From contig JALNLM010000006.1 of assembly GCA_023254095.1 (NCBI GenBank), forward strand, positions 28,146 through 92,145: a stretch of 64,000 nt of DNA. The letters run 5' to 3'. The position numbers were made by a program, and so were the translations under genes. The notes beneath the pieces are model-generated. The model did not search any database, had not been told where the DNA came from, and saw nothing but the letters and a program-made list of their open reading frames with translations. Positions 1 to 64,000 of this stretch are shown here, in pieces. The stretch comes from Candidatus Geocrenenecus huangii. Lineage in GTDB: Archaea > Thermoproteota > Nitrososphaeria_A > Caldarchaeales > Wolframiiraptoraceae. Numbering within the stretch: the stretch's first letter is position 1; every line of letters starts with the position of its first letter.

Positions 1-163
1 ACTCCACCGTACTTTAATTTGAAGACATTAGTAATGCTTATCTTATTCTCCCAAATCATGTTTATTATTTTTTACAACCACTATATAACTTGCTATATCC
101 TACAAGGTTCAGATACTTCAGATATAGGCTTTTCAAAACATGTCCGTGGTTTCACTATATTGC

Positions 164-1636
164 TTACTGCCCAATATTTACTTCTTCCCCCTCATACATT
201 ATTTCTACTTTAATATCTTCTTTTTCGAGTAGCCTCTTGAATTCTCTCGGGTTCTCAGTATGGATGGGGATGACTATTTTCGGCCCTATTTCTTTGACTA
301 ATTTTAGCAGGTCTTCTCTATTGGCGTGGCCTGAAGCATGTATCCTTCTAGTATCGAGCCTAAGGAGGTTTATCCATCTCTCAACTTTTTCCCACTCTAT
401 TTCTTGTTCTTCATCATGGGGCTCACTTGTCGATTCAATGAATAGTGATCCAGGAATCGGCTGTATCTCCGCTAGCTCAAATAGACATTGATGACTATTG
501 AAGATAAGAAAGAATTCATCTTGATCTTTAGATATTTCCTCGGACTTGATAAGCTTGTCAGTTCCAGACAAAGATTCATAGATCTTCTTTACCCAGCCTC
601 TGTAATGAGGGGATCCGAGAAAGTAGCCTTCATCGATTATGGACCTTTTCTCAAAATATATCTTCGCATTTTCTAGTTTCGGAAGCTTAACTTTGCTTTC
701 TACTTCATGCAGCGTCTTTATTAAATGATAGATCCTAGGTGAGAGAACTGGTATCCTATCGCATTCTTCTGCAGCTTCGATTAATGTTCTGATTCTATCT
801 ATATCTAATGATGAAACCAGCACGGTGATAAGTTTTTCCTTCTTCTTCAAGGTTTCTGATACAACTTCTTTCTTAACATCGTCTTCAGACTTGGTTGTTG
901 AATCATTTATTCTAGTTCCTTCGACTAAGAGAACGTCTATGCCCTTCACATTTTCCACGAAGTCCTGCGTGTATGTACTAACGATACCGTGAAACCTGAT
1001 ATCACTCGTGTAAGCTATTGAGGCTTTACTTGTCTCTATTCTGAAGCCGAAGGTAGCTGGAATTGAGTGGTCAACCGGGATCGGCAAGATTTCAATAGGT
1101 GCTCCACGGATCTTTTTGTCTTCCTCAAAAATTATCAATGGACGTTCTACTTCCTCTACTTCCTCTTTCCCGGTTTTCTTTCTTAACTCTTCCTTCTTCC
1201 TATCCTTGTAGATGAAAATCTCTCTATCGATACCGGATCTCCCAGATGTTTCAATTGCATGTTCAATCAATGCTTTCATACTCTTACTTACTGCTATAGG
1301 TGTCTCCATCTTTAGAAACGTTACTGCACCGTAATGGTCTAAATGCCCATGGGAGACTATACAACAATCTATTGAAAAAGCTCTTTCGCTACTGATAAGC
1401 CCCTCATCCAACATCAAGTCTTCCCTGTATATCCCGTTAATCTTCGGAAGTATACCTACGAGTAAATAATTCTTCAATATCCTGTTCGTCCTCTCGAACC
1501 CGTAACCTATTTCGTATTCTCTCCTCTTCTTAAGACTGAGACCAAAATCTAAGAGTATAGCCCATTCCTTTTCATGTAAGAGTATTTTGTTCCCTCCAAT
1601 CTCTCCAGCTCCACCTAGTAAACAAATACTAACCAA
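164..1636 (-). CDS. Metallo-beta-lactamase/beta-CASP ribonuclease (archaeal RNase J / aCPSF2-like)
   Basis: HxHxDH motif 'VSHGHLDHYG'. N-terminal 'LGGAGEIGGN' typical of beta-CASP RNases. Long intact ORF. Confidence 0.6.
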   Translation of the reverse strand: MVSICLLGGAGEIGGNKILLHEKEWAILLDFGLSLKKRREYEIGYGFERTNRILKNYLLVGILPKINGIYREDLMLDEGLISSERAFSIDCCIVSHGHLDHYGAVTFLKMETPIAVSKSMKALIEHAIETSGRSGIDREIFIYKDRKKEELRKKTGKEEVEEVERPLIIFEEDKKIRGAPIEILPIPVDHSIPATFGFRIETSKASIAYTSDIRFHGIVSTYTQDFVENVKGIDVLLVEGTRINDSTTKSEDDVKKEVVSETLKKKEKLITVLVSSLDIDRIRTLIEAAEECDRIPVLSPRIYHLIKTLHEVESKVKLPKLENAKIYFEKRSIIDEGYFLGSPHYRGWVKKIYESLSGTDKLIKSEEISKDQDEFFLIFNSHQCLFELAEIQPIPGSLFIESTSEPHDEEQEIEWEKVERWINLLRLDTRRIHASGHANREDLLKLVKEIGPKIVIPIHTENPREFKRLLEKEDIKVEIMYEGEEVNIGQ

Positions 1637-1760
1637 TCCTAATAGAGTATTGTTTGAAGCATATTTAAAGATAGAATATAAAATCTTCGAACTACTTGAC
1701 TAGTATGCGAAGCATATTCCTTAAGGATATATCCTAGATAATCTATATACTCTATCAGAG

Positions 1761-2939
1761 TTGTCCATGTCTTCACCTATTCCAAGTGTTGAAGAATACA
1801 TGAGGAGAGAAGCATATTTTATCGATGTAGAAGACACTCTAAGTAGAGTCGTCGGAATATTTAGAGAAACAGGCATCCCCATAGTTATCGTCTTAAGTAA
1901 TTCTCAAAACTATCTCGGAGTCATTACGGATAGGATAGTATTGAGATCTATGTTAAACATTGATGCTGTAAAAGCAAAAAATGTTGTTATGAAGGTTCCA
2001 ACGGTCAATATATCTGACTCTATCGCAAAGGCTGCACGGATAATGCTCGAGAACACGGTTAAAGGCTTACCCGTCTCTGGACATGATGATCGAATAGTAG
2101 GTATAATTACGGTAGACGATATAGGTAGAGCTGCTGAGAAACTTTATCCGTCATTAAAGATTAGAGAAATTATGACTAGAGACCCTATAACGATATCGGC
2201 TGATTCCACAATAGGTAAAGCATTAGTGCTCATGAGAGAGAACGGAATATCTAGGCTGCCGGTAGTCGAGAATAATAGACTGGTAGGACTAGTTACTATT
2301 AGAGATATAATTGATAAAGTACTGCAGCCTAAGACGAGGGCAACACGAGGAGAGGTGGCTGGAGAGAAGATTAGAAGCCTCGGATACAAGGTCTCGGATA
2401 TTATGACCAAGAGTGTGGTTCAGGCCTCTCCTGAAGAAGAACTTTCTACTGTTGTCAAGAAGATGATTAAAAACGATGTTTCATGTCTAGTAATCGTCTC
2501 TCATAATAGAGTGTCGGGAATAATCACTTGGACAGACATACTCGAGATCGTTGCTTCTCTAGAAGAAAGAGGGAAACCGCCAATCCATATCCAGGTAAGC
2601 TTCAAGATTGAAGACATATCTCCCGCTGAGAAATCCGAGATAATTAAAATCTCAGAAAAGTATGTTTCAAAACTTGGGAAGGCTTTGGGCAATGGACATC
2701 TCTTACTACACTTCAAGGAACATAAAGAGAAACATGGTGAAACTCATTTGATACATTGTAGGGCTGTTCTTAGAACAGATAAGGTGAACTTCACAGGTGT
2801 CGGTGAGGCATGGAGTGCCAGCCAAGCGGCCAGGGTAGCTTTAGATAAGATCGAGAGGCAGTTATTAGTAGTTAAGGAATTAGCTGAGAAATATCCATAC
2901 AGTGAGGAAATCTTGAAGAGGTGGATTGCAGAGTTCTAG
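1761..2939 (+). CDS. Four tandem CBS domains fused to a C-terminal HPF/RaiA-like domain (ribosome hibernation factor fold)
   Basis: Repeated CBS-like blocks ('GIPIVIV', 'GLPVSG', 'ISRLPVV', 'VSCLVIV'). C-terminal ~100 aa ('IQVSFKIEDISPAEK...HLIHCRAVLRTDKVNFTGVGEAWSASQAARVALDKIERQLLVVKE') matches the HPF/YfiA beta-alpha-beta-beta-beta-alpha pattern, including the 'DKLERQL' signature. Confidence 0.6.
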   Translation: MSMSSPIPSVEEYMRREAYFIDVEDTLSRVVGIFRETGIPIVIVLSNSQNYLGVITDRIVLRSMLNIDAVKAKNVVMKVPTVNISDSIAKAARIMLENTVKGLPVSGHDDRIVGIITVDDIGRAAEKLYPSLKIREIMTRDPITISADSTIGKALVLMRENGISRLPVVENNRLVGLVTIRDIIDKVLQPKTRATRGEVAGEKIRSLGYKVSDIMTKSVVQASPEEELSTVVKKMIKNDVSCLVIVSHNRVSGIITWTDILEIVASLEERGKPPIHIQVSFKIEDISPAEKSEIIKISEKYVSKLGKALGNGHLLLHFKEHKEKHGETHLIHCRAVLRTDKVNFTGVGEAWSASQAARVALDKIERQLLVVKELAEKYPYSEEILKRWIAEF

Positions 2940-3499
2940 AAATCAGGTTCAACCATTACCCTGTATAGGGTACGGGGAGAAAGAACCAGCCTAGATAAAC
3001 TTGTCTTGATCTTCACGGTAGAGTAGACCAGTATCAAAATAAGTATCACCGCCGATACAATATGCAGGATGAGAGATGCATAGAAGTAACCTAAGGTTAT
3101 CGTTAGAGGACCCTCGAAGTAGATAGGTAGAAGAGGCCACAGCAATGGATTATAGGAGTGGTGTAGATAGTCTATTATTACGTGGCTTAATGCTCCAATA
3201 CTAGCAATTGCCCATAAGTACCCTATATCCTCTCTAAGATTATTTTTTATTCCAAGCACCTTTCTTACCTTCATAGAACTGTAGAGTAACCTTGCGGTTA
3301 AGACGGCAAGTAAGCTATCGATGGTTATAGCCCCTATTATTGAGTGCGCTAATCCTCTAGGGATACTGTATCCTAGCACTGCCAAGATCGGTATCTCGAT
3401 GTCAGGGATCATAGATCCGAGGAACAGCGTGATCCTTCCATTCTTTAGTTTCCTCAAGATCGGCCAAACATAGACTATGTGGAGAATCGTAACTGGCAT
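2936..3499 (-). CDS. Membrane-bound metal-dependent hydrolase-like protein (YdjM/DUF457-like)
   Basis: Multi-TM small protein. N-terminal 'HIVYVWPI...GSMIPDIEIPI' resembles the DUF457 family. Confidence 0.4.
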   Translation of the reverse strand: MPVTILHIVYVWPILRKLKNGRITLFLGSMIPDIEIPILAVLGYSIPRGLAHSIIGAITIDSLLAVLTARLLYSSMKVRKVLGIKNNLREDIGYLWAIASIGALSHVIIDYLHHSYNPLLWPLLPIYFEGPLTITLGYFYASLILHIVSAVILILILVYSTVKIKTSLSRLVLSPRTLYRVMVEPDF

Positions 3500-3598
3500 C
3501 TAGCTCAGCTCCCTGCTAGAGTCACTATTCGGCTAAAGCTTATCTTAAGATGTAGCTTCCTCATATTATAGTGTTGCTATTCATCATTAATGGAATCC

Positions 3599-4051
3599 CT
3601 ACAACCTATATTTTGAAACCTTTAACGTTATCTCATATTCTGATGGAGGGATCTCCATTTTATCTGGATACTCTCTCTGAGGTTCAACTCGTAATAGTTC
3701 AACAACATATCCTCTAAATTCTTTTACATCTTCGACTGGGATAGTTAAGTTAAATCTACCGATAGGCGTATTCTTGTCTATGAACTCTAATTCTACTGTT
3801 ACTCTACCTGCCCAGAAGCAATAAACATTTACAGGACATCTAGTATCTTCAACAACCCTTACAAAAAATAGGGATATATCAGCTTCGCGAATTAATGCTT
3901 TCTCACCTATTCTAAGCTGGAATTCTTTGTCTAGCGATGTAGTTACCACGGCAGCATCTTTTCTCTTCTCACAGAGGGTAATAAGACTTACTGCAAGAAG
4001 AATAATAATGAAGGCTGTAATCAAAGCTATTCGAAGAGGCTTTTTAGGCAT
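3599..4051 (-). CDS. Hypothetical membrane-anchored protein
   Basis: N-terminal TM helix followed by a soluble domain. No recognisable motifs. Confidence 0.35.
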   Translation of the reverse strand: MPKKPLRIALITAFIIILLAVSLITLCEKRKDAAVVTTSLDKEFQLRIGEKALIREADISLFFVRVVEDTRCPVNVYCFWAGRVTVELEFIDKNTPIGRFNLTIPVEDVKEFRGYVVELLRVEPQREYPDKMEIPPSEYEITLKVSKYRL

Positions 4052-4117
4052 ATATAGTAGATTGGGGTCTGTTAGAAAAACTTTTCATCATTGCTCTTAG
4101 CTGACCTAGATTGTGTT

Positions 4118-5560
4118 CTAGACGTCGAAGTATAGATAGAATTCATACGGGTGTGGCTTAGAGTTTACTTCAATGAAGTAATTCATTTCTAGTTCAATTA
4201 TAGTATCGATTAAGTCATCTGTCATGACAGGCTTCAAAAATTCTCTATCAGATTCCAGAGATTCCACGGCATCCTTTAAGCTTACAGGCAATTCTTTTAT
4301 CCCTAGTTCTCTTCTACGTTCTGATGTCAGCTTATAGATGTCTTCGTCAACCGGGTCTCCAGGATCGATCTTATGTCTCACACCATCAAGTCCAGCTGCA
4401 AGTATAGCTGCGAAGGATAGATACGGATTAGCTGAAGAATCAGGCGTCCTAAATTCTATTCTTTTGAAGGATGAGTTATTTCTTCCTCGATGATATGCGG
4501 GGACCCTGATGTTCGCGGACCGGTTAGACTTACTCCATGCAATGTATATTGGAGCTTCGTAACCCGGAACAAGCCTTCTATAAGAATTCGTTGTCGGTGC
4601 AACAATCGCTGCTAGAGCTCTACTATGTTCAAGTAATCCTCCAATAAAGTATCTCGCAGTCTGGCTTAACTCAGCATATTCATCCTCCGAATCGTAGAAT
4701 ACGTTTTCCCCATCCTTCCATATGCTTACGTGTACATGCATCCCGGAGGCATTATCCCCATAGATTGGTTTAGGCATAAAAGTAGCGATCAAACCCAATT
4801 GTTTAGCAACGTTTTTAACTACATACTTGTATGTCTGAACATTATCAGCAGTTTTTACTAACGTGCTATACTTCAAATCAATCTCACATTGACCTGCAGT
4901 TGCTACCTCGTGGTGATGAGCGTCTACATCTATGTTAAAGTAATCCATCAAGATTTCGCAAACCTTGTTCCTGAAATCCATTAAAGTATCTTGAGGTGGT
5001 GCGGGGAAATATCCTTCTTTGACCCTAATAGGATATCCTTGAATAGCATCCAACGTATTCCAGGGAGCTTCTCTAGATTCTATATAGTAGCACATACCTC
5101 TACTCGGGTTCGAGGTATCCCAGTACACCTTATCGAATACGAAGAATTCTACTTCAGGTCCCCAGTAAGAAAGGTCGTATCCAAATTCTCTTAGGTACGC
5201 CTCAGCTTTTTGGGCAACATATCTCGGGTCTTTGCTAGACCTTCCTCTACCATATCCAAGGTATACATCACATATCATTCTACAGGTCTTACCAGTAGCA
5301 TGATGCCATGGAAGTACTGCGAAAGTCGAGAGGTCAGGCTTTAAAACCATATCAGAGTTGTATATCTCTGTAAAACCCTTAATCGACGATCCATCAAGTT
5401 TAGGTATTCCTTCCTCGAATGATTGCTCATCTATGTATTCGGTCGTTACAGTAGTATGGTGTAGCTTACCTAGAATATCCGTAAAATGTAAATCGATAAA
5501 CCTGACGCTATTTTTCTTCAAATAATCAATTATCTGCTCTACGGTAGTTTCCGCCCTCAT
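4118..5560 (-). CDS. glnA: Glutamine synthetase type I
   Basis: Full-length 480 aa with typical GS-I blocks: beta-grasp N-domain 'FIDLHFTDILGKLHH' and catalytic-domain motifs. Confidence 0.93.
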   Translation of the reverse strand: MRAETTVEQIIDYLKKNSVRFIDLHFTDILGKLHHTTVTTEYIDEQSFEEGIPKLDGSSIKGFTEIYNSDMVLKPDLSTFAVLPWHHATGKTCRMICDVYLGYGRGRSSKDPRYVAQKAEAYLREFGYDLSYWGPEVEFFVFDKVYWDTSNPSRGMCYYIESREAPWNTLDAIQGYPIRVKEGYFPAPPQDTLMDFRNKVCEILMDYFNIDVDAHHHEVATAGQCEIDLKYSTLVKTADNVQTYKYVVKNVAKQLGLIATFMPKPIYGDNASGMHVHVSIWKDGENVFYDSEDEYAELSQTARYFIGGLLEHSRALAAIVAPTTNSYRRLVPGYEAPIYIAWSKSNRSANIRVPAYHRGRNNSSFKRIEFRTPDSSANPYLSFAAILAAGLDGVRHKIDPGDPVDEDIYKLTSERRRELGIKELPVSLKDAVESLESDREFLKPVMTDDLIDTIIELEMNYFIEVNSKPHPYEFYLYFDV

Positions 5561-5584
5561 CCTAGCCGATCTATCTGACAGATG

Positions 5585-5600
5585 CTCTATATAACCGTTC
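5585..5600 (-). promoter_or_regulatory. Candidate TATA box for glnA (TTATATA about 30 nt upstream of ATG on the minus strand)
   Basis: The reverse complement of 5561-5620 contains 'ggTTATATAgag' at the spacing expected for an archaeal promoter with a short or absent leader. Confidence 0.3.
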
Positions 5601-5825
5601 TTCTTCTAGAAAAATGAACAACAAATCTAAATAATGGACGACAAATGAACATTGATCTGCTAGATTTCTAGTTAAATATTCGCTAATAAGTTTTACTATA
5701 TTCGGACAATGCAAATTTCAATAATTGAATAAATGCTAAACCTAGAAATTGAGGACTTCTCAGCTAGTAATACGGTAAATAGCAAAGTTTAAACTTAAAT
5801 TTTAAAAAGAAACCATACGATGCAG

Positions 5826-5991
5826 GGGGCGTAGCCTAGCAATCCAAGAGGGCTAAAGGTCTACGGCGCCGGGCTCCAGCGCTAAAGATATTCGGGACAC
5901 TACTGATCCATTTGGAGATGAAGATGCGCTGGAGCGCAGTCCTGTTGAAGGAGATACCCGGAGACCGTGGGTTCAAATCCCACCGCCCCCA
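5826..5991 (+). tRNA. Intron-containing tRNA, probably tRNA-Trp(CCA); canonical 37/38 intron of about 77 nt plus a likely second non-canonical intron in the D-arm region
   Basis: Acceptor stem GGGGGCG/CGCCCCC with discriminator A. T-arm GTGGG-TTCAAAT-CCCAC. Anticodon stem CCGGG/CCCGG with loop C-U-C-C-A-G, giving anticodon CCA. About 165 nt in total, so roughly 90 nt of intron. Coordinates are accurate to about 2 nt. Confidence 0.6.
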
Positions 5992-6285
5992 AATAGCTTA
6001 CACATTTATTAAAAGGTTAGGAGGCTTTGGGAACTACCATGTTAAGAGTCCTCTATTTCTAAGATGTTCTTCTAGTCTCTTTCCCTCCCTTATAATAGTG
6101 AAGTTCACTTTTTGATAGAACCTTAGTAGACTATTTCTTCTAATGTATATGTGGTAAGCGTCCTTCTTTATTCTATACACTCTTCCAGTTTTTAGACAAG
6201 TCATTGGGGTTCCCTTCTTTTTATAAAGATACAGACCAGCCAATCAAAGGAAAGAGTTTAATGGACGGCACTAATATCTACTTGT

Positions 6286-7083
6286 GTGGATCTACCGAAA
6301 TTGTATGATTTAATTTCTTTGAAAGGTAAGAAGGCGCTAGTTACAGGTGCGGCTTCAGGTATAGGTAGGGCAACAGCATTCCGGCTAGCTGAAGCAGGTG
6401 CAGACCTACAACTAATAGACATAAATCTCGAAGGGCTGGATACGGTTGTAGAGGAAGTTTCATCACATAGTGTAGAAGCGGAGAAATTTAGAGTTGACCT
6501 CTCGAGTAAGAAAGAAATAGACAATTTTTGGAATACGATTAAGGGAGATGAGCCAGACATACTTGTAAATAATGCGGGGATATATGTTTTCAGAGAATTT
6601 CTAAAGATTGAAGAAGAGTTTCTAGATAGAATTATGAGAGTAAATCTTTATTCAATGTTCTGGATGTGTCAACATATGATCAGGTCTAGACTTGAGAAAG
6701 GGGGCGTAATAGTGAATGTCAGCTCTATTGAGAGCATGCTGCCGTTTGCTAAGAATCTGGTCCATTATGATATTAGTAAGATAGGTGTAATAGCTTTGAC
6801 TAGAGCTTTAGCGAAAGAATATAGTAAATATGGTTTTAGGATAAACGTTATCATACCAGGCGGTATAGAAACTGAGAGTGTAAAGAAACTTAAAGAAAAG
6901 ACATTACTAACACTAGATATAGATGTAATCAAGAGTGGAGTAGAATTCAAGTCTAGACTACCTATAGGAAGATTTGGGCATCCAGATGAGGTGGCAAGAG
7001 TAATCCTATTCCTAGCAAGCGATCTGTCAAGCTATGTTACAGGGGCAGCAATAGTTGTAGATGGAGGCTTTACATCAACATAA
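6286..7083 (+). CDS. Short-chain dehydrogenase/reductase (FabG-like)
   Basis: 'KGKKALVTGAASGIGRA' Rossmann motif and an SDR catalytic region with Y...K spacing. Confidence 0.85.
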   Translation: MDLPKLYDLISLKGKKALVTGAASGIGRATAFRLAEAGADLQLIDINLEGLDTVVEEVSSHSVEAEKFRVDLSSKKEIDNFWNTIKGDEPDILVNNAGIYVFREFLKIEEEFLDRIMRVNLYSMFWMCQHMIRSRLEKGGVIVNVSSIESMLPFAKNLVHYDISKIGVIALTRALAKEYSKYGFRINVIIPGGIETESVKKLKEKTLLTLDIDVIKSGVEFKSRLPIGRFGHPDEVARVILFLASDLSSYVTGAAIVVDGGFTST

Positions 7084-7344
7084 ACATACTTACCAGTTTT
7101 ACTAATACTAATAGATGAATTAATTTCTGAATATCTTGGGTAAAGACTGCAGAGTAATTAATTTAAGCAGAATGGACCTACTTGAACATCGAATCATATT
7201 TCTATGACTGTTTTCCAAAACTACACGCAGCCTCCATCTGCTCGTTATACCACCTATTCATTGTCCAAATTAACACTATAATTTCCATTTCTCGGATTCA
7301 ATAGGTAATAGATATATTTTATCGATTTCTATCAATATTGTGGT

Positions 7345-8667
7345 ATGGGTTTCTCTGATAGATTGGAAGGATATACAGGTAAGGTTAGAGAAGTCCTTGA
7401 GTCTGCTGAGGTAGATATTGGTGATGAAGTCGAGATAGTTGTTGATGAAAGTAAAAAGTTTAGAGGTATCCTGATGAGTAGATACGAGTTAGCTGATCCG
7501 GATTTTATCGTATTAAAGCTTCCGAACGGATACAACCTAGGTATAAGATTCAGAGAAAAGATTAAGGTGGAGAAACTTTCAGAAACAAAGAAACCCATCT
7601 TCAAGCCTTTGGGAAAACCTCAACATCTTCCTAGTCTACCTAAAGTAACGATAATAGGCACGGGGGGAACAATAGCTAGTAGAATCGATTATAGAACAGG
7701 CGCTGTCAGACCCGTCCTCACAGTTGAAGACCTTCTTTCGATCATGCCTGAGCTTGCGAGCATAGCTGAACTTGACGCATCAATCTTATTCTCAATGTTT
7801 AGTGAAGATATGACTCCAAGGGAATGGTCCATGATGGCGGAGAAGATTGATCAGTATATTAAGAAAGGGGTAGACGGGGTAGTCATTGCTCACGGAACAG
7901 ATACGATGGGATATTCGGCTGCAGCCTTAAGCTTCGCTCTCCAGAAACCTCCTATACCGATAGTACTCGTAGGAGCTCAGAGATCTTCTGATAGACCATC
8001 GAGTGATTCAGCTACGAATCTAATCGCCGCCGTTAAAGTAGCTGGACATGCTCCTTTCGGAGAAGTATGCGTAGCGATGCATCATTCTTATTCTGATGAT
8101 ATAATAGCAATTCACAGAGGAACTAGAGTTAGAAAAAATCATACTAGCAGTAGGGATGCCTTCAAGTCAGTAAATACAGAACCTGTAGCTTTTTACAAGA
8201 ATGGTGAAATAATTGTAAATAGGAAGGATCTGAATACTAGGTATAGTGGACAATATGTTTTCAATCCAAAGTTTTCTGATAAAGCATTATTGTTAAAATT
8301 CTTCCCAGGAATGAGCAGTGAGATAATTGAGGATATTTGGATGAGGGGCTACAGAGGGATAATCATTGAGGGAAGCGGTCTAGGCCATGTTGCTAGAAGA
8401 TTACTGCCTATGCTTAAGAAGATCCTGGATGACGGCATATTCGTCGGGATGACTTCTCAATGCATTTACGGCAGAGTAAACATGAGGGTCTATTCTACGG
8501 GAAGAGACCTCTTAAGAATAGGCGTCACACCCCTAGATGATATGCTTCCGGAGACCGCCTATGTTAAATTATCGTGGGCTCTCGCACAATCAACAGACAT
8601 CGAGGAAATAGTGAAGATTATGCTGACTCCCTTGGCGGGAGAGATAGGTGAGAGAAGCCTACCATGA
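7345..8667 (+). CDS. gatD: Glu-tRNA(Gln) amidotransferase subunit D
   Basis: Asparaginase-like 'IGTGGTIAS' and 'HGTDTM' motifs. N-terminal GatD-specific domain. Sits immediately upstream of gatE. Confidence 0.9.
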   Translation: MGFSDRLEGYTGKVREVLESAEVDIGDEVEIVVDESKKFRGILMSRYELADPDFIVLKLPNGYNLGIRFREKIKVEKLSETKKPIFKPLGKPQHLPSLPKVTIIGTGGTIASRIDYRTGAVRPVLTVEDLLSIMPELASIAELDASILFSMFSEDMTPREWSMMAEKIDQYIKKGVDGVVIAHGTDTMGYSAAALSFALQKPPIPIVLVGAQRSSDRPSSDSATNLIAAVKVAGHAPFGEVCVAMHHSYSDDIIAIHRGTRVRKNHTSSRDAFKSVNTEPVAFYKNGEIIVNRKDLNTRYSGQYVFNPKFSDKALLLKFFPGMSSEIIEDIWMRGYRGIIIEGSGLGHVARRLLPMLKKILDDGIFVGMTSQCIYGRVNMRVYSTGRDLLRIGVTPLDDMLPETAYVKLSWALAQSTDIEEIVKIMLTPLAGEIGERSLP

Positions 8668-8679
8668 AAGGTGAAGTGA

Positions 8680-10584
8680 ATGGAGCACGATTATAGGAAG
8701 ATAGGGTTGAAAGTAGGGTTGGAGATTCATAGACAGCTCGATACTATACATAAGCTTTTCTGCGAATGTCCAACGGATCCTCATGAAACAGGTAGAGAAA
8801 TAGTATTCACTAGATGGCTGAGAGAGGCTCAGAGTGAGCTTGGAGAAGTTGATCCAGCAGCTGTCTTCGAAGCAAAGAAGAGAAAGAAGATATTTTATCA
8901 CGGTGATGATAAGTCTATATGTCTCGTTGAGATGGATGAAGAACCTCCACACGACTTGAATAAAGAAGCAGTTGAAATATCTTTAATTGCTTCTCTCTTA
9001 ATGAACAGTAATCCCGTTGACGAAATTCATGTAATGAGGAAGATCGTAATCGACGGATCGAATACCACTGGATTCCAGAGAACATGTATAGTCGCTTTAG
9101 GCGGATGGATCGAGGTAGCTGGAAAAAAGATACCTATACAGACTATATGCCTTGAAGAAGATGCGGCAAAGATACTAGAACAGAAAAGAGGCGAAGTACA
9201 TTACGATTTAAGGAGGCTTGGAATCCCGTTGATAGAGGTCTCGACCGCTCCAGTCATAGAATCTCCGAAAGAAGCTTATGAGGTCGCCTACGCAATCGGT
9301 AGGCTTCTTAGAGCTACAGGGAAGGTGAAGAGAGGTATTGGAACCATCAGACAAGACCTCAATGTTTCTATTAGAGATGGCGCACTAGTTGAGATTAAAG
9401 GTGTTCAAGAATTGGAACTGATTCCAAAAGTAGTTGAGCTCGAAATAGTAAGACAACTCCACCTACTAAGAATTAAAGAAGAATTATTGGGTAGAGGTGT
9501 AACCGTAGAAGAAATCCTGACGCAGCCGATAATTGACGTAACAGATGTCTTCGTTAATACTAATTCAAAGATTTTGAAGAAGAAGATAAATGAAGGCTGC
9601 AAGGTCTTAGCATTAAGGCTACCAAAGTTTAGTGGTCTAATTGGATTGGAGGCCGCTCCAGGCATCCGGCTTGGTGTGGAGTTTGCCAGTAGAGCAAGAG
9701 CATGGACCGAGGTTGAAGGACTATTTCATACGGATGAATTGCCAGGGTATGGTATAACAGTTGAAGAAGTTAATAACCTCCATCAAAAAACTAATTCAAA
9801 CGATATTGATGCGATAGTGATAGTCGCAGACGAAGAAGAAAGAGCGAGAGAAGCATTGGAGTGTGTTAGGGAGAGAGCTATAGAAGCTTTGCATGGTGTT
9901 CCGTCAGAGACTCGTGCAGCAAGACCTGATGGTACAACTATATATATGCGTCCTAGACCAGGTGCTGCAAGAATGTATCCAGAGACAGATCTTCCGCCAT
10001 ACCCAATAAGTCCAGAATATATTAGTAGGCTTAGAGAGAATCTTCCGCCAACCCTAGACGAGGTAGCGAAAAAACTTGCAGAAAAATACAATCTAAGTAA
10101 GCAGATAGTTGATGAACTGATCGATATGGAGAAAGTTGATTTATTTGAGAAGGTGTTTGATGAGACAAAGTTGCAGCCGACTATCATAGCATCCATTCTT
10201 ACAGAGCATGTGAAAAGCTTGAAAAGAGAAGGTGCTAGAGTAGAAGAGTTAAAGGATGAGCATTTCATAGAGTTTTTCAAATTGGTCTCAGAGGGGATAG
10301 TGGCTAAGGAGGCGGCGTATGATGTATTCAAATGGTTGACTGAGAATCCCGGTAAGAATATTTTAGAAGCAGTGGATGCACTCGGACTTGGACCTGCAAG
10401 AATGGATGAAGTTGAGGAAAAAATAGCTCGATTAATTGATCTTCACAAAGAAATTGTTTCAATAAATCCTGGTAAAGCCATCTCTATAATAATGGGCGAG
10501 TTAATGAAGGAATATCGTGGGAAGATCGATGGTGCAAGGCTACATAGGATGGTTTCTTCCAAGGTCTATGGCCAAAAATCTTGA
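8680..10584 (+). CDS. gatE: Glu-tRNA(Gln) amidotransferase subunit E
   Basis: 634 aa. GatB/GatE catalytic core ('GLEIHRQL', 'HYDLRRLGIPLIEV') with an insertion domain and a C-terminal GatB/YqeY-like tail. Confidence 0.9.
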   Translation: MEHDYRKIGLKVGLEIHRQLDTIHKLFCECPTDPHETGREIVFTRWLREAQSELGEVDPAAVFEAKKRKKIFYHGDDKSICLVEMDEEPPHDLNKEAVEISLIASLLMNSNPVDEIHVMRKIVIDGSNTTGFQRTCIVALGGWIEVAGKKIPIQTICLEEDAAKILEQKRGEVHYDLRRLGIPLIEVSTAPVIESPKEAYEVAYAIGRLLRATGKVKRGIGTIRQDLNVSIRDGALVEIKGVQELELIPKVVELEIVRQLHLLRIKEELLGRGVTVEEILTQPIIDVTDVFVNTNSKILKKKINEGCKVLALRLPKFSGLIGLEAAPGIRLGVEFASRARAWTEVEGLFHTDELPGYGITVEEVNNLHQKTNSNDIDAIVIVADEEERAREALECVRERAIEALHGVPSETRAARPDGTTIYMRPRPGAARMYPETDLPPYPISPEYISRLRENLPPTLDEVAKKLAEKYNLSKQIVDELIDMEKVDLFEKVFDETKLQPTIIASILTEHVKSLKREGARVEELKDEHFIEFFKLVSEGIVAKEAAYDVFKWLTENPGKNILEAVDALGLGPARMDEVEEKIARLIDLHKEIVSINPGKAISIIMGELMKEYRGKIDGARLHRMVSSKVYGQKS

Positions 10585-10702
10585 AGATACAGTCATCCTA
10601 GATGACTGTGCTTATTGCGTGCCAAACCATCGTTTTAGCTTGAGTCCATTTTAACCTATCCGTAAAAAGCTTATAATATAGGATTAGGAAGCAGAAAATA
10701 GT

Positions 10703-11185
10703 ATGTGTGCACAGACTACGTACAGGATCAGATTGAACTTAAATGGGTTGGAGATAGAAGTTGAGGGTGATAAGGAATTTGTTGAATCTAAAATATCCGA
10801 CTTAAGCTGGATAGATACATTGTCTCAAAAACTTCAAGCACAAGTGGCTCGACATGCTACACCTACTTCAAAGACCATATCTACTGAGAGTAAGCTATCG
10901 TTTACAGAATTCTCCACAGAGATTAATCCACAAACCCATCTGCAAAGAATTCTTACTATTGCATATTATCTCTATAGGTTTGAAAATCGTGATTTTACTT
11001 ATGATGATGTAGAAAGTTTCTATGAGCAGAGGAGGTGGCCACGGCCATCGAACCCTAGACAGGCTGTCTCAGACTTAATAGAACAAGGATACATAGAAGA
11101 AGCCGGGAAATCGAATGGTAAGAAAAGCTTTAGAATACTTGAGAAGGGAATAAGATATGTTGAGTCTAGATTCAAGGAGGAGTAG
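10703..11185 (+). CDS. Hypothetical protein: N-terminal beta domain plus C-terminal winged-helix (putative regulator)
   Basis: C-terminal 'LQRILTIAYYLYRFE...VSDLIEQGYIEEAGKSNGKKSFRILEKG' is wHTH-like. Paralogous to the next gene. Confidence 0.45.
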   Translation: MCAQTTYRIRLNLNGLEIEVEGDKEFVESKISDLSWIDTLSQKLQAQVARHATPTSKTISTESKLSFTEFSTEINPQTHLQRILTIAYYLYRFENRDFTYDDVESFYEQRRWPRPSNPRQAVSDLIEQGYIEEAGKSNGKKSFRILEKGIRYVESRFKEE

Positions 11186-11187
11186 TT

Positions 11188-11652
11188 ATGGAGGAAAAAA
11201 GAATTAAGGTTACGATAAAAACTTCTGAAAACGAGGTTGTCGAGTTTGAGGGCAGATATGAAGAGGTTTGGATGAGCGTAAACAAGTACTTCTCTGAAAT
11301 TTACCCTTCTCTATCAACTGTCAGGAAACTTGTCGGAGCAGTGGACGTCGAAGAACTTATAAACAAGCTCTCGGGAAAAATCGAGATCAAAGAAGGCAGA
11401 ATAAATATAGTTTCTGGAGGAGATGCTAAGCAAAAGATATTGTTATGCTTGGCGGGAGCATTCATAGGTAAAAGACTCGGCTTATTCGAGAAAGAATTTT
11501 TAACACCGAAGGAGATCGCTAATTATACAGGGATAGATGAAAGAATAACGAGAGCTAGATTGAGTGAGCTTAGGAAGGATGGGTTAGTCATAAGAAAAGA
11601 AGATGGATTATATGGGTTTACCATTGCTTCACTTAAAGAAATAATCGATTAA
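11188..11652 (+). CDS. Hypothetical protein: paralogue of the upstream gene, N-terminal beta domain plus C-terminal winged-helix
   Basis: C-terminal 'LTPKEIANYTGIDERITRARLSELRKDGLVIRKEDGLYGFT' is wHTH. Start lies 3 nt after the upstream stop. Confidence 0.45.
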   Translation: MEEKRIKVTIKTSENEVVEFEGRYEEVWMSVNKYFSEIYPSLSTVRKLVGAVDVEELINKLSGKIEIKEGRINIVSGGDAKQKILLCLAGAFIGKRLGLFEKEFLTPKEIANYTGIDERITRARLSELRKDGLVIRKEDGLYGFTIASLKEIID

Positions 11653-11795
11653 TAGACTGCGTAGATCGTAGACGACGAGACCTTCTGTTATGGACTTTAA
11701 CCCATCGTCTTGTTTTCTTTTCAGATAACCATCATAGTCTACTATTTATAACACAGTCTTTAACTTACTATACCCGAGAATAGGGGTAGATCTAG

Positions 11796-13187
11796 ATGAG
11801 GACTAAGATGGCTGTAACAATAGGTCCAGCATCAGCAGATCCTGAGAAGATTAAGAAATTCATCGAGCTCGGAGTCTCAGCTTTTAGAATAAACTTCAGC
11901 CACGGAGATGTTGAAGAATGGAAGAATTATGTAGATCTAATACAAGACGCATGCAGAAAGTATGATAGATACGTTGCTTTGATAGGAGATCTTCCAGGGC
12001 CATCCATTAGGCTCGGTGAATTAAAAGATAAAATACGTTTAGAAAAGGATGATGTAGTAAAGATAATTCATGGAGACAGGTCAGAAGAGGCCGATGAGAA
12101 AGTTTTACCGATACCGCTTGAACTCTTCTTCAAGAACATAAGTGTTAGAGACATTCTATTGATGGATGATGGACGGATCCAGCTAGTTATTCAAGAAGTC
12201 GGTAAGAATGAAGCTACAGCTAAAGCTTTAACATCTGCAGAGATAGGTTCGAGGAAAGCCGTAGTAATAAAAAATAAAGAAATAGGTTTACCAACACTCT
12301 CGAGCAGAGATCTTGAAGCTCTCAAGTTCAGCGTAGAAAATGATTTTGACTACATTGGGTTAAGCTATGTGAGAAACATAGGAGACGTAGAGATCCTTAG
12401 GTCTACTCTAGTCTCACTAGGTAGTAGAGAGATTGGGGTAATAAGTAAGATAGAAACGGTGAGCGCGTTCAATAATCTCGAGGAGATAACTGATTCTTCT
12501 GATGCATTACTTGTGGCGAGAGGCGACCTCGGAATGCATTTCGGATTAGAGCAAGTTCCCAGACTTCAAGAATTAATTGTTGAGAAATGCTTAGGGAAAG
12601 GTAAGCCAGTCATCGTGGCCACGCAGTTACTGGGCTCGATGGTAGAGAACCCTGTTCCAACTAGAAGCGAAATAGTAGACATCTTATCAGCCGCTAGAGA
12701 TGGAGTAGACACTTTAATGTTAACAGGTGAAACGGCTGCGGGTAAGTACCCCCTAGAAGCCGTAGAATGGTTGAAGAAGATTATTGAAACGTATGATTCA
12801 ACAATTACCCCTAGGAAGATCAAGCTAACGAGAGATGCTGATGTCAGAGATAGATTCGCAGAAGGGATAACAATGCTTGCTGAATCTCTTAGAGCTTCTA
12901 TAGCGATCTACACCAAGACAGGAAGAGTAGCTCTAAGGATATCGCGTAACCGTCCAAACGTAAACATATATGCTTGCTCAGGCTCGATCAAGACAATCCG
13001 TAGAATCTCGATATTATGGGGGGTGAAGCCGGTGAAGGTTGATGCCCAAGAATACTTTGAAGGTCTGGAGGAGATGCTTTCTACATTAAGATCTTCCGGA
13101 GAAGTTAAAAACGGAGATGTTGTGATCCTAACTTATGGTTTGAAAGATGAGCCTATGCATCTTGTTAAGATAATCCAGGTTCGGTAA
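11796..13187 (+). CDS. pyk: Pyruvate kinase
   Basis: 'MAVTIGPAS', 'FRINFSHG' and 'ISKIE' are characteristic PK blocks. 463 aa. Confidence 0.9.
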   Translation: MRTKMAVTIGPASADPEKIKKFIELGVSAFRINFSHGDVEEWKNYVDLIQDACRKYDRYVALIGDLPGPSIRLGELKDKIRLEKDDVVKIIHGDRSEEADEKVLPIPLELFFKNISVRDILLMDDGRIQLVIQEVGKNEATAKALTSAEIGSRKAVVIKNKEIGLPTLSSRDLEALKFSVENDFDYIGLSYVRNIGDVEILRSTLVSLGSREIGVISKIETVSAFNNLEEITDSSDALLVARGDLGMHFGLEQVPRLQELIVEKCLGKGKPVIVATQLLGSMVENPVPTRSEIVDILSAARDGVDTLMLTGETAAGKYPLEAVEWLKKIIETYDSTITPRKIKLTRDADVRDRFAEGITMLAESLRASIAIYTKTGRVALRISRNRPNVNIYACSGSIKTIRRISILWGVKPVKVDAQEYFEGLEEMLSTLRSSGEVKNGDVVILTYGLKDEPMHLVKIIQVR

Positions 13188-13203
13188 CCCGATTCACAGA
13201 ATC

Positions 13204-13776
13204 CTAGATAGCAAGCTCAGGTCTAACTTCTCTTATAATTGGCAGAATCCTGAAATAGATTTTTCTCAAGACTTCCAGATCGTCTCTACAATGCTTTTTT
13301 ATCTTTGCAGCAGATCGTCTATCATTTTTCATGGCTTTAAGATACAGTGAAGGGACATCTATTCCTTCTACACTGACATCTTTAGATATATCGAGAAATC
13401 TAGCAACATGATATAGATTTACGAGTGAAAGCTTCAAGTAGTTTCGGACGAATTCGGCAAGATCGAAGTGTGACGCCCTATATATCAATTCTACTCTAAG
13501 ATCATGCTTGAGCGCTCTTGCCGCTAGGAACGGTATATCGAATTTACTGCCATTCCAAGTGAATACTATATGATATTTAGACAAGTAATTTATAATTGAA
13601 GATAATGCTTCTCTTTCCTTCGAAGGAGTACTTGCATAAAACCATTTGAATCTACCTTCCTCATCCATGAATCCTCCTCCAACAAGATAACCTACATCTG
13701 CATCTAGAGAAGTGGTCTCCAGATCCATAAAACAGATCCTAGGCTTAACTATTCTCATCTTCCCGGTCTTAGACAT
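13204..13776 (-). CDS. DEDDh-type 3'-5' exonuclease (DnaQ/PolB-exo-like, RNase H fold)
   Basis: Exo I 'FMDLETTSL', Exo II 'FTWNGSKFDIPFL', Exo III 'HCRDDLEVL'. Confidence 0.6.
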   Translation of the reverse strand: MSKTGKMRIVKPRICFMDLETTSLDADVGYLVGGGFMDEEGRFKWFYASTPSKEREALSSIINYLSKYHIVFTWNGSKFDIPFLAARALKHDLRVELIYRASHFDLAEFVRNYLKLSLVNLYHVARFLDISKDVSVEGIDVPSLYLKAMKNDRRSAAKIKKHCRDDLEVLRKIYFRILPIIREVRPELAI

Positions 13777-14012
13777 CTAGAGATTAATTCATGCTCTGCT
13801 AGATAAGATTTCCTAATCAATACTCTCGTCAAATTTTTGATAGAGGAAGTGGCCTCTTCAAATTCCGTTGGAAGATAAACTTTCACAATACTAGGGAGAA
13901 AATAAAGCTAAGAAGAACCATTATGAAGTAGATTATTGAGGATAGACCTAATCACATCCACGTTATTAAACTTACATCATTAGTCAAGATTGCTTGAAGA
14001 CATACCAAATGT

Positions 14013-14096
14013 GCGGGGGGTGGGATTCGAACCCACGAACCCCTACGGGACAGGGTCCTAAGCCCTGCGCCTTTGACCAGACTTGGCTACCCCCGC
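14013..14096 (-). tRNA. tRNA-Leu(UAG), long variable arm
   Basis: The reverse complement reads GCGGGGGTAGCCAAGTCTGGTCAAAGGCGCAGGGCTTAGGACCCTGTCCCGTAGGGGTTCGTGGGTTCGAATCCCACCCCCCGCA. Anticodon loop CUUAGGA gives UAG. The variable arm is of the Leu/Ser type. No encoded CCA. Confidence 0.85.
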
Positions 14097-14131
14097 TTCT
14101 CTGGATCATGTAACAGGCTGATTTTTATCTT

Positions 14132-14494
14132 TTAGCCGCATGGATACTCATAGACTAACTTGTAAATCTTATCGTTATGTCTTATTTTTGCATGGTCTCC
14201 TAATAATTTGTCTAGGATTTCTTCAGGTATTCTTCTCAACTCATCTTTAGAGATTACCAGTATAGCTGGTTCGGGCAGCGTCCAGACATATTCCTCGTTT
14301 ATCTCTATTCCATACTCTCGGCGAATCTTGCTTAGATGTTCTTCAAACTTAATGTCCGCCTCCAGAAGTTTTGCCACTAACCCACTTATAGAATCTAAAA
14401 AGGAGCTATCGAATATTTTCTCTCCTAGATCGGTGGTTAAAGCGTATCTCCAGATCTTTATCTTTACATTGTCCGGCAATTCATCTAGATCCAT
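14132..14494 (-). CDS. Hypothetical protein
   Basis: 120-aa acidic ORF with no recognisable motif. Confidence 0.35.
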   Translation of the reverse strand: MDLDELPDNVKIKIWRYALTTDLGEKIFDSSFLDSISGLVAKLLEADIKFEEHLSKIRREYGIEINEEYVWTLPEPAILVISKDELRRIPEEILDKLLGDHAKIRHNDKIYKLVYEYPCG

Positions 14495-14623
14495 AACTCA
14501 CATAGAATTTGGTAGATCCCGGGATATAGATTTAATCAGGTCAGAAAATTATGTGTAGTCCTCGATAGAGTATTAGAGGACCATGAAAGCAATGTCAAAA
14601 TACTAGTCTTACAGAGATTCTAG

Positions 14624-14697
14624 ATGGCTGTGATGAATGAACGTCGCGTAGGAGCGGGGTTGGAGCCGTGACAGAACCTCCTCTCATCTGAGCCGCC
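14624..14697 (+). ncRNA. Candidate C/D box sRNA (2'-O-methylation guide)
   Basis: Box C 'GTGATGA' at 14630-14636 and box D 'CTGA' at 14688-14691, flanked by a 'ggc...gcc' terminal stem. About 70 nt. Degenerate internal C'/D' boxes (GTGACAG, TAGG). Intergenic. Confidence 0.4.
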
Positions 14698-14912
14698 GCC
14701 CGATAACTCATACAGAATAGAATGTCAATATTGCTACGGATTCCATCGGAATTTCTAGGCGGATATAAATCCGCATATCGATGAACTGGCTGAATAACCA
14801 GTTTCTAGTTCTCTACAACTGGCATAAACATTCTAGGAATATAATAGCATTCTTAAAGTGATGGTGTTAAGATTTTTTACTAAGTATTCTCATAAATATT
14901 TGAGAGTATTCT

Positions 14913-15449
14913 TTGAGGAGGATAGCTTTAGCCTCTATGTTTGCAGCTGTATACGCTGTATTGGTTGTTGGGCTAGCGCCGGTAAGCTTCCTCCCTTTCC
15001 AAGTAAGATTTGCAGACGCATTAATACCCTTAAGCATCGCTTATGGATGGCCAGCTATCATCGGGCTAACCATAGGATGCACAGTATCAAATTTTATCGC
15101 TGGCCAAGCATTCTTCGGTGGATGGACAGTAATAGACGTAGTAGGAGGTTCACTAGCAAACTTTCTAGCATGCTTTATCGGATGGAAAATATGCTTAAAA
15201 CATGCTAAGAAGATTATATTCCCAACAACAATTCTCCAATCAATTATAGTATCGATGATCGTTGGAAGCTATCTATGGTACATCTTCGGAGCCCCACAGT
15301 ACTATAATCTTTACTCACTTACTCTACCGGGCCTACCCGCCTTTATTTTATCTATATTCATAGGTTCTTTCATCTCAATAGTGATCTTAGGCAACATCCT
15401 GCTAACAGCTATCATAAGGACAGGCTTCCCAACCCAAAAGAAAATTTAA
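14913..15449 (+). CDS. Small polytopic membrane transporter (QueT-like / ECF S-component-like)
   Basis: Five or six TM helices and glycine-rich 'AGQAFFGGW'. Size and pattern fit the QueT/ECF S-component families. The assignment is tentative. Confidence 0.4.
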   Translation: MRRIALASMFAAVYAVLVVGLAPVSFLPFQVRFADALIPLSIAYGWPAIIGLTIGCTVSNFIAGQAFFGGWTVIDVVGGSLANFLACFIGWKICLKHAKKIIFPTTILQSIIVSMIVGSYLWYIFGAPQYYNLYSLTLPGLPAFILSIFIGSFISIVILGNILLTAIIRTGFPTQKKI

Positions 15450-15553
15450 AATACTCTAGATTCTTCTATCCTTAGATGTCTATTGAGGAGCCAAAAACAC
15501 CGATCAGTAAAAATTAGACAATATGAAAGACGATACTGGAAAATGTAGTATGG

Positions 15554-15772
15554 ATGGGGTCCAACATGAATGTAAAAGAGTTCCTTAAGGAGTCTTTGAT
15601 GCTTGCATTATTAATGACTACCCCACCTATAGCCTTGCTAGTATTGATTAAGATAACTGAGCCTAGGATTTCTTGGCTCTCTCTATTTTTATGGACCGTC
15701 TTAGCAGTATCATGGACGATCTTCGTAGCTTTAACATACTATAGGAAGAGTTTAAAAACAATAAGAAAATGA
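15554..15772 (+). CDS. Small membrane protein (2 TM), hypothetical
   Basis: 72-aa ORF with two hydrophobic helices, immediately upstream of pheA. Confidence 0.3.
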   Translation: MGSNMNVKEFLKESLMLALLMTTPPIALLVLIKITEPRISWLSLFLWTVLAVSWTIFVALTYYRKSLKTIRK

Positions 15773-15781
15773 TGTAGAGGT

Positions 15782-16612
15782 GTGAATTTGAAGTTAAAGA
15801 TAGCTTTCCAAGGAGAAAGAGGTGCATACAGTGAAGAAGCTGCACTCCAATTCTTTAATCAGGAAGTAGAGTTCATCCCATGTAGAGATTTATCAACAGT
15901 ATTTAACGTAGTCGAGGCAGGGATCGCGAACTACGGTGTAGCTCCAATAGAGAATAGTATCGAGGGGTCAGTCAATGAAACATATGACCTACTCTTATCG
16001 ACAGGTTTGAAGGTTTCAGGAGAAATATACCTAAAAGTATCGCACTGCCTGATAGCTCATCCAGATGCGGAACCGAAAAACATAAAAAAGGTGATTTCTC
16101 ATCCACAAGCTCTAGCTCAATGCAGGATATACTTGATGAGCAAAAAGCTTGAAGCTATACCAAGCTACGACACGGCGGGAAGCGTAAAGAAGATATTTGA
16201 AGAAAGAATTCTAGATACGGCAGCTATAGCGAGTGAGCGAGCGGCCAAGATATATTCTATGAAGATTCTAGATAGAGAGATAGAGGATTATGGTAGAAAC
16301 TATACGAGATTCTTGGTCATGAGTAGGAATGATGCTGAGCCGACTGGTGAGGATAAGACCTCGATAATCTTTTCTTTACCACATATTCCAGGCTCACTAT
16401 ATCATACACTTGAAGAATTCGCTGTTAGAAACATAAACTTAACCAAGATCGAGTCTAGACCTACTAAACATAGACCCTTCGAGTATTATTTCTACGTGGA
16501 CTTTGAAGGACATAGAAAAGATCCCCTAATAGAAGAGACATTGAATGCTATAAGCAAAAAGACGCTTCTACTAAAAGTCCTCGGCTCCTATCCTAAGGCT
16601 AGGTTAGTATGA
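15782..16612 (+). CDS. pheA: Prephenate dehydratase (PDT + ACT domains)
   Basis: 'KIAFQGERGAYSEEAA' at the PDT N-terminus, 'ESRPT' in the ACT domain. Apparent GTG start. Confidence 0.9.
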   Translation: MNLKLKIAFQGERGAYSEEAALQFFNQEVEFIPCRDLSTVFNVVEAGIANYGVAPIENSIEGSVNETYDLLLSTGLKVSGEIYLKVSHCLIAHPDAEPKNIKKVISHPQALAQCRIYLMSKKLEAIPSYDTAGSVKKIFEERILDTAAIASERAAKIYSMKILDREIEDYGRNYTRFLVMSRNDAEPTGEDKTSIIFSLPHIPGSLYHTLEEFAVRNINLTKIESRPTKHRPFEYYFYVDFEGHRKDPLIEETLNAISKKTLLLKVLGSYPKARLV

Positions 16613-16631
16613 CATATACGGGTCGAAATAC

Positions 16632-17246
16632 TTGGAAGAATGGGTTATCTTTGTTACTGGAGTAGCATCAGTCGGCAAAACGTTATTCAGTATGAAACTT
16701 GCAGAAAAACTTGGAATAAGATTTATCGATCTCCCAGAAGTTATCATGGAGATGAAGCTCTATGAGTATTATGATGAAGTAGCTAGAGAGTATGTTGTTG
16801 ACTTCAGGAAAGTTTCAGGCAAACTAGGATCACTGCTAAAAAAGGATAAAACGATTATTGCGTCTGTTTACTTGTTTAAACCTAGGAATATAACTGTTAG
16901 GCTGGTGATAGTGTTAAGAGTTCGACCAGATATTTTGATGCTGAGATTAAGGGAAAGAGGCTACCCTGAATGGAAGATCGCAGAAAACCTTCTAGCCGAG
17001 ATAGTTGATAAGCCACTCCATGATGCTTTAAAGACCTTTGGTAAGAGAAAAGTAATACAGATAGATGTTACCGACAAGAACATTGATGAACTAGTAGAAA
17101 ACGTCTATTCAGCTTACCTATCAAGCAATCTAAGGAACCTGGATGTTAGAGTAGACTGGATAGGCGAATTAGAAAAGGTCGAAAGAGGTCATGATGTTCT
17201 ACAATTCTTGGCAAGATACACTAAATTTATTTCCAAGCAGATCTAG
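16632..17246 (+). CDS. P-loop nucleoside/nucleotide kinase (adenylate kinase / Fap7-like)
   Basis: Walker A 'TGVASVGKT' near the N-terminus. About 200 aa, with an NMP-kinase-like layout. Confidence 0.5.
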   Translation: MEEWVIFVTGVASVGKTLFSMKLAEKLGIRFIDLPEVIMEMKLYEYYDEVAREYVVDFRKVSGKLGSLLKKDKTIIASVYLFKPRNITVRLVIVLRVRPDILMLRLRERGYPEWKIAENLLAEIVDKPLHDALKTFGKRKVIQIDVTDKNIDELVENVYSAYLSSNLRNLDVRVDWIGELEKVERGHDVLQFLARYTKFISKQI

Positions 17247-17258
17247 GAGATTCAGGAG

Positions 17259-17813
17259 ATGAGGATTGCAGTAGACCTAGATGGTGTTCTAGCAAACTCT
17301 ATGAAGACCTGGCTCAAGATATGGTATCAAAGAACAGGCCAGCTTATAGAATTCGAAGAGTTAACTGATTGGTTCTTCTGGAGGAAGCTCAACATCGACG
17401 AAGAAACTTTCATAGGAATATTGAATACCGCATGGGCAAGATGGATCGAGATACCTCCGACAGAAGATAATATTGGTGAGAAGGTTCGTAGACTGAAGAT
17501 TCTGGGAAATGTAGATATAGTTACGGCCAGACCTAGAAATACTGAAAAATACGCTATAAGATGGTTAAACTATCACAGGATACCCTTCGATAAATACGTA
17601 TGGACTCAGAACAGCATGGCTAAAGTAAGACTCGGTTATGACGTATACATTGATGATTCGCCTAGCATGATCGAGGTCTTAGAAAATACGGGTAAGGTCC
17701 TCCTACTATACGCTCAACCATGGAATAGAAACATTCAAGAGAAAGAAAACGTGAAGATGATTAATAATCTAGATGAAGCATACTCGTTCCTAAGAGAGAA
17801 AAAGAGTTTTTAG
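17259..17813 (+). CDS. HAD-superfamily 5'(3')-deoxyribonucleotidase (NT5C family)
   Basis: 'IAVDLDGVLA' (DxDGV) nucleophile motif and a C-terminal 'YIDDSP' HAD motif. Confidence 0.7.
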   Translation: MRIAVDLDGVLANSMKTWLKIWYQRTGQLIEFEELTDWFFWRKLNIDEETFIGILNTAWARWIEIPPTEDNIGEKVRRLKILGNVDIVTARPRNTEKYAIRWLNYHRIPFDKYVWTQNSMAKVRLGYDVYIDDSPSMIEVLENTGKVLLLYAQPWNRNIQEKENVKMINNLDEAYSFLREKKSF

Positions 17814-17839
17814 GTTGATTTAGAAACTATATCCGAGAA

Positions 17840-18346
17840 TTGAAAGCAAGCTATCTGAGCAAGAAGGAAACATTAAAGCTTCTAGAAAAACTTGAAGAAC
17901 TATCTTGGTTTAAACCGTTTCTAGATAAGAAGGTCAAGAATGTATTCAGGATAGAGGCTGAAGATGCAACATTTTACAAAATCCAGAAGATACTTTTGGT
18001 CGAGAAGTCTGGACTGATCTTCCCCACTCTGATAGAACAATATAGTGGAGACGTTCTACATAGTATGCCATACATCGTTGTGGACATGGGTGCAGTGTCA
18101 CACATAGTTAACGGTGCTGATATTATGAGACCAGGCGTAAGAGAAGTATTCGGGGTCTTCAACGAAGACGATATATTGGTCGTTAAAGATGAGAAGAATA
18201 AGAAGCCTATCGCGATTGCTCGATGTCTAGTGAACCATGAGGGATTCAAATCGATGTCCAGAGGCAAAGTTGCTGAGAACATTCATCACATAGATGACAA
18301 GTTGTGGAAGATGATACGTCAGTACAAAGAATTGATTGAACGTTAA
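17840..18346 (+). CDS. PUA-domain RNA-binding protein (Tma20/MCT-1-like)
   Basis: The C-terminal half ('VVDMGAVSHIVNGADIMRPGV...VVKDEKNKKPIAIARC') fits the PUA fold. N-terminal DUF1947-like region. Confidence 0.5.
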   Translation: MKASYLSKKETLKLLEKLEELSWFKPFLDKKVKNVFRIEAEDATFYKIQKILLVEKSGLIFPTLIEQYSGDVLHSMPYIVVDMGAVSHIVNGADIMRPGVREVFGVFNEDDILVVKDEKNKKPIAIARCLVNHEGFKSMSRGKVAENIHHIDDKLWKMIRQYKELIER

Positions 18347-18364
18347 TGTAGGGTTTGTATCTTT

Positions 18365-19789
18365 TTGTACGATACCTCTACAAAGTCAAGAGTTATTAAT
18401 CTGTGCAACCATGTTGTTATCATGCCTAGATTGGCCATAACGGTTATAATGGTCTTCACACTAGCACTAATCGTTGCAACTCCCGCAAATGGAGAAGCAT
18501 ACACCGCAATACTGCAAGATGAAAATCTTAGGATTTCACTATATTATCCTCCAGAAGTAAAGATAAATTCTTGCTATAATTTTAGATTTGAGGCTCAAGC
18601 CTTTGAGTCACTAACAATAGGTGAGATTAGATTAAAAGTAAAGATGTATAGAAATGGTGTAACGGAAACTCTCCATGATAGTATACTTGTCGATGATACT
18701 GCGGTTGGAAGTGGGTGGACGTTCAGCAAGAACATCGTTGTATGTATTCCTACACCGAGGAGACCTGACCCATTCCTAGAAGCAGAGATATATGCAAGCT
18801 ACACTCTAGACAGTGGAGATACGAAGACATTATCAACAGAATGGTATATGTCTACCGTTAGAACGAAGACATATGATGAATTATTGTCAGAACTTGATGA
18901 AACGAAGAAGAAGATTAAATATCTTGAGGATAGGGTTAGAGACCTCGAAGACGATATAGAAGAGTTGGAGGAAAGATTATCTAATATGTCTAGGAGCTAT
19001 AACGAGCTGTTAACAGATTATAAAGCTTTACAGAAGAGTTTTCAGAGGCTCCAAGATGATTATGGCTCTTTACAGCAAAAGTACATTGGACTTCAAGATG
19101 AGTATAAGAATTTAAGCGAAGAATACAGGAAACTGTTAATCGATTATGAGAAGCTCAGAACGCTCTACGAAAAATTAATAGATGAAAATAAACAACTTCA
19201 ATCAAACTATAATTCTCTTAGAGAAGACTATATCTCATTAACGAAAGAATACTACAGTCTTCAGGGAGTCCACCAAGACCTGACAGAAAGATACAATGAT
19301 CTAACGAGCAGGTATGAGCTGAATATTGAGACTATAGGTCAACTCCAATCAACTATAGATGGTCTGGAGAAAACTATTAGAGAAAAAGATGAAAAAATAA
19401 ATGAACTCAACTTGATCTACTCTTCGACGGCGAGCGAGAATACGTTGACTAAGAGTATACTCTATGCTCAAACTGCGGCTGTAGTTGGAGTGGGAGCAGG
19501 CATATACATTATGAGTTTGAGGAGAAGGAAGTCGGCTCAACCATCGACTGGATTTTCTTCTCAGCCTCCGGTGCCTCCTCCTCCAACCACCCCTCTAAAG
19601 GAGGAGGTGAAAAACTCTGGGAATGGTAGAGTTCAGAAGATTCTCTCCGGCAGAAGGATAACCTTACCTAGAGATGCTCTAGAAAAGTTAAACATTAACG
19701 AGGGTGGAAAAGTAGTTGTGGAAGTATATGATGATTACGTTAAGATAATGCCGGTAAAAGGAGAAATACAAGAAAATAACAATAACTAG
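18365..19789 (+). CDS. Secreted/membrane coiled-coil protein with a C-terminal cytoplasmic AbrB/MazE-like (swapped-hairpin) domain
   Basis: Signal peptide 'MPRLAITVIMVFTLALIVATPANGEA', so the probable true start is about 18422. About 15 consecutive heptads 'xYxxLxx'. TM 'TAAVVGVGAGIYIMSL' followed by 'RRRK'. Pro-rich linker. C-terminal 'RVQKILSGRRITLPRDALEKLNINEGGKVVVEVYDDYVKIMPV'. Confidence 0.6.
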   Translation: MYDTSTKSRVINLCNHVVIMPRLAITVIMVFTLALIVATPANGEAYTAILQDENLRISLYYPPEVKINSCYNFRFEAQAFESLTIGEIRLKVKMYRNGVTETLHDSILVDDTAVGSGWTFSKNIVVCIPTPRRPDPFLEAEIYASYTLDSGDTKTLSTEWYMSTVRTKTYDELLSELDETKKKIKYLEDRVRDLEDDIEELEERLSNMSRSYNELLTDYKALQKSFQRLQDDYGSLQQKYIGLQDEYKNLSEEYRKLLIDYEKLRTLYEKLIDENKQLQSNYNSLREDYISLTKEYYSLQGVHQDLTERYNDLTSRYELNIETIGQLQSTIDGLEKTIREKDEKINELNLIYSSTASENTLTKSILYAQTAAVVGVGAGIYIMSLRRRKSAQPSTGFSSQPPVPPPPTTPLKEEVKNSGNGRVQKILSGRRITLPRDALEKLNINEGGKVVVEVYDDYVKIMPVKGEIQENNNN

Positions 19790-19945
19790 ATAAGTGTAGT
19801 AAACCATGATGGAGATGGTGAGAAGGATATATTCTTTAACAATTCCAGAAGAATTCTTGTTAAAGATTTCAGAGAACATCTACAAGTTTATAGAAGCTTC
19901 GAAGATTCTAGAATACGACTTCGTTGAAGACAATGTTCCAGAAGA

Positions 19946-21334
19946 GTGAGGAAAATGGTGGACTTAGCTAAGACGAGTATTAGAGGAATCCATCGAGAGG
20001 TAAGAAGCTTGAGGATAAAGCCTACAAAGATCATTGAAGAGTGTTTGAGGAGAATCCATAGATTAAATGACGCGTTAAGAATCTTCATACACCTGTCGGA
20101 AGAAGCAATTAAACATGCCGAGTATCTTGAGAAGGAGCTGGAAGAAGGAAAATGTAGAAGCGAGCTACATGGATTACCTATAGCTGTAAAAGATGCTTTC
20201 TATACTTATGATATGCCGACGACGGGCGGGTCAATAATACTAAAAGACTACAAACCACCTAAAGATGCAGAAGTAGTCCGTAAATTAAGAGATGCTGGAG
20301 CAATCATAATAGGGAAAACCAATATGCATGAATTCGCTTTCGGTGTAACGAACAAGAATCCACACTACGGAGTTACTAGGAACCCGTGGAGTATAGATAG
20401 AATAAGTGGAGGATCAAGTGGAGGCTCAGCTGTAGCGGTCTCCGTAGGAGTATGTATCGGAGGTCTCGGAACAGATACGGCAGGCTCTATCAGGATACCT
20501 TCAGCACTCTGCGGTGTAGTGGGATATAAACCATCCAACGGTCTTCTAAGTCTTGACGGGGTAATACCGCTATCCCACTCTCTGGATACAGTCGGTCCAA
20601 TAGTGAAGACGGTAGACGACGTGTCAATCACGTTGAATATTATGACAGGCAAGGTATTAACATCCCAGGAACGAGTAAGTGAATATGAAGATAGAGAGCT
20701 GAGACTTGGATTACCTAGAAAACTCATTGAAGAATGGGTTTCTGATGAGGTCGAAGAAGTATTCTGGAGATCTATTGGCAAAATTACTTCGAGGTCTAAT
20801 TGTAGGATTGTTGATATAGAGATTGAATGGTTTAAGACTATCTCTGATGCAAGATATATTATAGTGCTTTCTGAGTCTGCGGCATTCCATCTAAAGTGGC
20901 TTAGGAATAGGTGGAGCGAATATGATCCAGATGTTAGAGATAGGATATTGGGAGGCTTATTCATAACTGCGCCAGTGTATATTCAAGCTCAAATGATTAG
21001 GAAATCTTTAAAGAGGAAATTCCTAAAGATGATGAAGAACCTGGATGCGGTAATTCTACCAACTGTTCCTATTGAGGCACCCAGAGTAGAAGATGAAGAA
21101 CTAATCGTAAAGAATAAGAAGATAGGTGTTAGACGTGCATTACTCTTCTTGACGGAGTGCTTCAACTCTCTAGGAACGCCAGCGATAACTATTCCCTGCG
21201 GGTTAACAAAAGGCAATCTACCAGTAGGATTACAAATAGCAACTAAACCATACGAAGATACTCAACTTCTAGAGATAGCGGAAAGATTCGAAGGGGTGCT
21301 TGGGAGGCTACCCGAGCCCCCGATAATCCGCTAA
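19946..21334 (+). CDS. Amidase-signature family enzyme (GatA-like amidase)
   Basis: 'GGSSGGSAVAVS' amidase signature and Ser-cisSer-Lys triad region. 462 aa. Confidence 0.85.
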   Translation: MRKMVDLAKTSIRGIHREVRSLRIKPTKIIEECLRRIHRLNDALRIFIHLSEEAIKHAEYLEKELEEGKCRSELHGLPIAVKDAFYTYDMPTTGGSIILKDYKPPKDAEVVRKLRDAGAIIIGKTNMHEFAFGVTNKNPHYGVTRNPWSIDRISGGSSGGSAVAVSVGVCIGGLGTDTAGSIRIPSALCGVVGYKPSNGLLSLDGVIPLSHSLDTVGPIVKTVDDVSITLNIMTGKVLTSQERVSEYEDRELRLGLPRKLIEEWVSDEVEEVFWRSIGKITSRSNCRIVDIEIEWFKTISDARYIIVLSESAAFHLKWLRNRWSEYDPDVRDRILGGLFITAPVYIQAQMIRKSLKRKFLKMMKNLDAVILPTVPIEAPRVEDEELIVKNKKIGVRRALLFLTECFNSLGTPAITIPCGLTKGNLPVGLQIATKPYEDTQLLEIAERFEGVLGRLPEPPIIR

Positions 21335-21357
21335 TAAATAACCATGTATGTGGACAA

Positions 21358-21963
21358 ATGGGAGTAGAGATATCATGCTTATATATTCGAGAGGTTAGGC
21401 TCAAGATAATGGTTGAGCTCCCACCAGGGCAGATGACTGCAAAAAGATGGAATATCTACGGTGCTTTAGGCACCCCTAAAGTAAACATAGATAACTGGCG
21501 TTTGAAAATCTCTGGATGCGTACACAACCCAATTGAACTTACCTACCAAGATCTTCTATCTCTAGAACAGACTAAAGTCAGAGGAGGTTTTCACTGCGTT
21601 GAGGGTTGGAGTATAATAGACGTATTGTGGGAAGGCGTAAAGATTAAGACTATCGCTGAGAAAGTATCATATCTCCAAGATTCTAAGTGGATGATCTTTA
21701 GAGGTGTTGAAGGATACTCTGCACCCGTACCAGTCGAATATGCTCTAAGCGAAGACTCTATCATAGCCATAAAGATGAACGGTAGACCTCTACCACTTGA
21801 GCATGGTTTTCCAGCACGTCCAATAATTCCAAGACTATATGCATGGAAGAGTGTAAAATGGTTGACGGAGATAGTCTTCAATCAAACATACGTTGATGGA
21901 TACTGGGAGGCAAGAGGCTACCATCCAAGAGGAGATGTATGGCTAGAAGAAAGAAGAAAATAA
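21358..21963 (+). CDS. Molybdopterin-dependent oxidoreductase, sulfite-oxidase family (YedY-like catalytic domain)
   Basis: 'GGFHCVEGWSIIDVLWEGV' Mo-domain Cys motif. The true start is probably at 'MVELPPG', about 21418. Confidence 0.7.
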   Translation: MGVEISCLYIREVRLKIMVELPPGQMTAKRWNIYGALGTPKVNIDNWRLKISGCVHNPIELTYQDLLSLEQTKVRGGFHCVEGWSIIDVLWEGVKIKTIAEKVSYLQDSKWMIFRGVEGYSAPVPVEYALSEDSIIAIKMNGRPLPLEHGFPARPIIPRLYAWKSVKWLTEIVFNQTYVDGYWEARGYHPRGDVWLEERRK

Positions 21964-22374
21964 CCTAAAAAACTTCTCGGCTGATAAACCATTCGAAACT
22001 CTACAACTTACATTCAGGCTTCTTTCTCAAATCATCTTACGAGTTTAACCTTCATAACGCTTAGGCCTCATGTAAGTGCAGATTATACCGCGTCTTCGGG
22101 CCTCTATACTTCTTAATTCTATCAGGGAATAGTGATAGAGGAACTTCCATTATACAGTTTAGAAATAGTAGTAGGTCAGTATTCCTTAAGCGTTTCGTCG
22201 TTATTTGAGATTGGCGGGATTTCTATCTATTCGGCTCTGAAAGTGTATACGTCTTTGAATATTTAGAATTTGTATAGTTTGGAGTAATGTAGGGTTGGGC
22301 CAAGGATATGATTGTAACTATCAGCGCTATCTCTATTTTAAAGATGCTGATAGGCGAATACAGAAAAATAAATA

Positions 22375-22635
22375 TTGTGGGACTTATACTCATTCATTGT
22401 CTTGAGCTCTCGCAAAGTTGATAGACCGAAATTAGTAGACCATAGACATTGCAAGATTTGTGCTAGAGCAATCCCTCCAGGTGAGGAATTTTGTTCAGAT
22501 AAGTGTAGGCAGGTTTTCGAAGATTATAAGAAGAGAGAGAAAAGAGGCCGTTACCTATTCTACATAGTATACGGGATACTGATGGTGGCACTGCTACTCC
22601 TCTTCATCTTAAGACCACTACCATCTCCAGCCTAA
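22375..22635 (+). CDS. Zn-ribbon small membrane protein (DUF2116-like)
   Basis: 'CKICARAIPPGEEFCSDKCRQ' C4 ribbon followed by a TM helix. Confidence 0.4.
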   Translation: MWDLYSFIVLSSRKVDRPKLVDHRHCKICARAIPPGEEFCSDKCRQVFEDYKKREKRGRYLFYIVYGILMVALLLLFILRPLPSPA

Positions 22636-23159
22636 TATGGTCTATCCTTAAGACGTAAGAAATATGCTATATAATTGGTAGACAAATGTAGGAAGAACGT
22701 TATTACTAGTAGGGCAGCGAAAGTGTCTAGGCTAGCCCATGCGGGTAAACCGTAGAGTATGTACGAGAAGAATAATGAAGATATTAGGAAGCCTAATTGA
22801 TCTAGTGGGGGGAGCGGTCTCCCCCTCTCTAACCCGATTCTTCTTTTTACGAAAGATCCCAAGATGTCTCCGATCATGGCTCCTATACTCAATACCAGTG
22901 GCTGGAATACGTTGCGGAAAATATCCATCAAAAAATATATTGGTATACCTGATAATGCTCCAACGAGAATTCCAGATATAAGTCCTTCAACTGTTTTACC
23001 ATCTCCTAAGATCCGTTTATTATCCCAAGCATACATTCCCCTATCCAGCGGTGTTGACCTACCGATAATTTTCACCGAGATAACGGGCGTAGCATTTGCT
23101 ATATAGGCAGGTAGAACAAAGATCATCGCCTCTAACAGACGACTATAGAATTCTATCAA
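22632..23159 (-). CDS. carS: CDP-archaeol synthase (CarS, DUF46 family)
   Basis: About 175-aa polytopic membrane protein with 'ANATPVI' and 'GDGKT' blocks typical of CarS. Confidence 0.55.
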   Translation of the reverse strand: MIEFYSRLLEAMIFVLPAYIANATPVISVKIIGRSTPLDRGMYAWDNKRILGDGKTVEGLISGILVGALSGIPIYFLMDIFRNVFQPLVLSIGAMIGDILGSFVKRRIGLERGRPLPPLDQLGFLISSLFFSYILYGLPAWASLDTFAALLVITFFLHLSTNYIAYFLRLKDRPY

Positions 23160-23301
23160 TCCAATAGACAGAAGTCAATCTCTAATTTTAGTGTTTTCCG
23201 AAATTTCCTAAATTGTTAACTAACTACTAAATGTCATATATGTGTCCTACTATGATGTAAAGACTTAATTAGGGATTTATACTGTTAGAAATGATGGGAC
23301 T

Positions 23302-23733
23302 ATGCACCTGTTTAAAGATTACGAGATAGACTTCATAAGTAAGGCTAGAGTTATGAGGTTTGCTTCTATTACTGAGGAGAACTACCCCCACGTTGTTCCA
23401 TTATGCCATGTTTACTATAATGGATGCATATATGCTGTTACAGACTATGGTACAAAGAAGCTTGAAAACATAAAACATAATAACCGTGTAGCGGTAATCA
23501 TCGATGAGTATTATGAGCCTTGGGGAAAGAATAAAGGAATCATGATTCAGGGTAAAGCAGAGATACTTGAAGGTGGTGATGAGTTTAAGAAGGTGGCGGA
23601 ACTTCTTACAAAAAAGTTTCCATACTATAAGGATGAGCCATATGGTCCAATAATTGAAGGAGAGGCTCCGATCGTAAAGATTATCCCTGAGAAAGCAGTT
23701 AGCTGGGGGTTGAAACCAAAACGAAGAAGATAG
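23302..23733 (+). CDS. Pyridoxamine 5'-phosphate oxidase-like FMN-binding split-barrel protein
   Basis: Size and the 'HVVPLCHVYY...AVIIDEY' pattern are typical of the PNPOx-like family. Confidence 0.6.
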   Translation: MHLFKDYEIDFISKARVMRFASITEENYPHVVPLCHVYYNGCIYAVTDYGTKKLENIKHNNRVAVIIDEYYEPWGKNKGIMIQGKAEILEGGDEFKKVAELLTKKFPYYKDEPYGPIIEGEAPIVKIIPEKAVSWGLKPKRRR

Positions 23734-23827
23734 AATCTTCAGGTATCTCTCTGGAGAATACCTGCTGAATAACCTGAGAAACTATTATGGGAAGGTTTAT
23801 CATATCGTATAACGAGCAGAAGTAAGG

Positions 23828-24397
23828 ATGTGGACATTATTTAAGAAGAAGAAAGACGTTAAGGTTGTTCAACCATTGTCTAAAAAGATAGATGATGCAG
23901 TAGCTAGGCTAGAAGTTGTTAGGAATAGACTAAATAATAGAGTTAAAGTTCTCGAAGCGAGGAGTAAGGAGATCTTTGAAGCCGTAGTCAAGGCACAAGC
24001 GGAAAGAGATAAGGATAGAGCAGTATTATATGCTAATGAGTTAGCGGAATTAAGAAAAATGCTTAGAAAAGCAATACATAGCGAGTTATCATTAATGGGT
24101 GTAGTTCATAGACTACAAACAGTCAGAGACTTTGACGAACTAGCAGATGTCCTCGCCCCACTTAGAGAGATCTTGATCCAAGTCAGCGGAGACGTCAGGG
24201 GAGTAGCACCCGAGCTATCTGAAAACCTAAGAAACATTACAGATACATTTGATGAGGTATCAGTAGAGCTTGGAACATTCCCCGAGATAGTTGGCGCAGG
24301 TCCATCGGTCAGCGATGAGGCGGAAAAGATACTGGCTGAAGCTAGCGCAATCGCTGCTGAGAGATCGAAATCAAAGTTAAGCGAAGTAGAAATCTAG
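23828..24397 (+). CDS. ESCRT-III/Snf7 (CdvB-like) or PspA superfamily helical protein
   Basis: All-helical with a basic N-terminal and acidic C-terminal half. 'DKDRAVLYANELAELRK' resembles the ESCRT-III alpha2/alpha3 region. No cdvA or vps4 adjacent. Confidence 0.4.
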   Translation: MWTLFKKKKDVKVVQPLSKKIDDAVARLEVVRNRLNNRVKVLEARSKEIFEAVVKAQAERDKDRAVLYANELAELRKMLRKAIHSELSLMGVVHRLQTVRDFDELADVLAPLREILIQVSGDVRGVAPELSENLRNITDTFDEVSVELGTFPEIVGAGPSVSDEAEKILAEASAIAAERSKSKLSEVEI

Positions 24398-25035
24398 CAG
24401 CCAACTTCATTAATCTTTTTTCTGGCTAATCTATCAGCTAACTCTAGAGGCTTCGGGTAACCTCCCATAATATTGATTATCTCAGGGATCTCTTCTACCC
24501 TAACCTTATATCCTGGGCTGGCATAGAATCTTCTCTTATTTTTAAACCAGAAACCCAGTATCCTCCCCTCGAGATATACTGGCCCCTTACATCCTTCCCC
24601 TGCCTCCTCTCCAACTAGAAGTTTCTTAGCTAAACCCAAAGTTGGTTTATCGAGTATGAATCCTACAATTACGGCTAATCCAGCCTTTCTAGGATGAAGT
24701 ATGCCGTGGCCATCCACTACAAGTAGATCCCATATGTGCTCTCTGCTTATCTTTTCAACGACCTCGATAATTGAGGGGGCCTCCCTCATAAATAATAGAC
24801 CAGGAATATACTCATAGGTAGGTTTACTCAATACTTGAGCTACAGAGATGATCTCTTCACTTTTTAGACTCCACAAAACGCCTACTGTAATCATTAATTC
24901 TCCTTTATATGCTGAATCAACGGCTAAAACGGTCTCGACTCTATGAGCATCTAAACCTGACGATAAATCTATGCTTCTAGATATAGCTATCTGCAATTTC
25001 TCTAGGAACTTGTTAAGTAGAAAAGCCGACTCCAT
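24394..25035 (-). CDS. nfi: Endonuclease V
   Basis: 'YIPGLLFMRE' and 'LLVVDGHGILHPRKAGLA' are the EndoV catalytic blocks. Confidence 0.85.
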   Translation of the reverse strand: MESAFLLNKFLEKLQIAISRSIDLSSGLDAHRVETVLAVDSAYKGELMITVGVLWSLKSEEIISVAQVLSKPTYEYIPGLLFMREAPSIIEVVEKISREHIWDLLVVDGHGILHPRKAGLAVIVGFILDKPTLGLAKKLLVGEEAGEGCKGPVYLEGRILGFWFKNKRRFYASPGYKVRVEEIPEIINIMGGYPKPLELADRLARKKINEVGC

Positions 25036-25145
25036 GTAGTTTTCATCCCCGGCATCTATGGAGAGATTAAAACTTCAACCTAGATTAACTTATACTAGTG
25101 GATAAATATTGTTTTTAAGCTAGGTTGAGCTAGTTACTAAATAGA

Positions 25146-26147
25146 ATGTATAGGATCGACTTCGAAAAGCTTGATGAATGGATAAGAGAAAACAATATAC
25201 AGAAGGTATTGATACAGGCACCTCTAGGTCTTAGATTGCAGCTTCCACTAATTGTAAAGTATTTGAGAGAAAAGAAGATCAAACCGATAATCTCCACAGG
25301 GAAATGTTGGGGTGCATGCGATGTAGCTTACATGGAAGCGAAGGCGATTGGAGCCGACGGCATTATACATATGGGGCATGCGGGATTCGCAAATAACGGT
25401 GAGTTACCGGTATTTTATATGGAGTGTAGAATCACAGACCCTAAACCATTGCTAGATATAGTTGACAAGATTCCAGAAGCAATTGGAGAAAAGAAGACAG
25501 TAGGTATCGGAGCAACGATACAGTGGATCGATTTTCTAGACTTATTCTTGGAGAAGCTTGAAGAAAAAGGTGTTAAGTGTGTAATAGGTAGGAGAAGCCA
25601 CAAGACGCCTTATAGGGGGCAAGTAGTTGGATGCGAATACGCCTGTCTATGGAGTATAATCGACGAGATTGATTGTTCAATAATCATTGGTAGTAGGTTC
25701 CATGGAGTTGGAGCTTCAATAACTACTCCTAAACCTGTATACGTAGTAGACCCTGAAATGAAGAGACTATATGAAGTTAACTCTGAAGCGGAAGAAATCT
25801 TGAAACGTAGATATGCTTGGATACAAGTATTTAAGAACTCGAATAGAATAGGCGTATTAATTAGTACAAAGCCAGGGCAGAAGAAGTTCAGTACAGCCGT
25901 TAAATTAAAGAGTATTCTTGAAGAATGCGGCAAAGAAGCTGATCTTTTAACTGTTGATGAATTAAACGTTGACCAGCTCGATAACCTACCATATGAAGCG
26001 TATGTTAATACGGCGTGCCCTAGGCTCTCCATAGAAGACCAGATGAAATTCCGAAGTCCTCTACTCCTCCCATCTGAAACGCTCATAGCATGTGGAAGAC
26101 TAAGATGGGAGAATACAATTTATTGTAGGAAGTATCTTATAACTTAG
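25146..26147 (+). CDS. dph2: 2-(3-amino-3-carboxypropyl)histidine synthase (diphthamide synthesis, radical-SAM-like Dph2)
   Basis: Three-domain Dph2 pattern with conserved Cys residues ('GKCWGACDV'). 333 aa. Confidence 0.85.
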   Translation: MYRIDFEKLDEWIRENNIQKVLIQAPLGLRLQLPLIVKYLREKKIKPIISTGKCWGACDVAYMEAKAIGADGIIHMGHAGFANNGELPVFYMECRITDPKPLLDIVDKIPEAIGEKKTVGIGATIQWIDFLDLFLEKLEEKGVKCVIGRRSHKTPYRGQVVGCEYACLWSIIDEIDCSIIIGSRFHGVGASITTPKPVYVVDPEMKRLYEVNSEAEEILKRRYAWIQVFKNSNRIGVLISTKPGQKKFSTAVKLKSILEECGKEADLLTVDELNVDQLDNLPYEAYVNTACPRLSIEDQMKFRSPLLLPSETLIACGRLRWENTIYCRKYLIT

Positions 26148-26159
26148 TGAGATAGGGGA

Positions 26160-26750
26160 ATGGTTTACGTAGAAGATGGCGGGTTCGTGATGCCGGGTCA
26201 AGAGATCTGTGTTGCCGAGGAATATCTGCCAGGATTAAACGTCAGGAATACGAAAGACAACATAATCGTCTCGATGAAGACTGGTTTTGTTAAATACAAT
26301 AGAGAAAAGAGAACAGTTAATGTTCACCCAGTAAAAATCGTGGAGAACCTAAATCTGGGAGATAAGATTCTCGCTTTAGTTAGAGAGGTTCAGGAAAAAA
26401 TAGCAGTAGTCGAGATACTTGCGGTCAACATGAAACCAATAAAGCATAGAAGAGTCGCAGTTATTCTTCCTCCCGTAAAGGCGAAACAAGACATCAGTGA
26501 ATGTATAGGAGTAGGAGACCTGGTAATCGCAGAGATAGTTACATTATTCTCTGGCGTAATCGGCTTAAGCATATGGAAGAATGATCTAGGGTCAGTTATA
26601 GCAATATGTAGCAGATGTGGAAGTCCATTAAAGAGGAAGGATAGAATACTAGTCTGCTTTAAATGTGGAAGTAAAGAAAAACGTAAACTAGCATACTATG
26701 ATCCAGCGGTTCTTGATAGATGGATTCTAAGTAAGAGCCCCACCGGATAG
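26160..26750 (+). CDS. csl4: Exosome complex RNA-binding protein Csl4
   Basis: N-terminal domain, S1 domain and a C-terminal Zn-ribbon 'CSRCGSPL...CFKCGS'. Conserved dph2-csl4-rpoL neighbourhood. Confidence 0.65.
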   Translation: MVYVEDGGFVMPGQEICVAEEYLPGLNVRNTKDNIIVSMKTGFVKYNREKRTVNVHPVKIVENLNLGDKILALVREVQEKIAVVEILAVNMKPIKHRRVAVILPPVKAKQDISECIGVGDLVIAEIVTLFSGVIGLSIWKNDLGSVIAICSRCGSPLKRKDRILVCFKCGSKEKRKLAYYDPAVLDRWILSKSPTG

Positions 26751-26905
26751 ACGAGGTACTTGCCTAGAACAATCTAGGATTTAGTAATCGTATGTTCAAA
26801 CAGAAAAAGACGGCTATTCAGTCATTGGGAGCGCCCTTAGAATAGTTAAAATCAAGCATTATCGATGTATTTATATTGAGTTGAGAATGATAAGAGGGGA
26901 CTGAA

Positions 26906-27181
26906 ATGGAGTTAAAGATAGTTAGTATAAGAGATGACTTTATAGAGTTAGAGGTTCTAAATGAAGATCCATCGATTCTCGATTCGTTAGCTGAGATTCT
27001 CGAGAAGATAGAGGGAGTAGAATATTCAGGAATAATCATAGAACATCCATTAACAAACAAAACTATATTAAGGATAAGAACGAATAAAGAGAAAATATGT
27101 GCGAGAGATGCATTGGTTAGCGCTGTCGAGCTTCTCTCCTCGATTGCGAACGAGCTTGTAGAGAAAGTAAAACAATTCTGA
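26906..27181 (+). CDS. rpoL: DNA-directed RNA polymerase subunit L (Rpo11)
   Basis: 'MELKIVSIRDDFIELEVLNEDPSILDSLAEILEKIEGVEYSGIIIEHPL' matches the Rpo11 fold pattern. Position after csl4. Confidence 0.7.
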   Translation: MELKIVSIRDDFIELEVLNEDPSILDSLAEILEKIEGVEYSGIIIEHPLTNKTILRIRTNKEKICARDALVSAVELLSSIANELVEKVKQF

Positions 27182-27363
27182 TAGAAAACCTTCGTATAGA
27201 TAGGCCAAGGCTACTTTATGATTGTTGATATAGTTTAGAGATATGGCCATATACCTTTATGGAATGTAATAAAGGTAAGTATGAGAATTGATAGTTCAAG
27301 TCTTCCTTCTGAATGGTTTTCCGTAAATTAATATACTTACGGGAAACAAGATATTGATAGGAA

Positions 27364-28740
27364 GTGGAGGTTAGAAGACTTAGAACAGGTGTCGAAGGGC
27401 TGGACAAACTAATCCAGGGAGGTATACCTGAGGGTTTCTTCATAGCTGTAACAGGTGAACCAGGATGTGGAAAAACGATCTTCGCTATACACTTTATCTA
27501 TCAGGGTGTTCTCGATAATGATAAATCGATATACGTAACAACCGAGGAAAGTAGAGAATCGATAATAAAGCAGGCTTCCCAATTCAATATGGATTTCGAG
27601 AAGGCCATCCAAGAAAATAAACTAGTAGTTATTGATGCCCTAATGGGTAGAGAAGACAAATGGAGCTTGCAGAGCTTAGATCTCGAAGCATTGGTAGGTA
27701 GGATCATTGAAGCCAAGAGAGAACTCGGATATGGTAGAGCGAGAGTAGCGATAGATTCCATAAGCGCATTCTGGCTCGATAAACCTGCAATGGCTAGAAG
27801 ATACTCTTACTACGTTAAGAAAGTCTTATCAAAATGGAATTTTACGACTGTTGCAATAAGCCAATATGCAATAACAACTTCTCTCCCATATGATCAACCA
27901 ATACTAGTAAGGATAAGTGGGGAAGCGAGGACGGTGCAAATAGGTGATTTAGTAAACAAGCTAATATATGGTGCATCTCCATGGAGTATGGAGGTCGCCT
28001 GTCTCGATTGGAAAGACCTTAAGATTAAATGGGCGAAACCATGCTCGGTCATCAAACATTTGTACAGTGGATTAATCTACAAGATTAAACTACAGGATGG
28101 AAGAGAAGTCTCCGTTACGAGAGACCATAGTTTATTTGTTGTTAGGGACGGCAAAATAAAATGTGTTCCAACAAATGAAATTCGGATAGGCGATTACCTA
28201 TTGGTGCCAGCGAAGCATATTGATGAGGATAAGCGAGTCGGCAACCTTATAGGAGAACGCTTGCAACATGTGGGAGAGTACGTCTTTTCTCCTCCACGAT
28301 CTACTGGTCATTTACTCGGAAACAACGGAGAACTAGGCGATGCGAAGACATTAAGAGTTGAAGACATGGATGTTAGAAATGTTCTAGGAGTAGATGTCTA
28401 CGATATTTCTGTACTGGGTCTAGAAAACTTTATTGCAGGTGTAGGCGGAGTAGTCTGCCATAACTCTGAAGCATTTGGATGGGGGATAGAGCATATAGCG
28501 GATGGGATAATAAGATTTAGAAGGAGTATTAGGTCTGGAGAACTGAAAAGATATGTTCTCATAGAAAAGATGAGACAGACGAATCATAATAGATATCTAC
28601 ATGAGATAGACATTGTATCTGGTAAAGGACTAACCATACTAGGGCCAGTTGAGAGAAGAAGAGAAGATCTCAGTCTCCCTAAAGAGGTTTTTAAGAAGAT
28701 GATTGAATCTAGGAAGAAGGCAGAAGGAGAGATTCCCTGA
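27364..28740 (+). CDS. KaiC-like RecA-superfamily ATPase interrupted by a mini-intein
   Basis: Walker A 'GEPGCGKT'. KaiC-like 'VYVTTEES' and 'TTVAISQ' blocks. Extein resumes 'SEAFGWGIEHIADGIIRF'. Confidence 0.8.
   Translation: MEVRRLRTGVEGLDKLIQGGIPEGFFIAVTGEPGCGKTIFAIHFIYQGVLDNDKSIYVTTEESRESIIKQASQFNMDFEKAIQENKLVVIDALMGREDKWSLQSLDLEALVGRIIEAKRELGYGRARVAIDSISAFWLDKPAMARRYSYYVKKVLSKWNFTTVAISQYAITTSLPYDQPILVRISGEARTVQIGDLVNKLIYGASPWSMEVACLDWKDLKIKWAKPCSVIKHLYSGLIYKIKLQDGREVSVTRDHSLFVVRDGKIKCVPTNEIRIGDYLLVPAKHIDEDKRVGNLIGERLQHVGEYVFSPPRSTGHLLGNNGELGDAKTLRVEDMDVRNVLGVDVYDISVLGLENFIAGVGGVVCHNSEAFGWGIEHIADGIIRFRRSIRSGELKRYVLIEKMRQTNHNRYLHEIDIVSGKGLTILGPVERRREDLSLPKEVFKKMIESRKKAEGEIP
27880..28464 (+). 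mobile_element. Mini-intein (195 aa, Ser1...His-Asn / Ser+1) inside the KaiC-like ATPase
   Basis: Block A 'SLPYDQPILVRISGEARTVQIGDLV', block B 'TRDH', blocks F/G 'VYDISVLGLENFIAGVGGVVCHN' followed by S. No LAGLIDADG or HNH endonuclease motifs. Confidence 0.75.
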
Positions 28741-29606
28741 TGAGTAGGATACTGGAACACTACGTGAAGGAAGAAGTAGTGCGAGAGATAGTTGATTTTT
28801 CAGTAAATAAATGGGTTGCAATCCACTGCAGTACAACCACCGACAACCAAGAAAAAATCATGCTCAGATATTTTCCTAGAAGTAGGAGACCTCTAAGAAT
28901 AGACAGTGAAGATGATTTTAGAAGACTGTTTAATCTGGTAGGAGTCTATAGGCCTAGAACGTTTTATGCCTCGATAAACGTTTACGCTAGGATAGATTCG
29001 CTCGAATACGCTTTAGATAGAATGAATATAATCGGCTCAACTCCTACTTGGGATATAGATTCGACAGATAATGATTATAGGAAAGTTGTAGCAGCCGCAC
29101 GTGAAATCTTAGACATCCTAGAAAAACTACACATCTCAAGATCTCTAATAATTAAATGGAGTGGGAGGGGGATGCATATCCATGTTCATCCGAATGCTTT
29201 TAGCCCTGAATTATACTCGAGGATACACCCCGTGGATGTAGCATACTCGGTGACAGAGTATGTTTTAAGAAGAATTACACCCGTGGAAGGGGTAAATATT
29301 GAGAACAAAATAGATATGGGGAGAGTATTTACAACCCCTCTATCACTTCATAGAGAACTTGATAGAGTAGCTGTATGTATAAATGTAGATGAGCTTGAAG
29401 ATTTTGATTTAAGCTGGACAGATATAGGTAACTTTAAACACGATAAATCATGGAGAAGACATATAACAGGTGAAGGAGATGACTTGGCAGAGAAAGCATT
29501 CGTCGAAATAGGACCATACATCTATAAGGGTGGGAGGAGAAGAATCCATAAACCATTAGATAAACAGATTATGGAGACGTTTAATAGATTCAAGAACGTA
29601 TTCTAG
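28740..29606 (+). CDS. priS: Archaeo-eukaryotic primase small subunit (PriS-like, compact with no Zn knuckle)
   Basis: AEP motif I 'TWDIDSTD', motif II 'SGRGMHIHV', motif III 'RVFTTPLSLHRE'. The ATG overlaps the KaiC stop by 1 nt. Confidence 0.55.
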   Translation: MSRILEHYVKEEVVREIVDFSVNKWVAIHCSTTTDNQEKIMLRYFPRSRRPLRIDSEDDFRRLFNLVGVYRPRTFYASINVYARIDSLEYALDRMNIIGSTPTWDIDSTDNDYRKVVAAAREILDILEKLHISRSLIIKWSGRGMHIHVHPNAFSPELYSRIHPVDVAYSVTEYVLRRITPVEGVNIENKIDMGRVFTTPLSLHRELDRVAVCINVDELEDFDLSWTDIGNFKHDKSWRRHITGEGDDLAEKAFVEIGPYIYKGGRRRIHKPLDKQIMETFNRFKNVF

Positions 29607-30852
29607 ATTTCCTATACTCTAGCTCGGGTGAAAGTTTCTCTAATCCGTTTTCTTCAACATATCCTGCTAGATATCCCGCTGCACAACATGCCCTGAATGG
29701 ATCTACATCGTGTGATAGGAAGAATAAGGTCATTGCTCTTAAAGTCGATGAACCGATTACCCCCAATGGTCTAGAGACCCATGAAGCCTTAACCCTATCA
29801 CCATCACTAACGACGTCTACATGAGATTGATGATAGATAACTTTTCCCTGCTCAACCGCCAGCTCTCTAACTTTTCTCAACCTATCATTGAAAGGCTGCA
29901 TCTCGATAGAAAGATCTCTAACGATAGCTATAGTGGACTCTTTTCCTAACCCCTCGGTCACTATTATATTGTTTCCAGAGCATTGCTCGTGAAGATTTTC
30001 TCCTCCTTCGCCGATGTATACTATCGGAGACGCGGAGGGCTTATCCAGAATGATTTTGGAGCCAAGCTTATCGAGGATCTCGCTTATCTTTTCGCCCGGG
30101 CTTATCAACCCAATGGGTTTAGATTCTTGGGAGAGATCTATCAGGGCGTCTTGCAGATCTCCTGGCCCCATCAGTAATTCTGCTTCCAATGGTATTCCTA
30201 TAGATGCAACAATGACCTCTCCGCAGTATTCCGCAGATGCGGGTATCCCCTTCTTAATTCTGTGGAACGTTATACTCATATCTGCTTTTACTGCTATGTC
30301 TTCAACTTCTCCAGTATCCGGATTTATTCCTGAAGGTATATCTACTGAAAGCTTGAACGCTTTAGTAGAATTAATTATCTGGATCGCTGTTCTATATGGT
30401 TCTTTAATCTTACCTCTAACGCCTGTCCCGAAGATCGCATCGACTATGGCCTCGGCTTTTTCGATAATGGACCTGAGTTCCTGTAGCTTGTTAACATCAT
30501 CAGCCGTGAAGAACTTTACACTCTCTTTCATAGCTCTTACGATCTCTAAGTTTTTCCTAGCTTCGGGTGTTCGGATCTTCTCAGGTGGGGATAAGAGTAT
30601 GACCGTCGTATTGGCACCCATGGAGGCCAAGTGTCTCGCTGCCGCCATCCCATCTCCACCATTGTTTCCAGGTCCGCAGAATACTACCACATTAACTCCT
30701 TTCAATGTACCGATCCAGTTATAGACAGCTCTAGCAACATTTGCTCCAGCATTCTCCATTAAGAGGATCCTCGGTATACCAAGCCATTCAGAATTCTCAT
30801 CGGCTATCATCATTTCTCTACTCGTTATTGTAAATCTTTCCAACTCAAACAT
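29590..30852 (-). CDS. nnr: Bifunctional NAD(P)H-hydrate repair enzyme (YjeF-N epimerase + YjeF-C dehydratase)
   Basis: N-terminal 'VVVFCGPGNNGGDG' (YjeF-N). C-terminal ribokinase-like domain with 'GVIGSSTLRAMTLFF'. Confidence 0.6.
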   Translation of the reverse strand: MFELERFTITSREMMIADENSEWLGIPRILLMENAGANVARAVYNWIGTLKGVNVVVFCGPGNNGGDGMAAARHLASMGANTTVILLSPPEKIRTPEARKNLEIVRAMKESVKFFTADDVNKLQELRSIIEKAEAIVDAIFGTGVRGKIKEPYRTAIQIINSTKAFKLSVDIPSGINPDTGEVEDIAVKADMSITFHRIKKGIPASAEYCGEVIVASIGIPLEAELLMGPGDLQDALIDLSQESKPIGLISPGEKISEILDKLGSKIILDKPSASPIVYIGEGGENLHEQCSGNNIIVTEGLGKESTIAIVRDLSIEMQPFNDRLRKVRELAVEQGKVIYHQSHVDVVSDGDRVKASWVSRPLGVIGSSTLRAMTLFFLSHDVDPFRACCAAGYLAGYVEENGLEKLSPELEYRKSRIRS

Positions 30853-30937
30853 GGTTTTCCTTCAACTATCATTCAAGTAAACTATATAATTAGTTTATCT
30901 TTTTTCCCGGATACAGAGAGCCAACTCTCAGTAGACA

Positions 30938-31642
30938 TTATAGTAAGCGGAGATAACGTATGACTTTATCAGCAGCGTGCTCTACTAGTTCTTTTGGAAT
31001 ACCCTCTACTCCGTATGCAACTATCAATACCCTCTTTGTACTCCATCCTATCATTGTTCTTAAACTATCTCTATAGGGGAAGACATGTATTATACCTACA
31101 TCGTCTGATAAGACTATCGATCTCGGCTCAAGTTTTATTATTCTTCCAGTAAAATCTATGAACTCTTCACCTTGTCTTGCAAATCTTAAAACTGGTTCTC
31201 CAACGATCTTATCCAAGTCGTACAGTCCTATAGGTATGAGCGTTTCAGCTGATGCTAGATTTCCAGCATCTACAACATTATTTATTAATGGAAATGATGA
31301 TCCACCAAGTATCCTCCTGACTAGTGCTTCACTAGTAGGGCGAACCCTTGTTGGGTCAACGCCGATCTTCCAGAAAAAATCTCTAAGAGATTTGACAACA
31401 CGATTTTCTTTTAAATTTTCCAGAGTATAATTAATAGATGATCTGAGTTCTTTTACTAATTCTTCGAGATTTCTAGATTGTCTAACTTTTACGTCTACCT
31501 CTCTGGTTGAAATGTAGATTTCAGGAAATTCTTGAGCTAGCGTTGGCTCTATCTGAACTGTTACCATACGCGTTTCGTGGGTCTGCTCAACTCTTAAGGA
31601 TTCATTCTGGAGGTGGAGGCAAGTACGGAGGAGGTCTTTCAC
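30938..31642 (-). CDS. B3/B4 tRNA-binding domain protein (PheT B3_4-like, stand-alone)
   Basis: 'RPTSEALVRRILGGSSFPLINNVVDAGNLASAETLIPIGLYDLDKI' is the B3/4 core. The start is probably at the internal 'MVTVQIE'. Confidence 0.55.
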   Translation of the reverse strand: MKDLLRTCLHLQNESLRVEQTHETRMVTVQIEPTLAQEFPEIYISTREVDVKVRQSRNLEELVKELRSSINYTLENLKENRVVKSLRDFFWKIGVDPTRVRPTSEALVRRILGGSSFPLINNVVDAGNLASAETLIPIGLYDLDKIVGEPVLRFARQGEEFIDFTGRIIKLEPRSIVLSDDVGIIHVFPYRDSLRTMIGWSTKRVLIVAYGVEGIPKELVEHAADKVIRYLRLL

Positions 31643-32276
31643 GCTTGGCTTCCGGTATACTAAAGAACGATACAGCTGAGAATATTAATGATAGTAGGCC
31701 GAGTAATGCTATGCAACCTATTCCAATGAAGTATATGCCGAGTATGTTGAATATTTCTGAGGGTGTAGTAAAGAAAGGTGTGTAGAAGTCTACAGTCAAT
31801 GCTAGGAGTATGAATGATGCGATTATGATAATGCCCACGATCACGGTGATTATCCTCATCCATCCTGCTCTCTTAAACCATTTAACATCATATACAGTTG
31901 CCGCTCTGAAATGGGATACTAGCTCGAATATCCACACAACTAATGCTAAGACCGCAGATACTCCTGCCAATAACAAGAATAATCCAATAGTGTTTAGGAA
32001 TTCACTGAATAATCCTGGTGGAACACTAGGGTATCCTCCTAGAAGTGATTCACTCATTAAACTTCGCATGAAGGGGAACAAGATAGCTAATATAATCGCA
32101 CTCATTATCATGTTGATGAACATTAGTATGCCTGTTGCCTTAAAGATCCCTTGCTTAGTATCACTTCCAGCCATAATCCATGCAATTCCAACGATAATCA
32201 GCCCAACGAGATTTACAAACGGTATGAACATCAATATATATCCAATCCCACCCAGCCATTTATAACCTCTATTCAT
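31602..32276 (-). CDS. Polytopic membrane protein, hypothetical (C-terminal Pro-rich tail)
   Basis: Six or seven TM helices. Ends in 'PPPYLPPPPE'. Confidence 0.4.
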   Translation of the reverse strand: MNRGYKWLGGIGYILMFIPFVNLVGLIIVGIAWIMAGSDTKQGIFKATGILMFINMIMSAIILAILFPFMRSLMSESLLGGYPSVPPGLFSEFLNTIGLFLLLAGVSAVLALVVWIFELVSHFRAATVYDVKWFKRAGWMRIITVIVGIIIIASFILLALTVDFYTPFFTTPSEIFNILGIYFIGIGCIALLGLLSLIFSAVSFFSIPEAKRERPPPYLPPPPE

Positions 32277-32440
32277 TAGCTAAATAAGTTCACACCTAAT
32301 ATATAAAGAATGATAGGTTAAGTAACTGCATATATTATAGGGGAGTCTTCTTACTTAATGGATTAATGTCTAGATGAAGCTCTAGCTTAGAAACGACCTT
32401 GCTAAACCATGTTTAAGAGTACTCGCACATGTAAAGTCAT

Positions 32441-33019
32441 TTACAATTTCTTGAAGAGTGGTAGGATCCCTAGATGATATACGTCCGTTCTGTATTCTCC
32501 TTCTACTAGTATTGCTGCTACTTTTGTTACTTTTCCTCCTGCTTCCTCAACTATTTGCTTCATAGCTCTTATCGTTTCCCCGGTGCTGATTATATCGTCA
32601 ACTATTCCTACTCTCTTTCCCGAGATTCTATCCTTGTATCTTCCATCTATGCAGAGAACCAGCTCATGTCTACTGGTTATCGGTTTAAACTTTACCACTA
32701 TAGGGTTCTTCATGAATGGCTTCATTTCTTTTCTACATACTATGTAGTATGGATGTCTGAGCTTAAGTGATATTTCATGAACTAAAGCTATACCCTTACT
32801 CTCAGCAGTCATTAAAACATCGGTGTCCTTAAGATACTCTGACAATATGTTTGCACAGTGAGCTATAAATTCTCTATCACCTAGACTATCAAAGTATGCT
32901 ATCCACGTATCTTCGCTCACTTGAACCATAGGTAATCTCCTCTTAAATCCCTGAATATTCAGTTCATAATACTCTTGACCAGTATACGGTAAGATACTAC
33001 TTCCGCTCATATCAAACAC
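32441..33019 (-). CDS. Type I phosphoribosyltransferase (purine/adenine PRTase-like)
   Basis: PRPP-binding motif 'VGIVDDIISTGETI'. Confidence 0.6.
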   Translation of the reverse strand: MFDMSGSSILPYTGQEYYELNIQGFKRRLPMVQVSEDTWIAYFDSLGDREFIAHCANILSEYLKDTDVLMTAESKGIALVHEISLKLRHPYYIVCRKEMKPFMKNPIVVKFKPITSRHELVLCIDGRYKDRISGKRVGIVDDIISTGETIRAMKQIVEEAGGKVTKVAAILVEGEYRTDVYHLGILPLFKKL

Positions 33020-33191
33020 CTAGACGTTTCAGCAAGTAAATACGATGTCTGAACTAATAATTAAAGATATTCTTCAACCGCAGATGACCATTGAGGAATC
33101 AATCACATTCTTTCAGAATACTCTCCACTTGATACTGTAAACTTTCCAGACTACTTATCTCACCTCGTCTAGAAGCTAATGATTAAAACTA

Positions 33192-34439
33192 TTGATTTTT
33201 GAAGAGACCACCGCATTGAGTAGATACGAGATTATCCAAAGCATCAGCATAAAAGATTCTTGGAAGTATGCCGAAGATGGATGGGGAGTAAGCCTACATA
33301 GAATCTGTTCTAGAACGGGCTCATTCCCACCTCCTCTTGCCTACTACTTCATAGTAAAATATTCGAGACCTGGAGACAAGGTCTTAGATCCTTTCAGTGG
33401 CAAGGGGACTGCGCCTCTAGAAGCATGTTTGAATGATAGAGTAGGAGTAGGAAACGATCTTGCTCCTGAGGCTTACGTTTTGACTAGGGCGAAGGTCAGA
33501 CCTGTGAGCTATCGTGATGTCTCGAGATGGGCTGAGTGGGCTAAGCCGAGAGTATTACGGGAAGCACATGAATACAGAATAGAAGATATCGAAGATGAAG
33601 TCAAGATATTCTACAATAAGTATACTTTAAAGCAGATACTTGCTGTCAGAGATTTAGTCGAAGAACTTGAGGATGAAGACTTATCAAACTTCCTGAAAGC
33701 ATTAATGCTTGGAATACTTCATGGGCCCTCTGGCATCCACCTAAGTATTAGGTGTTCTCACTCTTTTTCCATGTCTCCTGGATACGTGAAGAAATACATT
33801 AAAGAAAATCATCTAAAAAAACCTCGAAGGGATGTTCTGAAATGTCTAATGCTTAAAGCTGAGAGAGTCTTTAAGGACGGCATTCCAGCAGTAAAAGGAT
33901 ATGCTTTCATGAATGATGCTAGAAGTCTCCCCATAGAGGATGAAAGTATAGATTTCGTGATCACCTCTCCACCATACTTCAACATGCAGACGTACGCTTG
34001 GGACAATTGGCTCAGATTGTGGTTTCTCGGATACCGATACAAGGATGTAAGAGAAAAACTCTTCCATACAAATTCTCTAAAGAAATTCAATGCTTTCTTC
34101 AAAGATTGTCTAAGAGAGATCTTTAGAGTATTGAAATGGGATAGAGCTGCCGTGATAGTTCTTGGAACGGTTAAACTAAATGGTAAGATAATAAATATGG
34201 CTGAAGAAGTAGCTCCGATAGCTGAGGAAATTGGCTTCAATGTTCAATCGGTAATATATGATGGTATACCAAAGTCAAATAAATACCTATGGTACCTAGA
34301 TGGAGGCCAGGGAGTAGATAAAGAAGTAGTACTGATATTGACGAAAGGAGAATTCACTCCAAACATTATCCGGATAGATTGGAGGAATGCTAAGCCGACT
34401 TCTATAATTAAAGAATGTGTTGAGGTGATGGCGACATGA
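33192..34439 (+). CDS. DNA methyltransferase (alpha-class amino-MTase; N4-cytosine or N6-adenine)
   Basis: Motif I 'VLDPFSGKGTAPLEA' N-terminal and motif IV 'VITSPPY' C-terminal, with about 190 aa between them (target-recognition region). TTG start. Confidence 0.8.
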   Translation: MIFEETTALSRYEIIQSISIKDSWKYAEDGWGVSLHRICSRTGSFPPPLAYYFIVKYSRPGDKVLDPFSGKGTAPLEACLNDRVGVGNDLAPEAYVLTRAKVRPVSYRDVSRWAEWAKPRVLREAHEYRIEDIEDEVKIFYNKYTLKQILAVRDLVEELEDEDLSNFLKALMLGILHGPSGIHLSIRCSHSFSMSPGYVKKYIKENHLKKPRRDVLKCLMLKAERVFKDGIPAVKGYAFMNDARSLPIEDESIDFVITSPPYFNMQTYAWDNWLRLWFLGYRYKDVREKLFHTNSLKKFNAFFKDCLREIFRVLKWDRAAVIVLGTVKLNGKIINMAEEVAPIAEEIGFNVQSVIYDGIPKSNKYLWYLDGGQGVDKEVVLILTKGEFTPNIIRIDWRNAKPTSIIKECVEVMAT

Positions 34440-35548
34440 TATTTGAAACACATGGAGATACATGTAGGCTGGGTTACCTAAGACTGATTCCGTGCATAAT
34501 GGAGGATGATGAACCTAGAAGCTTCGACTTCATCTCAAGTATACTCTACGACATGGTTAAGAACGTAGGTGGAGTAGAAGCTGTTTCACGAAACACCATT
34601 GGATTGATTACGAGAGCGGTAAACTCTAGAAATTACGTTACGTTGGCCGCTGAAATGAATATAATTGATAGGAAGACTCAGAAACTTGGACATTTTGGGA
34701 AGATCTATCTAATCCTGAACTCCAGCAACTTGGTTAGAGAGTTTATTGAGGGCAGGTATCTTCCATCCATGAGAGAGTTGATAACCTTAAACGATGCTGA
34801 GAAGCTCTACTTCTTATGGGTTCTAGTCTCTACAGACTACCCCTTCATAGAACTGATAATTAGCTGGATTGTAGAGAAAGAAAAATTTACAAGACAAGAG
34901 GCCATGACTTATATAATGGAGGAGGCTTATCCTGCATCATTAAGAAAGATAGTGACCACGCTTCCTGAAAGCAAGAGGAAAAGTATCGAGTTGGAAGCTT
35001 CTGAAGCAGAAAAGTTTAGAGAGAAACGTCTATCTATAAAAGATAAAACAGAGTGGATTAAGACAAGCCTGTATGCGAAGTACCGTCATATAGCTCCCCC
35101 TCGCCTTGAATGGCTAGTGGACATAGGAGTCCTGAGGAGAGACGGTAGAGGTAAATACTCGGTAGATGAAAGATTGATAAAAGGTCTCGACAAGATCTCT
35201 AGGATTCCAAGGATGAGCTTGCATAAGGTGGAAGAATACATATTTGAAGAATTTTCAAAGACTATGTTCAGTAGCTTAAGGAATGCTGGAAGGTACGAAA
35301 TATCCAAGACAATAGTTGAAGCATATAACAGTCTTGAGAGATTTGGTCTTAGACCTATTAGACTAGACTACCTAGAAAAAGTTACAGCATTACTCTTGAT
35401 TGAAAAGAAATCCTATGCAAATATATCAATGATACATGATGTCTTCAATAGCCTGGCGATAAGATTTCCGGACAAGATCTATATCTCTCCAGCTCCCAGT
35501 GGAAGTATAAATGTTGCAAAGATTGATCTAACAGATACAGAGATCTAG
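34436..35548 (+). CDS. Unknown 370-aa protein translationally coupled to the MTase (candidate restriction/defence partner)
   Basis: ATG overlaps the MTase stop ('ATGA'). No PD-(D/E)xK, HNH, GIY-YIG or P-loop motif recognisable by eye. Confidence 0.4.
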   Translation: MIFETHGDTCRLGYLRLIPCIMEDDEPRSFDFISSILYDMVKNVGGVEAVSRNTIGLITRAVNSRNYVTLAAEMNIIDRKTQKLGHFGKIYLILNSSNLVREFIEGRYLPSMRELITLNDAEKLYFLWVLVSTDYPFIELIISWIVEKEKFTRQEAMTYIMEEAYPASLRKIVTTLPESKRKSIELEASEAEKFREKRLSIKDKTEWIKTSLYAKYRHIAPPRLEWLVDIGVLRRDGRGKYSVDERLIKGLDKISRIPRMSLHKVEEYIFEEFSKTMFSSLRNAGRYEISKTIVEAYNSLERFGLRPIRLDYLEKVTALLLIEKKSYANISMIHDVFNSLAIRFPDKIYISPAPSGSINVAKIDLTDTEI

Positions 35549-35594
35549 TTCCCCCATAAGTCTTTAGCAGTTTAGTATTCTTTTCTGAGTTGAG

Positions 35595-36887
35595 TTGATA
35601 TATTTATATCATGCTTTTTATAACTATGTTATTAGAAATATGGTTAAGGTATCAGAATTCCTGAAAGAGCATGGTAAACCTCCTAGAGAAGTGTATCTGG
35701 ACCACGAGAATTGTGGATGGGTTCCGCCAGAAGTCGTTGAGGCGATGTTACCATACTTTAACAAAAAGGGATACGGGCACCCCTCGATAACCAATCTGCC
35801 TGGATGGGAAGCATATGAAGTTATAGAGTCTACAATCGAGAAAATAAATAAAAGCATTAATGCTAGAGATGGAGAATTAGTCTTAACTCATAATGGAACT
35901 GAAGCAAACAATTTAGCAATCATAGGTTCAGCTCTCGCAAGAAGCAAAGAAAGAAATAAAATCATAATATCTGCTATCGAGCATGTAAGTATTATTTTTC
36001 CCGCAAGGTCTCTTGAGGAGAATGGTTATAGAGTTGTCATGATCCCAGTAGACAAAGAAGGTTTTGTCGACCCATACATGTTAAGTACGTTGATCGATAA
36101 TGAGACTCTAATGGTAAGCATTCAAATGGTGAATCATGAGATAGGGACGATACAGAATATAAAAGAATTGGTAGAGACCGTGAAAGACAAGGATGATCGA
36201 ATAATTTTCCACACAGACGCAGTCGACGCTTATGGCAGAATAAATATCGATGTAGAAGAACTAGGGATAGACCTGTTAACGCTCAGCAGTCATAAGATTC
36301 ATGGTCCTAGAGGTGTCGGGGCACTATACGTAAGAGAAGGACTGAAATTGAAGCCAATAATGCATGGAGCCCTTAGCACTCAAAAGATGTGGCCAAGTGT
36401 AGAGAACGTTCCCGCAATCGCAGGGTTCAGTAGGGCGATCGATTTGGCTTTTACAAACTTTGAAGATAACGTTGAGAAGATGAAGATGCTTAGAGATATG
36501 CTGATAGAAGGCATATTAGAAGAAGTTCCAGAAGTATTGTTAAATGGTCCAACAGGAGAGAAGAGAGCTCCCGACAATGTAAACATGAGCTTCCTCCATG
36601 TCGAGGGAGAATCTATAACAGTAGAATTAAGTTTGAGAGGAATATACGTTTCAAGTGGAAGCGCTTGTACGAGCAGAGTCTTAGAGCCTAGCCACGTGAT
36701 CCTAGCTATAGGTAGAAAGTATGAGGAAGCGCATGGAAGTATACTCTTCAAAACATCTAGATATCAAAAAGTAGAAGACATAGATTATGTCTTGTCGCAG
36801 GTGCCTGCAGCGATCGAGAGGCTTAGAACGATAAGCCCATTAGTTAGAGAAAGTCGAGGAATACTCAAGAAGATGGTGGGAACATGA
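35595..36887 (+). CDS. Cysteine desulfurase (NifS/IscS-like class V aminotransferase)
   Basis: 'SSHKIHGPRGVGALYV' PLP-Lys region and 'SSGSACTS' catalytic Cys loop. The start is probably at the internal 'MVKVSEF'. Confidence 0.8.
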   Translation: MIYLYHAFYNYVIRNMVKVSEFLKEHGKPPREVYLDHENCGWVPPEVVEAMLPYFNKKGYGHPSITNLPGWEAYEVIESTIEKINKSINARDGELVLTHNGTEANNLAIIGSALARSKERNKIIISAIEHVSIIFPARSLEENGYRVVMIPVDKEGFVDPYMLSTLIDNETLMVSIQMVNHEIGTIQNIKELVETVKDKDDRIIFHTDAVDAYGRINIDVEELGIDLLTLSSHKIHGPRGVGALYVREGLKLKPIMHGALSTQKMWPSVENVPAIAGFSRAIDLAFTNFEDNVEKMKMLRDMLIEGILEEVPEVLLNGPTGEKRAPDNVNMSFLHVEGESITVELSLRGIYVSSGSACTSRVLEPSHVILAIGRKYEEAHGSILFKTSRYQKVEDIDYVLSQVPAAIERLRTISPLVRESRGILKKMVGT

Positions 36888-37381
36888 GTACAAGAACACC
36901 TCTTATCTATACTCCCAAGATACTTGATTTATTTAGGAATCCAAGAAATCTCGGCAGAATGGAAGATGCAACAGTTTCCTCCCAGGCCGGTAGCCCAGCA
37001 TGTGGTGATGTAATAACAATATATCTAAAGATCGATGGAGAAAAGATAACAGATGCATCATTTGAGAGTTATGGATGTGCAGCGAACATCGCCGCTGCGA
37101 GCATCATCACAGAAATGGTTAGGAATAAGACTCTTAAAGAAGCATGGAGCATCACTTGGGAAGACGTAACCAACGAGCTTGGAGGTTTACCATCGATAAA
37201 GTATCATTGTAGCATTCTGGCTGTCGGAGGATTAAAGAGGGCCATTAGAAAGTATTTTGAAGAAGTTAGAAGAGAACGTCCAGAATGGCTTCCAGAGAAT
37301 CTCAGCAAAGAAGAAAGACAAGCTTTAGAGGAAGAAGAATTGATTGAGAAAATCTATAGGAAGTATGGAGTTGCGCCATGA
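36884..37381 (+). CDS. IscU/NifU-like Fe-S scaffold with C-terminal helical extension
   Basis: Three conserved Cys ('PACGD', 'YGCAAN', 'HCSILA'). Overlapping start. Confidence 0.75.
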   Translation: MSTRTPLIYTPKILDLFRNPRNLGRMEDATVSSQAGSPACGDVITIYLKIDGEKITDASFESYGCAANIAAASIITEMVRNKTLKEAWSITWEDVTNELGGLPSIKYHCSILAVGGLKRAIRKYFEEVRRERPEWLPENLSKEERQALEEEELIEKIYRKYGVAP

Positions 37382-37617
37382 TGGAGGAGTATTTTATAGA
37401 TCTTGGTGAAAAGAAGCCCGGATGCACGGAAAACCCTGTAATTAGATTGACGCAGATGCTTTTAAGGGTAGAAGAAGGAAAAGGAGTACTAAAAGTGGCT
37501 TCAGATGAAAGAGAAATACCATTAAAGATACTTGAAATGCTTGCAGACAAGAGAAACTTAAAGCTTCAAGTCCTAGAGAAGAACGGCACGAAGGTAATCG
37601 TCCTCTACTCTAAGTAA
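37378..37617 (+). CDS. TusA-like small sulfur-carrier/sulfurtransferase-fold protein (divergent)
   Basis: 79 aa with predicted beta-alpha-beta-alpha-beta-beta topology. A single Cys at the end of beta1 ('KPGCTENP') instead of the canonical CPxP. Confidence 0.4.
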   Translation: MMEEYFIDLGEKKPGCTENPVIRLTQMLLRVEEGKGVLKVASDEREIPLKILEMLADKRNLKLQVLEKNGTKVIVLYSK

Positions 37618-37689
37618 ATTATGCCAATATTAATCGAACATGATTGTGCCATTTAGAAGATCTTATATTTATGACGACGTTAATAGTAG

Positions 37690-38928
37690 ATGATGTGTTT
37701 TTTGAATATTAATGAGATTCGTAAGGATTTCCCGATCTTGGAAAGGAAGATAAGAGGTAAAAGTTTAGTTTATCTTGATAGCGCTGCATCATCTCTTAAG
37801 CCTATACAAGTTGTCGAAGCTATTAGAGAGTTCTATTTAATAGAATACAGTAATATTCATAGAGGGGTTCATTACCTTAGTCAGTCGGCTACGTCAAGAT
37901 ACGAAGAATCTAGAGAGAAAATTGCCAAATTCATAAATGCGCATAGTTCCGAAGAAATAATCTTCACCTATGGTACGACCGACTCGCTTAATATGCTTGC
38001 ATATGGTTATGGTTTGAGAGTACTCAAACCTGGAGACAAGATACTTTTAACAATTATGGAGCATCACAGCAATATTCTTCCATGGATGTATATATCCACA
38101 CTTACTGGAGCGAAGATAGATTACATAGACATCACGGATGAAGGGGAGATTGATTATGACGAACTTGACGAAAAAATAAACGAGAAGACCAAGATTGTCT
38201 CAATAACGCATATGTCTAACGTTCTTGGAACGATAATCGACGTTAAGAAGATCGCTAAGAAAATACATGAAGTAGGAGGTGTGATAATAGTTGATGGAGC
38301 ACAATCAGTCCCACATATGCCAATAAACGTTAGAGAACTAGAAATAGACTTCTTGGCATTCAGTGGACATAAAATGCTTGGGCCGACGGGTATAGGCGTA
38401 CTATGGATCAAGCGAGACTTGCTAGATGACATGCATCCTCCCAGACTCGGCGGTGGATCTATTAGAGATGTTACACTAGATGACTTTACCTTCCTAGATC
38501 CACCACATCGTTTTGAAGCTGGAACACCTAATATAGCTGGTGTAATAGGTTTAGCAAGAGCGGTAGAGTATCTAGAGAAGATCGGGATGAATAATGTGAG
38601 AAGGCATGAAGAAGAATTAACTAGTTATGCTTTGAAAGAACTTGATAGGTTTAAGGGTCAGATCGATGTGTATGGGCCTAGCAGTGTATCGATTCGTGGA
38701 GGAATAATAGCCTTCAATGTCAAGGGTCTAGACCCGAATATGGTTGGGGGCTTGCTTGATAGCTTTGGTATAGCTGTAAGAACGGGAAAACATTGCGCTC
38801 ATCCTCTACATCAAAGATTAAGTATAGATGGGTCGGTTAGGGCAAGCATATACATCTACAACACAAAAGAAGAAATAGCCCTCCTTACATCAGCACTAGA
38901 AGAGATAACTAACGCTACAATTAGATGA
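37690..38928 (+). CDS. Cysteine desulfurase / selenocysteine lyase (SufS/CsdA-like)
   Basis: 'FSGHKMLGPTGIGVLW' PLP-Lys block and 'RTGKHCAHPL' catalytic Cys block. Confidence 0.8.
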   Translation: MMCFLNINEIRKDFPILERKIRGKSLVYLDSAASSLKPIQVVEAIREFYLIEYSNIHRGVHYLSQSATSRYEESREKIAKFINAHSSEEIIFTYGTTDSLNMLAYGYGLRVLKPGDKILLTIMEHHSNILPWMYISTLTGAKIDYIDITDEGEIDYDELDEKINEKTKIVSITHMSNVLGTIIDVKKIAKKIHEVGGVIIVDGAQSVPHMPINVRELEIDFLAFSGHKMLGPTGIGVLWIKRDLLDDMHPPRLGGGSIRDVTLDDFTFLDPPHRFEAGTPNIAGVIGLARAVEYLEKIGMNNVRRHEEELTSYALKELDRFKGQIDVYGPSSVSIRGGIIAFNVKGLDPNMVGGLLDSFGIAVRTGKHCAHPLHQRLSIDGSVRASIYIYNTKEEIALLTSALEEITNATIR

Positions 38929-38990
38929 AGAACCTTTATGAGATTAGAATTTTACGTAAACAGGTTCTTAATATTTATTATTTTCCCGAA
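38929..38990 (+). terminator. Hairpin (AAGAACCT...AGGTTCTT) followed by T-rich tract after sufS-like gene
   Basis: 8-bp inverted repeat enclosing about 27 nt, then 'tatttattattttccc'. Confidence 0.3.
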
Positions 38991-39055
38991 TGTAAAAAGA
39001 AAAATATAAATCGTAGCTGATACCTTGTTATCCTGACCCTGCAGACCAAATCTAT

Positions 39056-40187
39056 ACATGGACATAAGTATAGAGATGAAAAGAATGGAGTATTCATTCC
39101 GCCTATTTACCAGACTGCTATCTTTGAGCAGCCAGGTTGGACTAGGAAGACTGATAGAGGAGTAGACCTCAAATACAGTAGAGAAGAAAATCTAACTGTT
39201 GAATCGTTGGAAAATGTAATCACTGAACTAGAAGAAGGTGGAGACTCTCTTTGCTTTTCAAGTGGTATGGCCGCAATATCTACAATATACTTCTCCACAT
39301 TAAGAAAATACGATCAAATAGTCCTATCCGCTGAATCGTATGGGACGACTTTACAACTTGGAGAGAAACTTAGAGAATTCGGTATAGACGTTCAGGTCTC
39401 ATGGCCTGAAACAGAAAATATCATAGAATCAATAAATAGGAAGACGAAGCTCGTATTGATAGAGGTCGTAACAAACCCGACTTTAAGAGTGTTCAATATC
39501 CGAGAGATAGCTGAAGTATGTAGGGAGAACAAAACAATCCTAGTAGTGGACAATACGTTCGCTACGCCATACCTCTATAAACCCTTAAAAGATGGAGTAG
39601 ATATAGTCCTCCATAGTCTAACAAAATATCTATCAGGACATAACGATGTATTAGGTGGCTCAATAACCTCAAGTAAAGAAAAGATTCTAGAGCTATGGGA
39701 TTGGAGAAGAATGCTCGGAACGATAATTCCACCCTTCGAAGCATTCCTGATAATCAGAGGCTTGAAGACCTTTGAGTTAAGAATGGAGAAACATTGTAAA
39801 AATGCTCTAATAATAGCTGAGCATCTCCAAGAACATCCAAAGATAACCGAAGTACTCTACCCCGGTTTAACCTCCAACAAATACCACGATATAGCTAAGA
39901 AGTTATTCAATAATAAAGGATTCGGAGGAGTCGTAAGTTTTAGGATAAAAGGTGGTGAAGAAGAAGTAGTGAGACTGATGAAGAACTTGAAGATTATTAA
40001 ACCAGCACCCAGTCTAGGAGGAGCTGAATCTATCTTAACTTATCCAGTAATTAGTGCAGCCATGACTATGCCGAAAGATCTTCGAGATAAGCTAGGCATA
40101 AAAGAAGACCTCCTGCGTTTATCGGTTGGACTCGAAGATGTAGAAGATTTAATCGAAGACATCGATAAGGCTTTAGCCAGTATCTAA
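39056..40187 (+). pseudogene. Cys/Met-metabolism PLP enzyme (cystathionine gamma-synthase/beta-lyase family) disrupted by a +1 frameshift near codon 45
   Basis: The N-terminal 'MGHKYRDEKNGVFIPPIYQTAIFEQ...DLKYS' is in one frame (stop at about 39200). The rest ('REENLTVESLENVITELEEGG...SLTKYLSGHNDVLGG') is in the +1 frame. One extra A in 'cagtAagagaag' at about 39176-39186 accounts for the shift. Confidence 0.7.
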
Positions 40188-40194
40188 CTTAGGG

Positions 40195-41211
40195 CTACGA
40201 GTAAGTGATATCCCAAACCCGTTCAAACCACATTAATTCAACTTCATCTAATCTAAACCTTGGTTTAACTCTACTCTCTTCAACCGTTACTGTCTGGTTT
40301 GTCAAAAGTTGAAGCACCCCAGTCCACGCTATCATCGCTCCATTATCTCCAGCATACTCTTGAGGAACGATCATAAGTCTAGCATCATGGAGCTTAACCA
40401 TTTCCTCCACCATTTCTCTCAACCTAACACTCCTTGATAATCCTCCCACGATCAATACTTCATTCTTTTCCGTGAATGCTAAAGCCCGCTCGGTAACCTC
40501 TGTCAACATACTGAAGACTGTTTCAATAAGACTATAGCAGACGTCTTCCAGCCTAGCCCCTTCCTTTAACAATTTTAACGCCGTGGTCAGTATGCCTGAA
40601 AAAGAAACATCCATACCCTTTACTTTGTAAGGTAGATAGTAGAATTTTTTCCCTTCACGAGCTCTTATCTCCGGGTTCGGCATCGTCCCTATACATGCCT
40701 TAATCCCGAATACGTCGAGACAGTTTCCCGCGGCGATATCTAATGTTTCTCCGAAGATTCTATATCTTCCATCTTTGTAGGATGCGATGAGGGTATTCCC
40801 ACCTGCAACATAGAGGACGACGGGGTCTCTACATCTAGTAGTCAGCCTACCTATCTCTATATGAGCTACTCCATGATTTACCGATATTAAAGGAATGTTT
40901 AATCTAAGAGATAACGCTCTCGCAATCGTTGCCCCTACTCTAAGACATGGCCCCATCCCAGGTCCAGCAGAAAAAGCTATACCTTCTAACTGGGAAGGAG
41001 ATACCCCGCTCACCTTAAAGGCTTCCTTGATTATCTCGGGTGCTATTTGAGAATGATGTTGTGCAGCCTCTCTCGGATGTATTCCTCCAGACTTAGGAGT
41101 ATAAACGCTATTAACATTAGCTAGTATCTTACCTGTGGATGAAGCTATACCTACTCCGAATGTATGAGCCGTAGACTCTATACCTAAAACAATCTTCTCA
41201 TCTTTAGGCAA
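40195..41211 (-). CDS. kae1: tRNA N6-adenosine threonylcarbamoyltransferase Kae1 (unfused)
   Basis: 'LGIESTAHTFGVGI' and 'HGVAHIE' metal-binding motifs. 338 aa. Confidence 0.9.
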   Translation of the reverse strand: MPKDEKIVLGIESTAHTFGVGIASSTGKILANVNSVYTPKSGGIHPREAAQHHSQIAPEIIKEAFKVSGVSPSQLEGIAFSAGPGMGPCLRVGATIARALSLRLNIPLISVNHGVAHIEIGRLTTRCRDPVVLYVAGGNTLIASYKDGRYRIFGETLDIAAGNCLDVFGIKACIGTMPNPEIRAREGKKFYYLPYKVKGMDVSFSGILTTALKLLKEGARLEDVCYSLIETVFSMLTEVTERALAFTEKNEVLIVGGLSRSVRLREMVEEMVKLHDARLMIVPQEYAGDNGAMIAWTGVLQLLTNQTVTVEESRVKPRFRLDEVELMWFERVWDITYS

Positions 41212-41311
41212 TCAATCTCAGCCCCCACCATTCTCATAATTTGTTAATGTTGAAATAATTTATATCCTCCATCAAGAATTATCTTTTAGGCTTTGGAGGA
41301 AATACTGGGTC

Positions 41312-42331
41312 TTGATTATAGTAGATTGTTATGGTAGACCTGTAAGAGGGCTTAGAATCTCTGTGAATCCCAGTTATAGATGTAATTTTAGATGTATATT
41401 CTGCCACATGGAAGGCGTAGTAGAAAGTGGGTCTGAAGTAATGATGAATCCTGAAGAGATTGAGAAAATAGTCAAGATTCTGTTAAAATATAATATAAGG
41501 AAAGTCAAGTTGACTGGTGGAGAGCCAATGCTTAGAAGAGATATACTGGAGATAGTGGAGCGTCTCGGTAGACTGGACTTAGAAGATCTCAGCATGACTA
41601 CTAACGGCACCCGTCTAATATCGATGGCTAAGAAGCTTAAGATGGCAGGTTTAAGAAGAGTCAACATAAGTCTTCATAGTGTAAGTAGTGAAAAATATTG
41701 CTGGATTACTGGAACAACAAAAAGCGGAGACGGTCGGACAAGATATGATTACACTATAGATGCAATAAGGGCAGCTGTCGATGCAGGGTTAAACCCGGTG
41801 AAATTAAACGTAGTAGTCATGAAGAATGTGAATCAAGACGAATTGGAAAGATTAATCGAGTTTGCATCGATATTCGAAGGCAAAGTGATTCTCCAACTGA
41901 TAGAACTTATAGAAGAAGGTGCATCTGACAAAGAGTTCTTCAATAGATATTATTACGATTTACGAGAAGTTGAAGAGAGATTAGAATGTATGGCTGTAAA
42001 GATTGTTACTAGAAGCCTCCATATGAGGAGGCAGTACCTGCTACCTAATGGCGTGTGGGTTGAGGTTGTTAGGCCGAACAGTAACTACCAATTCTGTATG
42101 CATGATGATAGGATAAGGATAACACATGATGGTAAGTTTAAGCCGTGTCTGATGAGAGACGACAATCTAGTTGATTTCCTAACATATCTAAGAGCGGGAG
42201 CATCTGAAGAAGAACTTGAAAAACTATTCCTTAAAGCTATCAAGCTTAGAGAACCATACTATAGACCTCCAACCCTAAAGCCATCTGAAGACATATCAAT
42301 CATTCAGGAAGCATCTTATAAGAAGAGGTAA
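41312..42331 (+). CDS. moaA: GTP 3',8-cyclase (molybdenum cofactor biosynthesis, radical SAM)
   Basis: 'LRISVNPSYRCNFRCIFCH' radical-SAM CxxxCxxC cluster. C-terminal auxiliary-cluster Cys. Confidence 0.75.
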   Translation: MIIVDCYGRPVRGLRISVNPSYRCNFRCIFCHMEGVVESGSEVMMNPEEIEKIVKILLKYNIRKVKLTGGEPMLRRDILEIVERLGRLDLEDLSMTTNGTRLISMAKKLKMAGLRRVNISLHSVSSEKYCWITGTTKSGDGRTRYDYTIDAIRAAVDAGLNPVKLNVVVMKNVNQDELERLIEFASIFEGKVILQLIELIEEGASDKEFFNRYYYDLREVEERLECMAVKIVTRSLHMRRQYLLPNGVWVEVVRPNSNYQFCMHDDRIRITHDGKFKPCLMRDDNLVDFLTYLRAGASEEELEKLFLKAIKLREPYYRPPTLKPSEDISIIQEASYKKR

Positions 42332-42396
42332 ACTTCTCCAAGCCCTCCGAACGTCTTTTTGAAAAAAGTAATAGTTTTTAACATGGTTCCGAGAAG

Positions 42397-44205
42397 TTGA
42401 TTCTAGAGGTTAGGCTAATGAGTGCGAGGCTTCGACAACCCATTGTAGTGGTACTAGGTCATGTTGACCATGGGAAGACTTCCCTACTAGATAAAATGAG
42501 GGGAACGATAGTAGCGGTTAGAGAAGCTGGAGGGATAACGCAACATATAGGTGCCAGCTTATTCCCTCTGGACGCCTTGATAGACACATGCAAAACTCTA
42601 CTAGGCGAGATTAAAATCGAGAAACTTAGAGTTCCAGGTCTACTATTCATAGACACTCCAGGACATGCGGCATTTGCGAACTTGAGAAAGAGAGGTGGGT
42701 CGATAGCCGATCTAGCTATACTGGTAATAGATATTATTAATGGTGTTCAGGAACAGACGAGGGAGTGTATCCAGTTATTAAAATCTAGACGTACGCCGTT
42801 CGTGATCGCCGCAAACAAGATCGACCTTATACCGGGATGGAGAACGAGAGAGCTAGCACCATTTAGTAGAACTTTCGAATCTCAAAGTAGACTCGTCCAA
42901 GAAGAACTAGAAAAAAGAGTGTATGAATTGATAGGGGATCTTTCATTCTTCGGGTTCAAAGCCGACCTATATACTAGGATAAAAGATTTTGCAAGAACTT
43001 TAGCAATAGTTCCAGTAAGTGCGAAGACAGGTGAAGGCATTCCAGACCTGCTACTCATACTTCTAGGTTTAGCCCAATCCTTTATGCAAGATAGATTGTT
43101 AGCTTCTTCTGGACCAGCTGAAGGAGTCGTTCTAGAAGTCTTGGAAGAAGTCGGTATAGGTCATACAATAAATGCCATCATAAGCGAGGGAGTGTTAAGA
43201 GTTGGAGATAGGATAGGCTTGATGGGCGTTGATGGACCATTCTCAACTAGAGTTAAAGCTCTTCTCATGCCTAAGCCTCTCGATGAAATGAGGGATCCTA
43301 GAGACAAATTCAAGAGAATTGAGGAGGTCGAAGCAGCGGTCGGTGTAAAAATAGTTGCAGAAGGATTAGATAAATGCTTCGCGGGGTCACCTATCTATGT
43401 AATCTCTTCCCCTGAGAATGAACAGGAGATCCTTCAGAGAATAAAGAACGAGATTGAAGAATTCATGATAACTACGGACAAGATCGGGGTTGTCGTGAAA
43501 GCGGATACATTAGGTTCTCTTGAAGCGGCCACCCTCTATCTTCATGAGAAAGGCATACCTGTAAGAAGAGCGGACATAGGAGAAGTTAGCAAGAGAGACG
43601 TGGTTGAAGCGGAGATAGTGAAGATGAAAGACGAGTTGAAAGGCGTGATACTAGCGTTTAACGTGAAGATAGATCAGGACCTAGAGATAGATGCGAGCAA
43701 CAAAGGCATCAGAATATTCAAAGACTCGGTATTATTTAGACTGGTAAACGCGTATCTTGAATGGGTTGAGAATGAAACAACTACACGTAGACTTAGAGCA
43801 TTCGATTCGTTAATGAAGCCTGGGAAGATAAAGATAATGGAGGGGTACGTTTTTAGAAGAAGCGAGCCCGCAATCGTTGGAGTAGAAGTATTGAGCGGGC
43901 TCATCAAACCAAAGTATCCATTAATGAACTCTAGAGGCAAGATTGTCGGCACGATCTCCCAGATACAAGATAGAGGTCAAAGCGTACATGAAGCAAGAGC
44001 AGGGTCTAGGGTGGCTATATCGATGAGAGAGCCGGTAGTTGGAAGACATGTAAGAGAAGGAGAGATACTTTATACAGCTCTACCTGAGCAAGATGCAAGG
44101 CTGCTTCAGAAAGAATACTATGATATGCTAGATGAGGAGTCTAGAAAAGTTCTAGAAGAAATAGTCGAGATCAAGAGGTCGGTAGATCCCCTCTGGGCTA
44201 GATAA
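42397..44205 (+). CDS. infB: Translation initiation factor aIF5B (IF-2)
   Basis: G domain 'VLGHVDHGKTSLLD', 'DTPGH', 'NKID'. 602 aa, no intein. Confidence 0.9.
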   Translation: MILEVRLMSARLRQPIVVVLGHVDHGKTSLLDKMRGTIVAVREAGGITQHIGASLFPLDALIDTCKTLLGEIKIEKLRVPGLLFIDTPGHAAFANLRKRGGSIADLAILVIDIINGVQEQTRECIQLLKSRRTPFVIAANKIDLIPGWRTRELAPFSRTFESQSRLVQEELEKRVYELIGDLSFFGFKADLYTRIKDFARTLAIVPVSAKTGEGIPDLLLILLGLAQSFMQDRLLASSGPAEGVVLEVLEEVGIGHTINAIISEGVLRVGDRIGLMGVDGPFSTRVKALLMPKPLDEMRDPRDKFKRIEEVEAAVGVKIVAEGLDKCFAGSPIYVISSPENEQEILQRIKNEIEEFMITTDKIGVVVKADTLGSLEAATLYLHEKGIPVRRADIGEVSKRDVVEAEIVKMKDELKGVILAFNVKIDQDLEIDASNKGIRIFKDSVLFRLVNAYLEWVENETTTRRLRAFDSLMKPGKIKIMEGYVFRRSEPAIVGVEVLSGLIKPKYPLMNSRGKIVGTISQIQDRGQSVHEARAGSRVAISMREPVVGRHVREGEILYTALPEQDARLLQKEYYDMLDEESRKVLEEIVEIKRSVDPLWAR

Positions 44206-44286
44206 ACCACATAGGTGAATCTAGTTTAAATCCTACCCTCCCTACTTTGGTTTATATACTAGATTGATTCTTCAAATGATTGAAAG

Positions 44287-44736
44287 ATGTCAGAGAAGAG
44301 TGCTGCCCCAAAACTCGTACTATCTAACCCGGAAGATGGTACAGCGAAGAGTATACAGCTTGACCCGAGGGTCTTCCAATTATTTATCGGCAAGAAGATC
44401 GGAGATGAGATAGACGGATCGATACTTGGATTCAAAGGCTACAAGATAAAGATAACGGGAGGAACAGATAGAGATGGATTCCCCATGCGTCCAGAGGTTA
44501 GTGGACCTAGGAAGGTAAAATTACTAATCTCTGGTGGAGCAGGATTCCATCCTAGAGAGAAGCCGGCATCTAAAAAGAAGAAGAAAAGATTGCGCAGGAT
44601 AAAGAAGGGTCTTAGAAAGAGAAGGACTGTTAGAGGAAATGTTGTCAGCGAGGCTATAACTCAGATAAACGCAGTCCTCGTAGCTTATCAAACCGAATCC
44701 AAGAAGAAAGAAGTAGCGGAGGCTGAAGCATCATGA
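44287..44736 (+). CDS. rps6e: Ribosomal protein S6e
   Basis: 'ITGGTDRDGFPMRP' S6e signature and a basic C-terminal tail. Confidence 0.8.
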   Translation: MSEKSAAPKLVLSNPEDGTAKSIQLDPRVFQLFIGKKIGDEIDGSILGFKGYKIKITGGTDRDGFPMRPEVSGPRKVKLLISGGAGFHPREKPASKKKKKRLRRIKKGLRKRRTVRGNVVSEAITQINAVLVAYQTESKKKEVAEAEAS

Positions 44737-45047
44737 AGATAGAAAAAATAGAGAGAGACTTGTATAACAAGCTGCTGAATAGGAGAGAATTGGAATTAAT
44801 CGTCTCCTATGAATCTTCTACGCCTAAACGTGAAGAAGTAAGGGAATTCGTTTCTGAGCGGTTTGATGCATCTATTGAAAGAGTTATAGTGGAATTGATT
44901 GAAAGCGTCTTCGGTTCACGAAAAGCGAGAATACACGTCCACATATACGATGACCTAGAGGATGCGAGGAGATTTGAGAGGAGACATGTATTGAAGAAGC
45001 ATGAATTAATCGAAGTAGGAGGTGGTAAAAGTGGGAAAACAAGCTAA
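44733..45047 (+). CDS. rps24e: Ribosomal protein S24e
   Basis: S24e fold pattern with 'RELELIVSYESSTPKREEV'. Overlapping start. Confidence 0.8.
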   Translation: MKIEKIERDLYNKLLNRRELELIVSYESSTPKREEVREFVSERFDASIERVIVELIESVFGSRKARIHVHIYDDLEDARRFERRHVLKKHELIEVGGGKSGKTS

Positions 45048-45207
45048 ACTGTGGAGAAAATACAAAATCGAAAATAACGTGCTCAATAGGAAAGTAGTTT
45101 TCTGTCCTAGATGCGGGGAAGGATATGTCATGGCTGAGCATCCAGATAGATTTTACTGTGGAAACTGCCACTTCACGAAGTTTAAAACAGGAGAAAAGAA
45201 AGAATAA
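45022..45207 (+). CDS. rps27ae: Ribosomal protein S27ae (zinc ribbon)
   Basis: 'CPRCGEG...CGNCH' C4 ribbon. Canonical position after rps24e. Confidence 0.8.
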   Translation: MVKVGKQAKLWRKYKIENNVLNRKVVFCPRCGEGYVMAEHPDRFYCGNCHFTKFKTGEKKE

Positions 45208-45212
45208 CCTGT

Positions 45213-46025
45213 CTAAAGCTTTGAGAACAAGTCGAGGATCTTAGGGATCCTGGTTTTTCTTATTATGCCGTACTGGTATGATAGGAAGGGTGTAGCCCCC
45301 CATTTCATCTTAAACCTAGCTACGCCCTCGTTTGTACCCAGACCCAAGTTGACATATTTCTTTCCGCTTTCATAAGAGATCTTCAACAAATAGTGTAGAA
45401 GCAGGTCTGATACCCCTGGAACATAGTTGTCCCTCCTACTAACGATGTTAAACATGTAGAAAGAGTACTCGCCCGGGGGTAGGTCAACTATGTCGAAACC
45501 AGCAAGCCCGCCCCCCCTCTTGTACGCGTTAACTACCTTAACGGTATTAGACCTTGAAAGATAGTATTCTAAGCGGCTGCAGATGTACTTCGTTGATTCC
45601 TGGATGTCCGGTCTTTTAAGAAAATCTTCTATGAGGCTTCTATGGTCTTTTGTTAAGTTTTTGCCAAGATGTATGGTTAGTTCTCTTGAAGCTCTTGAAA
45701 CCATGTATCTTAACCTCTTACCCATCACACTTACTGGAAGTGCCGTCCTGTAGTAGTTGTCTGATTTGACCTCGTCAAACTTCAAATGGGCAGGCAGTCT
45801 CGGAGCGATAACGATTATGTTCTCTAACTTCTGTATTGATAGAAGTTCTCGAACTATCTTGGCGACATCTTCTTCGTTGAATTCTCCCTGAATTGGGTAG
45901 CCTACAACTACGGAAGTATCCGCATCCGTGTACATAAGATATCTTCCATACATTTTAGCTCTTAGACCTGAGATCGCCTCAAAGTAATCTATTATCTGCT
46001 CCGGAATATAGGGCTGAGGGATCAC
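45213..46025 (-). CDS. GNAT-fold acyltransferase-like protein (DUF2156 / FemAB-like), tentative
   Basis: Weak resemblance only: a 'KRGGGLAGFDIVD...YVNLGLG' block. Confidence 0.3.
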   Translation of the reverse strand: MIPQPYIPEQIIDYFEAISGLRAKMYGRYLMYTDADTSVVVGYPIQGEFNEEDVAKIVRELLSIQKLENIIVIAPRLPAHLKFDEVKSDNYYRTALPVSVMGKRLRYMVSRASRELTIHLGKNLTKDHRSLIEDFLKRPDIQESTKYICSRLEYYLSRSNTVKVVNAYKRGGGLAGFDIVDLPPGEYSFYMFNIVSRRDNYVPGVSDLLLHYLLKISYESGKKYVNLGLGTNEGVARFKMKWGATPFLSYQYGIIRKTRIPKILDLFSKL

Positions 46026-46254
46026 GTTCTTCAGACCTCTTCCAACCAGATTTTATCTTCAAATCCTTTTAAACATTCAATATTTAATGCTCTGCAAAGC
46101 ATGTAGAATAGTATAATTAGCCCCTTGTTAACTGGTTGTTGAACAAGATTAGAAATAAGCGGGTATGGAAAAGAGGTATAATAATATCTCTAAAGTATTT
46201 TTCGAAACCCTATTTAAGAAGAGATGTTGGAGAACGTTAGGTTAGGCTTAAAAT

Positions 46255-47721
46255 CTAGTCGAATACTAATGCGTTTCCTACCAGTTCATGAACCCCTCCA
46301 ACCGTAATGGGCATCTTATAGTGGTCAAAGTATTCAGTGAAAGCGGCTTTATCTATTGCACATATGCAGGCTAAGAAGTTTGCCCCAGTCCTCTTTATGG
46401 CCTCGATCTTCGGTTTAACGGCTTTAAGTCTTAACTCAATAGTCTCATCCGCGAGCAACCCCCCTCCAGCACAACAACATATTGTCTTCTCCCTGTTTAC
46501 GTTCGGGTCAAGTTCAACATAGTTTCTACAAACGTTCCTGAGTATGTATCTAGGTTCTTCTATCAACCCTAGGACTCTGGCTGGATTGCAGGAGTCATGA
46601 TACGTAACAATGTATTGATTGTTTGCGTCGGGGTTCAACTTTAGTTTTCCATGCTTTATCAAGTCTGCGGTGAACTCGCAGATATGGACCATCTTAGTAG
46701 ATGCAGCGTGTTCAAACTTGGTGCCTGTTACAGGTGAGATAGGCTCTTCTAAGAAATCTAGTGGTCCATTCATTGTATCCATGAACGCATGTATAACCCT
46801 CCACATATGTCCGCATTCTCCTCCAAGAATCCATTTAACACCAAGCCTCTTCGCCTCCTCTACAAGCTTCTTATTAATCTTCTTCATATGCTCGTATCCA
46901 AGCCAAGTCCCGAAATTGCCTCCTTCACTAGCATACGTGCTTATCGTATAGTCTAGCCCGATCTGGTGAAACATCTTTATTGCTCCCTTAAGTGTACCCC
47001 AATGTGGTCCTCCGAAAAAGTCGGCGGAAGGGGGAACATACAGTATCTCTGCACCCTTCTTGTTTATCGGTACTTTAACATCTATCCCAGTTTCTTCCTT
47101 GATCTCTTCTTCAGCGAATTGTATAGCGCTGAGGAGTGCTGCTGGAGGTATGCCCATATGGTTCCCTACTGTCTCACATTTCGCTATTGCCTCTGTTAGT
47201 GATCTTGGACTAAGCCCTATAGCTGTCAGAACCTCTCTAGCAGCGATCATTATCTCCGCAGTATCTATCCCGTACGGGCAGAAGACGGAACACCTTCTAC
47301 ATTGAGAACATTGATAGAAATAGGTATACCATAACTCGACTGTTTCTTCTGTAAGTTCTTCTGCCCCGACAAGTCCTCTGAATATCTTTCCCGTTAATGT
47401 AAAGTATCTCTTGTAGACAGACCTGAACAAGTCTTGTCTAGCTACAGGCATGTTATTTGGATCTAGAGTACCGAGAAAGAATGGACATTTATCTGTGCAT
47501 GCTCCGCATTTCACACAGATATCCAAGAACAGCTTTACAGACCTGAATTTATTTACTACTTCATTCATCTTCTTTAAAGCTATCTCTCTCCAGTCTGGTG
47601 GAAGATTGAATTGTGTATGACTCCACTCTCTTGGGAACGGTAGATTCAGGGTCTCCATATCACGTTTCCACGTAGCATAAAGTTTATACTTCCTCGCAGG
47701 TTGAGTAAGGTCTACTTTCAT
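46255..47721 (-). CDS. HdrD/DsrK-like iron-sulfur oxidoreductase (2x[4Fe-4S] ferredoxin + CCG domains)
   Basis: 'CVKCGACTDKCP' and 'CSQCRRCSVFCP' ferredoxin motifs. C-terminal Cys-rich 'CNPAR...CCCAGGG' CCG-type domain. Confidence 0.75.
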   Translation of the reverse strand: MKVDLTQPARKYKLYATWKRDMETLNLPFPREWSHTQFNLPPDWREIALKKMNEVVNKFRSVKLFLDICVKCGACTDKCPFFLGTLDPNNMPVARQDLFRSVYKRYFTLTGKIFRGLVGAEELTEETVELWYTYFYQCSQCRRCSVFCPYGIDTAEIMIAAREVLTAIGLSPRSLTEAIAKCETVGNHMGIPPAALLSAIQFAEEEIKEETGIDVKVPINKKGAEILYVPPSADFFGGPHWGTLKGAIKMFHQIGLDYTISTYASEGGNFGTWLGYEHMKKINKKLVEEAKRLGVKWILGGECGHMWRVIHAFMDTMNGPLDFLEEPISPVTGTKFEHAASTKMVHICEFTADLIKHGKLKLNPDANNQYIVTYHDSCNPARVLGLIEEPRYILRNVCRNYVELDPNVNREKTICCCAGGGLLADETIELRLKAVKPKIEAIKRTGANFLACICAIDKAAFTEYFDHYKMPITVGGVHELVGNALVFD

Positions 47722-48527
47722 CTTCTCTCGCCTCCCGGGCCGATAGTTTCAAGTTCCTCTTTAAACTTCTTGTAGTATTCCTCCCACGTGATTACCTCGA
47801 CGGGATAATTCCATGGATTTACATGTCTCCTCCATCTAGTTATATTTCTCATATTCCTAGTAGTAGATAGTATCCAGCCAATTAGATGTGATACTTTGCT
47901 AAATGGTATGTAGATGAATAGTATCTGTGCTAAGACGTAGTGTGTTATGAACCATATGTTCTCGGGGGGAGGAATAGGGTTAAATGTGAGGAGGCTATAC
48001 ATGTAGCTGCCTACAGATGCAACATCTACTAATCCGAAGCTTCTCATATACACTCCTAGAAACACTATTGTAATCAAGAGTATTAAGATTACGTAATCGC
48101 TCGTCTTCGAGATGTAACTCACGTTTGGGAGTACTAGTCTCCTGACTAAGAGAAAAGCTAATGTAGCTAGAAAGAATATGCCTGAGTATAGTACAGCCTC
48201 ATACCATCCATATCCAATTACTGACCAGAGGTCGTGGAAGTATACATTAATTATATGTGAGATCAATGTTATAGCTAAAGCTACGTGGAAGACATATCCA
48301 CCCAGCCATAGCTTTTTATTTCCTTTGAGCAAGCTTCGAAAAGTGAGTAAATCTAGTGACATTCTCTTTAATACGCCGGAATAGGTTATGGGGGCTGGAG
48401 CAACAGGCAACCTGAATGGAACAGGTACGGAGAGCCATCTAAGCACTCTGTATATTAGGCCTATTATTAAAGTGAAGAACGCTATGTACGGAGTTATATA
48501 TCCTATGATGAAGATTAGTGGGTCCAT
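47718..48527 (-). CDS. NarI-like membrane cytochrome b (DsrM/HdrE-like)
   Basis: Five TM helices with conserved His in TM2 and TM5 ('HVALAI', 'HYVLAQ'). The start overlaps the dsrK-like stop. Confidence 0.65.
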   Translation of the reverse strand: MDPLIFIIGYITPYIAFFTLIIGLIYRVLRWLSVPVPFRLPVAPAPITYSGVLKRMSLDLLTFRSLLKGNKKLWLGGYVFHVALAITLISHIINVYFHDLWSVIGYGWYEAVLYSGIFFLATLAFLLVRRLVLPNVSYISKTSDYVILILLITIVFLGVYMRSFGLVDVASVGSYMYSLLTFNPIPPPENIWFITHYVLAQILFIYIPFSKVSHLIGWILSTTRNMRNITRWRRHVNPWNYPVEVITWEEYYKKFKEELETIGPGGERR

Positions 48528-48791
48528 CTAGGTGGCACCTCCTTTAAGATACGTTAGTAACATTATCAGGATTATCATTCCTATGCCTGCAGCTATCCAT
48601 TCCTGGTCATAATCTTCGCTTCTATAATAGATATAAACTATCATGCTTAAGATGATTAAGCTTGAAGCAATATATCCTGCCGCCTGAATCTGCTGGGTCA
48701 CTATTATCGGGTTCACCACCCACGTTAGTACAGTTAATACGCCTTGAACGAGAAGTAGAACAACTAATATCACATCAACACTCTTAGCCAA
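48528..48791 (-). CDS. Small 2-3 TM protein, hypothetical subunit
   Basis: 87 aa, hydrophobic. Tightly packed between cytochrome b and the DsrM-like gene. Confidence 0.4.
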   Translation of the reverse strand: MAKSVDVILVVLLLVQGVLTVLTWVVNPIIVTQQIQAAGYIASSLIILSMIVYIYYRSEDYDQEWIAAGIGMIILIMLLTYLKGGAT

Positions 48792-50274
48792 TCCTAAACC
48801 ACCTCTCTAAAGCTTTAAACCTCTTCTCAAGGTTTCCAATCCTTAAATCTTCGAGATATATCGTCTTGAAGGCTTCTATGGTAGATAGTGCTAAGAGGAC
48901 TGACCCCAGCATAAGCCATACAGAGCCTATACTTTCGGTCAACGCTCCATAGATAATCCTAAATGATAAGCCTGCGCACATTATAGATAACAGGAACTTC
49001 ACAGCCGTCCATATATAATGTTTGGGATTTGGCCTCGTCTCCACCAAGTCTCTTATCTTCAGTTTACTAAACTTCTCCCATACTAGTTCAGGAGGCTTAA
49101 TGATCCTCAATCTATAGAGGTATGCAGCTAAGAATATTATTATTGTCGGGATTATTATGGAGAGTATTGCTACATCCGTAGGTATGTATGAGCCTGCGGT
49201 GGCCCAGGCTAGGTAGGTCATTAAGCCTACTTGGACTATTATCCAAGCCCCTATAGCTAGGAAGAATGGTCTCTCGGAGGGATGCCTGTCTTTCCATCTA
49301 TCTATGAATGGTAGGAATATGAAGATCAAGGTAATGATCATGAGTGTCGATACGAAGATATTGAAACCTGCTTCTCCCATCACCTCTATAAACTCCGTCT
49401 TAGCTATCGCGTAGGTCCACATGAAATACCACTCGGGCATAGGTATTGTGACGACTCCAGGAGTATATTTTTCATGTAGACCAAATGGATAAACTATTGA
49501 GGCGAACAGTATGGATGCAACGTAAACAGAAGCTATTATTACAAAGTATAAGAATACATTCGGAAACCATGGGACGAGCTTTTTTTCTTCTTCAGAGATG
49601 TATCTAGATACGGGTTCCGTTATTCCATGGACCTCGAATATGTGCAGCTTTATGGCTAGTAGTATTAGGAGCGTTGCAGGCAGTAGAACAGTATGGAATG
49701 TGAAGAATTTTCTCAGTAACTCTGCGTCCGTCCCATATCCTGAAATGACGTATTCTAGAAGACCGCTTAGAGGCTGAGGGAGATGTTTTATTATTGTTAT
49801 CCCGAATCCCACAGCTGCATATGAAAGAGCATACCATGGGAGAAGATAACCTGTGAAACCCATCATCAACGTGATTAAGCCCATGAGCATACCTACAATC
49901 CACATCAATTCTCTAGGTCTCCTGTAAGCAACCACAAAATAATTCCTCATAAAATGCAGGAACGAAACAAATATCATGGAGAAAGCTGAATATATGTGGA
50001 TGTTTCTTACGAGGTTTCCGAATGGGACCTCAACAATTATCCTGCTCACGGACTCCCATGCAGTATCGGGGTGGGGATCATAGTATTGGAGTAGGATTAT
50101 TCCAGCTATTCCCGCGGTGAAGAAAGCCAATACAGCAATCGCTCCAAGCCAGTATGAAGGATTTCTTAAAGAGTATTCAGGAGCGGGTCTCAAAATTGTT
50201 TTAGTAAAACCAAAATTTTCATCAAGCCAGCCAGCGAATCTATCGATAAGACTTTTTCTAGTCATGCCGGTCAC
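48784..50274 (-). CDS. Cytochrome b of a Rieske/cyt b (bc-type) complex, with C-terminal extra TM extension
   Basis: Qo-site 'PEWY' motif ('MPEWYFMW'). Conserved His pairs in helices B and D ('HIYSAF', 'FHTVLL'). About 12 TM, 496 aa. Confidence 0.75.
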   Translation of the reverse strand: MTGMTRKSLIDRFAGWLDENFGFTKTILRPAPEYSLRNPSYWLGAIAVLAFFTAGIAGIILLQYYDPHPDTAWESVSRIIVEVPFGNLVRNIHIYSAFSMIFVSFLHFMRNYFVVAYRRPRELMWIVGMLMGLITLMMGFTGYLLPWYALSYAAVGFGITIIKHLPQPLSGLLEYVISGYGTDAELLRKFFTFHTVLLPATLLILLAIKLHIFEVHGITEPVSRYISEEEKKLVPWFPNVFLYFVIIASVYVASILFASIVYPFGLHEKYTPGVVTIPMPEWYFMWTYAIAKTEFIEVMGEAGFNIFVSTLMIITLIFIFLPFIDRWKDRHPSERPFFLAIGAWIIVQVGLMTYLAWATAGSYIPTDVAILSIIIPTIIIFLAAYLYRLRIIKPPELVWEKFSKLKIRDLVETRPNPKHYIWTAVKFLLSIMCAGLSFRIIYGALTESIGSVWLMLGSVLLALSTIEAFKTIYLEDLRIGNLEKRFKALERWFRIG

Positions 50275-50275
50275 C

Positions 50276-50980
50276 TCATAATTTCTCTTCTAGAGTTACT
50301 TCTGAGACTAGTTTCTTGCCTAGCATTATCCTCTTCAACTCGTCGGGATTCGAAGAGCACTGAGTTACTCCGGGAACAGCTGGTGCTGGAGGGGCTAGCC
50401 CTAAAACGTAAATGTCCCCAGAAGCCTCATCATATTCTAAAACTACTCTACATAGACTACAGAATGGTGGTCCTGCGAGAACCTCACCATCTTTCTCAAG
50501 ATCATAGATTGCTGCGTGAGCTGGGCAATATAATAAATTCTTATCTGGATAAAGTTCTAGAATATTTGGTGGAACAGTCTTCAGATAAGTTAATTTTTCT
50601 GGTATTCTTTCTTCTTTCGGTGGAATATAAATAGTCCCGTAATATCTAGCGTGCTGGCATATCATGACGTATGCGACTATATCTTTGTCAGGGCCTATCC
50701 CTGACGGAATATTTTTCCCAGTCTTGACAACTAGACATGGAATATCCCTCGTAGGATAAGAGAACAAGTACCACGTTTTAGGTTTAATATCTTTAATATT
50801 CGCTAACCTGACTCGAGGCCATTCAGGGATTTCTAGAATAGCTGGAGTAATAGATTTTAAGAGTGGAGCCGCACTACCGAGACCTAGAATAAAGGAGAGG
50901 GCCGTGATAAATTTAAGAGTAGTCCTTCTACCTGTCGATATTTCATCCTTGCCATGCTCCTCATGAGCCAACTTGATCAC
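50276..50980 (-). CDS. Rieske [2Fe-2S] protein with twin-arginine signal
   Basis: Tat motif 'GRRTTLKF'. Rieske boxes 'CQHARY' and 'CPAHAAIYD'. Both boxes lack the disulfide cysteines. Confidence 0.65.
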   Translation of the reverse strand: MIKLAHEEHGKDEISTGRRTTLKFITALSFILGLGSAAPLLKSITPAILEIPEWPRVRLANIKDIKPKTWYLFSYPTRDIPCLVVKTGKNIPSGIGPDKDIVAYVMICQHARYYGTIYIPPKEERIPEKLTYLKTVPPNILELYPDKNLLYCPAHAAIYDLEKDGEVLAGPPFCSLCRVVLEYDEASGDIYVLGLAPPAPAVPGVTQCSSNPDELKRIMLGKKLVSEVTLEEKL

Positions 50981-51018
50981 CTAAACATACATTAGGAAAA
51001 ATGTATTCGGTAGCTATT

Positions 51019-51351
51019 CTAGACGCAGCCTGTAGGCTTTGGCAACCCTGCTACTTTACAAGCACCCTTCGCAGGTCCTGAAGGGAAGAGTTCATAGATT
51101 TTCTGGAGGGAGAATCCTGTCTGTTTTACAAGCATCCTTATTGGTGGAGCTACACCATATTTCTGCCAGTATTCCCTTAAGTAGTTTATTACCTTCCAAT
51201 GTTCATCAGTCAGTTTCTCCACGCCTTCGAAATGTTTTGCGAAGAATTCTGCAACCTCCGGGCTCCATTTCTCAGGTTCTTGGAGGAAACCGTCTTCATC
51301 TACTTCAAGCTTCTGTCCTTTAAACTCTACATGAGGCATGATCTTTTCCAC
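51019..51351 (-). CDS. dsrC: DsrC-family protein (both conserved C-terminal cysteines)
   Basis: C-terminus 'GACKVAGLPKPTGCV' is the diagnostic DsrC tail, with CysB and penultimate CysA. Confidence 0.8.
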   Translation of the reverse strand: MEKIMPHVEFKGQKLEVDEDGFLQEPEKWSPEVAEFFAKHFEGVEKLTDEHWKVINYLREYWQKYGVAPPIRMLVKQTGFSLQKIYELFPSGPAKGACKVAGLPKPTGCV

Positions 51352-51359
51352 CCTCGAAG

Positions 51360-51420
51360 TAGATAAATATACTGGAGTATTTAATTCTTTTTACGTAAAA
51401 ATATACTGTCAAAAACGTAA
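51360..51420 (-). promoter_or_regulatory. Promoter region of dsrC operon: direct repeat 'AAATATACTG' x2 and palindrome TTACGTAA
   Basis: Repeats at about 51365-51375 and 51398-51408. Palindrome at about 51391-51398 with a half-site 'AACGTAA' at 51414-51420. Confidence 0.25.
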
Positions 51421-51554
51421 ACGCTGATATAAAGAAAACACATATACTAGCATTTAGCATAATAGTATTCTCTGAAATTTCCTATTAGAATACACATCGT
51501 ATAACGGTTTTCTTCATACTGAGTCCCTATGTTCTTAGTCTCCTTTTTATTCAG

Positions 51555-52826
51555 TTACTCTGCTAAGTCATAGAAATATATCTTTAAAAGATTGAATAGT
51601 TGCTGCTTATCCACTATTTTATAGTTTTTTCTAAGGTTCTCTATTAGAGGGTTAAGTATCCTCTTAACTATTGCTTTAGACATGTCTTGAATAACCTCTT
51701 TACTTTTTTCATCAATCTGAATGTGTCTCATCATAGACATCGCCTCTTCAACCTCCTCCAATCGAACTCTCTCTGCATAACAACATATCTTAGAGATCAA
51801 TTCATCAACCCATACAGTTTCAATTCTCTCCTTGAACTTCGCTACGCAGTCTTCAATGAATTCTTCAATTTTTTCTAATTCTTTAACTCTATCATATACT
51901 GATGTATCTACGTACTCTCGGAGACCGTCTAACGTTATGAGTTTCACGTTTTTAAGATGTGAAACATTGGGATCAACATTCCTTGGAACCGATAAATCTA
52001 TAATCATGAGAGGCTTACTTCTCTCCTGAACAGCTTCCTCTACTTTTCCTCTAGTCAAGATGTAATGTGGTGCGGAAGTCGTAACGAATACCGCGTCTGC
52101 TATCTTCAGATAATTTTCTATTTGGTCTAATTTTAGAGCGATTCCACCACTTAGATTAGCTAGTTGTATGGCCTTCTCATATGTTCTATTTGCGAACAGT
52201 AATGTTATCTTTCTATAATTTTTCTCCATTAACGCGGAGTTTACTAGCTCACCTGTCTCTCCAGCACCTATGATAAGGATTACTTTGTCATTCAGATTTT
52301 TTAATACTTTCTCAACTACCTCGACTGCAACATGAGCTAAGCTTAACCTCTTTCTACTAATCTCAGTCGTAGACCTAACCTTCTTTCCTACTCTAATCGC
52401 TTCTTGAAAAACCATCTTGAGGAGCTGAGATAAACTATTATTAGTTAACCCTCTGTAGAATGCTTCTTTTACTTGACGTAGGATCTCTTGTTCTCCCACC
52501 ACCATTGACTCGAGTCCAGACGCTAATCTGAACAAATGCCTAACTACATCAACATCCTGTATCAATAGGATGTTTATTTTGAGTTCTGAATCTCCAGTCA
52601 GGTCTTCCCATACACTCAGTATGTCTTCTACAACTTTCTCGTCTGCCGAATCAAGGTATACCTCGACACGGTTACATGTTTGCAGTATTGCTACCCCCTC
52701 GACTCCATCAATGTTCTTGAATAATTTGAGAGCCAGCTCTAGGTCTTTGAAGAAGGCTTTCTCCAGCCTAGATATAGGCAGTTGCTTATGTGTAAGGAGG
52801 AGACCGTGAAGAGAGTTCAGAGACAT
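51555..52826 (-). CDS. hemA: Glutamyl-tRNA reductase
   Basis: 'LQTCNRVEVY' catalytic Cys block and 'IIGAGETGEL' NADPH site. Confidence 0.9.
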   Translation of the reverse strand: MSLNSLHGLLLTHKQLPISRLEKAFFKDLELALKLFKNIDGVEGVAILQTCNRVEVYLDSADEKVVEDILSVWEDLTGDSELKINILLIQDVDVVRHLFRLASGLESMVVGEQEILRQVKEAFYRGLTNNSLSQLLKMVFQEAIRVGKKVRSTTEISRKRLSLAHVAVEVVEKVLKNLNDKVILIIGAGETGELVNSALMEKNYRKITLLFANRTYEKAIQLANLSGGIALKLDQIENYLKIADAVFVTTSAPHYILTRGKVEEAVQERSKPLMIIDLSVPRNVDPNVSHLKNVKLITLDGLREYVDTSVYDRVKELEKIEEFIEDCVAKFKERIETVWVDELISKICCYAERVRLEEVEEAMSMMRHIQIDEKSKEVIQDMSKAIVKRILNPLIENLRKNYKIVDKQQLFNLLKIYFYDLAE

Positions 52827-52928
52827 ATCATCATCAGCTACACATTAAATAGCCTATGGTCCCTAAAAAGCTTCTACATTACGTTGAGTACTATGATATA
52901 TTTTAATTCTAGGTTTAAAAAATACTTT

Positions 52929-53750
52929 ATGATGCCATACGTGAATAACGAAATCTATTATGAAGTCTACGGAGAAGGCAGACCACTAATGTTAATCCAC
53001 GGTGCATGGGCTTCTCATGAATGGTGGAGAATGCAGATCCCTGAATTCTCCAAGAAGTATAAAGTGATTGCTATTGATGTTAGAGGCCATGGGAAGTCTG
53101 CTAGATTGGAGAAGCCTACAACTGTTCAGAAACTTGCAGAAGACGTTGACAAGGTCTTAAACACTTTGGGTATCAGTGAAATCGTACTAGTAGGTTGGTC
53201 GATGGGTGGCATGTTATCTACTCAATACTACTTTGAACATCCCGAAAAAGTTAAAGGACTAGTATTGATTTCGAGTAGACTGCATAAAAGACCTAGGATG
53301 CTCATAGAAGCTTACTTAAGAACAATACGTGAAATGTTCACACTCTTTATGGATTTCGCAGACTTTGAAGGTTTCGAATCATTAAAGTATGAAGATGAGG
53401 TGAAGAAAGAAGTTCAAAAAATGTTTTCATCATCCACTGACCCGGAGATCATTAGATGGGCTATTGAAGACCTGACAAAGAATAGGCGGAGAGATTACAT
53501 AAACATTGTTAAAACGCTGGCCAAATACGATGCATCGGATAAGCTTCACATGATTAAAGTACCAATGCTTATAATTGTTGGAGACAAGGATGAGAGAACA
53601 CCTCCTGAATTCGCTAAAAAGATACATGAGAAGGTCCCTCACTCCAAGCTCATCATAATTGAAGGCTACGGGCATTACATGCTAATTGAGAGGCCGGATA
53701 TTGTTAATAAAGAGATAATAGACTTCTTGCAGAGTATAGGTTATCGTTGA
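52929..53750 (+). CDS. Alpha/beta hydrolase fold protein
   Basis: 'LIHGAWASHEWW' and nucleophile elbow 'GWSMGG'. Start set at the internal Met: the longest ORF starts at 52782 but overlaps hemA. Confidence 0.7.
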   Translation: MMPYVNNEIYYEVYGEGRPLMLIHGAWASHEWWRMQIPEFSKKYKVIAIDVRGHGKSARLEKPTTVQKLAEDVDKVLNTLGISEIVLVGWSMGGMLSTQYYFEHPEKVKGLVLISSRLHKRPRMLIEAYLRTIREMFTLFMDFADFEGFESLKYEDEVKKEVQKMFSSSTDPEIIRWAIEDLTKNRRRDYINIVKTLAKYDASDKLHMIKVPMLIIVGDKDERTPPEFAKKIHEKVPHSKLIIIEGYGHYMLIERPDIVNKEIIDFLQSIGYR

Positions 53751-55123
53751 CTCATATGAGGCCACATCATTAACTTCCTGAAAACCTCAGCATTATGTAA
53801 AACGTGGATATGAGTATACATTGCTAGAAGATTCTCTTTCATGACTCCATCATGTATCCCATCTACACCATATCCTCTCTCAACCTTGAAAGCAAAATCC
53901 ACATCTTCTTTTAGGACTAAGCGAGAATGATGGAATTCATGACCTACTAAACTTTGATTGAGGCTTGTTAGAGGATTATCTTTTATCGTTGATAGGTAAA
54001 CGTATCCATGGCCTACCGGTCTCCTATACATCTCGACGTATCCATCAATCAACCCGGCCATCATGTATTCTCCTCCATCAAAAGCTATAACTCTCTCTGA
54101 GAGATAGATTAACCCCCCACATTCTGCATAGATTTTTAATCCACCTTCATACTTCTTCTTGATATCTTTTTTCAGGGGTTTGTTCTTCTCAAGTAAACTG
54201 GCATAGACTTCCGGGAACCCTCCCCCAATATAGAGTAAATCAATATCTGGAAGTGATGAATCATTAACTGAGTCTATGTAGTATACTCTGTCGGCAACGG
54301 TCTCGAAATACTCAATATTCTCAGGGTAATAGAATGAGAATATCTTATCTCTAATAACTCCTATCCTTATACTGCATCTAGTCATGGGATAGAGTTCCTC
54401 GAAGCTAGCTGGACATATCTCATCCACGTTTGAAGCTATCTCAACTATTTTATCTACATCTATCTGTTGACCGACACTCTTTATAGCTTGTATTATTTCC
54501 TTTATCTCTCCGACCCTCTCAGATGTCGGGACTAGCCCTAAATGTCTGTAACCCATCTTTGATTTAATGATGTCGCTTCTATGAATAACACCAACGATCT
54601 CGAGTCCATTAAATTTTTCTCTAAAAGCCTTAACTATTTTTTCTCCTTGTCTTTCATTTGCTACATTATTTACTATTATCCCACCAATCTTCACACTCCT
54701 ATCGAATTCTAGGAATCCCTTAACAATGGCTAGTAGCCCTCTATTAATTCTTTCTGCATCGACGATCAAGACGACGGGTGCTTTAAGGATCTTCGATAAC
54801 TCTGCTGTACTTCCTCTCTCCGTTACCCCGTCCACGCTATCGTAAAGTCCTAGAACTCCTTCTATCACCCCGATGTCTGAGTTTCTCATTGCTCTACAGA
54901 ATGAATTGATAATAGCTTCTTTTCTGAACATTACTGCATCAAGATTACGTGAAGGCCTACTCGAGAAGATGTTGTGATAAGATGGGTCTATAAAGTCAGG
55001 ACCGACCTTGAACGGTTGAACCCTGTATCCGCGTTCAGCAAGTAGGCTGATAATAGCAGACGTAGCCACAGTCTTCCCTATCTTACCGCTGACCCCTGAG
55101 ATGATTATCCTAGGCTTATTCAT
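53741..55123 (-). CDS. cbiA: Cobyrinate (or sirohydrochlorin-type) a,c-diamide synthase, CbiA/CobB family
   Basis: N-terminal P-loop 'SGVSGKIGKT' ATPase domain plus a C-terminal glutamine amidotransferase domain ('AECGG'). Confidence 0.85.
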   Translation of the reverse strand: MNKPRIIISGVSGKIGKTVATSAIISLLAERGYRVQPFKVGPDFIDPSYHNIFSSRPSRNLDAVMFRKEAIINSFCRAMRNSDIGVIEGVLGLYDSVDGVTERGSTAELSKILKAPVVLIVDAERINRGLLAIVKGFLEFDRSVKIGGIIVNNVANERQGEKIVKAFREKFNGLEIVGVIHRSDIIKSKMGYRHLGLVPTSERVGEIKEIIQAIKSVGQQIDVDKIVEIASNVDEICPASFEELYPMTRCSIRIGVIRDKIFSFYYPENIEYFETVADRVYYIDSVNDSSLPDIDLLYIGGGFPEVYASLLEKNKPLKKDIKKKYEGGLKIYAECGGLIYLSERVIAFDGGEYMMAGLIDGYVEMYRRPVGHGYVYLSTIKDNPLTSLNQSLVGHEFHHSRLVLKEDVDFAFKVERGYGVDGIHDGVMKENLLAMYTHIHVLHNAEVFRKLMMWPHMSQR

Positions 55124-55802
55124 TTTCTCTAATCCCTTTAATTTCTAATCCGTACTTCCTCAATATGTTTCTTAATATTCTTTCAGCGTCATGGACACTG
55201 CCTGATCTTAATGCGTTCCTTAAGTCATCGTTATGATAGACTTGGTAATATATCTTCATCCTGGTTTCGGGATCTGAAATACTCCTTCTTACGATTCTCT
55301 TAACCTCGTGTATCATTTCTGCTAGCCTGACCAATTCTTGCTCTCCACTAAGATAATTCACGATTCTCTGTAACGCTTCTCTCGCAACCATGCTACTCCT
55401 ACCTTCGGTAGTTACAGCAATTCTAAATGGGCCGACCGAGGAATCTATCGGTACGACGACATCTGTTCCCTCAGCATTGTTGGCTAGATTCAGTAACGAT
55501 TTATGTTTTCTAGCAATCCTCGATATCAGGTCATTATATTCTTCTGTATCTAGCGTAACCATAACGATATCCGATGATTTAATAAATTCTTCAAGTTTAT
55601 CTACTTCATCAACATCTCCCTCAACCAACTCAATGAAACCGTTACGGCCAAGCTCGACTATCTTTTCATCAAAGCTTCTACTATATACTATTACCCTACC
55701 GCCAGTTTTAGAATATTTTTCAGCCCTCTTCGCGCCTTCTCTTCCACCGCCAATAATCAGTATTGTCTTATTTGACAGCTCGATGAAAAACGGCATCCTC
55801 AT
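55116..55802 (-). CDS. sirC: Precorrin-2 dehydrogenase / sirohydrochlorin ferrochelatase (CysG-N/Met8-like)
   Basis: 'ILIIGGGREGAKRA' NAD-binding motif. 228 aa. Overlaps cbiA. Confidence 0.75.
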   Translation of the reverse strand: MRMPFFIELSNKTILIIGGGREGAKRAEKYSKTGGRVIVYSRSFDEKIVELGRNGFIELVEGDVDEVDKLEEFIKSSDIVMVTLDTEEYNDLISRIARKHKSLLNLANNAEGTDVVVPIDSSVGPFRIAVTTEGRSSMVAREALQRIVNYLSGEQELVRLAEMIHEVKRIVRRSISDPETRMKIYYQVYHNDDLRNALRSGSVHDAERILRNILRKYGLEIKGIRENE

Positions 55803-55870
55803 ATACTTCGATAAAATCTTTCACAAAACCCTTAAAAACATTTAAATAAAGTAGAAATATCTTGGAGATG

Positions 55871-56299
55871 CTAAGTCTTTGCAAGCTTTATCTTACCTGA
55901 TGGTAGAATCCTGACCCTTAAAGGTGCGGTGAGGTGGTCTCCTCTCTTCACTGCCTTCTTCCTGGCAAGGTGATAAATAGTCTCTGCACCATAAACTATC
56001 TTTATACCTAGCATATCTGCTCTATCCAATATGATTCTAGGTACGTCTGTTATCGGTGTCTCCGCCGGAACCACAACTTCATTTCTGGGGTTTAGGTCTT
56101 CAAGCATCTTAAGGGTGATCCTTGCTCTCATAATATTTACGTAAGCTCTACTCTCGAGATTTGCTACATTCTCTCTAGTAGTCTTCAGCAGCTCAGCAAC
56201 TTGCTCTTGAGTAAATCCCTTCATTCTTAACTTCAACACCTCTATCTGCCTCTTAGTTAGGAATGGTTTAATGATTTTCCCGCTTTTTTCATTGTCCAA
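55871..56299 (-). CDS. Tfx-family HTH DNA-binding protein
   Basis: 'FLTKRQIEVLKLRMKGFTQEQVAELLKTTRENVANLESRA' resembles the Tfx N-terminal HTH (sigma-70 region-4-like). Confidence 0.55.
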   Translation of the reverse strand: MDNEKSGKIIKPFLTKRQIEVLKLRMKGFTQEQVAELLKTTRENVANLESRAYVNIMRARITLKMLEDLNPRNEVVVPAETPITDVPRIILDRADMLGIKIVYGAETIYHLARKKAVKRGDHLTAPLRVRILPSGKIKLAKT

Positions 56300-56537
56300 T
56301 CCTTATCAATAATCATAGATGATGCTTATCTATTTAAGATTCATGATGCTGCGGAGCCCTAAATACTTCTAACCCGGCCTCACCATATCCGCGATGTTGG
56401 ATTGTGAACATGACCAAGTATTTGACTCGAAATATACTTAAGCAGCTTATCTATTTGGTTGATTTTACTAGATTTTTCCGAGTTAACCCTACCTTAAACT
56501 TTATTAAATTGCTCCAGCATTATCTCTTGAATAGGTT

Positions 56538-57238
56538 ATGGGTTTTAATGAAGAATTGTTAACGGTCTTGAATAATAGGCGTTTAATTTACTGGTTCCTT
56601 TCAAGAATATGTGAAAAAGAGATTAAGGGCGACTTCTTAAAAGATTTGATAAGCAGTAATAATCCAGTTTTAAGATTGGATGAATCTATAGACGTTGGGG
56701 ACGAAGAGATTAGAGAAGGCTTAAACTTGATGAAGAAATACATAGATAGGGCCCTTAAACGTGACTTGAAAGAAGTAGAGTTAGAACTGGCAGTAGATTA
56801 TGCTAACATCTTCTTAGGTGTAAAGAAGAAACCTCCTCATCCTTCTGAATCTGTTTATAAGACAGGTCTCCTTATGCAAGAACCATACACGAAGTCCTCT
56901 ATGCATACTGGGATGCGGGAGTAACTGTCGTTAAAGAAGAATTTAAGGAGCCTGCAGACCACATAGCGATAGAATTTCAGTTCATGTCTTACCTATGTAG
57001 GAAAGCTAAAGAAGCATTGGAGAAAAATGATAAAGAAAACCTTTTAAAGTTTCTAAGAAAGCAGGAAGACTTCATGGAGAAACACTTGATCAAGTGGGTT
57101 CCCCAGCTAGCTGGAGATATTCAAGAGAGTGCGGATACAGATTTCTATAAGGGCTTCGGCAAAATACTTGGCCGATACGTTCAATATGACAGAGAAGTGA
57201 TAGGCACTCTCATAAAAGAAACTCAATCCTTCACATGA
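56538..57238 (+). pseudogene. TorD/DmsD/NarJ-family redox-enzyme maturation chaperone, disrupted by a -1 frameshift
   Basis: ORF1 ('...DYANIFLGV..PPHPSESVY') and ORF2, which upstream of its Met reads '...EVLYAYWDAGVTVVKEEFKEPADHIAIEF', together reconstruct a TorD-like protein including the 'EPxDH' signature. The frames switch around 56880-56895. Confidence 0.6.
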
Positions 57239-57341
57239 TGTAGAGTGTAACGAGAGTTAGTTACAAAAGTTTATCAATTAAGTACACTATCATCGAAAAC
57301 AGTTACGTAGACTTAAAAATAATCTAACAAACTTATCTCTC

Positions 57342-58355
57342 ATGAAATCTAAAAAGACTATACTGTTATCGGTATCTACCGCCTTGGTAGTCATATTGAT
57401 TCTGTCCATAATGTATGTTCCATCAATCTTGTCTAGTAGAAAGACCTATGATACAGTAAGGCTAGCCGTGGAATTCAATAATCATGCTGCTCCTGCATAC
57501 CTTGCTAAGCATTCCAACTGGTTCTCCGAAGAAGGGCTCAACATCACAATCTTCAATTCATACGTTACAGGCGTAGCTCTAGCTAATGCTCTAGCAAGAG
57601 GGGACATTGACGCCGCCTACATATGTCTAGGACCTGCGCTTCTCTCCTACTCGAGAGGGATCGACATAGTTATAGTTGCTGGAACACACTTCAATGGATA
57701 TGCTATAGTCTCGAAAGAAGGGATATCTGATCCTAATCAATTAGAAGGGAAGAAGGTCGGAGTGGTTGAGGCAGGATCGAATGCAGACCTACTTTTCAAT
57801 CTAGCGGTGGAAAAATATGGCTTAGATAAGAAGAATATTGATGTTAGGAGAGGTAACCCGCCACTATTGATAACGTTACTTTTGACAAACCAAGTTGATG
57901 CAATAGTTGTTCCAGAACATTGGGCGACACTTGCAGCATCTAATGAAGGTCACCACATTCTCCTAAGAAGTCAAGACGTATGGCTTGATATGCAGGGTAG
58001 CGTATTGGTTGTAAAAAGAGAACTATTGGAGAAGAAACCTGAAGTAGTGGAGAAATTGGTAAAGATAACAATGAAGGGGATAGAATATATTGAGAAGAAT
58101 AAAGATGAGGCTGCCAACATCCTTATAGAAGAGTTTAGTATTGCTTCTCCAATGGGCGTTGAGCCTGAACTGGTTAAGGGAGTCTCACAAACACTCTCCA
58201 GGGAAATCATGAGTAAATCAATGGATAACTTAAGGTACAGCATTGAACTAGACATCAACTCAATACAAAGATATGTGGAGCTACTGTATAAGCTAGGCTA
58301 CATAGACAACCTCTTTGACGTCGGCAAGATTATACATAAGAGTTTCATTGGTTGA
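57342..58355 (+). CDS. ABC transporter substrate-binding protein (NMT1/SsuA/TauA-like), membrane-anchored
   Basis: N-terminal TM anchor, then a type-II periplasmic binding fold resembling the NitT/TauT family. Confidence 0.7.
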   Translation: MKSKKTILLSVSTALVVILILSIMYVPSILSSRKTYDTVRLAVEFNNHAAPAYLAKHSNWFSEEGLNITIFNSYVTGVALANALARGDIDAAYICLGPALLSYSRGIDIVIVAGTHFNGYAIVSKEGISDPNQLEGKKVGVVEAGSNADLLFNLAVEKYGLDKKNIDVRRGNPPLLITLLLTNQVDAIVVPEHWATLAASNEGHHILLRSQDVWLDMQGSVLVVKRELLEKKPEVVEKLVKITMKGIEYIEKNKDEAANILIEEFSIASPMGVEPELVKGVSQTLSREIMSKSMDNLRYSIELDINSIQRYVELLYKLGYIDNLFDVGKIIHKSFIG

Positions 58356-59122
58356 AAGTGAGATATATGTCATACAATGAATGGTTGGAAAGAATTAGCT
58401 GGCTGGCACCAATTATATCTCTATTATTTTTATGGGAGGTTCTAGCGCAGCTAAGAATCTTCCCAGAATACTTATTTCCATCATTTGTGAAAACGCTGTT
58501 CTCAGGATACCTGTTGCTTAGAGATGGGACTTTATTGATCAATCTATTGGCAAGCCTTGTAAGAGTTATCACTGGATTTCTAATAGGCTCTTTCACAGGG
58601 ATAGTTTTAGGCATAGTTATGGGGTATCGAGACACAGTATACAAAACTCTACATCCGATATTCAGCTTACTAATGCCTATCCCTGCTCTCGGGTGGCTTC
58701 CCTTGTTTATTCTGTGGATCGGAGTAAACGAGGCTTTACCAATTCTCCTAGTGTTTATCTGTTCTTTCTTCCCGGTTCTATACAACACAACCTCTGGAAT
58801 AAGAAGCGTTGATAGAAGGTATGTAGAGATGGCGAGAAGCTTGGGGGCATCATCGAGAAAAGCTTTCATCGATATAGTACTACCGCTTGCTCTCTCAAGT
58901 ATATTCACTGGTTTGAGATTGGAAGCTGGAATGGCCTGGAGGACGATCGTGGCCGCTGAGATGATAGCCATCCCCGTCGGAATAGGTGCTTTAATGATAA
59001 CTTCTCAATACTTAATGAGGGTAGATATTATTATCGTCTGCCTCGGAGTTCTCGCCTCAATGACTTTAATCTCAGAGAAGGTACTCATGTGGATGGAGAA
59101 AAAGACCATTAAATGGAGGTAG
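58352..59122 (+). CDS. ABC transporter permease
   Basis: Six TM helices with an EAA-like loop. Overlaps the upstream and downstream genes. Confidence 0.8.
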   Translation: MKVRYMSYNEWLERISWLAPIISLLFLWEVLAQLRIFPEYLFPSFVKTLFSGYLLLRDGTLLINLLASLVRVITGFLIGSFTGIVLGIVMGYRDTVYKTLHPIFSLLMPIPALGWLPLFILWIGVNEALPILLVFICSFFPVLYNTTSGIRSVDRRYVEMARSLGASSRKAFIDIVLPLALSSIFTGLRLEAGMAWRTIVAAEMIAIPVGIGALMITSQYLMRVDIIIVCLGVLASMTLISEKVLMWMEKKTIKWR

Positions 59123-59125
59123 CAT

Positions 59126-60166
59126 ATGACGGAAATCAGTTTAGAAGATGTATCTAATGAATACATATTGAAGAGCATAACCCTAACAATATGCAGCAAA
59201 GAATTATTCATGTTACTTGGACCATCAGGTGCGGGAAAAACAACTTTACTTAAAGCAATAGCAGGCTTAACGAAATACAAGGGAAGAATATATTTTGACA
59301 GGGAAGCAGTAGATGATCTTCCGCCCGAAGAGAGGATGGTTGGCTACGTCCCTCAAGACTTCATCCTTTTCCCTCACATGACGGTAGAAGAAAACATTGC
59401 ATACGGATTAAAGACTCGAAGAATACCGAACTCTGAGATTCTACGAAGGCTTGAAGACTTGCTAGATATATTCGGGCTACGGCATCTTAGTAAAAGATAT
59501 CCCAAGGATCTTAGTGGTGGAGAAAAGCAGCGTGTAGCTATTGCTAGAGCATTGGCTATACAGCCGAGGGTCCTCTTACTCGATGAACCTTTAAGTAATC
59601 TTGACCCTGAGACAAGCAAATACGTTAGGGGATGGCTTCGATCAGTTATTCGAAGATTGGGCATAACTACGCTCTGGGTTACACATGATATAAATGAAGT
59701 AGAAGAAATAGGTGATAGGATCGGGATAATATATAATGGGGTACTTGAGCAAGTTGGTAGAATTAGGGATATATTTTCTTCACCGAAGACTCGTAACGTT
59801 GTAGAGCTGCTAGGTCTCCACAATACCTTTGAATGTGAGGCTGTTAAGATTGATGGCCCCTTCGCGGAGATAGAGTTTAATGGCATAAAGCTATTAACAG
59901 TGAATGATGGAGCCAGCGTAAAGAAGATCCTAATACATCCGCAAGAGATAGTAGTTTCAACAGAGAAGATTAGAATGGTGAATACGTTTGAAGGAGTCTT
60001 ACAAGAAATAGATGAAAACGTCAGCTATGCTCGTCTAAAGATTAGAGTTGGCGAAGTTGTCTTCACTTCTGATCTACCGATAGACATGTACAGACTCATG
60101 AACCTGAAGATAGGGAAGAAGATCTTCATTAATATAAGACCCAGAGCAGTAAAGTGTATATCATAG
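59126..60166 (+). CDS. ABC transporter ATP-binding protein with C-terminal TOBE-like domain (ModC/WtpC-like)
   Basis: Walker A 'GPSGAGKTT', signature 'LSGGEKQRVAIA', Walker B 'LLLDEP'. About 100-aa C-terminal OB-like tail. Confidence 0.85.
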   Translation: MTEISLEDVSNEYILKSITLTICSKELFMLLGPSGAGKTTLLKAIAGLTKYKGRIYFDREAVDDLPPEERMVGYVPQDFILFPHMTVEENIAYGLKTRRIPNSEILRRLEDLLDIFGLRHLSKRYPKDLSGGEKQRVAIARALAIQPRVLLLDEPLSNLDPETSKYVRGWLRSVIRRLGITTLWVTHDINEVEEIGDRIGIIYNGVLEQVGRIRDIFSSPKTRNVVELLGLHNTFECEAVKIDGPFAEIEFNGIKLLTVNDGASVKKILIHPQEIVVSTEKIRMVNTFEGVLQEIDENVSYARLKIRVGEVVFTSDLPIDMYRLMNLKIGKKIFINIRPRAVKCIS

Positions 60167-60191
60167 CTTACAAGAGGTTACGTGAGAAGGC

Positions 60192-60926
60192 ATGGATTAT
60201 CTTGAAGAACTTCGAAAGAAGTGGTGGAAGAAAGTCGTGAAGAGCAACCTTGAATCTAGGAGGATACGTGTTACGGTTAAGACTCTAAAACCCGAAGAGG
60301 CGATAGGGCATCCAGCTAGGAGAGAGTATCCACTACTTAAAGGAAAAGAAGTTATGATACAGGCTGACCTAGATAATGCGATTGGTCAAGCGTTTACAGA
60401 TGAGCCAACTAATTTTGAGGGAACATTAAGAGAGCTGAATAAACTCGATATAGAAAAGAATTGTTGCAGAGCTTTGCTCACAGCAGGCATAAACGCCACC
60501 TATAGACTGTTAGGATTGGTTGAAGGTACGAGGCATTGTATAGATGATGGGCCGGAGCAATGTGCGGAGAATATACTGAAATACTTCTATCAGCTTCACA
60601 AGGGGTCGAGGATATGTATAGTGGGATTTCAGCCTGCAATAGTCTACCACCTCTCCAGAAGATTCCACGAAATAAGAGTTACAGACATGAATGAGGAAAA
60701 TATAGGCAGGGAATATTATGGTGTGGTCGTCGAATCTTACACAAGTAATGTAGAAGCGATTAGATGGAGTAATGTTGTGCTCGCAACAGGATCCACGCTC
60801 GTCAACAACACAATAAAGGAGATTATCGAGTCGGCTGAGAATAGACCATTATATTTTTATGGGGTAACCGCCGCGGCATTTTCTTACGAGTTTGGCTTCA
60901 AGAGACTTTGCTTCAAATCTCTATAA
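60192..60926 (+). CDS. DUF4213/DUF364 family protein (Rossmann-like, proposed metal-chelation domain)
   Basis: 'GLVEGTRHC' and 'ICIVGFQPAIV' blocks resemble the family. Tentative. Confidence 0.4.
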   Translation: MDYLEELRKKWWKKVVKSNLESRRIRVTVKTLKPEEAIGHPARREYPLLKGKEVMIQADLDNAIGQAFTDEPTNFEGTLRELNKLDIEKNCCRALLTAGINATYRLLGLVEGTRHCIDDGPEQCAENILKYFYQLHKGSRICIVGFQPAIVYHLSRRFHEIRVTDMNEENIGREYYGVVVESYTSNVEAIRWSNVVLATGSTLVNNTIKEIIESAENRPLYFYGVTAAAFSYEFGFKRLCFKSL

Positions 60927-61105
60927 CCTTGTAAAAAGTTCAATAAGACGATCGTTACCAGCAAATTGAAGAGGATATATATTTCCAAGATGCATCTACG
61001 TTTCCAATGAGGAAATCTAGATAACTTGTTGAAGAATGCTTTTTTAACCCTAACAGTCTTACCCCAATACTGATATCTATATGATAATGTATTTAAATAG
61101 CTACG

Positions 61106-61768
61106 TTGGAGCAAATTCCAGGGGGTTTCTCTCCCTTGACTGTGCTAATCCCACTCGAGAGGGGGAGAGCCGTCGGAAGACTGTATCTGACTTCTTTTGA
61201 GAAGCTTGAAATCGGGCATTTGTTGGAGATAGAACCTGAAATAGCGAAAGAACTGGAAGATCTTCGGAAAGAAGTTACTGAGAAGAATTGGAAACTCGAC
61301 TATTCTGACCACTTAGCAATGCTCTCGGGAGAACTACATTTAAACAATATAGAGTATCAGTTAATGTCTTGGAGCCTCTTTAAAAGCAACTATAGCATGA
61401 TGATAGATATAGGAACGGTTCTTCCAGTAGTCAAAGAAATAAAATTGAGTAAGCTCATCTACAACATACAGACCGACAAGATGACGCACGATAATATATC
61501 TATAGATCTTGTAAGAAAAGAGATTACGCATGTTAACGACATTTTCTGGAACTGGGAGGAAGGATGGGAGAAAGATCCTGAGAAACTATTGGAGGCTTTT
61601 GAGACACTAAAAGTGTTAAGATGGCTTATAGAAGAAAAAGGGTATTCTCTTAGAGGAGAACCTGATGTAGAAAAATATCGTAAAATACGTGAATCGTTAG
61701 AAAGTTCTGGAAAAATAACCAAATCAGCCATCGACTACAACTTAGCTAATCTAGATGATAGTAAGTAA
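61106..61768 (+). CDS. Hypothetical protein
   Basis: 220-aa acidic soluble ORF with no recognisable motif. Confidence 0.35.
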   Translation: MEQIPGGFSPLTVLIPLERGRAVGRLYLTSFEKLEIGHLLEIEPEIAKELEDLRKEVTEKNWKLDYSDHLAMLSGELHLNNIEYQLMSWSLFKSNYSMMIDIGTVLPVVKEIKLSKLIYNIQTDKMTHDNISIDLVRKEITHVNDIFWNWEEGWEKDPEKLLEAFETLKVLRWLIEEKGYSLRGEPDVEKYRKIRESLESSGKITKSAIDYNLANLDDSK

Positions 61769-61780
61769 TAATCGTTGTCC

Positions 61781-63484
61781 CTATCTATAGATGAACCATT
61801 TATCATATTCGGCAGGAATGAGCTTAGTCCTCTTACAGTCAGGACATAGCTTTAGAGATTCGAGCCTATCTACATTACTCGCACCAACGCTCTCGTATAA
61901 TTTCTCGATTTTTCTCAGCTTACCTTTCGTTATAAATGGTTTACCACATCTAAGACATTTTATGAGCTCCTCCGTGATAAGGGTCTTGGAAGAATCATCG
62001 AGCAATCTCGGTATAGAGATGTATTTTTTTACCATAATCGCATTTTCCGTACAGATTTGTCTACATAGATTACAGCCTATACACCTCTGGTAAACAAAAC
62101 CTAGACGTATTGTATCCGGCTCCCTAGTTATCGTGAAAGCTTTCATCGGACACTTATTGTAGCATAACTCACATATAACGCATTTTTCCTGATCTATCAT
62201 TACTTCTCCGAATGGACATGGCTCACCACATTCAATAAACTCTACTAAAGGTCTTCTATCATCCAACAAACTCTTAACAATATCTATGAACTCGGCTCTT
62301 CTATTATATGCTCCGAAATGCTTATCTATGGATTTTTCTAATTGTTCACTCTTAACACTAGACTTAAACTCGTATAATTTCTCCAGAAAGAACCCTAGAT
62401 CATTTTCTCCAAACTCGATTAAGATTATTTTTTCTTGGTTTATGCCTGCTGATTTCAAGATGTTTCTAACCATATTCGTCTTCTGATATAGTATGTGAAG
62501 ATACTCTAGCTTATTCTCATTTCTTAATACTGGAATTATTGTGCCCGCCGCTCCATACAATATCGGAACGAGTAGTATGTTTTCAGATATTAACCCAAGA
62601 GTCGGCAATTCTATTGGAAATACTTCTAAAGGTAAGCTTAACCCCTCCTCAACAAACCTACTCAATAGATAATGGTAATCATTAGAATCGACGTACATTA
62701 TAGCCTTGGATCGCATTTCTTCTCTATGATTCGTCAAGATGGTTCTTATCTGGGCTTCTAATTGTTTATCAGTAGATTTAGGTATCTGGATGGCACCTGT
62801 AGGACATACTGCTACGCAGACCCCGCAGATACTACAATAGTCATAATCTAGGTTTAGTCCACCGTCTTCCGCACTCTTTAGAATTCTTCTAGGACATGAA
62901 TCGATGCAGAAGCTACATGCTGAAGTCCCAACGCATTTCTCTCTCAGTATGACTGGGGTCGGCTGATATACAGTAAGTATCTGTGGTAAAGCTTTAAGTA
63001 AGCTTCTTCTAGTAATCTTAGATTGAGCCTTTATTCTTCTTGGCTTGACCTCCTCAATCAACCGCATATGCATCATCTTCTCAAAGATGCTGCATATCAT
63101 GAGGCCAAGCTTCAGGGTAGTATGGCTAGAATATTCTCTCGGTAGGTTTTTGAAAAGTTCTCTTGAAGGTATCAATTCTAGAGATAAAGGATTTAGGCCA
63201 GCGCTCTCAACTATGTCGGCGAAAGTCTCTTTATACAATGAACAACCGGCAAGTAATACTCCCTTAAAATTCCCTTTTTTCAGTTTTTCACGTATAGTAG
63301 CGGGTTCTCTGCAAAGTTCATTAAAGAAGTATACTGTCGGGATACTTATTGAATCCTTAATATAGTCTTCCAGCTTCTCAAAATTTACCGACTTGATATT
63401 TCTCATACATCTACATATAAGTATAGCTATCTCTGCATCTCTATGCATCATATAATTTCTCCCTATACCTTTGCATGGATACAA
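61781..63484 (-). CDS. MvhD/FlpD-like domain fused to a polyferredoxin (4x[4Fe-4S]) with C-terminal Zn-ribbon
   Basis: N-terminal 'AILICRC...VLLAGCS' (MvhD-like). 'CVGTSACSFCIDSCP', 'CSICGVCVAVCP', 'CVICELCYNKCP', 'CIGCNLCRQICT'. Terminal 'CLRCGKPF...CPDCKRT'. Confidence 0.6.
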   Translation of the reverse strand: MYPCKGIGRNYMMHRDAEIAILICRCMRNIKSVNFEKLEDYIKDSISIPTVYFFNELCREPATIREKLKKGNFKGVLLAGCSLYKETFADIVESAGLNPLSLELIPSRELFKNLPREYSSHTTLKLGLMICSIFEKMMHMRLIEEVKPRRIKAQSKITRRSLLKALPQILTVYQPTPVILREKCVGTSACSFCIDSCPRRILKSAEDGGLNLDYDYCSICGVCVAVCPTGAIQIPKSTDKQLEAQIRTILTNHREEMRSKAIMYVDSNDYHYLLSRFVEEGLSLPLEVFPIELPTLGLISENILLVPILYGAAGTIIPVLRNENKLEYLHILYQKTNMVRNILKSAGINQEKIILIEFGENDLGFFLEKLYEFKSSVKSEQLEKSIDKHFGAYNRRAEFIDIVKSLLDDRRPLVEFIECGEPCPFGEVMIDQEKCVICELCYNKCPMKAFTITREPDTIRLGFVYQRCIGCNLCRQICTENAIMVKKYISIPRLLDDSSKTLITEELIKCLRCGKPFITKGKLRKIEKLYESVGASNVDRLESLKLCPDCKRTKLIPAEYDKWFIYR

Positions 63485-63553
63485 TATAGACCTTACTTAT
63501 CAAACGACGCAATTATGGGAGATTTATATAACCCAATTTATGTGAAATCGAGT

Positions 63554-63991
63554 TTATCTACTGCTACTCGGTTGAAGAATGATTTTTAATAGCTGTGGAT
63601 ATTGTTCAGGAAGCTTTATTATTTCTGAGCGATCAATGTCTTCAAATGTTGCGAATGCATCTCCTTCAATGTCGGCTACTTCTTCTTTATCCTTAACAAG
63701 TACTATCTTTATCGCTTCTTTGTATTGTTTAATCAATCTGTAGAAACCCTCTAAGACCAGGAAGTCTATATCCTCTCCTACAAGATTTAACAATTCATCC
63801 ATGGAGTTGATGCCTCTATTCCTCCAGATTACAGTTACCTCATTTGGTGAGATTATTATGTTGGGGTTTGCCCCTGCCTCACCATGTTTCCAGCTATCTT
63901 TACCTGATTGGTCTATACTAAAATTGGCGTGATGAACATGCTTAGCGCTTGCAACCCTAAACCCCATATCTCTTAAACTCTTAATCAACAT
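63554..63991 (-). CDS. mobB: Molybdopterin-guanine dinucleotide biosynthesis adaptor MobB (C-terminal part; N-terminus beyond window end)
   Basis: 'GFRVASAKHVHHANFSIDQSGKDSWKHGEAGA' MobB core. The P-loop would lie past position 64000. Confidence 0.55.
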   Translation of the reverse strand: MLIKSLRDMGFRVASAKHVHHANFSIDQSGKDSWKHGEAGANPNIIISPNEVTVIWRNRGINSMDELLNLVGEDIDFLVLEGFYRLIKQYKEAIKIVLVKDKEEVADIEGDAFATFEDIDRSEIIKLPEQYPQLLKIILQPSSSR

Positions 63992-64000
63992 CGTTGTAAG

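Follow-up and report, generated by a model that had tools for sequence, protein, structure and literature searches.

The gene under study, a hibA/AHA-type gene, lies on the plus strand near the beginning of the window, by which the whole analysed 64-kb stretch of DNA is meant. An uninterrupted plus-strand ORF spans 1761..2939 and encodes 392 aa when counted from the TTG at 1761, and all residue numbers given here are counted from that codon. The DNA at the 5' end reads ttg tcc ATG tct. As the closest database proteins recovered by homolog search are 390 aa long with the N-terminus MSS, and the 390-aa product is the identical gene call on several NCBI metagenome-assembled genome (MAG) contigs, translation most likely begins at the ATG at 1767, so that the gene occupies 1767..2939, encodes 390 aa and has its stop within these coordinates. 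The reading frame proposed by the first-pass annotation for 1761-2939 is therefore real and uninterrupted, with its start probably at 1767 rather than 1761.

Upstream of the gene, a 130-bp AT-rich intergenic region (1637..1766) separates it from a divergent gene for an MBL/RMMBL ribonuclease-like protein; this region presumably holds both putative promoters, and TATA-like runs are visible in it. The downstream neighbour is convergent and encodes a YdjM-like membrane protein, its stop and that of hibA overlapping by 4 bp, followed by the genes for glutamine synthetase (GlnA) and then GatD/GatE. The hibA gene is monocistronic and stands alone. The order MBL/RMMBL RNase, hibA, YdjM, GlnA, GatD/E is kept in a relative with 61% identity and is lost in relatives with 49% and 41% identity, indicating local synteny rather than a functional cluster, with no conserved functional linkage. 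The same loss of gene order spoke against a functional pairing with the adjacent ribonuclease, and this idea was set aside. A phmmer search of the 64-kb window uncovered no second ORF with a CBS module or an HPF-like domain, and Rfam and tRNA scans of the window yielded only one tRNA-Leu, which is unrelated to hibA. The window also carries the archaeal markers CDP-archaeol synthase, GatD/GatE, aIF5B, eS6, Kae1 and diphthamide synthase.

The window protein is 99-100% identical to a MAG protein named 'CBS domain-containing protein [Nitrososphaerota archaeon]', and the next relatives after these Nitrososphaerota MAG copies are labelled Aigarchaeota/Caldarchaeales. In total, 77 near-full-length homologs from many contigs keep the fusion of CBS and HPF regions.

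The N-terminal two thirds of the protein is a CBS module of four CBS motifs that form two Bateman pairs (1785..2558, plus strand, residues ~9-266), delimited by Pfam and an AlphaFold2 (AF2) model. The Pfam scan matched PF00571 in four stretches (E=3.3e-50, 168.6 bits) and four beta-alpha CBS units are visible in the AF2 model, the mean pLDDT of which is 81.9 for the whole protein, confirming the four CBS domains that had been read from the raw sequence. Foldseek comparison of the full model retrieved SriA on the 70S ribosome (E=1.3e-22), MJ1225, Dri and AMPK-gamma as the top matches. The affinity of the CBS module was judged from phmmer scores, and the module alone scored 150 bits with HibA, 98 bits with the PDB chain 9l96_a, 84 bits with MJ1225 and 55-66 bits with Sri proteins; these scores are consistent with a place in the HibA-CM clade rather than among Sri/CM-1 to CM-6, Dri or HhpR. 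By homology, the module would dock on the large ribosomal subunit and bind adenylates.

Predicted adenylate-site motifs of the form G-h-h-T-x-x-D occur in CBS3 (G176/T179/D182) and CBS4 (G253/T256/D259), and the stretch from G176 to D259 occupies 2286..2537 on the plus strand. Across an alignment of 33 homologs, G176, G253 and D259 do not vary; 32 of the 33 sequences keep T179, 32 keep D182 and 31 keep T256. The CBS1 motif is degenerate, with Ile at the Asp position. Within the clade, the Thr/Asp motifs vary little or not at all in CBS3 and CBS4, which argues for a selected ligand site. The logic of such Thr/Asp pairs has been described for the adenylate sites of ARC and AMPK-gamma, and the conservation seen here fits the published location of AMP/ATP between CBS3 and CBS4 in HibA and AHA (PMC13324472, PMC12934967). 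The CBS3/CBS4 cleft of the window protein probably binds AMP, ADP or ATP.

Since the full-length Foldseek list was dominated by CBS tetrads, the C-terminal domain was modelled separately. This HPF/RaiA-like domain (2574..2891, plus strand, residues 272-377) was delimited by AF2, Foldseek and profile search, and its model alone reached a pLDDT of 83.4 with a pTM of 0.73. The predicted secondary structure comprises beta 275-282, alpha 288-309, beta 312-322, beta 329-339, beta 343-350 and alpha 353-377. A string cited from the raw sequence as part of the HPF/YfiA pattern, AARVALDKIERQLLVVKE, was indeed found at residues 356-373, within the last long helix. The domain is followed by a short C-terminal tail (2892..2936, plus strand, residues 378-392) with an extra helix at 381-391 of low pLDDT (57-63), and a YPY..E motif in this tail is conserved within the clade. 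The C-terminal HPF-like region, put at about 100 aa in the first-pass annotation, measures ~120 aa (272-392).

At the level of a single sequence, the resemblance of this region to HPF/RaiA proteins is weak. The top Pfam match of the last 113-121 aa, PF02482 (Ribosomal_S30AE), fell short of the gathering threshold of 23.7 bits with a score of 15.9-16.4 bits (E=0.015-0.022), and an NCBIfam scan of the same 113-121 aa gave no match. As single-sequence Pfam and NCBIfam scans were insufficient alone, a family profile and fold comparison were used. When 17 family members were scanned singly, PF02482 was recovered in 7 of them at E<=1, with a best E of 5.3e-06, and no other Pfam family was matched by more than one of the 17. 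When all PDB sequences were searched with a profile built from the domain, 13 matches were obtained, led by 9sr9_H (3.8e-12) and 9l96_a (6.5e-07), both of which are archaeal CBS-fusion chains. Ten of the other 11 are RaiA, YfiA, protein Y or HPF chains with E values from 0.018 to 0.5, and their alignments run through strand beta4 and the final helix (..LDKIERQL.. against ..INKLERQL..).

The fold comparison gave the same answer. Foldseek against the PDB with the domain model returned at ranks 1-33 exclusively HPF, RaiA/YfiA, plastid pY/PSRP1, MPY and RafH structures of bacterial or plastid origin, with 6eri_BV as the best match (E=1e-06, TM to target 0.77) and 4hei_A reaching a TM to target of 0.79. 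The TM values normalised to the target ranged from 0.32 to 0.79 at ranks 1-29 (E<=0.001), and unrelated folds such as dsRNA-binding domains occurred from rank 34 on (ranks 34-47). The PDB copy used by Foldseek ends at 2026-04-08 and the HibA entries fall outside it, so that this is a comparison with HPF/RaiA structures only. The agreement between the relatives matching PF02482, the PDB profile search and the Foldseek ranking bears out the HPF/RaiA-like C-terminus put forward in the first-pass annotation: the region matches HPF profiles and is predicted by AF2 and Foldseek to adopt the HPF fold. The C-terminal resemblance to HPF/RaiA is real, and the window protein is a remote homolog of bacterial S30AE proteins, below Pfam-level membership.

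The identity of the protein as a whole was clarified by its match to a solved structure. In a phmmer search against the PDB, the window protein aligned collinearly with chain 9sr9_H (residues 10-386 against 6-386, E=3.6e-57), a chain of 392 aa with 34% identity over 375 aligned columns; the second solved homolog is the 406-aa chain 9l96_a (E=2e-36), represented by the entries 9l96, 9l98, 9l9c and 9l9v. The chain 9sr9_H is HibA of Pyrococcus abyssi (Pa-HibA), whose structure in complex with the 70S ribosome was determined by cryo-EM (Nat Commun 2026, PMC13324472). HibA is defined there by four CBS motifs (1-269) followed by an HPF/RaiA-like domain (270-392), and it was found on the 70S ribosomes of stressed P. 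abyssi, with the C-terminal domain occupying the 30S mRNA/tRNA channel and the CBS module taking three positions on the 50S subunit, namely the peptidyl-transferase centre (PTC), uL5 and the L1 stalk (PMC13324472). HibA inhibited translation in extracts only with the C-terminal domain present, and in stationary phase the number of 70S ribosomes of a Thermococcus barophilus knockout was ~60% lower, the knockout also showing a longer lag and delayed regrowth (PMC13324472). A factor with the same architecture, AHA, was discovered independently in Haloferax volcanii with a stationary-phase phenotype, and HHpred and Foldseek tied its C-terminal domain to HPF and its tetrad to AMPK-gamma (PMC12934967).

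Two further elements of HibA can be located in the window protein. A long loop after CBS3, PKTRATRGEVAGEKIRSLG (2328..2384, plus strand, residues 190-208), corresponds to the 'PTC loop' of HibA and 'loop 3' of AHA, both of which are reported to insert into the peptidyl-transferase centre (PMC13324472, PMC12934967); in Pa-HibA, the loop (190-207) is wrapped around A2834, a universally conserved nucleotide of that centre (PMC13324472). The loop aligns with Pa-HibA 190-207 in a gap-free manner (window 191-KTRATRGEVAGEKIRSLG-208 against Pa-HibA RFKAQYGELAGEKIPPFS), with 8 of 18 residues identical and GE.AGEKI in common. P190, G197, G201, E202, K203 and L207 are near-invariant among 33 homologs, and the pLDDT of the loop in the AF2 model is low (54-65).

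The second element is the pair of archaeal-specific insertions in the HPF domain, defined as Pa-HibA 283-285 and 324-330 (PMC13324472). Both are matched gap-free, the first by EDI at window 284-286 and the second by KHGETHL at window 324-330. The latter is held in a beta2-loop-beta3 hairpin, LHFKEHKEKHGETHLIHCRAVL (2706..2771, plus strand, residues 316-337), which aligns gap-free with Pa-HibA LYIRRFNEKFRGVHLYQARMR. In Pa-HibA, the second insertion contacts uS12 and the decoding bases (PMC13324472).

This hairpin carries a lineage-specific signature. H321, H325, H332 and C333, embedded in LHFKEHKEKHGExHLIHCRA, are invariant in 28 Nitrososphaerota/Aigarchaeota homologs of 41-85% identity; the corresponding residues of Pa-HibA are F, F, Q and A, and distant homologs are likewise devoid of the His3-Cys signature. 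No description of it was found in the consulted sections of the HibA and AHA papers (PMC13324472, PMC12934967). That the His3-Cys hairpin is a metal-, redox- or pH-sensitive element, serving as a second input besides adenylates for ribosome engagement or release, is a speculative idea to which little weight is given; the signature may equally be just a set of lineage-specific contacts with rRNA or protein.

With the four-CBS and HPF architecture, the fold, the full-length homology and the conserved loop, insertions and nucleotide motifs, the window protein displays the hallmarks of HibA/AHA that sequence or structure can probe, and the phmmer scores of its CBS module are consistent with them. 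The gene is very probably, in both family and role, an ortholog of the archaeal hibernation factor HibA (Hib/AHA) from an uncultured Nitrososphaerota archaeon (Aigarchaeota/Caldarchaeales-related). From this relationship we infer that the window protein binds the ribosome, inhibits translation and binds adenylates.

CBS tetrads have many functions, and a different reading would make the protein a regulator built on a CBS tetrad and active away from the ribosome, such as an HhpR-like transcription factor or an AMPK-gamma-like subunit, in which the HPF-like domain was repurposed for RNA or protein binding. An NCBIfam partial match to HhpR (E=1e-16), the presence of AMPK-gamma in the Foldseek list (E~1e-17) and the dsRNA-binding domains among the weaker C-terminal Foldseek matches (ranks 34-47) are compatible with it. 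However, the HhpR match of 61 bits is far below the cut-off of 520 bits, AMPK-gamma shares just 16-18% identity, and the CBS module matches that of HibA best, above the other tetrads (150 against 55-98 bits). As the specific hallmarks of HibA/AHA, namely the HPF fusion, the PTC loop and the two insertions typical of archaea, are all present while HhpR and AMPK-gamma score far lower, a non-ribosomal regulator is very unlikely.

Some database names suggest an IMP-dehydrogenase-related enzyme or another 'dehydrogenase'. One homolog is named 'Inosine-5'-monophosphate dehydrogenase [archaeon HR01]', the PDB molecule name of 9sr9_H is 'Dehydrogenase', and TIGR01302 is matched in part. Yet this TIGR01302 match scores 82.9 bits, where the cut-off is 481.5, and its alignment is confined to residues 67-192 and positions 76-205 of the 450-position model, which is the CBS insert of IMPDH, and no catalytic barrel was detected by Pfam or in the AF2 model. 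An identity as IMP dehydrogenase or another dehydrogenase is extremely improbable, and the 'IMP dehydrogenase' and 'dehydrogenase' names were set aside as annotation artefacts of the CBS pair.

Taken as a HibA ortholog, the window protein would act on both ribosomal subunits. By homology, its HPF domain would plug the 30S decoding site together with the mRNA/tRNA channel, the four-CBS disc would dock above the tRNA sites of the 50S subunit, and its long loop after CBS3 would be able to extend into the peptidyl-transferase centre. With the HPF domain on the 30S and the CBS disc on the 50S subunit, a single polypeptide would bridge, clamp and silence the 70S ribosome by blocking the binding of both mRNA and tRNA, and the idle 70S would be held together and protected until growth resumes.

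Whether adenylates switch this silencing on and off, as proposed from the raw sequence, is a separate matter. The CBS module of Pa-HibA binds AMP, ADP and ATP with Kd values of 12 uM, 65 uM and 113 uM, respectively (PMC13324472). The native Pa-HibA complexes were reported with no nucleotide bound, and when P. abyssi 70S:HibA was reconstituted with 5 mM AMP or ATP, the binding and the three conformations were essentially unchanged (PMC13324472). On native Hfx. volcanii ribosomes, AHA carried two AMP molecules between CBS3 and CBS4 (PMC12934967). Of the factors described in the literature consulted, ARC-A and ARC-P, both stand-alone CBS proteins, are the only ones known to be released by ATP. 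Since neither AMP nor ATP clearly affected the ribosome binding of HibA, the 'energy switch' step is a proposal only, and a genuine adenylate gate on ribosome silencing is plausible for the HibA/AHA family with about an even chance of being correct.

The competing view, to which we give somewhat less than an even chance, is that the protein is a HibA-like ribosome binder whose adenylate ligands do not gate it, and that regulation is achieved by abundance, by competition with tRNA and mRNA, or by sequestration through a partner. In its favour are the essentially unaltered conformations of 70S:HibA at 5 mM nucleotide and the nucleotide-free native complexes, and the HibA authors propose sequestration by DNA replication/recombination partners (PMC13324472). 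On the other hand, the two AMP molecules at CBS3/CBS4 of native Hfx. volcanii AHA (PMC12934967), the release of the related ARC-A and ARC-P by ATP, and the (near-)invariant Thr/Asp motifs of CBS3 and CBS4 in the clade, which suggest a selected ligand site, speak against it. The non-gating view concerns the switch step only and leaves the family assignment untouched.

The first-pass annotation calls archaeal HPF-type factors scarcely characterised, a statement that is outdated, as HibA, AHA and the related Sri, ARC and Dri factors were published in 2024-2026. The family is already known from a 2025 preprint (10.1101/2025.10.11.676729), the Nat Commun 2026 paper and an independent 2026 preprint, and the window protein is an ordinary, uncharacterised member of it. 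The reported occurrence is about 47% of archaeal genomes for HibA (PMC13324472) and 2,723 of 6,968 GTDB species for AHA (PMC12934967). The published HibA survey included Caldarchaeales and Nitrososphaeria genomes, and assemblies carrying exactly the window protein are not among the listed rows of its table (PMC13324472). The CBS-HPF design that the first-pass annotation deduced from raw sequence is that of what now counts as the most widespread archaeal hibernation factor; until late 2025 this would have been a major discovery. In practical terms, the window protein and its MAG homologs, labelled 'CBS domain-containing protein' or 'IMP dehydrogenase', can be re-annotated as HibA/AHA.

Among known systems, the bacterial and plastid HPF/RaiA proteins (YfiA, pY, PSRP1) share the fold of the C-terminal domain at 11-23% identity and, by homology, would share its binding site on the 30S subunit. 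The window domain differs from them by the two insertions, a longer C-terminal helix with its tail, and the fusion to a CBS tetrad. Bacterial HPF is either stand-alone or fused to the long-HPF dimerisation domain, whereas the latter is absent from the window protein according to Pfam and AF2, the HPF-like domain being C-terminal and followed by only ~15 residues. HibA is reported to keep 70S monomers, in contrast to the 100S dimers of bacterial HPF systems (PMC13324472).

From the side of the CBS module, SriA-D/ARC-A and ARC-P (Methanosarcina, Methanolobus) and Dri (Pyrobaculum) share the CBS tetrad fold and are likewise ribosome-silencing, adenylate-binding proteins, but they consist of one or two CBS tetrads without the HPF/RaiA domain that the window protein bears. 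The phyletic patterns of Sri and CM-1/2/4/5 are described as largely complementary to that of HibA/AHA (PMC13324472, PMC12934967). AMPK gamma features the same four-CBS disc with adenylate sites at CBS3/CBS4 (Foldseek E~1e-17 to 1e-18); it lacks the HPF domain, works in a kinase heterotrimer and, at 16-18% identity, is related at the superfamily level only.

The closest likeness is to the two characterised archaeal fusions. AHA of Hfx. volcanii, compared by its published description, has the same two modules and the same proposed mechanism: its HPF domain lies in the 30S channel and its tetrad over the A and P sites, loop 3 of CBS3 enters the PTC, and two AMP molecules occupy the CBS3/CBS4 junction (PMC12934967). 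HibA of Thermococcales is represented by P. abyssi Q9UYR4 (PDB 9sr9-9srf and 9t7h) and T. barophilus F0LKU5 (PMC13324472). The window protein, derived from a Nitrososphaerota MAG, belongs to another phylum-level lineage and about two thirds of its residues differ from those of Thermococcales HibA, while the long loop after CBS3, the nucleotide motifs of CBS3 and CBS4, and the length are common to Pa-HibA and the window protein.

The hibA gene, which encodes a probable ribosome hibernation factor of the HibA/AHA type, is flanked on one side by a divergently oriented gene (164-1636, minus strand) for a 490-aa metallo-beta-lactamase/RMMBL protein resembling beta-CASP-type ribonucleases, and the spacer between the two is 130 bp long and AT-rich. 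Among the loci of relatives compared, this pairing is present in L001, the locus of a 61%-identical relative, and is gone in relatives more distant than that. On the other side, a YdjM/DUF4184-like membrane protein gene (2936-3499, minus strand) converges on hibA, with the stop codons of the two genes sharing 4 bp (2936-2939), and this arrangement recurs in L001 and in three further loci, L007-L009.

Farther along the window, both ARAGORN and Rfam identified a tRNA-Leu gene with anticodon TAG (14011-14096, minus strand), and neither detected any other RNA gene in the 64 kb. A 474-aa protein (18365-19789, plus strand), whose weak Pfam matches are of coiled-coil type and all fall under their cut-offs, is probably a long coiled-coil protein. 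The plus-strand ORF at 27364-28740 encodes a KaiC/RadA-like ATPase with an intein inside, as the Pfam KaiC match is split into two stretches and Intein_splicing covers residues 191-367. For the Pfam-assigned Cys/Met-metabolism PLP enzyme (39207-40187, plus strand), the true start may lie upstream of the listed TTG, or the gene may have a truncated N-terminus, because the alignment begins only at model position 57. The minus-strand cluster at 46255-51351 encodes a DsrK/HdrD-like Fer4/CCG protein and a DsrM-like, NarI-like membrane protein together with a cytochrome b and, at 131 bits, a DsrC-like protein; this content suggests sulfur/respiratory electron transfer, and the cluster is followed by glutamyl-tRNA reductase and a sirohaem/cobyrinate-type gene set.

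Members of the HibA/AHA family still carry labels such as 'Inosine-5'-monophosphate dehydrogenase' (homolog P0063), 'Dehydrogenase' (the P. abyssi HibA chain, PDB 9sr9_H) and 'CBS domain-containing protein'; among the homologs found, only two JGI entries, P0078 and P0101, are named 'ribosome-associated translation inhibitor RaiA'.

Within the HPF domain, the hairpin bearing the second archaeal insertion (2706-2771, plus strand; residues 316-337, counted from the TTG at 1761) contains H321, H325, H332 and C333 in the motif LHFKEHKEKHGExHLIHCRA. In the homolog comparison, this His/Cys signature was found neither in P. abyssi HibA nor in distant homologs, and its four residues are invariant in 28 Nitrososphaerota/Aigarchaeota homologs, marking it as clade-specific.

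Follow-up and report, generated by a model that had tools for sequence, protein, structure and literature searches.

The open reading frame (ORF) at positions 18365..19789 (+ strand) lies in a 64,000-nucleotide window, the whole stretch of DNA analyzed, which comes from a hot-spring archaeon (Caldarchaeales). It raises the question of what function a DNA-binding-type domain could perform at the inner end of a protein that is otherwise built as an extracellular stalk. The initial annotation of the window described a membrane-spanning protein with a C-terminal AbrB-like domain, and this observation was confirmed, every listed feature being found. The reading preferred here, at chances judged slightly short of even, is that of an envelope stalk to which an AbrB regulator, tethered to the membrane and probably autoregulatory, has been fused. 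It is built on the architecture and topology signals of the protein, the distribution of the family, relatives devoid of the AbrB domain, and an operator-like array at the promoter together with its association with that domain. A published description of this stalk-AbrB family was not found in literature searches.

The ORF is present in the sequence from TTG 18365, a codon located upstream of the TATA box and within a repeat array (sequence reading). ATG 18422 is the start in 19/19 aligned homologues. The promoter, recognized by upstream alignment (18387..18399, + strand), consists of a purine-rich BRE-like element, caagag, followed by the TATA box TTATTAA (18393-18399); the columns AA..G.TATTA are invariant across 10 aligned upstream regions. 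The TATA box begins 29 nt 5' of ATG 18422 and, judged by the general geometry of archaeal promoters, this spacing fits a leaderless mRNA. Because of the homologue starts, the TATA spacing and the position of TTG 18365 upstream of the TATA box, ATG 18422 is almost certainly the true start and TTG 18365 is not, which gives a corrected product of 455 aa. Residue numbers are counted from ATG 18422.

A chance ORF is ruled out by 20 full-length homologues in the protein database and by 41 full-length loci in species-representative genomes. The survey of archaeal genomes for this architecture, which the initial annotation had proposed, yields 41 species genomes, and all carriers that have a genus or family name belong to Caldarchaeales. 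The gene is standalone and vertically conserved, with a single copy recovered per carrying genome.

The product begins with a predicted signal peptide (aa 1-24, MPRLAITVIMVFTLALIVATPANG followed by EAY; 18422..18493, + strand), recognized from homologue starts and from the Kyte-Doolittle profile, in which the 19-residue average reaches 2.4. The putative signal-peptidase site is conserved, lying between ANG and EAY here and between VYA and EAY in homologues, with A, V or I at -3 and A or G at -1. Cleavage at this site is probable. The signal peptide claimed from the sequence is borne out. An extracellular beta-sandwich head follows (aa 25-148; 18494..18865, + strand), for which AlphaFold2 (AF2) predicts 9 strands with a pLDDT of 89.7. 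The homologue alignment shows an invariant Cys51/Cys108 pair and the invariant motifs YPPEV and DPF in this domain. The earlier description of an extracellular beta-rich domain of about 110 aa holds for its beta-rich character; its size is about 120 aa according to AF2.

Foldseek comparison of the head with PDB returned only generic E-set folds (TM about 0.5). Profile comparison of the head sequence with Pfam, NCBIfam and PDB gave no match, and no ligand-binding or sensor family was recognized. The outer domain is, according to its model, a generic Ig-like/E-set fold. The possibility that the head is homologous to SlaB or to a sensor family was considered and rejected, since nothing specific was found in any of these searches.

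The stalk (aa 151-337; 18872..19432, + strand) is modelled by AF2 as one continuous helix of 187 aa. It comprises 27 heptads without a break, with Tyr/Ile at position a and Leu at position d, and would extend for about 28 nm. Across 20 homologues hydrophobic residues occupy 89% of a and 92% of d positions compared with 13% of the remaining positions, so the long coiled-coil stalk of the initial annotation stands up to the coiled-coil check. Indels between homologues measure exactly 7 aa, that is one heptad, and the stalk length is quantized: forms with the AbrB domain have 194/201 aa, those of the Thermofilum type described below 140/147 aa. A core with Tyr at a and Leu at d is compatible with more than one oligomeric state.

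The stalk is followed by a predicted Gly/Ala-rich transmembrane helix (aa 346-366, ILYAQTAAVVGVGAGIYIMSL; 19457..19519, + strand; Kyte-Doolittle 1.6). This segment is the sole internal hydrophobic window, is conserved among homologues and is followed by RRRK, which agrees with the single transmembrane helix claimed earlier. Four positive charges occur in the 15 aa after the helix, whereas the net charge of the 15 aa before it is zero. The stop-transfer stretch RRRK opens a flexible Pro-rich linker (aa 367-403; 19520..19630, + strand; AF2 pLDDT <50) in which the previously noted PPVPPPPTTP is present; among homologues the linker varies from 23 to 66 aa. Beyond the AbrB domain, the ORF is completed by a short C-terminal tail of acidic/polar character plus the stop codon (19760..19789, + strand), and the homologue alignment shows the length of this tail to be variable. 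The signal peptide, the RRRK stretch C-terminal of the helix and the invariant Cys pair, which is restricted to the outer domain N-terminal of the helix, support an N-out, C-in topology. The AbrB domain would consequently be cytoplasmic, held at the membrane with a large extracellular part on the other side, as had been proposed.

The SpoVT/AbrB swapped-hairpin domain (aa 404-446; 19631..19759, + strand) carries the invariant signature QK-LSGRR-T-P and was recognized by PF04014 and by PDB profile matches. PF04014 scores 28.6 bits with the 61-aa C-terminal segment and 27.0 bits with the C-terminal 122 aa (cutoff 24.7); with the full-length protein it scores 24.1 bits, just under this cutoff. 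The same model is matched by 20/20 homologues (best E = 2e-11), and TIGR01439 stays below its cutoff (21.8 vs 28.3 bits). In the profile search of solved structures Sso7c4 (2L66, 5ITJ; E = 1e-4) was the best match, and MazE, SpoVT and AbrB were matched as well, so that the suggested check against swapped-hairpin profiles came out in favor of this assignment. The AF2 monomer contains a helix (417-423) and two strands (431-435 and 440-444) with pLDDT about 67-70, and this order of elements fits the swapped-hairpin fold.

R411 and R412 are invariant in the homologue alignment and are located in the beta1-beta2 loop. According to a hand alignment made back from the conserved Pro, R412 presumably corresponds to AbrB R15. 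The DNA-contacting Arg residues of B. subtilis AbrB are R8, R15, R23 and R24; only one of them would be kept here, the presumed equivalents of R8, R23 and R24 being Q405, L and E. The DNA-contacting basic residues of Sso7c4 are R11/R22, and R11 is required for its DNA binding (PMC5222340). In the alignment R11 falls in the same beta1-beta2 loop as R411/R412. The likeness to Sso7c4, AbrB, MazE and SpoVT consists in the fit of the C-terminal 45 aa to PF04014 and in the conserved Arg of this loop. Those proteins are small and soluble or carry the domain at the N-terminus, whereas here it is C-terminal and membrane-tethered. The domain represents a distinct subfamily with the motif QK[IV]LSGRR, whose other members are soluble proteins of 46-76 aa and which is devoid of a characterized member. 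This subfamily is also common to ammonia-oxidizing relatives.

The top Pfam model for the C-terminal domain carries the name MazE_antitoxin, and JGI annotations of homologues mention an antitoxin, from which a membrane-tethered MazE/VapB-type antitoxin could be proposed. ORF clustering over 46 loci separated three unrelated synteny groups, with a PUA protein plus an amidase, radical-SAM enzymes (group B) or dehydrogenases as neighbors depending on the locus. No neighbor is universal across the 46 loci, so a conserved operon partner was not recovered; an envelope gene as conserved neighbor is likewise missing from the synteny groups. A downstream 47-aa ORF considered as GatC is conserved, but it has no Pfam match. 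Against the antitoxin, a toxin gene is adjacent in none of the three synteny groups, a conserved toxin-binding extension C-terminal of the AbrB domain is lacking (the tail being short and variable), and the gene is single in each carrying species genome and vertically conserved. The antitoxin role is therefore close to refuted, and its probability is considered negligible.

ToxR and CadC, to which the protein was initially likened, have an N-terminal cytoplasmic winged helix-turn-helix (wHTH) domain and a C-terminal periplasmic sensor. The present protein does not belong to the ToxR/CadC family proper: a wHTH match was not obtained, the parts are arranged in the opposite order and an AbrB-type domain takes the place of the wHTH. 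The ToxR/CadC reading of the initial annotation finds support only in part, and the likeness itself is not supported: a signal peptide is needed here, and the DNA-binding domain belongs to another fold class. A transmembrane transcription regulator is defined as a protein combining a DNA-binding domain with a transmembrane segment (PMC10269533), and with one predicted transmembrane helix and a predicted cytoplasmic DNA-binding-type domain the stalk-AbrB protein falls within this definition. As in ToxR, CadC and the studied membrane regulators ArnR/ArnR1 of Sulfolobus, one chain contains both a transmembrane segment and a DNA-binding-type domain on the cytoplasmic side, an arrangement that could permit regulation from the membrane (PMC10269533, PMC6396743). 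Theirs is an HTH or wHTH domain; here a swapped-hairpin AbrB domain is combined with type I topology and an outer structural stalk. The remark that such factors are poorly documented in archaea is correct only in part: the 2023 survey counts 1,384 transmembrane regulators in archaea, among which ArnR/ArnR1 are studied examples, but none with an AbrB domain appears in the survey text or in the parts of its supplement that were checked (PMC10269533).

The function of the outer part could be approached through relatives that lack the AbrB domain. Thermofilum pendens ABL78400.1 (UniProt A1RYX0) and related proteins of 314-376 aa are homologues of the head, with profile E values from 1e-19 to ~1e-4. 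They share the layout of signal peptide, beta-sandwich, coiled coil, transmembrane helix and basic or Pro-rich tail. These uncharacterized proteins differ in their shorter stalk (140/147 aa) and in the absence of the AbrB domain and of the upstream TGTAGC array. The AbrB domain is also missing in some relatives with a long stalk of the Caldarchaeales type, and a split AbrB gene downstream of the AbrB-less relatives was sought and not found. N-glycosylation sequons are 2.2 times more frequent than expected in the short Thermofilum-type forms. Enrichment was confined to these forms, with no excess in the AbrB-bearing ones, so sequons provide no support for topology and were dropped as evidence. 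Since head, stalk and anchor exist in relatives without AbrB, the outer part may be regarded as an envelope module of the SlaB kind to which the AbrB domain was added later.

By analogy, then, the outer part is closer to an envelope stalk of SlaB type than to a sensor. SlaB consists of a signal peptide, beta-sandwiches, a 132-aa trimeric coiled coil and then a transmembrane helix (PMC10903991). The order and orientation of parts are the same as in SlaB of S. acidocaldarius (Saci_2354), with signal peptide, Ig-like beta-sandwich, stalk and C-terminal transmembrane helix, and either protein would raise its head tens of nm over the membrane (PMC10903991). In contrast to SlaB, which has three beta-sandwiches, the present protein has one; its helix measures 187 aa, and its cytoplasmic tail of 89 aa terminates in the AbrB domain. 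Homology is not indicated: the NCBIfam SlaB model matches the coiled coil only (26.9 bits vs a cutoff of 700) and nothing in the head. Neither a slaA-like neighbor nor another large secreted protein was found in the 64-kb window or, for any of the synteny groups, in the 6 kb on either side of the gene. A further difference from SlaB concerns the host lineages of the stalk-AbrB family, for which self-anchored PySLP-type S-layers are predicted. Tall PySLP-like S-layers have been predicted for two orders, namely Caldarchaeales and Thermofilales, the proteins of Caldarchaeales being the larger (bioRxiv 10.64898/2026.08.21.746120). The stalk height of 28-30 nm is close to the S-layer canopy height predicted for these lineages, and contact with the S-layer may occur.

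A one-component sensor in the style of ToxR/CadC, in which a ligand or condition outside the cell would be perceived by the head and change DNA binding of the AbrB domain at its targets, was also considered. A ligand-binding head is conceivable, as ML-type beta-sandwiches (Der p 2, NPC2), folds that bind lipids, are among its Foldseek matches. The definition of a transmembrane regulator with a cytoplasmic DNA-binding-type domain applies (PMC10269533), and an operator-like array is conserved at the gene's own promoter. However, the head fits no sensor family, and a conformational signal would have a poor route from it, along a rigid ~28 nm stalk, through one transmembrane helix and then through 23-66 aa of disordered linker. 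Thermofilum has the same head and stalk without an output domain, the stalk length is kept in whole heptads as in a spacer, and the gene is standalone and present once in each of 41 species genomes, unlike typical accessory sensors. The word "sensor" in the initial annotation is thus not sustained for a generic Ig-like/E-set beta-sandwich without a ligand-binding family match that stands atop a ~28 nm coiled coil, and this explanation is considered unlikely.

The preferred reading, an envelope stalk bearing a DNA-binding module, directs attention to the promoter. The candidate operator (18347..18382, + strand; sequence reading) contains TGTAGG at 18347, TGTATC at 18356 and TGTACG at 18366, that is three direct boxes TGTA(G/T/C)N spaced 9-10 bp apart, and an inverted CTACA at 18378-18382. 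In the family the motif takes the form of phased TGTA(G/T)(C/G) boxes, 10-11 bp apart, adjoining the TATA box. The array is kept upstream of orthologues in all three synteny groups despite different upstream genes, and it was also present in 10 further loci examined afterwards. GTAGC/GCTAC was observed 45 times vs 4.6 expected and is present in 28/33 distinct upstream regions, and phased pairs are enriched 128-fold (21 in 4.3 kb of upstream sequence vs 16 in 417 kb of flanks); these counts refer to phylogenetically related loci and to a motif defined after inspection of the same promoters. Three instances of triple phased TGTA were counted in the 64-kb window vs 0.09 expected, and that of the stalk gene is the only intergenic one. 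The search for a regulon in the window yielded other phased-box matches at ~20443, 37888, 50448, 58653 and 62050, which are coding or were set aside; a match in L013/L014 was rejected as a regulatory site, being coding.

The array is associated with the AbrB domain, as it is absent upstream of 4/4 AbrB-less relatives examined, these controls coming from other lineages. Upstream of soluble QK[IV]LSGRR relatives 13 sites are found in 750 nt vs 3.6 expected (Poisson 1e-4), an enrichment resting mainly on two of five loci. A conserved array at the gene's own promoter provides indirect support for a function at the DNA level. The boxes could also be the target of another regulator; the tethered domain itself is the probable box-binding protein. 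A comparable arrangement is known for MraZ, a member of the AbrB superfamily that regulates the dcw operon of bacteria; upstream of its own promoter the protein binds GTG(G/T) boxes with spacers of 6 nt (PMC12957436). Both systems have short boxes with a period of ~10 bp just upstream of their own promoter, those of the stalk gene being TGTA(G/T)(C/G) at 10-11 bp. MraZ differs in being soluble, in having a tandem double domain and in forming rings. The common ground is the superfamily fold; binding to the boxes is known for MraZ, whereas the boxes of the stalk-AbrB protein are only candidates.

The same data could be explained by a purely structural strut or anchor, in which AbrB would be a dimerization or adaptor module or a nonspecific tether between nucleoid and membrane, similar to Sso7c4, and another factor would bind TGTAGC. 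The SlaB-like layout agrees with this, and most of the Arg residues that determine AbrB specificity are not kept in the hand alignment. Moreover, the best solved match, Sso7c4, is regarded as a chromatin protein (PMC3159460, PMC5222340), and a precedent for a link between envelope and nucleoid is provided by the altered chromosome copy number in S-layer mutants of Sulfolobus (PMC10903991). Yet the box array goes together with the AbrB domain and is missing in all four AbrB-less relatives, and soluble members of the same AbrB subfamily likewise have an excess of boxes upstream. A role as strut alone is thus rather improbable.

In the mechanism proposed for the autoregulatory stalk, the signal peptide would be removed, and a parallel homo-oligomeric coiled coil, running on into the Gly/Ala-rich transmembrane helix, would keep the Ig-like head at ~28-30 nm from the membrane. 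Inside the cell, the stop-transfer stretch and the Pro-rich linker of 23-66 aa would bear a half-barrel AbrB domain, which could fold only with a second copy. Oligomerization of the stalk would supply this partner, and therefore only the membrane-assembled protein would present a competent DNA-binding dimer. If the stalk is trimeric, as in SlaB, AbrB half-barrels would need to pair between neighboring stalks. The most likely targets of the tethered module would be the phased TGTA(G/T)(C/G) boxes that adjoin the TATA box at its own promoter. The output of the stalk gene, and possibly of other genes, would thereby depend on the amount of stalk protein assembled in the envelope; the regulation could be either positive or negative in sign. 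That a stalk spanning the pseudo-periplasm is its own transcription regulator, the paired AbrB domains of assembled stalks binding their own phased TGTAGC boxes, is advanced tentatively, at odds of roughly one in three.

Regulation could alternatively be realized by proteolytic release. Damage or turnover of the envelope would lead to stalk cleavage, then to intramembrane cleavage of the Gly/Ala-rich helix and finally to a soluble AbrB regulator. The transmembrane helix does contain conserved helix-destabilizing small residues (GVGAG), and the nearest AbrB-domain relatives act as small soluble proteins. However, tight packing of the helix in an oligomer accounts for such small-residue runs just as well, and a linked protease gene is present at none of the loci. 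This route is regarded as very unlikely.

Little is known about how archaea match envelope building to gene expression, and the few studied archaeal membrane-bound regulators use helix-turn-helix domains. In the stalk-AbrB family an envelope stalk and a DNA-binding-type domain belong to the same chain, and a specific DNA array can be named as candidate target; through this protein the envelope may be coupled directly to the control of genes. If the proposal is true, envelope construction would be read directly into gene expression without a separate sensor or messenger. The protein would then be the first transmembrane regulator of AbrB type and the first with a type I layout (signal peptide and C-terminal DNA-binding domain), and a DNA target would be defined for the uncharacterized archaeal AbrB subfamily QKxLSGRR. 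Though the hosts are uncultivated or available only in enrichments, the hypothesis is within reach of a 60-residue peptide and a 60-bp probe. In addition, the family suggests that two orders with predicted very tall S-layers possess a second envelope component that had not been described before.

The open reading frame at 18365–19789 (+), encoding an envelope stalk protein with a tethered AbrB domain, is real according to ORF calling and homologues; the TTG at 18365, chosen as its start by the ORF caller, is incorrect. The ATG at 18422 (MPRLAIT...) marks the N-terminus shared by all 19 aligned homologues, an invariant TTATTAA box found by upstream alignment (18393–18399) has its first base 29 nt 5′ of this ATG, and the TTG is located 5′ of the TATA box, within a repeat array. 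The start is therefore ATG 18422 and the product comprises 455 aa; residues are numbered from this Met. A TATA-like box about 29 nt before the ATG is the geometry expected for a leaderless archaeal mRNA. A conserved 47-aa ORF (MMEMVRRIYSLTIPEEFLLKISENIYKFIEASKILEYDFVEDNVPEE, 19806–19949 (+)) lies between the stalk gene and the amidase gene, its 3′ end overlapping the amidase start, and homologous small ORFs are found at the same position in two loci from other genomes (L001, L002). It has no match in Pfam; its product may act with the amidase, as a small subunit or as a partner. The sole tRNA gene in the window is tRNA-Leu (anticodon TAG, 14011–14096 (−)).

The hydrophobic leader (aa 1–24) ends in ANG|EAY, which is predicted to mark a signal-peptidase I site; homologues carry A, V or I at −3 and A or G at −1 (VYA|EAY, VNA|EAY). 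The head (aa 25–148) is modelled as a nine-stranded beta-sandwich (pLDDT 89.7) with a Cys51/Cys108 pair and a YPPEV motif, both invariant in the homologue alignment. The only internal hydrophobic segment, the membrane helix (aa 346–366, ILYAQTAAVVGVGAGIYIMSL), is followed by RRRK; the 15 aa C-terminal to it hold four positive charges, whereas the 15 aa N-terminal to it have a net charge of zero. The signal peptide, the charge bias of the positive-inside rule and the confinement of the Cys pair to the outer part agree, and the AbrB domain is accordingly predicted to be cytoplasmic, as the initial annotation had proposed. A function as a true ToxR-like environmental sensor, along the lines of the ToxR/CadC comparison in the initial annotation, is considered unlikely: the head has no sequence match in Pfam, NCBIfam or PDB, and Foldseek retrieved only generic E-set sandwiches at TM ~0.5 (arrestin N-lobe, ML/Der p 2, RhoGDI, ApaG, TRAP-beta). 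The Pro-rich linker after RRRK is modelled with low confidence and varies from 23 to 66 aa across the family; release of the AbrB domain behind it by proteolysis is improbable.

The stalk (aa 151–337, 18872–19432) forms a single continuous helix in the full-length predicted model, and its sequence consists of 27 heptads without a break. Over 20 family members, 89% of a and 92% of d positions are hydrophobic vs 13% of the remaining positions; across the family, Tyr occupies about half of the a positions and Leu 78% of the d positions. Such a Tyr/Leu core is unusual, and an invariant TIGxL motif is located near aa 304–308. With a rise of 0.15 nm per residue, the helix would extend ~28 nm. Indels between aligned homologues are exactly seven residues, and the distance from the head end to the membrane helix is quantised (194 or 201 aa).

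The C-terminal domain (aa 404–446) belongs to PF04014, as the swapped hairpin of the initial annotation implied: the 61-aa C-terminal segment scores 28.6 bits vs a cutoff of 24.7, and the match recurs in 20/20 homologues. Among solved structures the family profile retrieves first Sso7c4 (2L66, 5ITJ; E ~1e-4), then MazE, SpoVT and AbrB. The closest relatives of the domain are soluble proteins of 46–76 aa, several of them from Nitrososphaeria. The signature QK[IV]LSGRR[IV][TSP][IL]P is common to both, exactly, and the tethered domain therefore retains the conserved surface of the free-standing subfamily. The invariant Arg pair is located in the beta1-beta2 loop; by hand alignment from the conserved Pro, its second Arg presumably corresponds to AbrB R15, and the counterparts of R8, R23 and R24 are not basic. 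R11 of Sso7c4, which belongs to the Arg pairs required for DNA binding (PMC5222340), maps to the same loop. DNA binding by the domain is thus plausible but not assured, since the loop Arg pair is kept but the R8, R23 and R24 equivalents are not basic. The soluble subfamily itself is uncharacterised (L046 5982–6131, L051, L053, L055 and L057; genes of P0099, P0086, P0088, P0090 and P0092). Several of its genes are found near restriction-modification, TIR or transposase genes, and their upstream regions are rich in TGTA/TACA.

A new observation, outside the ORF described in the initial annotation, is a promoter array at 18347–18399, TATA box included. Directly 3′ of the stop of the upstream gene lie TGTAGG (18347), TGTATC (18356), TGTACG (18366) and an inverted CTACA (18378), followed by BRE/TATA. 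Orthologues in all three synteny groups carry two to four YGTAKS boxes, 10–11 bp apart and abutting the TATA box, although the upstream genes differ between the groups; ten more loci, inspected later, have the array as well. The most enriched 5-mer is GTAGC/GCTAC (45 observed vs 4.6 expected; 28/33 distinct upstream regions). Phased pairs number 21 in 4.3 kb of upstream regions vs 16 in the 417 kb that make up the rest of the loci; the enrichment is 128-fold, for a motif defined from the same promoters as were scored, in mutually related loci; the array is absent upstream of 4/4 AbrB-less relatives examined, a small control set. Triple phased TGTA occurs three times in the 64-kb window vs 0.09 expected, the stalk-gene promoter being the sole intergenic case. 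Another cluster, of four phased boxes (62050–62083 (−)), lies within ORF 61781–63484, whose product has several 4Fe-4S domains and an FlpD-like domain, and is probably coincidental. Upstream of five soluble QKxLSGRR members, 13 boxes were counted in 750 nt vs 3.6 expected (Poisson 1e-4), two of the five loci supplying most of the signal. MraZ, of the same fold superfamily as the AbrB domain, likewise has repeated boxes at its own promoter, binding GTG(G/T) with 6-nt spacers upstream of it (PMC12957436). The 18347–18399 array is a candidate operator.

Full-length homologues number 20 in a 5.8-billion-protein set, and 41 loci were found in species-representative genomes. Those named to genus or family all belong to Caldarchaeales or Wolframiiraptoraceae (Geocrenenecus, Wolframiiraptor, Benthortus, Calditenuis), the rest bearing broad labels only; the closest named species is Ca. 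Geocrenenecus arthurdayi (71% identity), and a Nitrososphaeria MAG reaches 74%. The stalk gene is flanked by PUA and amidase genes (group A), adjoins radical-SAM enzyme genes (group B) or lies between 2-hydroxyacid dehydrogenase and Ldh genes (group C). No neighbour is common to all three groups; this rules out a constant operon partner, a toxin gene and a lattice protein encoded alongside. A role as antitoxin is hardly credible.

A head profile run against 1.84 billion representative proteins retrieved 35 relatives. Those longer than ~430 aa have the AbrB domain; forms of 314–376 aa (among them Thermofilum pendens ABL78400.1 = A1RYX0 and other Thermofilum proteins) share the signal peptide, the sandwich, the coiled coil and the membrane helix, after which only a short tail, basic or Pro-rich, follows. 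The short-form stalk measures 140/147 aa, with N-glycosylation sequons at 2.2 times expectation. Two short forms, P0045 and P0049 (L048 8001–8984), are rich in Cys, some of it as CC pairs, in the head and at the stalk start, which suggests heavy disulfide bonding. Two relatives combine the long Caldarchaeales-type stalk (190–196 aa) with the lack of an AbrB domain (L049 3001–4206, L050 3001–4161), one ending in a Lys/Glu-rich tail; neither has a separate AbrB gene downstream or an upstream box array. Because AbrB-less relatives share the head, stalk and anchor, the outer module functions without the AbrB domain and is older than it. The module is laid out like SlaB, in which a signal peptide is followed by three beta-sandwiches, a 132-aa helix that makes up a trimeric coiled coil and, at 448–470 of 475 residues, a transmembrane helix (PMC10903991); sequence homology to SlaB was not found with the NCBIfam model or the head search. 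For both Thermofilales and Caldarchaeales a 2026 preprint predicts PySLP-like S-layers that are tall and self-anchored, the proteins being larger in Caldarchaeales; in Pyrobaculum the height is 37 nm (10.64898/2026.08.21.746120). The family stalk, too, is longer in Caldarchaeales (~29–30 nm) than in Thermofilales (~21–22 nm); this correlation has two points and is no more than compatible with a strut or spacer beneath the canopy. A purely structural protein, with the AbrB domain as adaptor or non-specific nucleoid tether and the boxes serving another factor, could also be envisaged, with rather low probability.

The reading tentatively preferred, at somewhat less than even chance, is a SlaB-like stalk whose oligomerisation would bring the cytoplasmic AbrB half-barrels into pairs, which could then bind the phased boxes of the stalk gene's own promoter. 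The flexible linker, if extended, would reach roughly 7–20 nm, and the gene would stay close to the membrane during synthesis of its product, since insertion is co-translational and transcription and translation are coupled. Database names of homologues follow the AbrB domain only, or are hypothetical. An AbrB output on a membrane-anchored protein in type I orientation, with a 27-heptad Tyr/Leu stalk and a dedicated phased candidate operator, was not described in the literature searched. Taken singly, the parts of the stalk protein are of known kinds; what the searched literature lacks is their combination.

Follow-up and report, generated by a model that had tools for sequence, protein, structure and literature searches.

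For the two overlapping genes at positions 33192-35548 of the window (the whole 64,000-nucleotide stretch of Candidatus Geocrenenecus huangii DNA that was analysed), the predicted function is a DNA methylation module derived from defence systems and fixed on the chromosome, in which a methyltransferase (MTase) writes and a site-reading, non-cutting DNA-binding partner reads; the probability of this reading is put at somewhat below one half (about 0.45). The pair looks like a domesticated mark-and-read module since it has been handed down vertically across an entire order of hot-spring archaea, the Caldarchaeales.

The first gene is listed at 33192-34439 on the forward strand with a TTG start (415 aa) and encodes an N6/N4 DNA methyltransferase according to the ORF list, Pfam and PADLOC. 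The second (34436-35548, forward strand) encodes a 370-aa protein of an unnamed family, predicted from AF2, Foldseek and hhalign to be a triple winged-helix DNA-binding protein. The stop codon of the MTase and the start codon of the partner overlap in the ATGA at 34436-34439 (forward strand), indicating translational coupling, and a strong Shine-Dalgarno-like match (GAGGTGA, 34422-34428, forward strand) was read from the sequence in the 3' end of the MTase gene, 7 nt 5' of the partner ATG. The overlap is not due to chance, since the MTase lies directly 5' of the partner in all 43 other loci and the identical 4-nt overlap recurs in 32 of them.

The MTase more probably starts at the TTG at position 33216 than at that of 33192, giving 407 aa, because a 100% identical database protein (P0101) has 407 aa, conservation in the orthologue alignment starts only near residue 22, and a TATA-like ATTAAAA (33182-33188, forward strand), read in the intergenic region between the MTase and the upstream gene, lies about 30 nt 5' of this codon. 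The same ATTAAAA is a possible archaeal promoter element for both genes; a bacterial promoter and terminator scan of the locus was uninformative, its models being bacterial and the host archaeal. The upstream flank is adenine phosphoribosyltransferase (apt, 192 aa; 32441-33019, reverse strand; NCBIfam PRK07322, 193 bits against a cutoff of 143), and NifS-like and NifU genes were found downstream by Pfam.

The MTase matched Pfam PF01555 (N6_N4_Mtase) with 53.2 bits against a cutoff of 26.7 (5e-14), and the PADLOC model MTase_II matched it nearly end to end (aa 27-356, 3.6e-35). Among 33 aligned orthologues, the residues of the SAM-binding motif I DPFSGKGT (aa 66-73; 33387-33410, forward strand) were invariant or nearly so, the catalytic motif IV SPPY (aa 259-262; 33966-33977, forward strand) was invariant, and SPPY was followed by a near-invariant block consisting of Q266 and TYAWDNWLRLWFLGY (aa 267-281), with a mean conservation of 0.97 over aa 261-280. 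Motif I lies about 185 aa N-terminal to motif IV, and the motif order is permuted relative to the PF01555 model, aa 42-94 aligning to profile positions 163-215. With the known variants of motif IV as a guide, SPPY suggests m4C-type methylation, and a conserved region of about 150 aa between the two motifs is taken to be the MTase's own target-recognition region. A methylase-associated domain, 'MTaX1', occurs with permuted N4C methylases (PMC10853773). The earlier note, written from the letters alone, had already placed both ORFs, DPFSGKGT ahead of SPPY in alpha-type order, the coupling through ATGA, and a PRTase and a NifS gene on the two sides, and all of these were confirmed.

MTase homologues numbered 1671, of which the best 120 were 50-100% identical. 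A Bathyarchaeota homologue (52% identical) has no adjoining partner gene; its 370-aa and 316-aa neighbours were compared with the partner as possible relatives and rejected (hhalign probability <1%). From the near-full-length Type II MTase match together with this partner-less homologue, the MTase looks autonomous. In locus L101 the MTase is seemingly frameshifted, which probably reflects an assembly error rather than decay, since the locus holds 13 Ns.

For the partner, no match was found in Pfam, in any PADLOC model (REase models included) or among PDB sequences, and NCBIfam gave matches only at E>0.02; the PDB sequence and profile matches of the family (Csm2, E 0.019; dynein light chain, E 0.16) were set aside as chance level. 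Homology of the partner to a housekeeping family, fixed beforehand in the earlier note as evidence against its proposal, was likewise not found. The AF2 model of the partner (pLDDT 92, pTM 0.92) is almost wholly helical with three beta-hairpin wings, arranged on the forward strand as putative winged-helix unit 1 (aa ~10-85; helices 12-21, 30-42 and 61-73, hairpin 77-84; 34463-34690), unit 2 with a helical insert (aa ~120-245; wing 233-243; 34793-35170) and unit 3 (aa ~262-365; terminal hairpin 348-363; 35219-35530). Unit 1 carries the superfamily-wide RLGY motif (R11-L12-G13-Y14), and unit 2 holds the most conserved motif, KYRHIAPPRLEWLVD. The partner residues conserved across the superfamily are only R11-L12-G13, D134, P222-R223, D229 and G356. 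Invariant in the partner family and outside this core are E4, H6, N66, Y67, R153, E162, Y165, R198, W207, Y213, Y216, H218, E225 and R238, and the family-specific invariants include the N-terminal motif E-T-H-G-D/E-x-C-R.

No nuclease or ATPase domain was detected in the partner by Pfam, NCBIfam, PADLOC, PDB-sequence or fold searches, and the AF2 model has neither a PD-(D/E)xK-type beta-sheet core nor any other nuclease-type sheet; its fold search matched DNA-binding modules only. On the strength of the model, the partner is predicted to be a three-winged-helix DNA-binding protein without a catalytic domain. The profile and fold searches bear out the earlier observation that PD-(D/E)xK, HNH, GIY-YIG, PLD and ATPase signatures are missing. 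The accompanying idea of a protein without a recognisable fold, or of a novel-fold endonuclease, does not agree with the confident model and its probable multi-winged-helix architecture, its fold matches and the missing catalytic domain; the other options named with it, a specificity or control protein or an MTase-associated defence effector, stand near the reading favoured here.

The only whole-length PDB matches of the partner model in Foldseek were eight chains of Nt.BspD6I (ranks 1-8; probability 0.99-1.0 for the top three chains, E 7e-3), a statistically modest match for which the output does not give the aligned part of the target. Like the predicted fold of the partner, this FokI-type Type IIS enzyme (PDB 2ewf/5liq/6qnz) has a multi-winged-helix, mostly helical recognition architecture of ~370 residues, but the partner has no C-terminal PD-(D/E)xK cleavage domain and no gene for a small catalytic subunit lies nearby. 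The domain arrangement differs, since the TM score is just 0.34-0.38 and the identity 10-12%, and homology between the partner and Nt.BspD6I is not established by this modelled likeness. The FokI DNA-binding domain, DndG and SspB have been placed together in a single 'triple wHTH' class, as subunits for recognition or for discriminating modification (PMC10853773). DndG/DptG and SspB share with the partner, as far as its predicted fold goes, the form of a stand-alone three-winged-helix protein encoded beside DNA-modification genes. The partner has no detectable sequence relationship to SspB, and homology was rejected at the sequence level (hhalign probability 0.6% against an SspB alignment); DUF4007 or DndG matches to the partner were absent from Pfam and PADLOC. 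Unlike in the phosphorothioate systems, the modification here would be methylation by a single MTase, with no ATPase or nuclease partners.

Relatives of the partner were found in bacterial defence operons. Protein X, encoded in Ssp operons of Bacteroidota, matched the partner with an hhalign probability of 99.4% (E 7e-22, ~316 columns), the partner profile recovered X-type proteins by hmmsearch at E 1e-14 to 1e-6, and both proteins show RLGY and PR(L)(E/N)W(L)xD within a ~350-aa core. In family X, the counterpart of the KYRHIAPPRLEWLVD motif gives a weak alignment to the wHTH protein Sso10a (E 0.045), and a separate model of protein X also ranked Nt.BspD6I near the top of its fold matches. The gene order SspB-SspC-SspD-X-Y-Z, with Y an AAA ATPase, was observed in at least 40 of 47 bacterial loci, mostly of Bacteroidota; these loci already hold SspB, which serves the modification module as recognition subunit, and X, Y and Z are also seen in stretches that, as far as read, lack any SspBCD gene (L044 and the short contig L052). 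Protein X is always found together with Y and the ~280-aa Z, and has an additional N-terminal alpha/beta domain of ~190 aa; this domain was modelled with confidence, and no nuclease was among its fold matches. Both X and the partner are encoded straight after modification genes, but X is sporadic in Bacteroidota and comes with Y, Z and the extra domain, whereas the partner is lineage-wide and has none of these. In addition, mid-distance relatives of the partner are paired with BrxD-like ATPases, remote relatives adjoin BrxD, HerA/FtsK and a small PLD-like protein, and one branch of the superfamily adjoins a DpdB gene in a single case. Neither homologues of Y, Z, SspB, SspC and SspD nor a DndC/SspD PAPS-reductase-like enzyme with a DndD/SspC ATPase were found in the window or in 50 Caldarchaeales loci.

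The partner had 100 homologues, and all the named ones come from Caldarchaeales/Nitrososphaerota MAGs. Pairwise distances of the MTase and the partner were correlated with r 0.96, and apt was located 112-277 nt upstream of the MTase, in either orientation, in 28 of 44 related loci. In the Caldarchaeales loci, the pairwise distances of apt correlated with those of the MTase (r 0.96) and of the partner (r 0.93), the rates relative to apt being 1.1x and 1.55x, respectively. The genes downstream of the pair vary by lineage, and NifS/NifU are not kept there in other lineages; no ATPase, nuclease or Ssp gene is conserved alongside the pair in the related loci. The GC content and codon usage of both genes, compared with their flanks as had been proposed, are native, and no partner copies were found in collections of viral contigs, plasmids and phages. 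The pair thus looks as if it has been inherited vertically with the chromosome across the Caldarchaeales, and not like a recently acquired restriction cassette; the inserted R-M-like cassette of the earlier note is not supported, given the native composition, the missing mobile-element copies and the co-divergence with apt, while its expectation that the pair would be syntenic in other genomes held in every related locus. Joint transfer of apt, MTase and partner is not formally excluded, since apt itself belongs to the locus used to measure vertical descent.

In the proposed mechanism, the pair would descend from modification-based defence systems and would have become fixed on the chromosome as a module for writing and reading methylation. 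The MTase would methylate DNA alone in a SAM-dependent manner, at N4 of cytosine (or N6 of adenine), and its target site has probably stayed constant across the order. The partner would be translated from the shared mRNA by coupling and would have no nuclease activity of its own; built like a FokI-type recognition domain and homologous to DNA-recognition subunits of multi-protein defence complexes, it may bind DNA sequence-specifically, most likely at the MTase target sites, and tell methylated from unmethylated DNA. Winged-helix domains can read methylated sites, as does the methyl-specific winged-helix domain of DpnI. The output would come from occupancy, by blocking or marking DNA, or from recruitment of a host factor, and not from cleavage by the partner itself. 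Gene structure, MTase family, predicted fold, the homology to defence-operon proteins, the strict synteny and the vertical co-descent are what the analysis shows; for the partner, it is DNA binding, sensitivity to methylation and a downstream effect that we infer. The tight coupling and co-evolution of the two proteins suit a physical MTase-partner complex equally well.

A narrower form of this mechanism, to which we give only limited credence, is that the pair has been fixed in the Caldarchaeales for a cellular task as an archaeal epigenetic writer and reader, which would tag DNA as self or as replicated, to serve the control of replication, the choice of strand in repair or the organisation of chromatin. 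Dam with SeqA/MutH and CcrM with GcrA are lineage-wide, vertically inherited MTases with a non-catalytic DNA-binding protein as the reader of their mark. These readers, the DpnI domain included, are not known to share an overlapping operon with their MTase, nor to be related to the partner by sequence. With its inferred reader, the pair could be a functional counterpart of Dam-SeqA or CcrM-GcrA encoded in a single operon, and, if so, would represent such a system built from an undescribed protein superfamily.

The alternative that survives best, though still unlikely, is a two-subunit MTase, in which the partner would be a targeting or loading subunit held in a stable complex that sets or sharpens the methylation sites, with no restriction or read-out. 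The 4-nt overlap with its internal Shine-Dalgarno sequence, the strict co-occurrence with highly correlated distances typical of interacting subunits, the partner's lack of an effector domain and a vertical inheritance resembling that of housekeeping genes are all consistent with it. Triple-wHTH proteins have also been suggested to serve modification complexes as their recognition subunits, SspB being the proposed targeting subunit for SspCD (PMC10853773), comparable to HsdS for HsdM. Against a second targeting subunit, the MTase keeps its presumed target-recognition region of ~150 aa and fits the stand-alone Type II model over nearly its full length, and its 52%-identical Bathyarchaeota homologue occurs without the partner. 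The Ssp-operon relatives of the partner, moreover, come on top of SspB, and travel with an ATPase module that is sometimes read without SspBCD.

Restriction by the partner is doubtful. Here the 370-aa protein would damage or block unmethylated DNA through a cryptic active site or a recruited nuclease, as part of a stable, addictive Type II-like R-M system. The locus shares with Type II R-M pairs a Type II-like N6/N4 MTase, an adjacent, co-directional and unannotated partner and a stop/start overlap, the MTase-first order with translational coupling being classical for R-M; other superfamily members sit in restriction-type modules, in its predicted fold the partner is similar to the recognition half of a Type IIS enzyme, and the many family-specific invariant E/H/D/R/Y residues, including those of E-T-H-G-D/E-x-C-R, could form an unrecognised active site. 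Post-segregational killing could also account for the pair never being split. However, no nuclease fold or motif was detected by the profile and fold searches, no nuclease or ATPase gene is conserved near the pair, and nuclease domain, mobility and patchiness, which would be shared with a Type II R-M pair, were not found in the loci examined or, for mobile copies, in the viral, plasmid and phage sets. Order-wide vertical inheritance beside a housekeeping gene, seen here at near-housekeeping rates next to apt, is atypical of R-M systems; a sporadic, horizontally mobile distribution and foreign composition are typical of Type II R-M and not strictly defining. GTAC (O/E 0.50) and GATC (O/E 0.69) are depleted in the window, as restriction would predict, but the depletion differs among carriers of the pair (GATC O/E 0.13 to 1.0, GTAC 0.33 to 0.97) and, not being common to all of them, is not assignable to this MTase.

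An operon of convenience, with the partner a winged-helix transcription factor or chromatin protein unrelated to methylation, is very improbable: the single winged-helix matches in Foldseek (ORC, Cdt1, Fur-family and PadR-type proteins) and the all-housekeeping downstream neighbours are set against synteny in 43 of 43 loci despite varying flanks, homologues elsewhere in DNA-modification and defence operons, and the co-evolution of the two proteins.

If the favoured mark-and-read reading is true, a place would be gained for an unnamed DNA-recognition superfamily that is absent from Pfam, NCBIfam and PADLOC, branches of which recur in Ssp and in BrxD/HerA/FtsK-ATPase operons and one of which is paired here with a plain methyltransferase. 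It would be an uncommon example of a recognition subunit of defence type cut down to a two-gene module that may be domesticated, and its retention by purifying selection throughout an archaeal order, at near-housekeeping rates, would mark the pair as an epigenetic writer and reader and not as a selfish R-M system.

The X, Y and Z genes of the bacterial loci were also compared with published modules. Identity with SspFGH seems unlikely from the published description, in which SspF has a Walker A motif and SspH an FtsK-like C-terminus (PMC8092258), since the ATPase of X-Y-Z is encoded by the middle one of the three genes and no FtsK-like protein turned up. PbeABCD was rejected for the Bacteroidota loci, just a PbeA-like helicase being present there, in about half of the loci. 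Encoded after SspBCD, X, Y and Z are a candidate phosphorothioate-linked effector module.

The DNA methyltransferase gene (33192..34439, + strand, 415 aa) and the gene encoding its coupled partner (34436..35548, + strand, 370 aa) overlap by a shared stop/start ATGA, and a GAGGTGA ribosome-binding sequence is present within the methyltransferase gene, 7 nt 5' of the partner ATG. The upstream gene encodes an N6/N4 DNA methyltransferase (Pfam PF01555, 53.2 bits; threshold 26.7), and the PADLOC Type II methyltransferase model covers its residues 27-356 (3.6e-35). Motif I DPFSGKGT (aa 66-73) precedes motif IV SPPY (aa 259-262), with moderate to good conservation among orthologues in between, and the order of both motifs is opposite to that in the PF01555 model, indicating that the protein is permuted relative to this model. 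The overlapping reading frames, enzyme class and motif order given in the earlier note were thus confirmed. The true start of the methyltransferase is probably TTG 33216 (407 aa), as inferred from the 407-aa length of an identical database protein (P0101), orthologue conservation that starts only near residue 22, and the placement of an ATTAAAA element ~30 nt 5' of this codon.

For the partner, Pfam, NCBIfam and PADLOC gave no family match and the PDB no sequence match. None of the searches run revealed an enzymatic domain, whether nuclease, ATPase or other, in agreement with its earlier description as a candidate novel partner without visible nuclease or ATPase motifs. The AlphaFold2 model built from 51 homologues (pLDDT 92, pTM 0.92) was nearly all helical with three beta-hairpins (residues 77-84, 233-243 and 348-363), which are read as three predicted winged-helix units. 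In the Foldseek search against PDB, the site-specific nickase Nt.BspD6I was the one protein family matching the whole length of the partner, its chains occupying ranks 1-8 (top three: probability 0.99-1.0, E 7e-3 to 1.4e-2, TM 0.34-0.38), and most other matches of appreciable probability were single winged-helix domains (ORC, Cdt1, LOTUS, Fur/Zur). This nickase is of the FokI type, and its N-terminal half forms a recognition module of three subdomains. The Aravind laboratory places DndG/DptG and SspB together with the FokI DNA-binding domain in one "triple wHTH" class, described as target-recognition or modification-discriminating subunits, and notes "rapidly evolving proteins with 2-4 wHTH domains" in related operons (PMC10853773). 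The partner resembles these modules in predicted architecture and genomic company, but a sequence-level comparison by hhalign did not place it within SspB. Literature searching found no description of a methyltransferase-coupled, order-wide archaeal version.

The partner-family profile gave 227 matches among 1.8 billion representative proteins. Outside the family, it matched a class of 520-580-aa proteins (X) through their C-terminal ~350 residues, and X was homologous to the partner in profile-profile comparison (hhalign 99.4%, E 7e-22, 316 columns). Bacterial genomes, mostly of Bacteroidota, contained X at 47 loci (L015-L061), in at least 40 of which the gene order was SspB-SspC-SspD-X-Y-Z (e.g., L015: 814-9580), often near a PbeA-like helicase-nuclease and/or SspA-like gene; in L044 and the short contig L052, X-Y-Z occurred with no SspBCD gene within the stretch read. 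X (~547 aa), Y (~370 aa, AAA/BrxD-like ATPase) and Z (~280 aa) belong to no named family in Pfam, NCBIfam or PADLOC; together they make a candidate effector module, uncharacterised and phosphorothioate-linked, that does not obviously correspond to the published SspE or SspFGH. Nt.BspD6I was again near the top of the fold matches of the X model (pLDDT 91), and a fold search of this model returned no nuclease match for its extra N-terminal alpha/beta domain. A mid-distance branch adjoins BrxD-like ATPases, in L066 with a metallo-beta-lactamase/RMMBL-type hydrolase also nearby, while the operons of a remote ~410-aa branch encode a small PLD-like protein, a HerA/FtsK ATPase and BrxD at Pfam 1.7e-57 (L107-L132, e.g., L116: 306-7239; L124: 1351-7066). 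These multi-ATPase defence-type operons, as a whole, matched no named system; they also carry a second BrxD-like ATPase, and their HerA/FtsK ATPase is mad8-like. DpdB was also observed in L124, and a weak radical-SAM-like match in L116.

Only R11-L12-G13, D134, P222-R223, D229 and G356 are common to all branches, and these residues do not have the appearance of a catalytic site. The partner is a clear member of a superfamily without a name in the libraries searched (Pfam, NCBIfam and PADLOC). Its branches turn up repeatedly in defence-type operons, which makes the superfamily a recurring component, non-enzymatic in kind, of defence complexes linked to modification. The link to defence proposed earlier is upheld by the relatives in Ssp and BrxD/HerA-type operons.

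All 100 partner homologues with a source name came from Nitrososphaerota, Aigarchaeota or Caldarchaeales MAGs (30-100% identical, 360-386 aa), several on 1.2-1.5 Mb contigs. The earlier note had made its case depend on synteny in related genomes, and the methyltransferase gene was directly 5' of the partner gene in all 43 loci besides the window where upstream DNA was available, with the 4-nt overlap preserved in 32. Distances of both proteins were correlated (r 0.96, 33 unique pairs), the partner diverging 1.45x faster. The adenine phosphoribosyltransferase gene (32441..33019, - strand) was immediately 5' of the pair in 28/44 loci, and distances tracked this gene in 19 loci (methyltransferase r 0.96, rate 1.1x; partner r 0.93, rate 1.55x), so the locus has stayed put. 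The downstream neighbours were ordinary metabolic genes varying by lineage, and no ATPase, nuclease or Ssp genes accompanied the pair. Both genes had the GC content and codon usage typical of the window, and the partner was not found in IMG/VR viral contigs, PLSDB plasmids or GenBank phages. The pair shows no sign of mobility and behaves differently from a mobile cassette, contrary to the inserted cassette previously envisaged.

Orientation of the adenine phosphoribosyltransferase gene was clade-dependent, co-directional in one group and divergent elsewhere (L074, L077-L082, L084 and L103 compared with the window, L001-L003, L007-L008 and L068-L072), indicating that its adjacency to the methyltransferase gene survived inversion. 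In the metagenome contig L101 (1230-3488), the methyltransferase was split by a frameshift near 1740 and the partner lacked its first ~46 codons; with 13 Ns in the locus, an assembly artefact is likelier than pseudogenisation.

In gene order and coupling, the pair is like a Type II restriction-modification system, but it differs in the defining feature, a nuclease partner, since no nuclease domain was found in the searches, and is rated here as a modification enzyme with a non-catalytic DNA-recognition subunit. In the most likely picture, held with a probability of roughly 0.45, the methyltransferase would autonomously mark a site that is conserved throughout the order, coupled translation would supply stoichiometric partner, and the partner would be a sequence-specific DNA-binding protein that reads these sites as well as whether they are methylated, exerting its effect without cutting DNA itself. 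A two-subunit methyltransferase with the partner as targeting subunit is unlikely, since the Ssp operons with partner relatives already contain SspB, for which the role of recognition subunit in the modification module has been proposed (PMC10853773), the relatives travel with an ATPase module rather than with modification genes, and a close methyltransferase homologue occurs without a partner. This homologue (52% identical, Bathyarchaeota contig L009, 1-11218) shows that the methyltransferase can exist alone, and its setting among defence genes (AIPR, a second N6_N4 methyltransferase, AbiEii of a MarR/AbiEii pair) suggests a defence origin of the methyltransferase. Two unannotated genes next to it in L009, a divergent one of 370 aa and a convergent one of 316 aa, could be restriction genes of that enzyme. 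It is improbable that the partner truly serves restriction, be it through a cryptic active site or through a nuclease encoded elsewhere; the cryptic-enzyme reading is kept alive by family-specific invariant residues, including an N-terminal E-T-H-G-D/E-x-C-R motif and an aromatic cluster. The novel-fold nuclease suggested earlier as one possibility is at odds with the Nt.BspD6I-like helical model and the searches for nuclease domains. That the partner is a winged-helix regulator unrelated to methylation is very improbable. A further reading, that the pair is a domesticated archaeal epigenetic writer-reader system, is unlikely.

Palindrome statistics do not help with the mechanism. GTAC was depleted in the window (O/E 0.50, 91 sites vs 183 expected) and GATC less so (0.69), with GATC at 0.13-0.41 in several related Caldarchaeales loci (loci concerned besides the window: L002, L007, L070, L072, L075 and L089) and not depleted in L004, L012, L077 and L090. 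Neither palindrome is consistently depleted among carriers of the pair. The GATC pattern suggests lineage-specific restriction pressure unrelated to the pair.

Directly 3' of the partner, a cysteine desulfurase-like class-V aminotransferase (430 aa), NifU (165 aa), a 79-aa ORF without Pfam match and a second class-V aminotransferase (412 aa) are encoded within 35595-38928. Phosphorothioate systems also have a cysteine desulfurase, as their DndA/SspA component; the aminotransferase/NifU adjacency is probably coincidental, being absent from other Caldarchaeales loci. On the other side, a 224-aa multi-pass membrane protein with a proline-rich PPPYLPPPPE tail and no Pfam match (31602-32276, - strand) overlaps the start of a B3/4-domain protein (30938-31642, - strand) by 41 nt.
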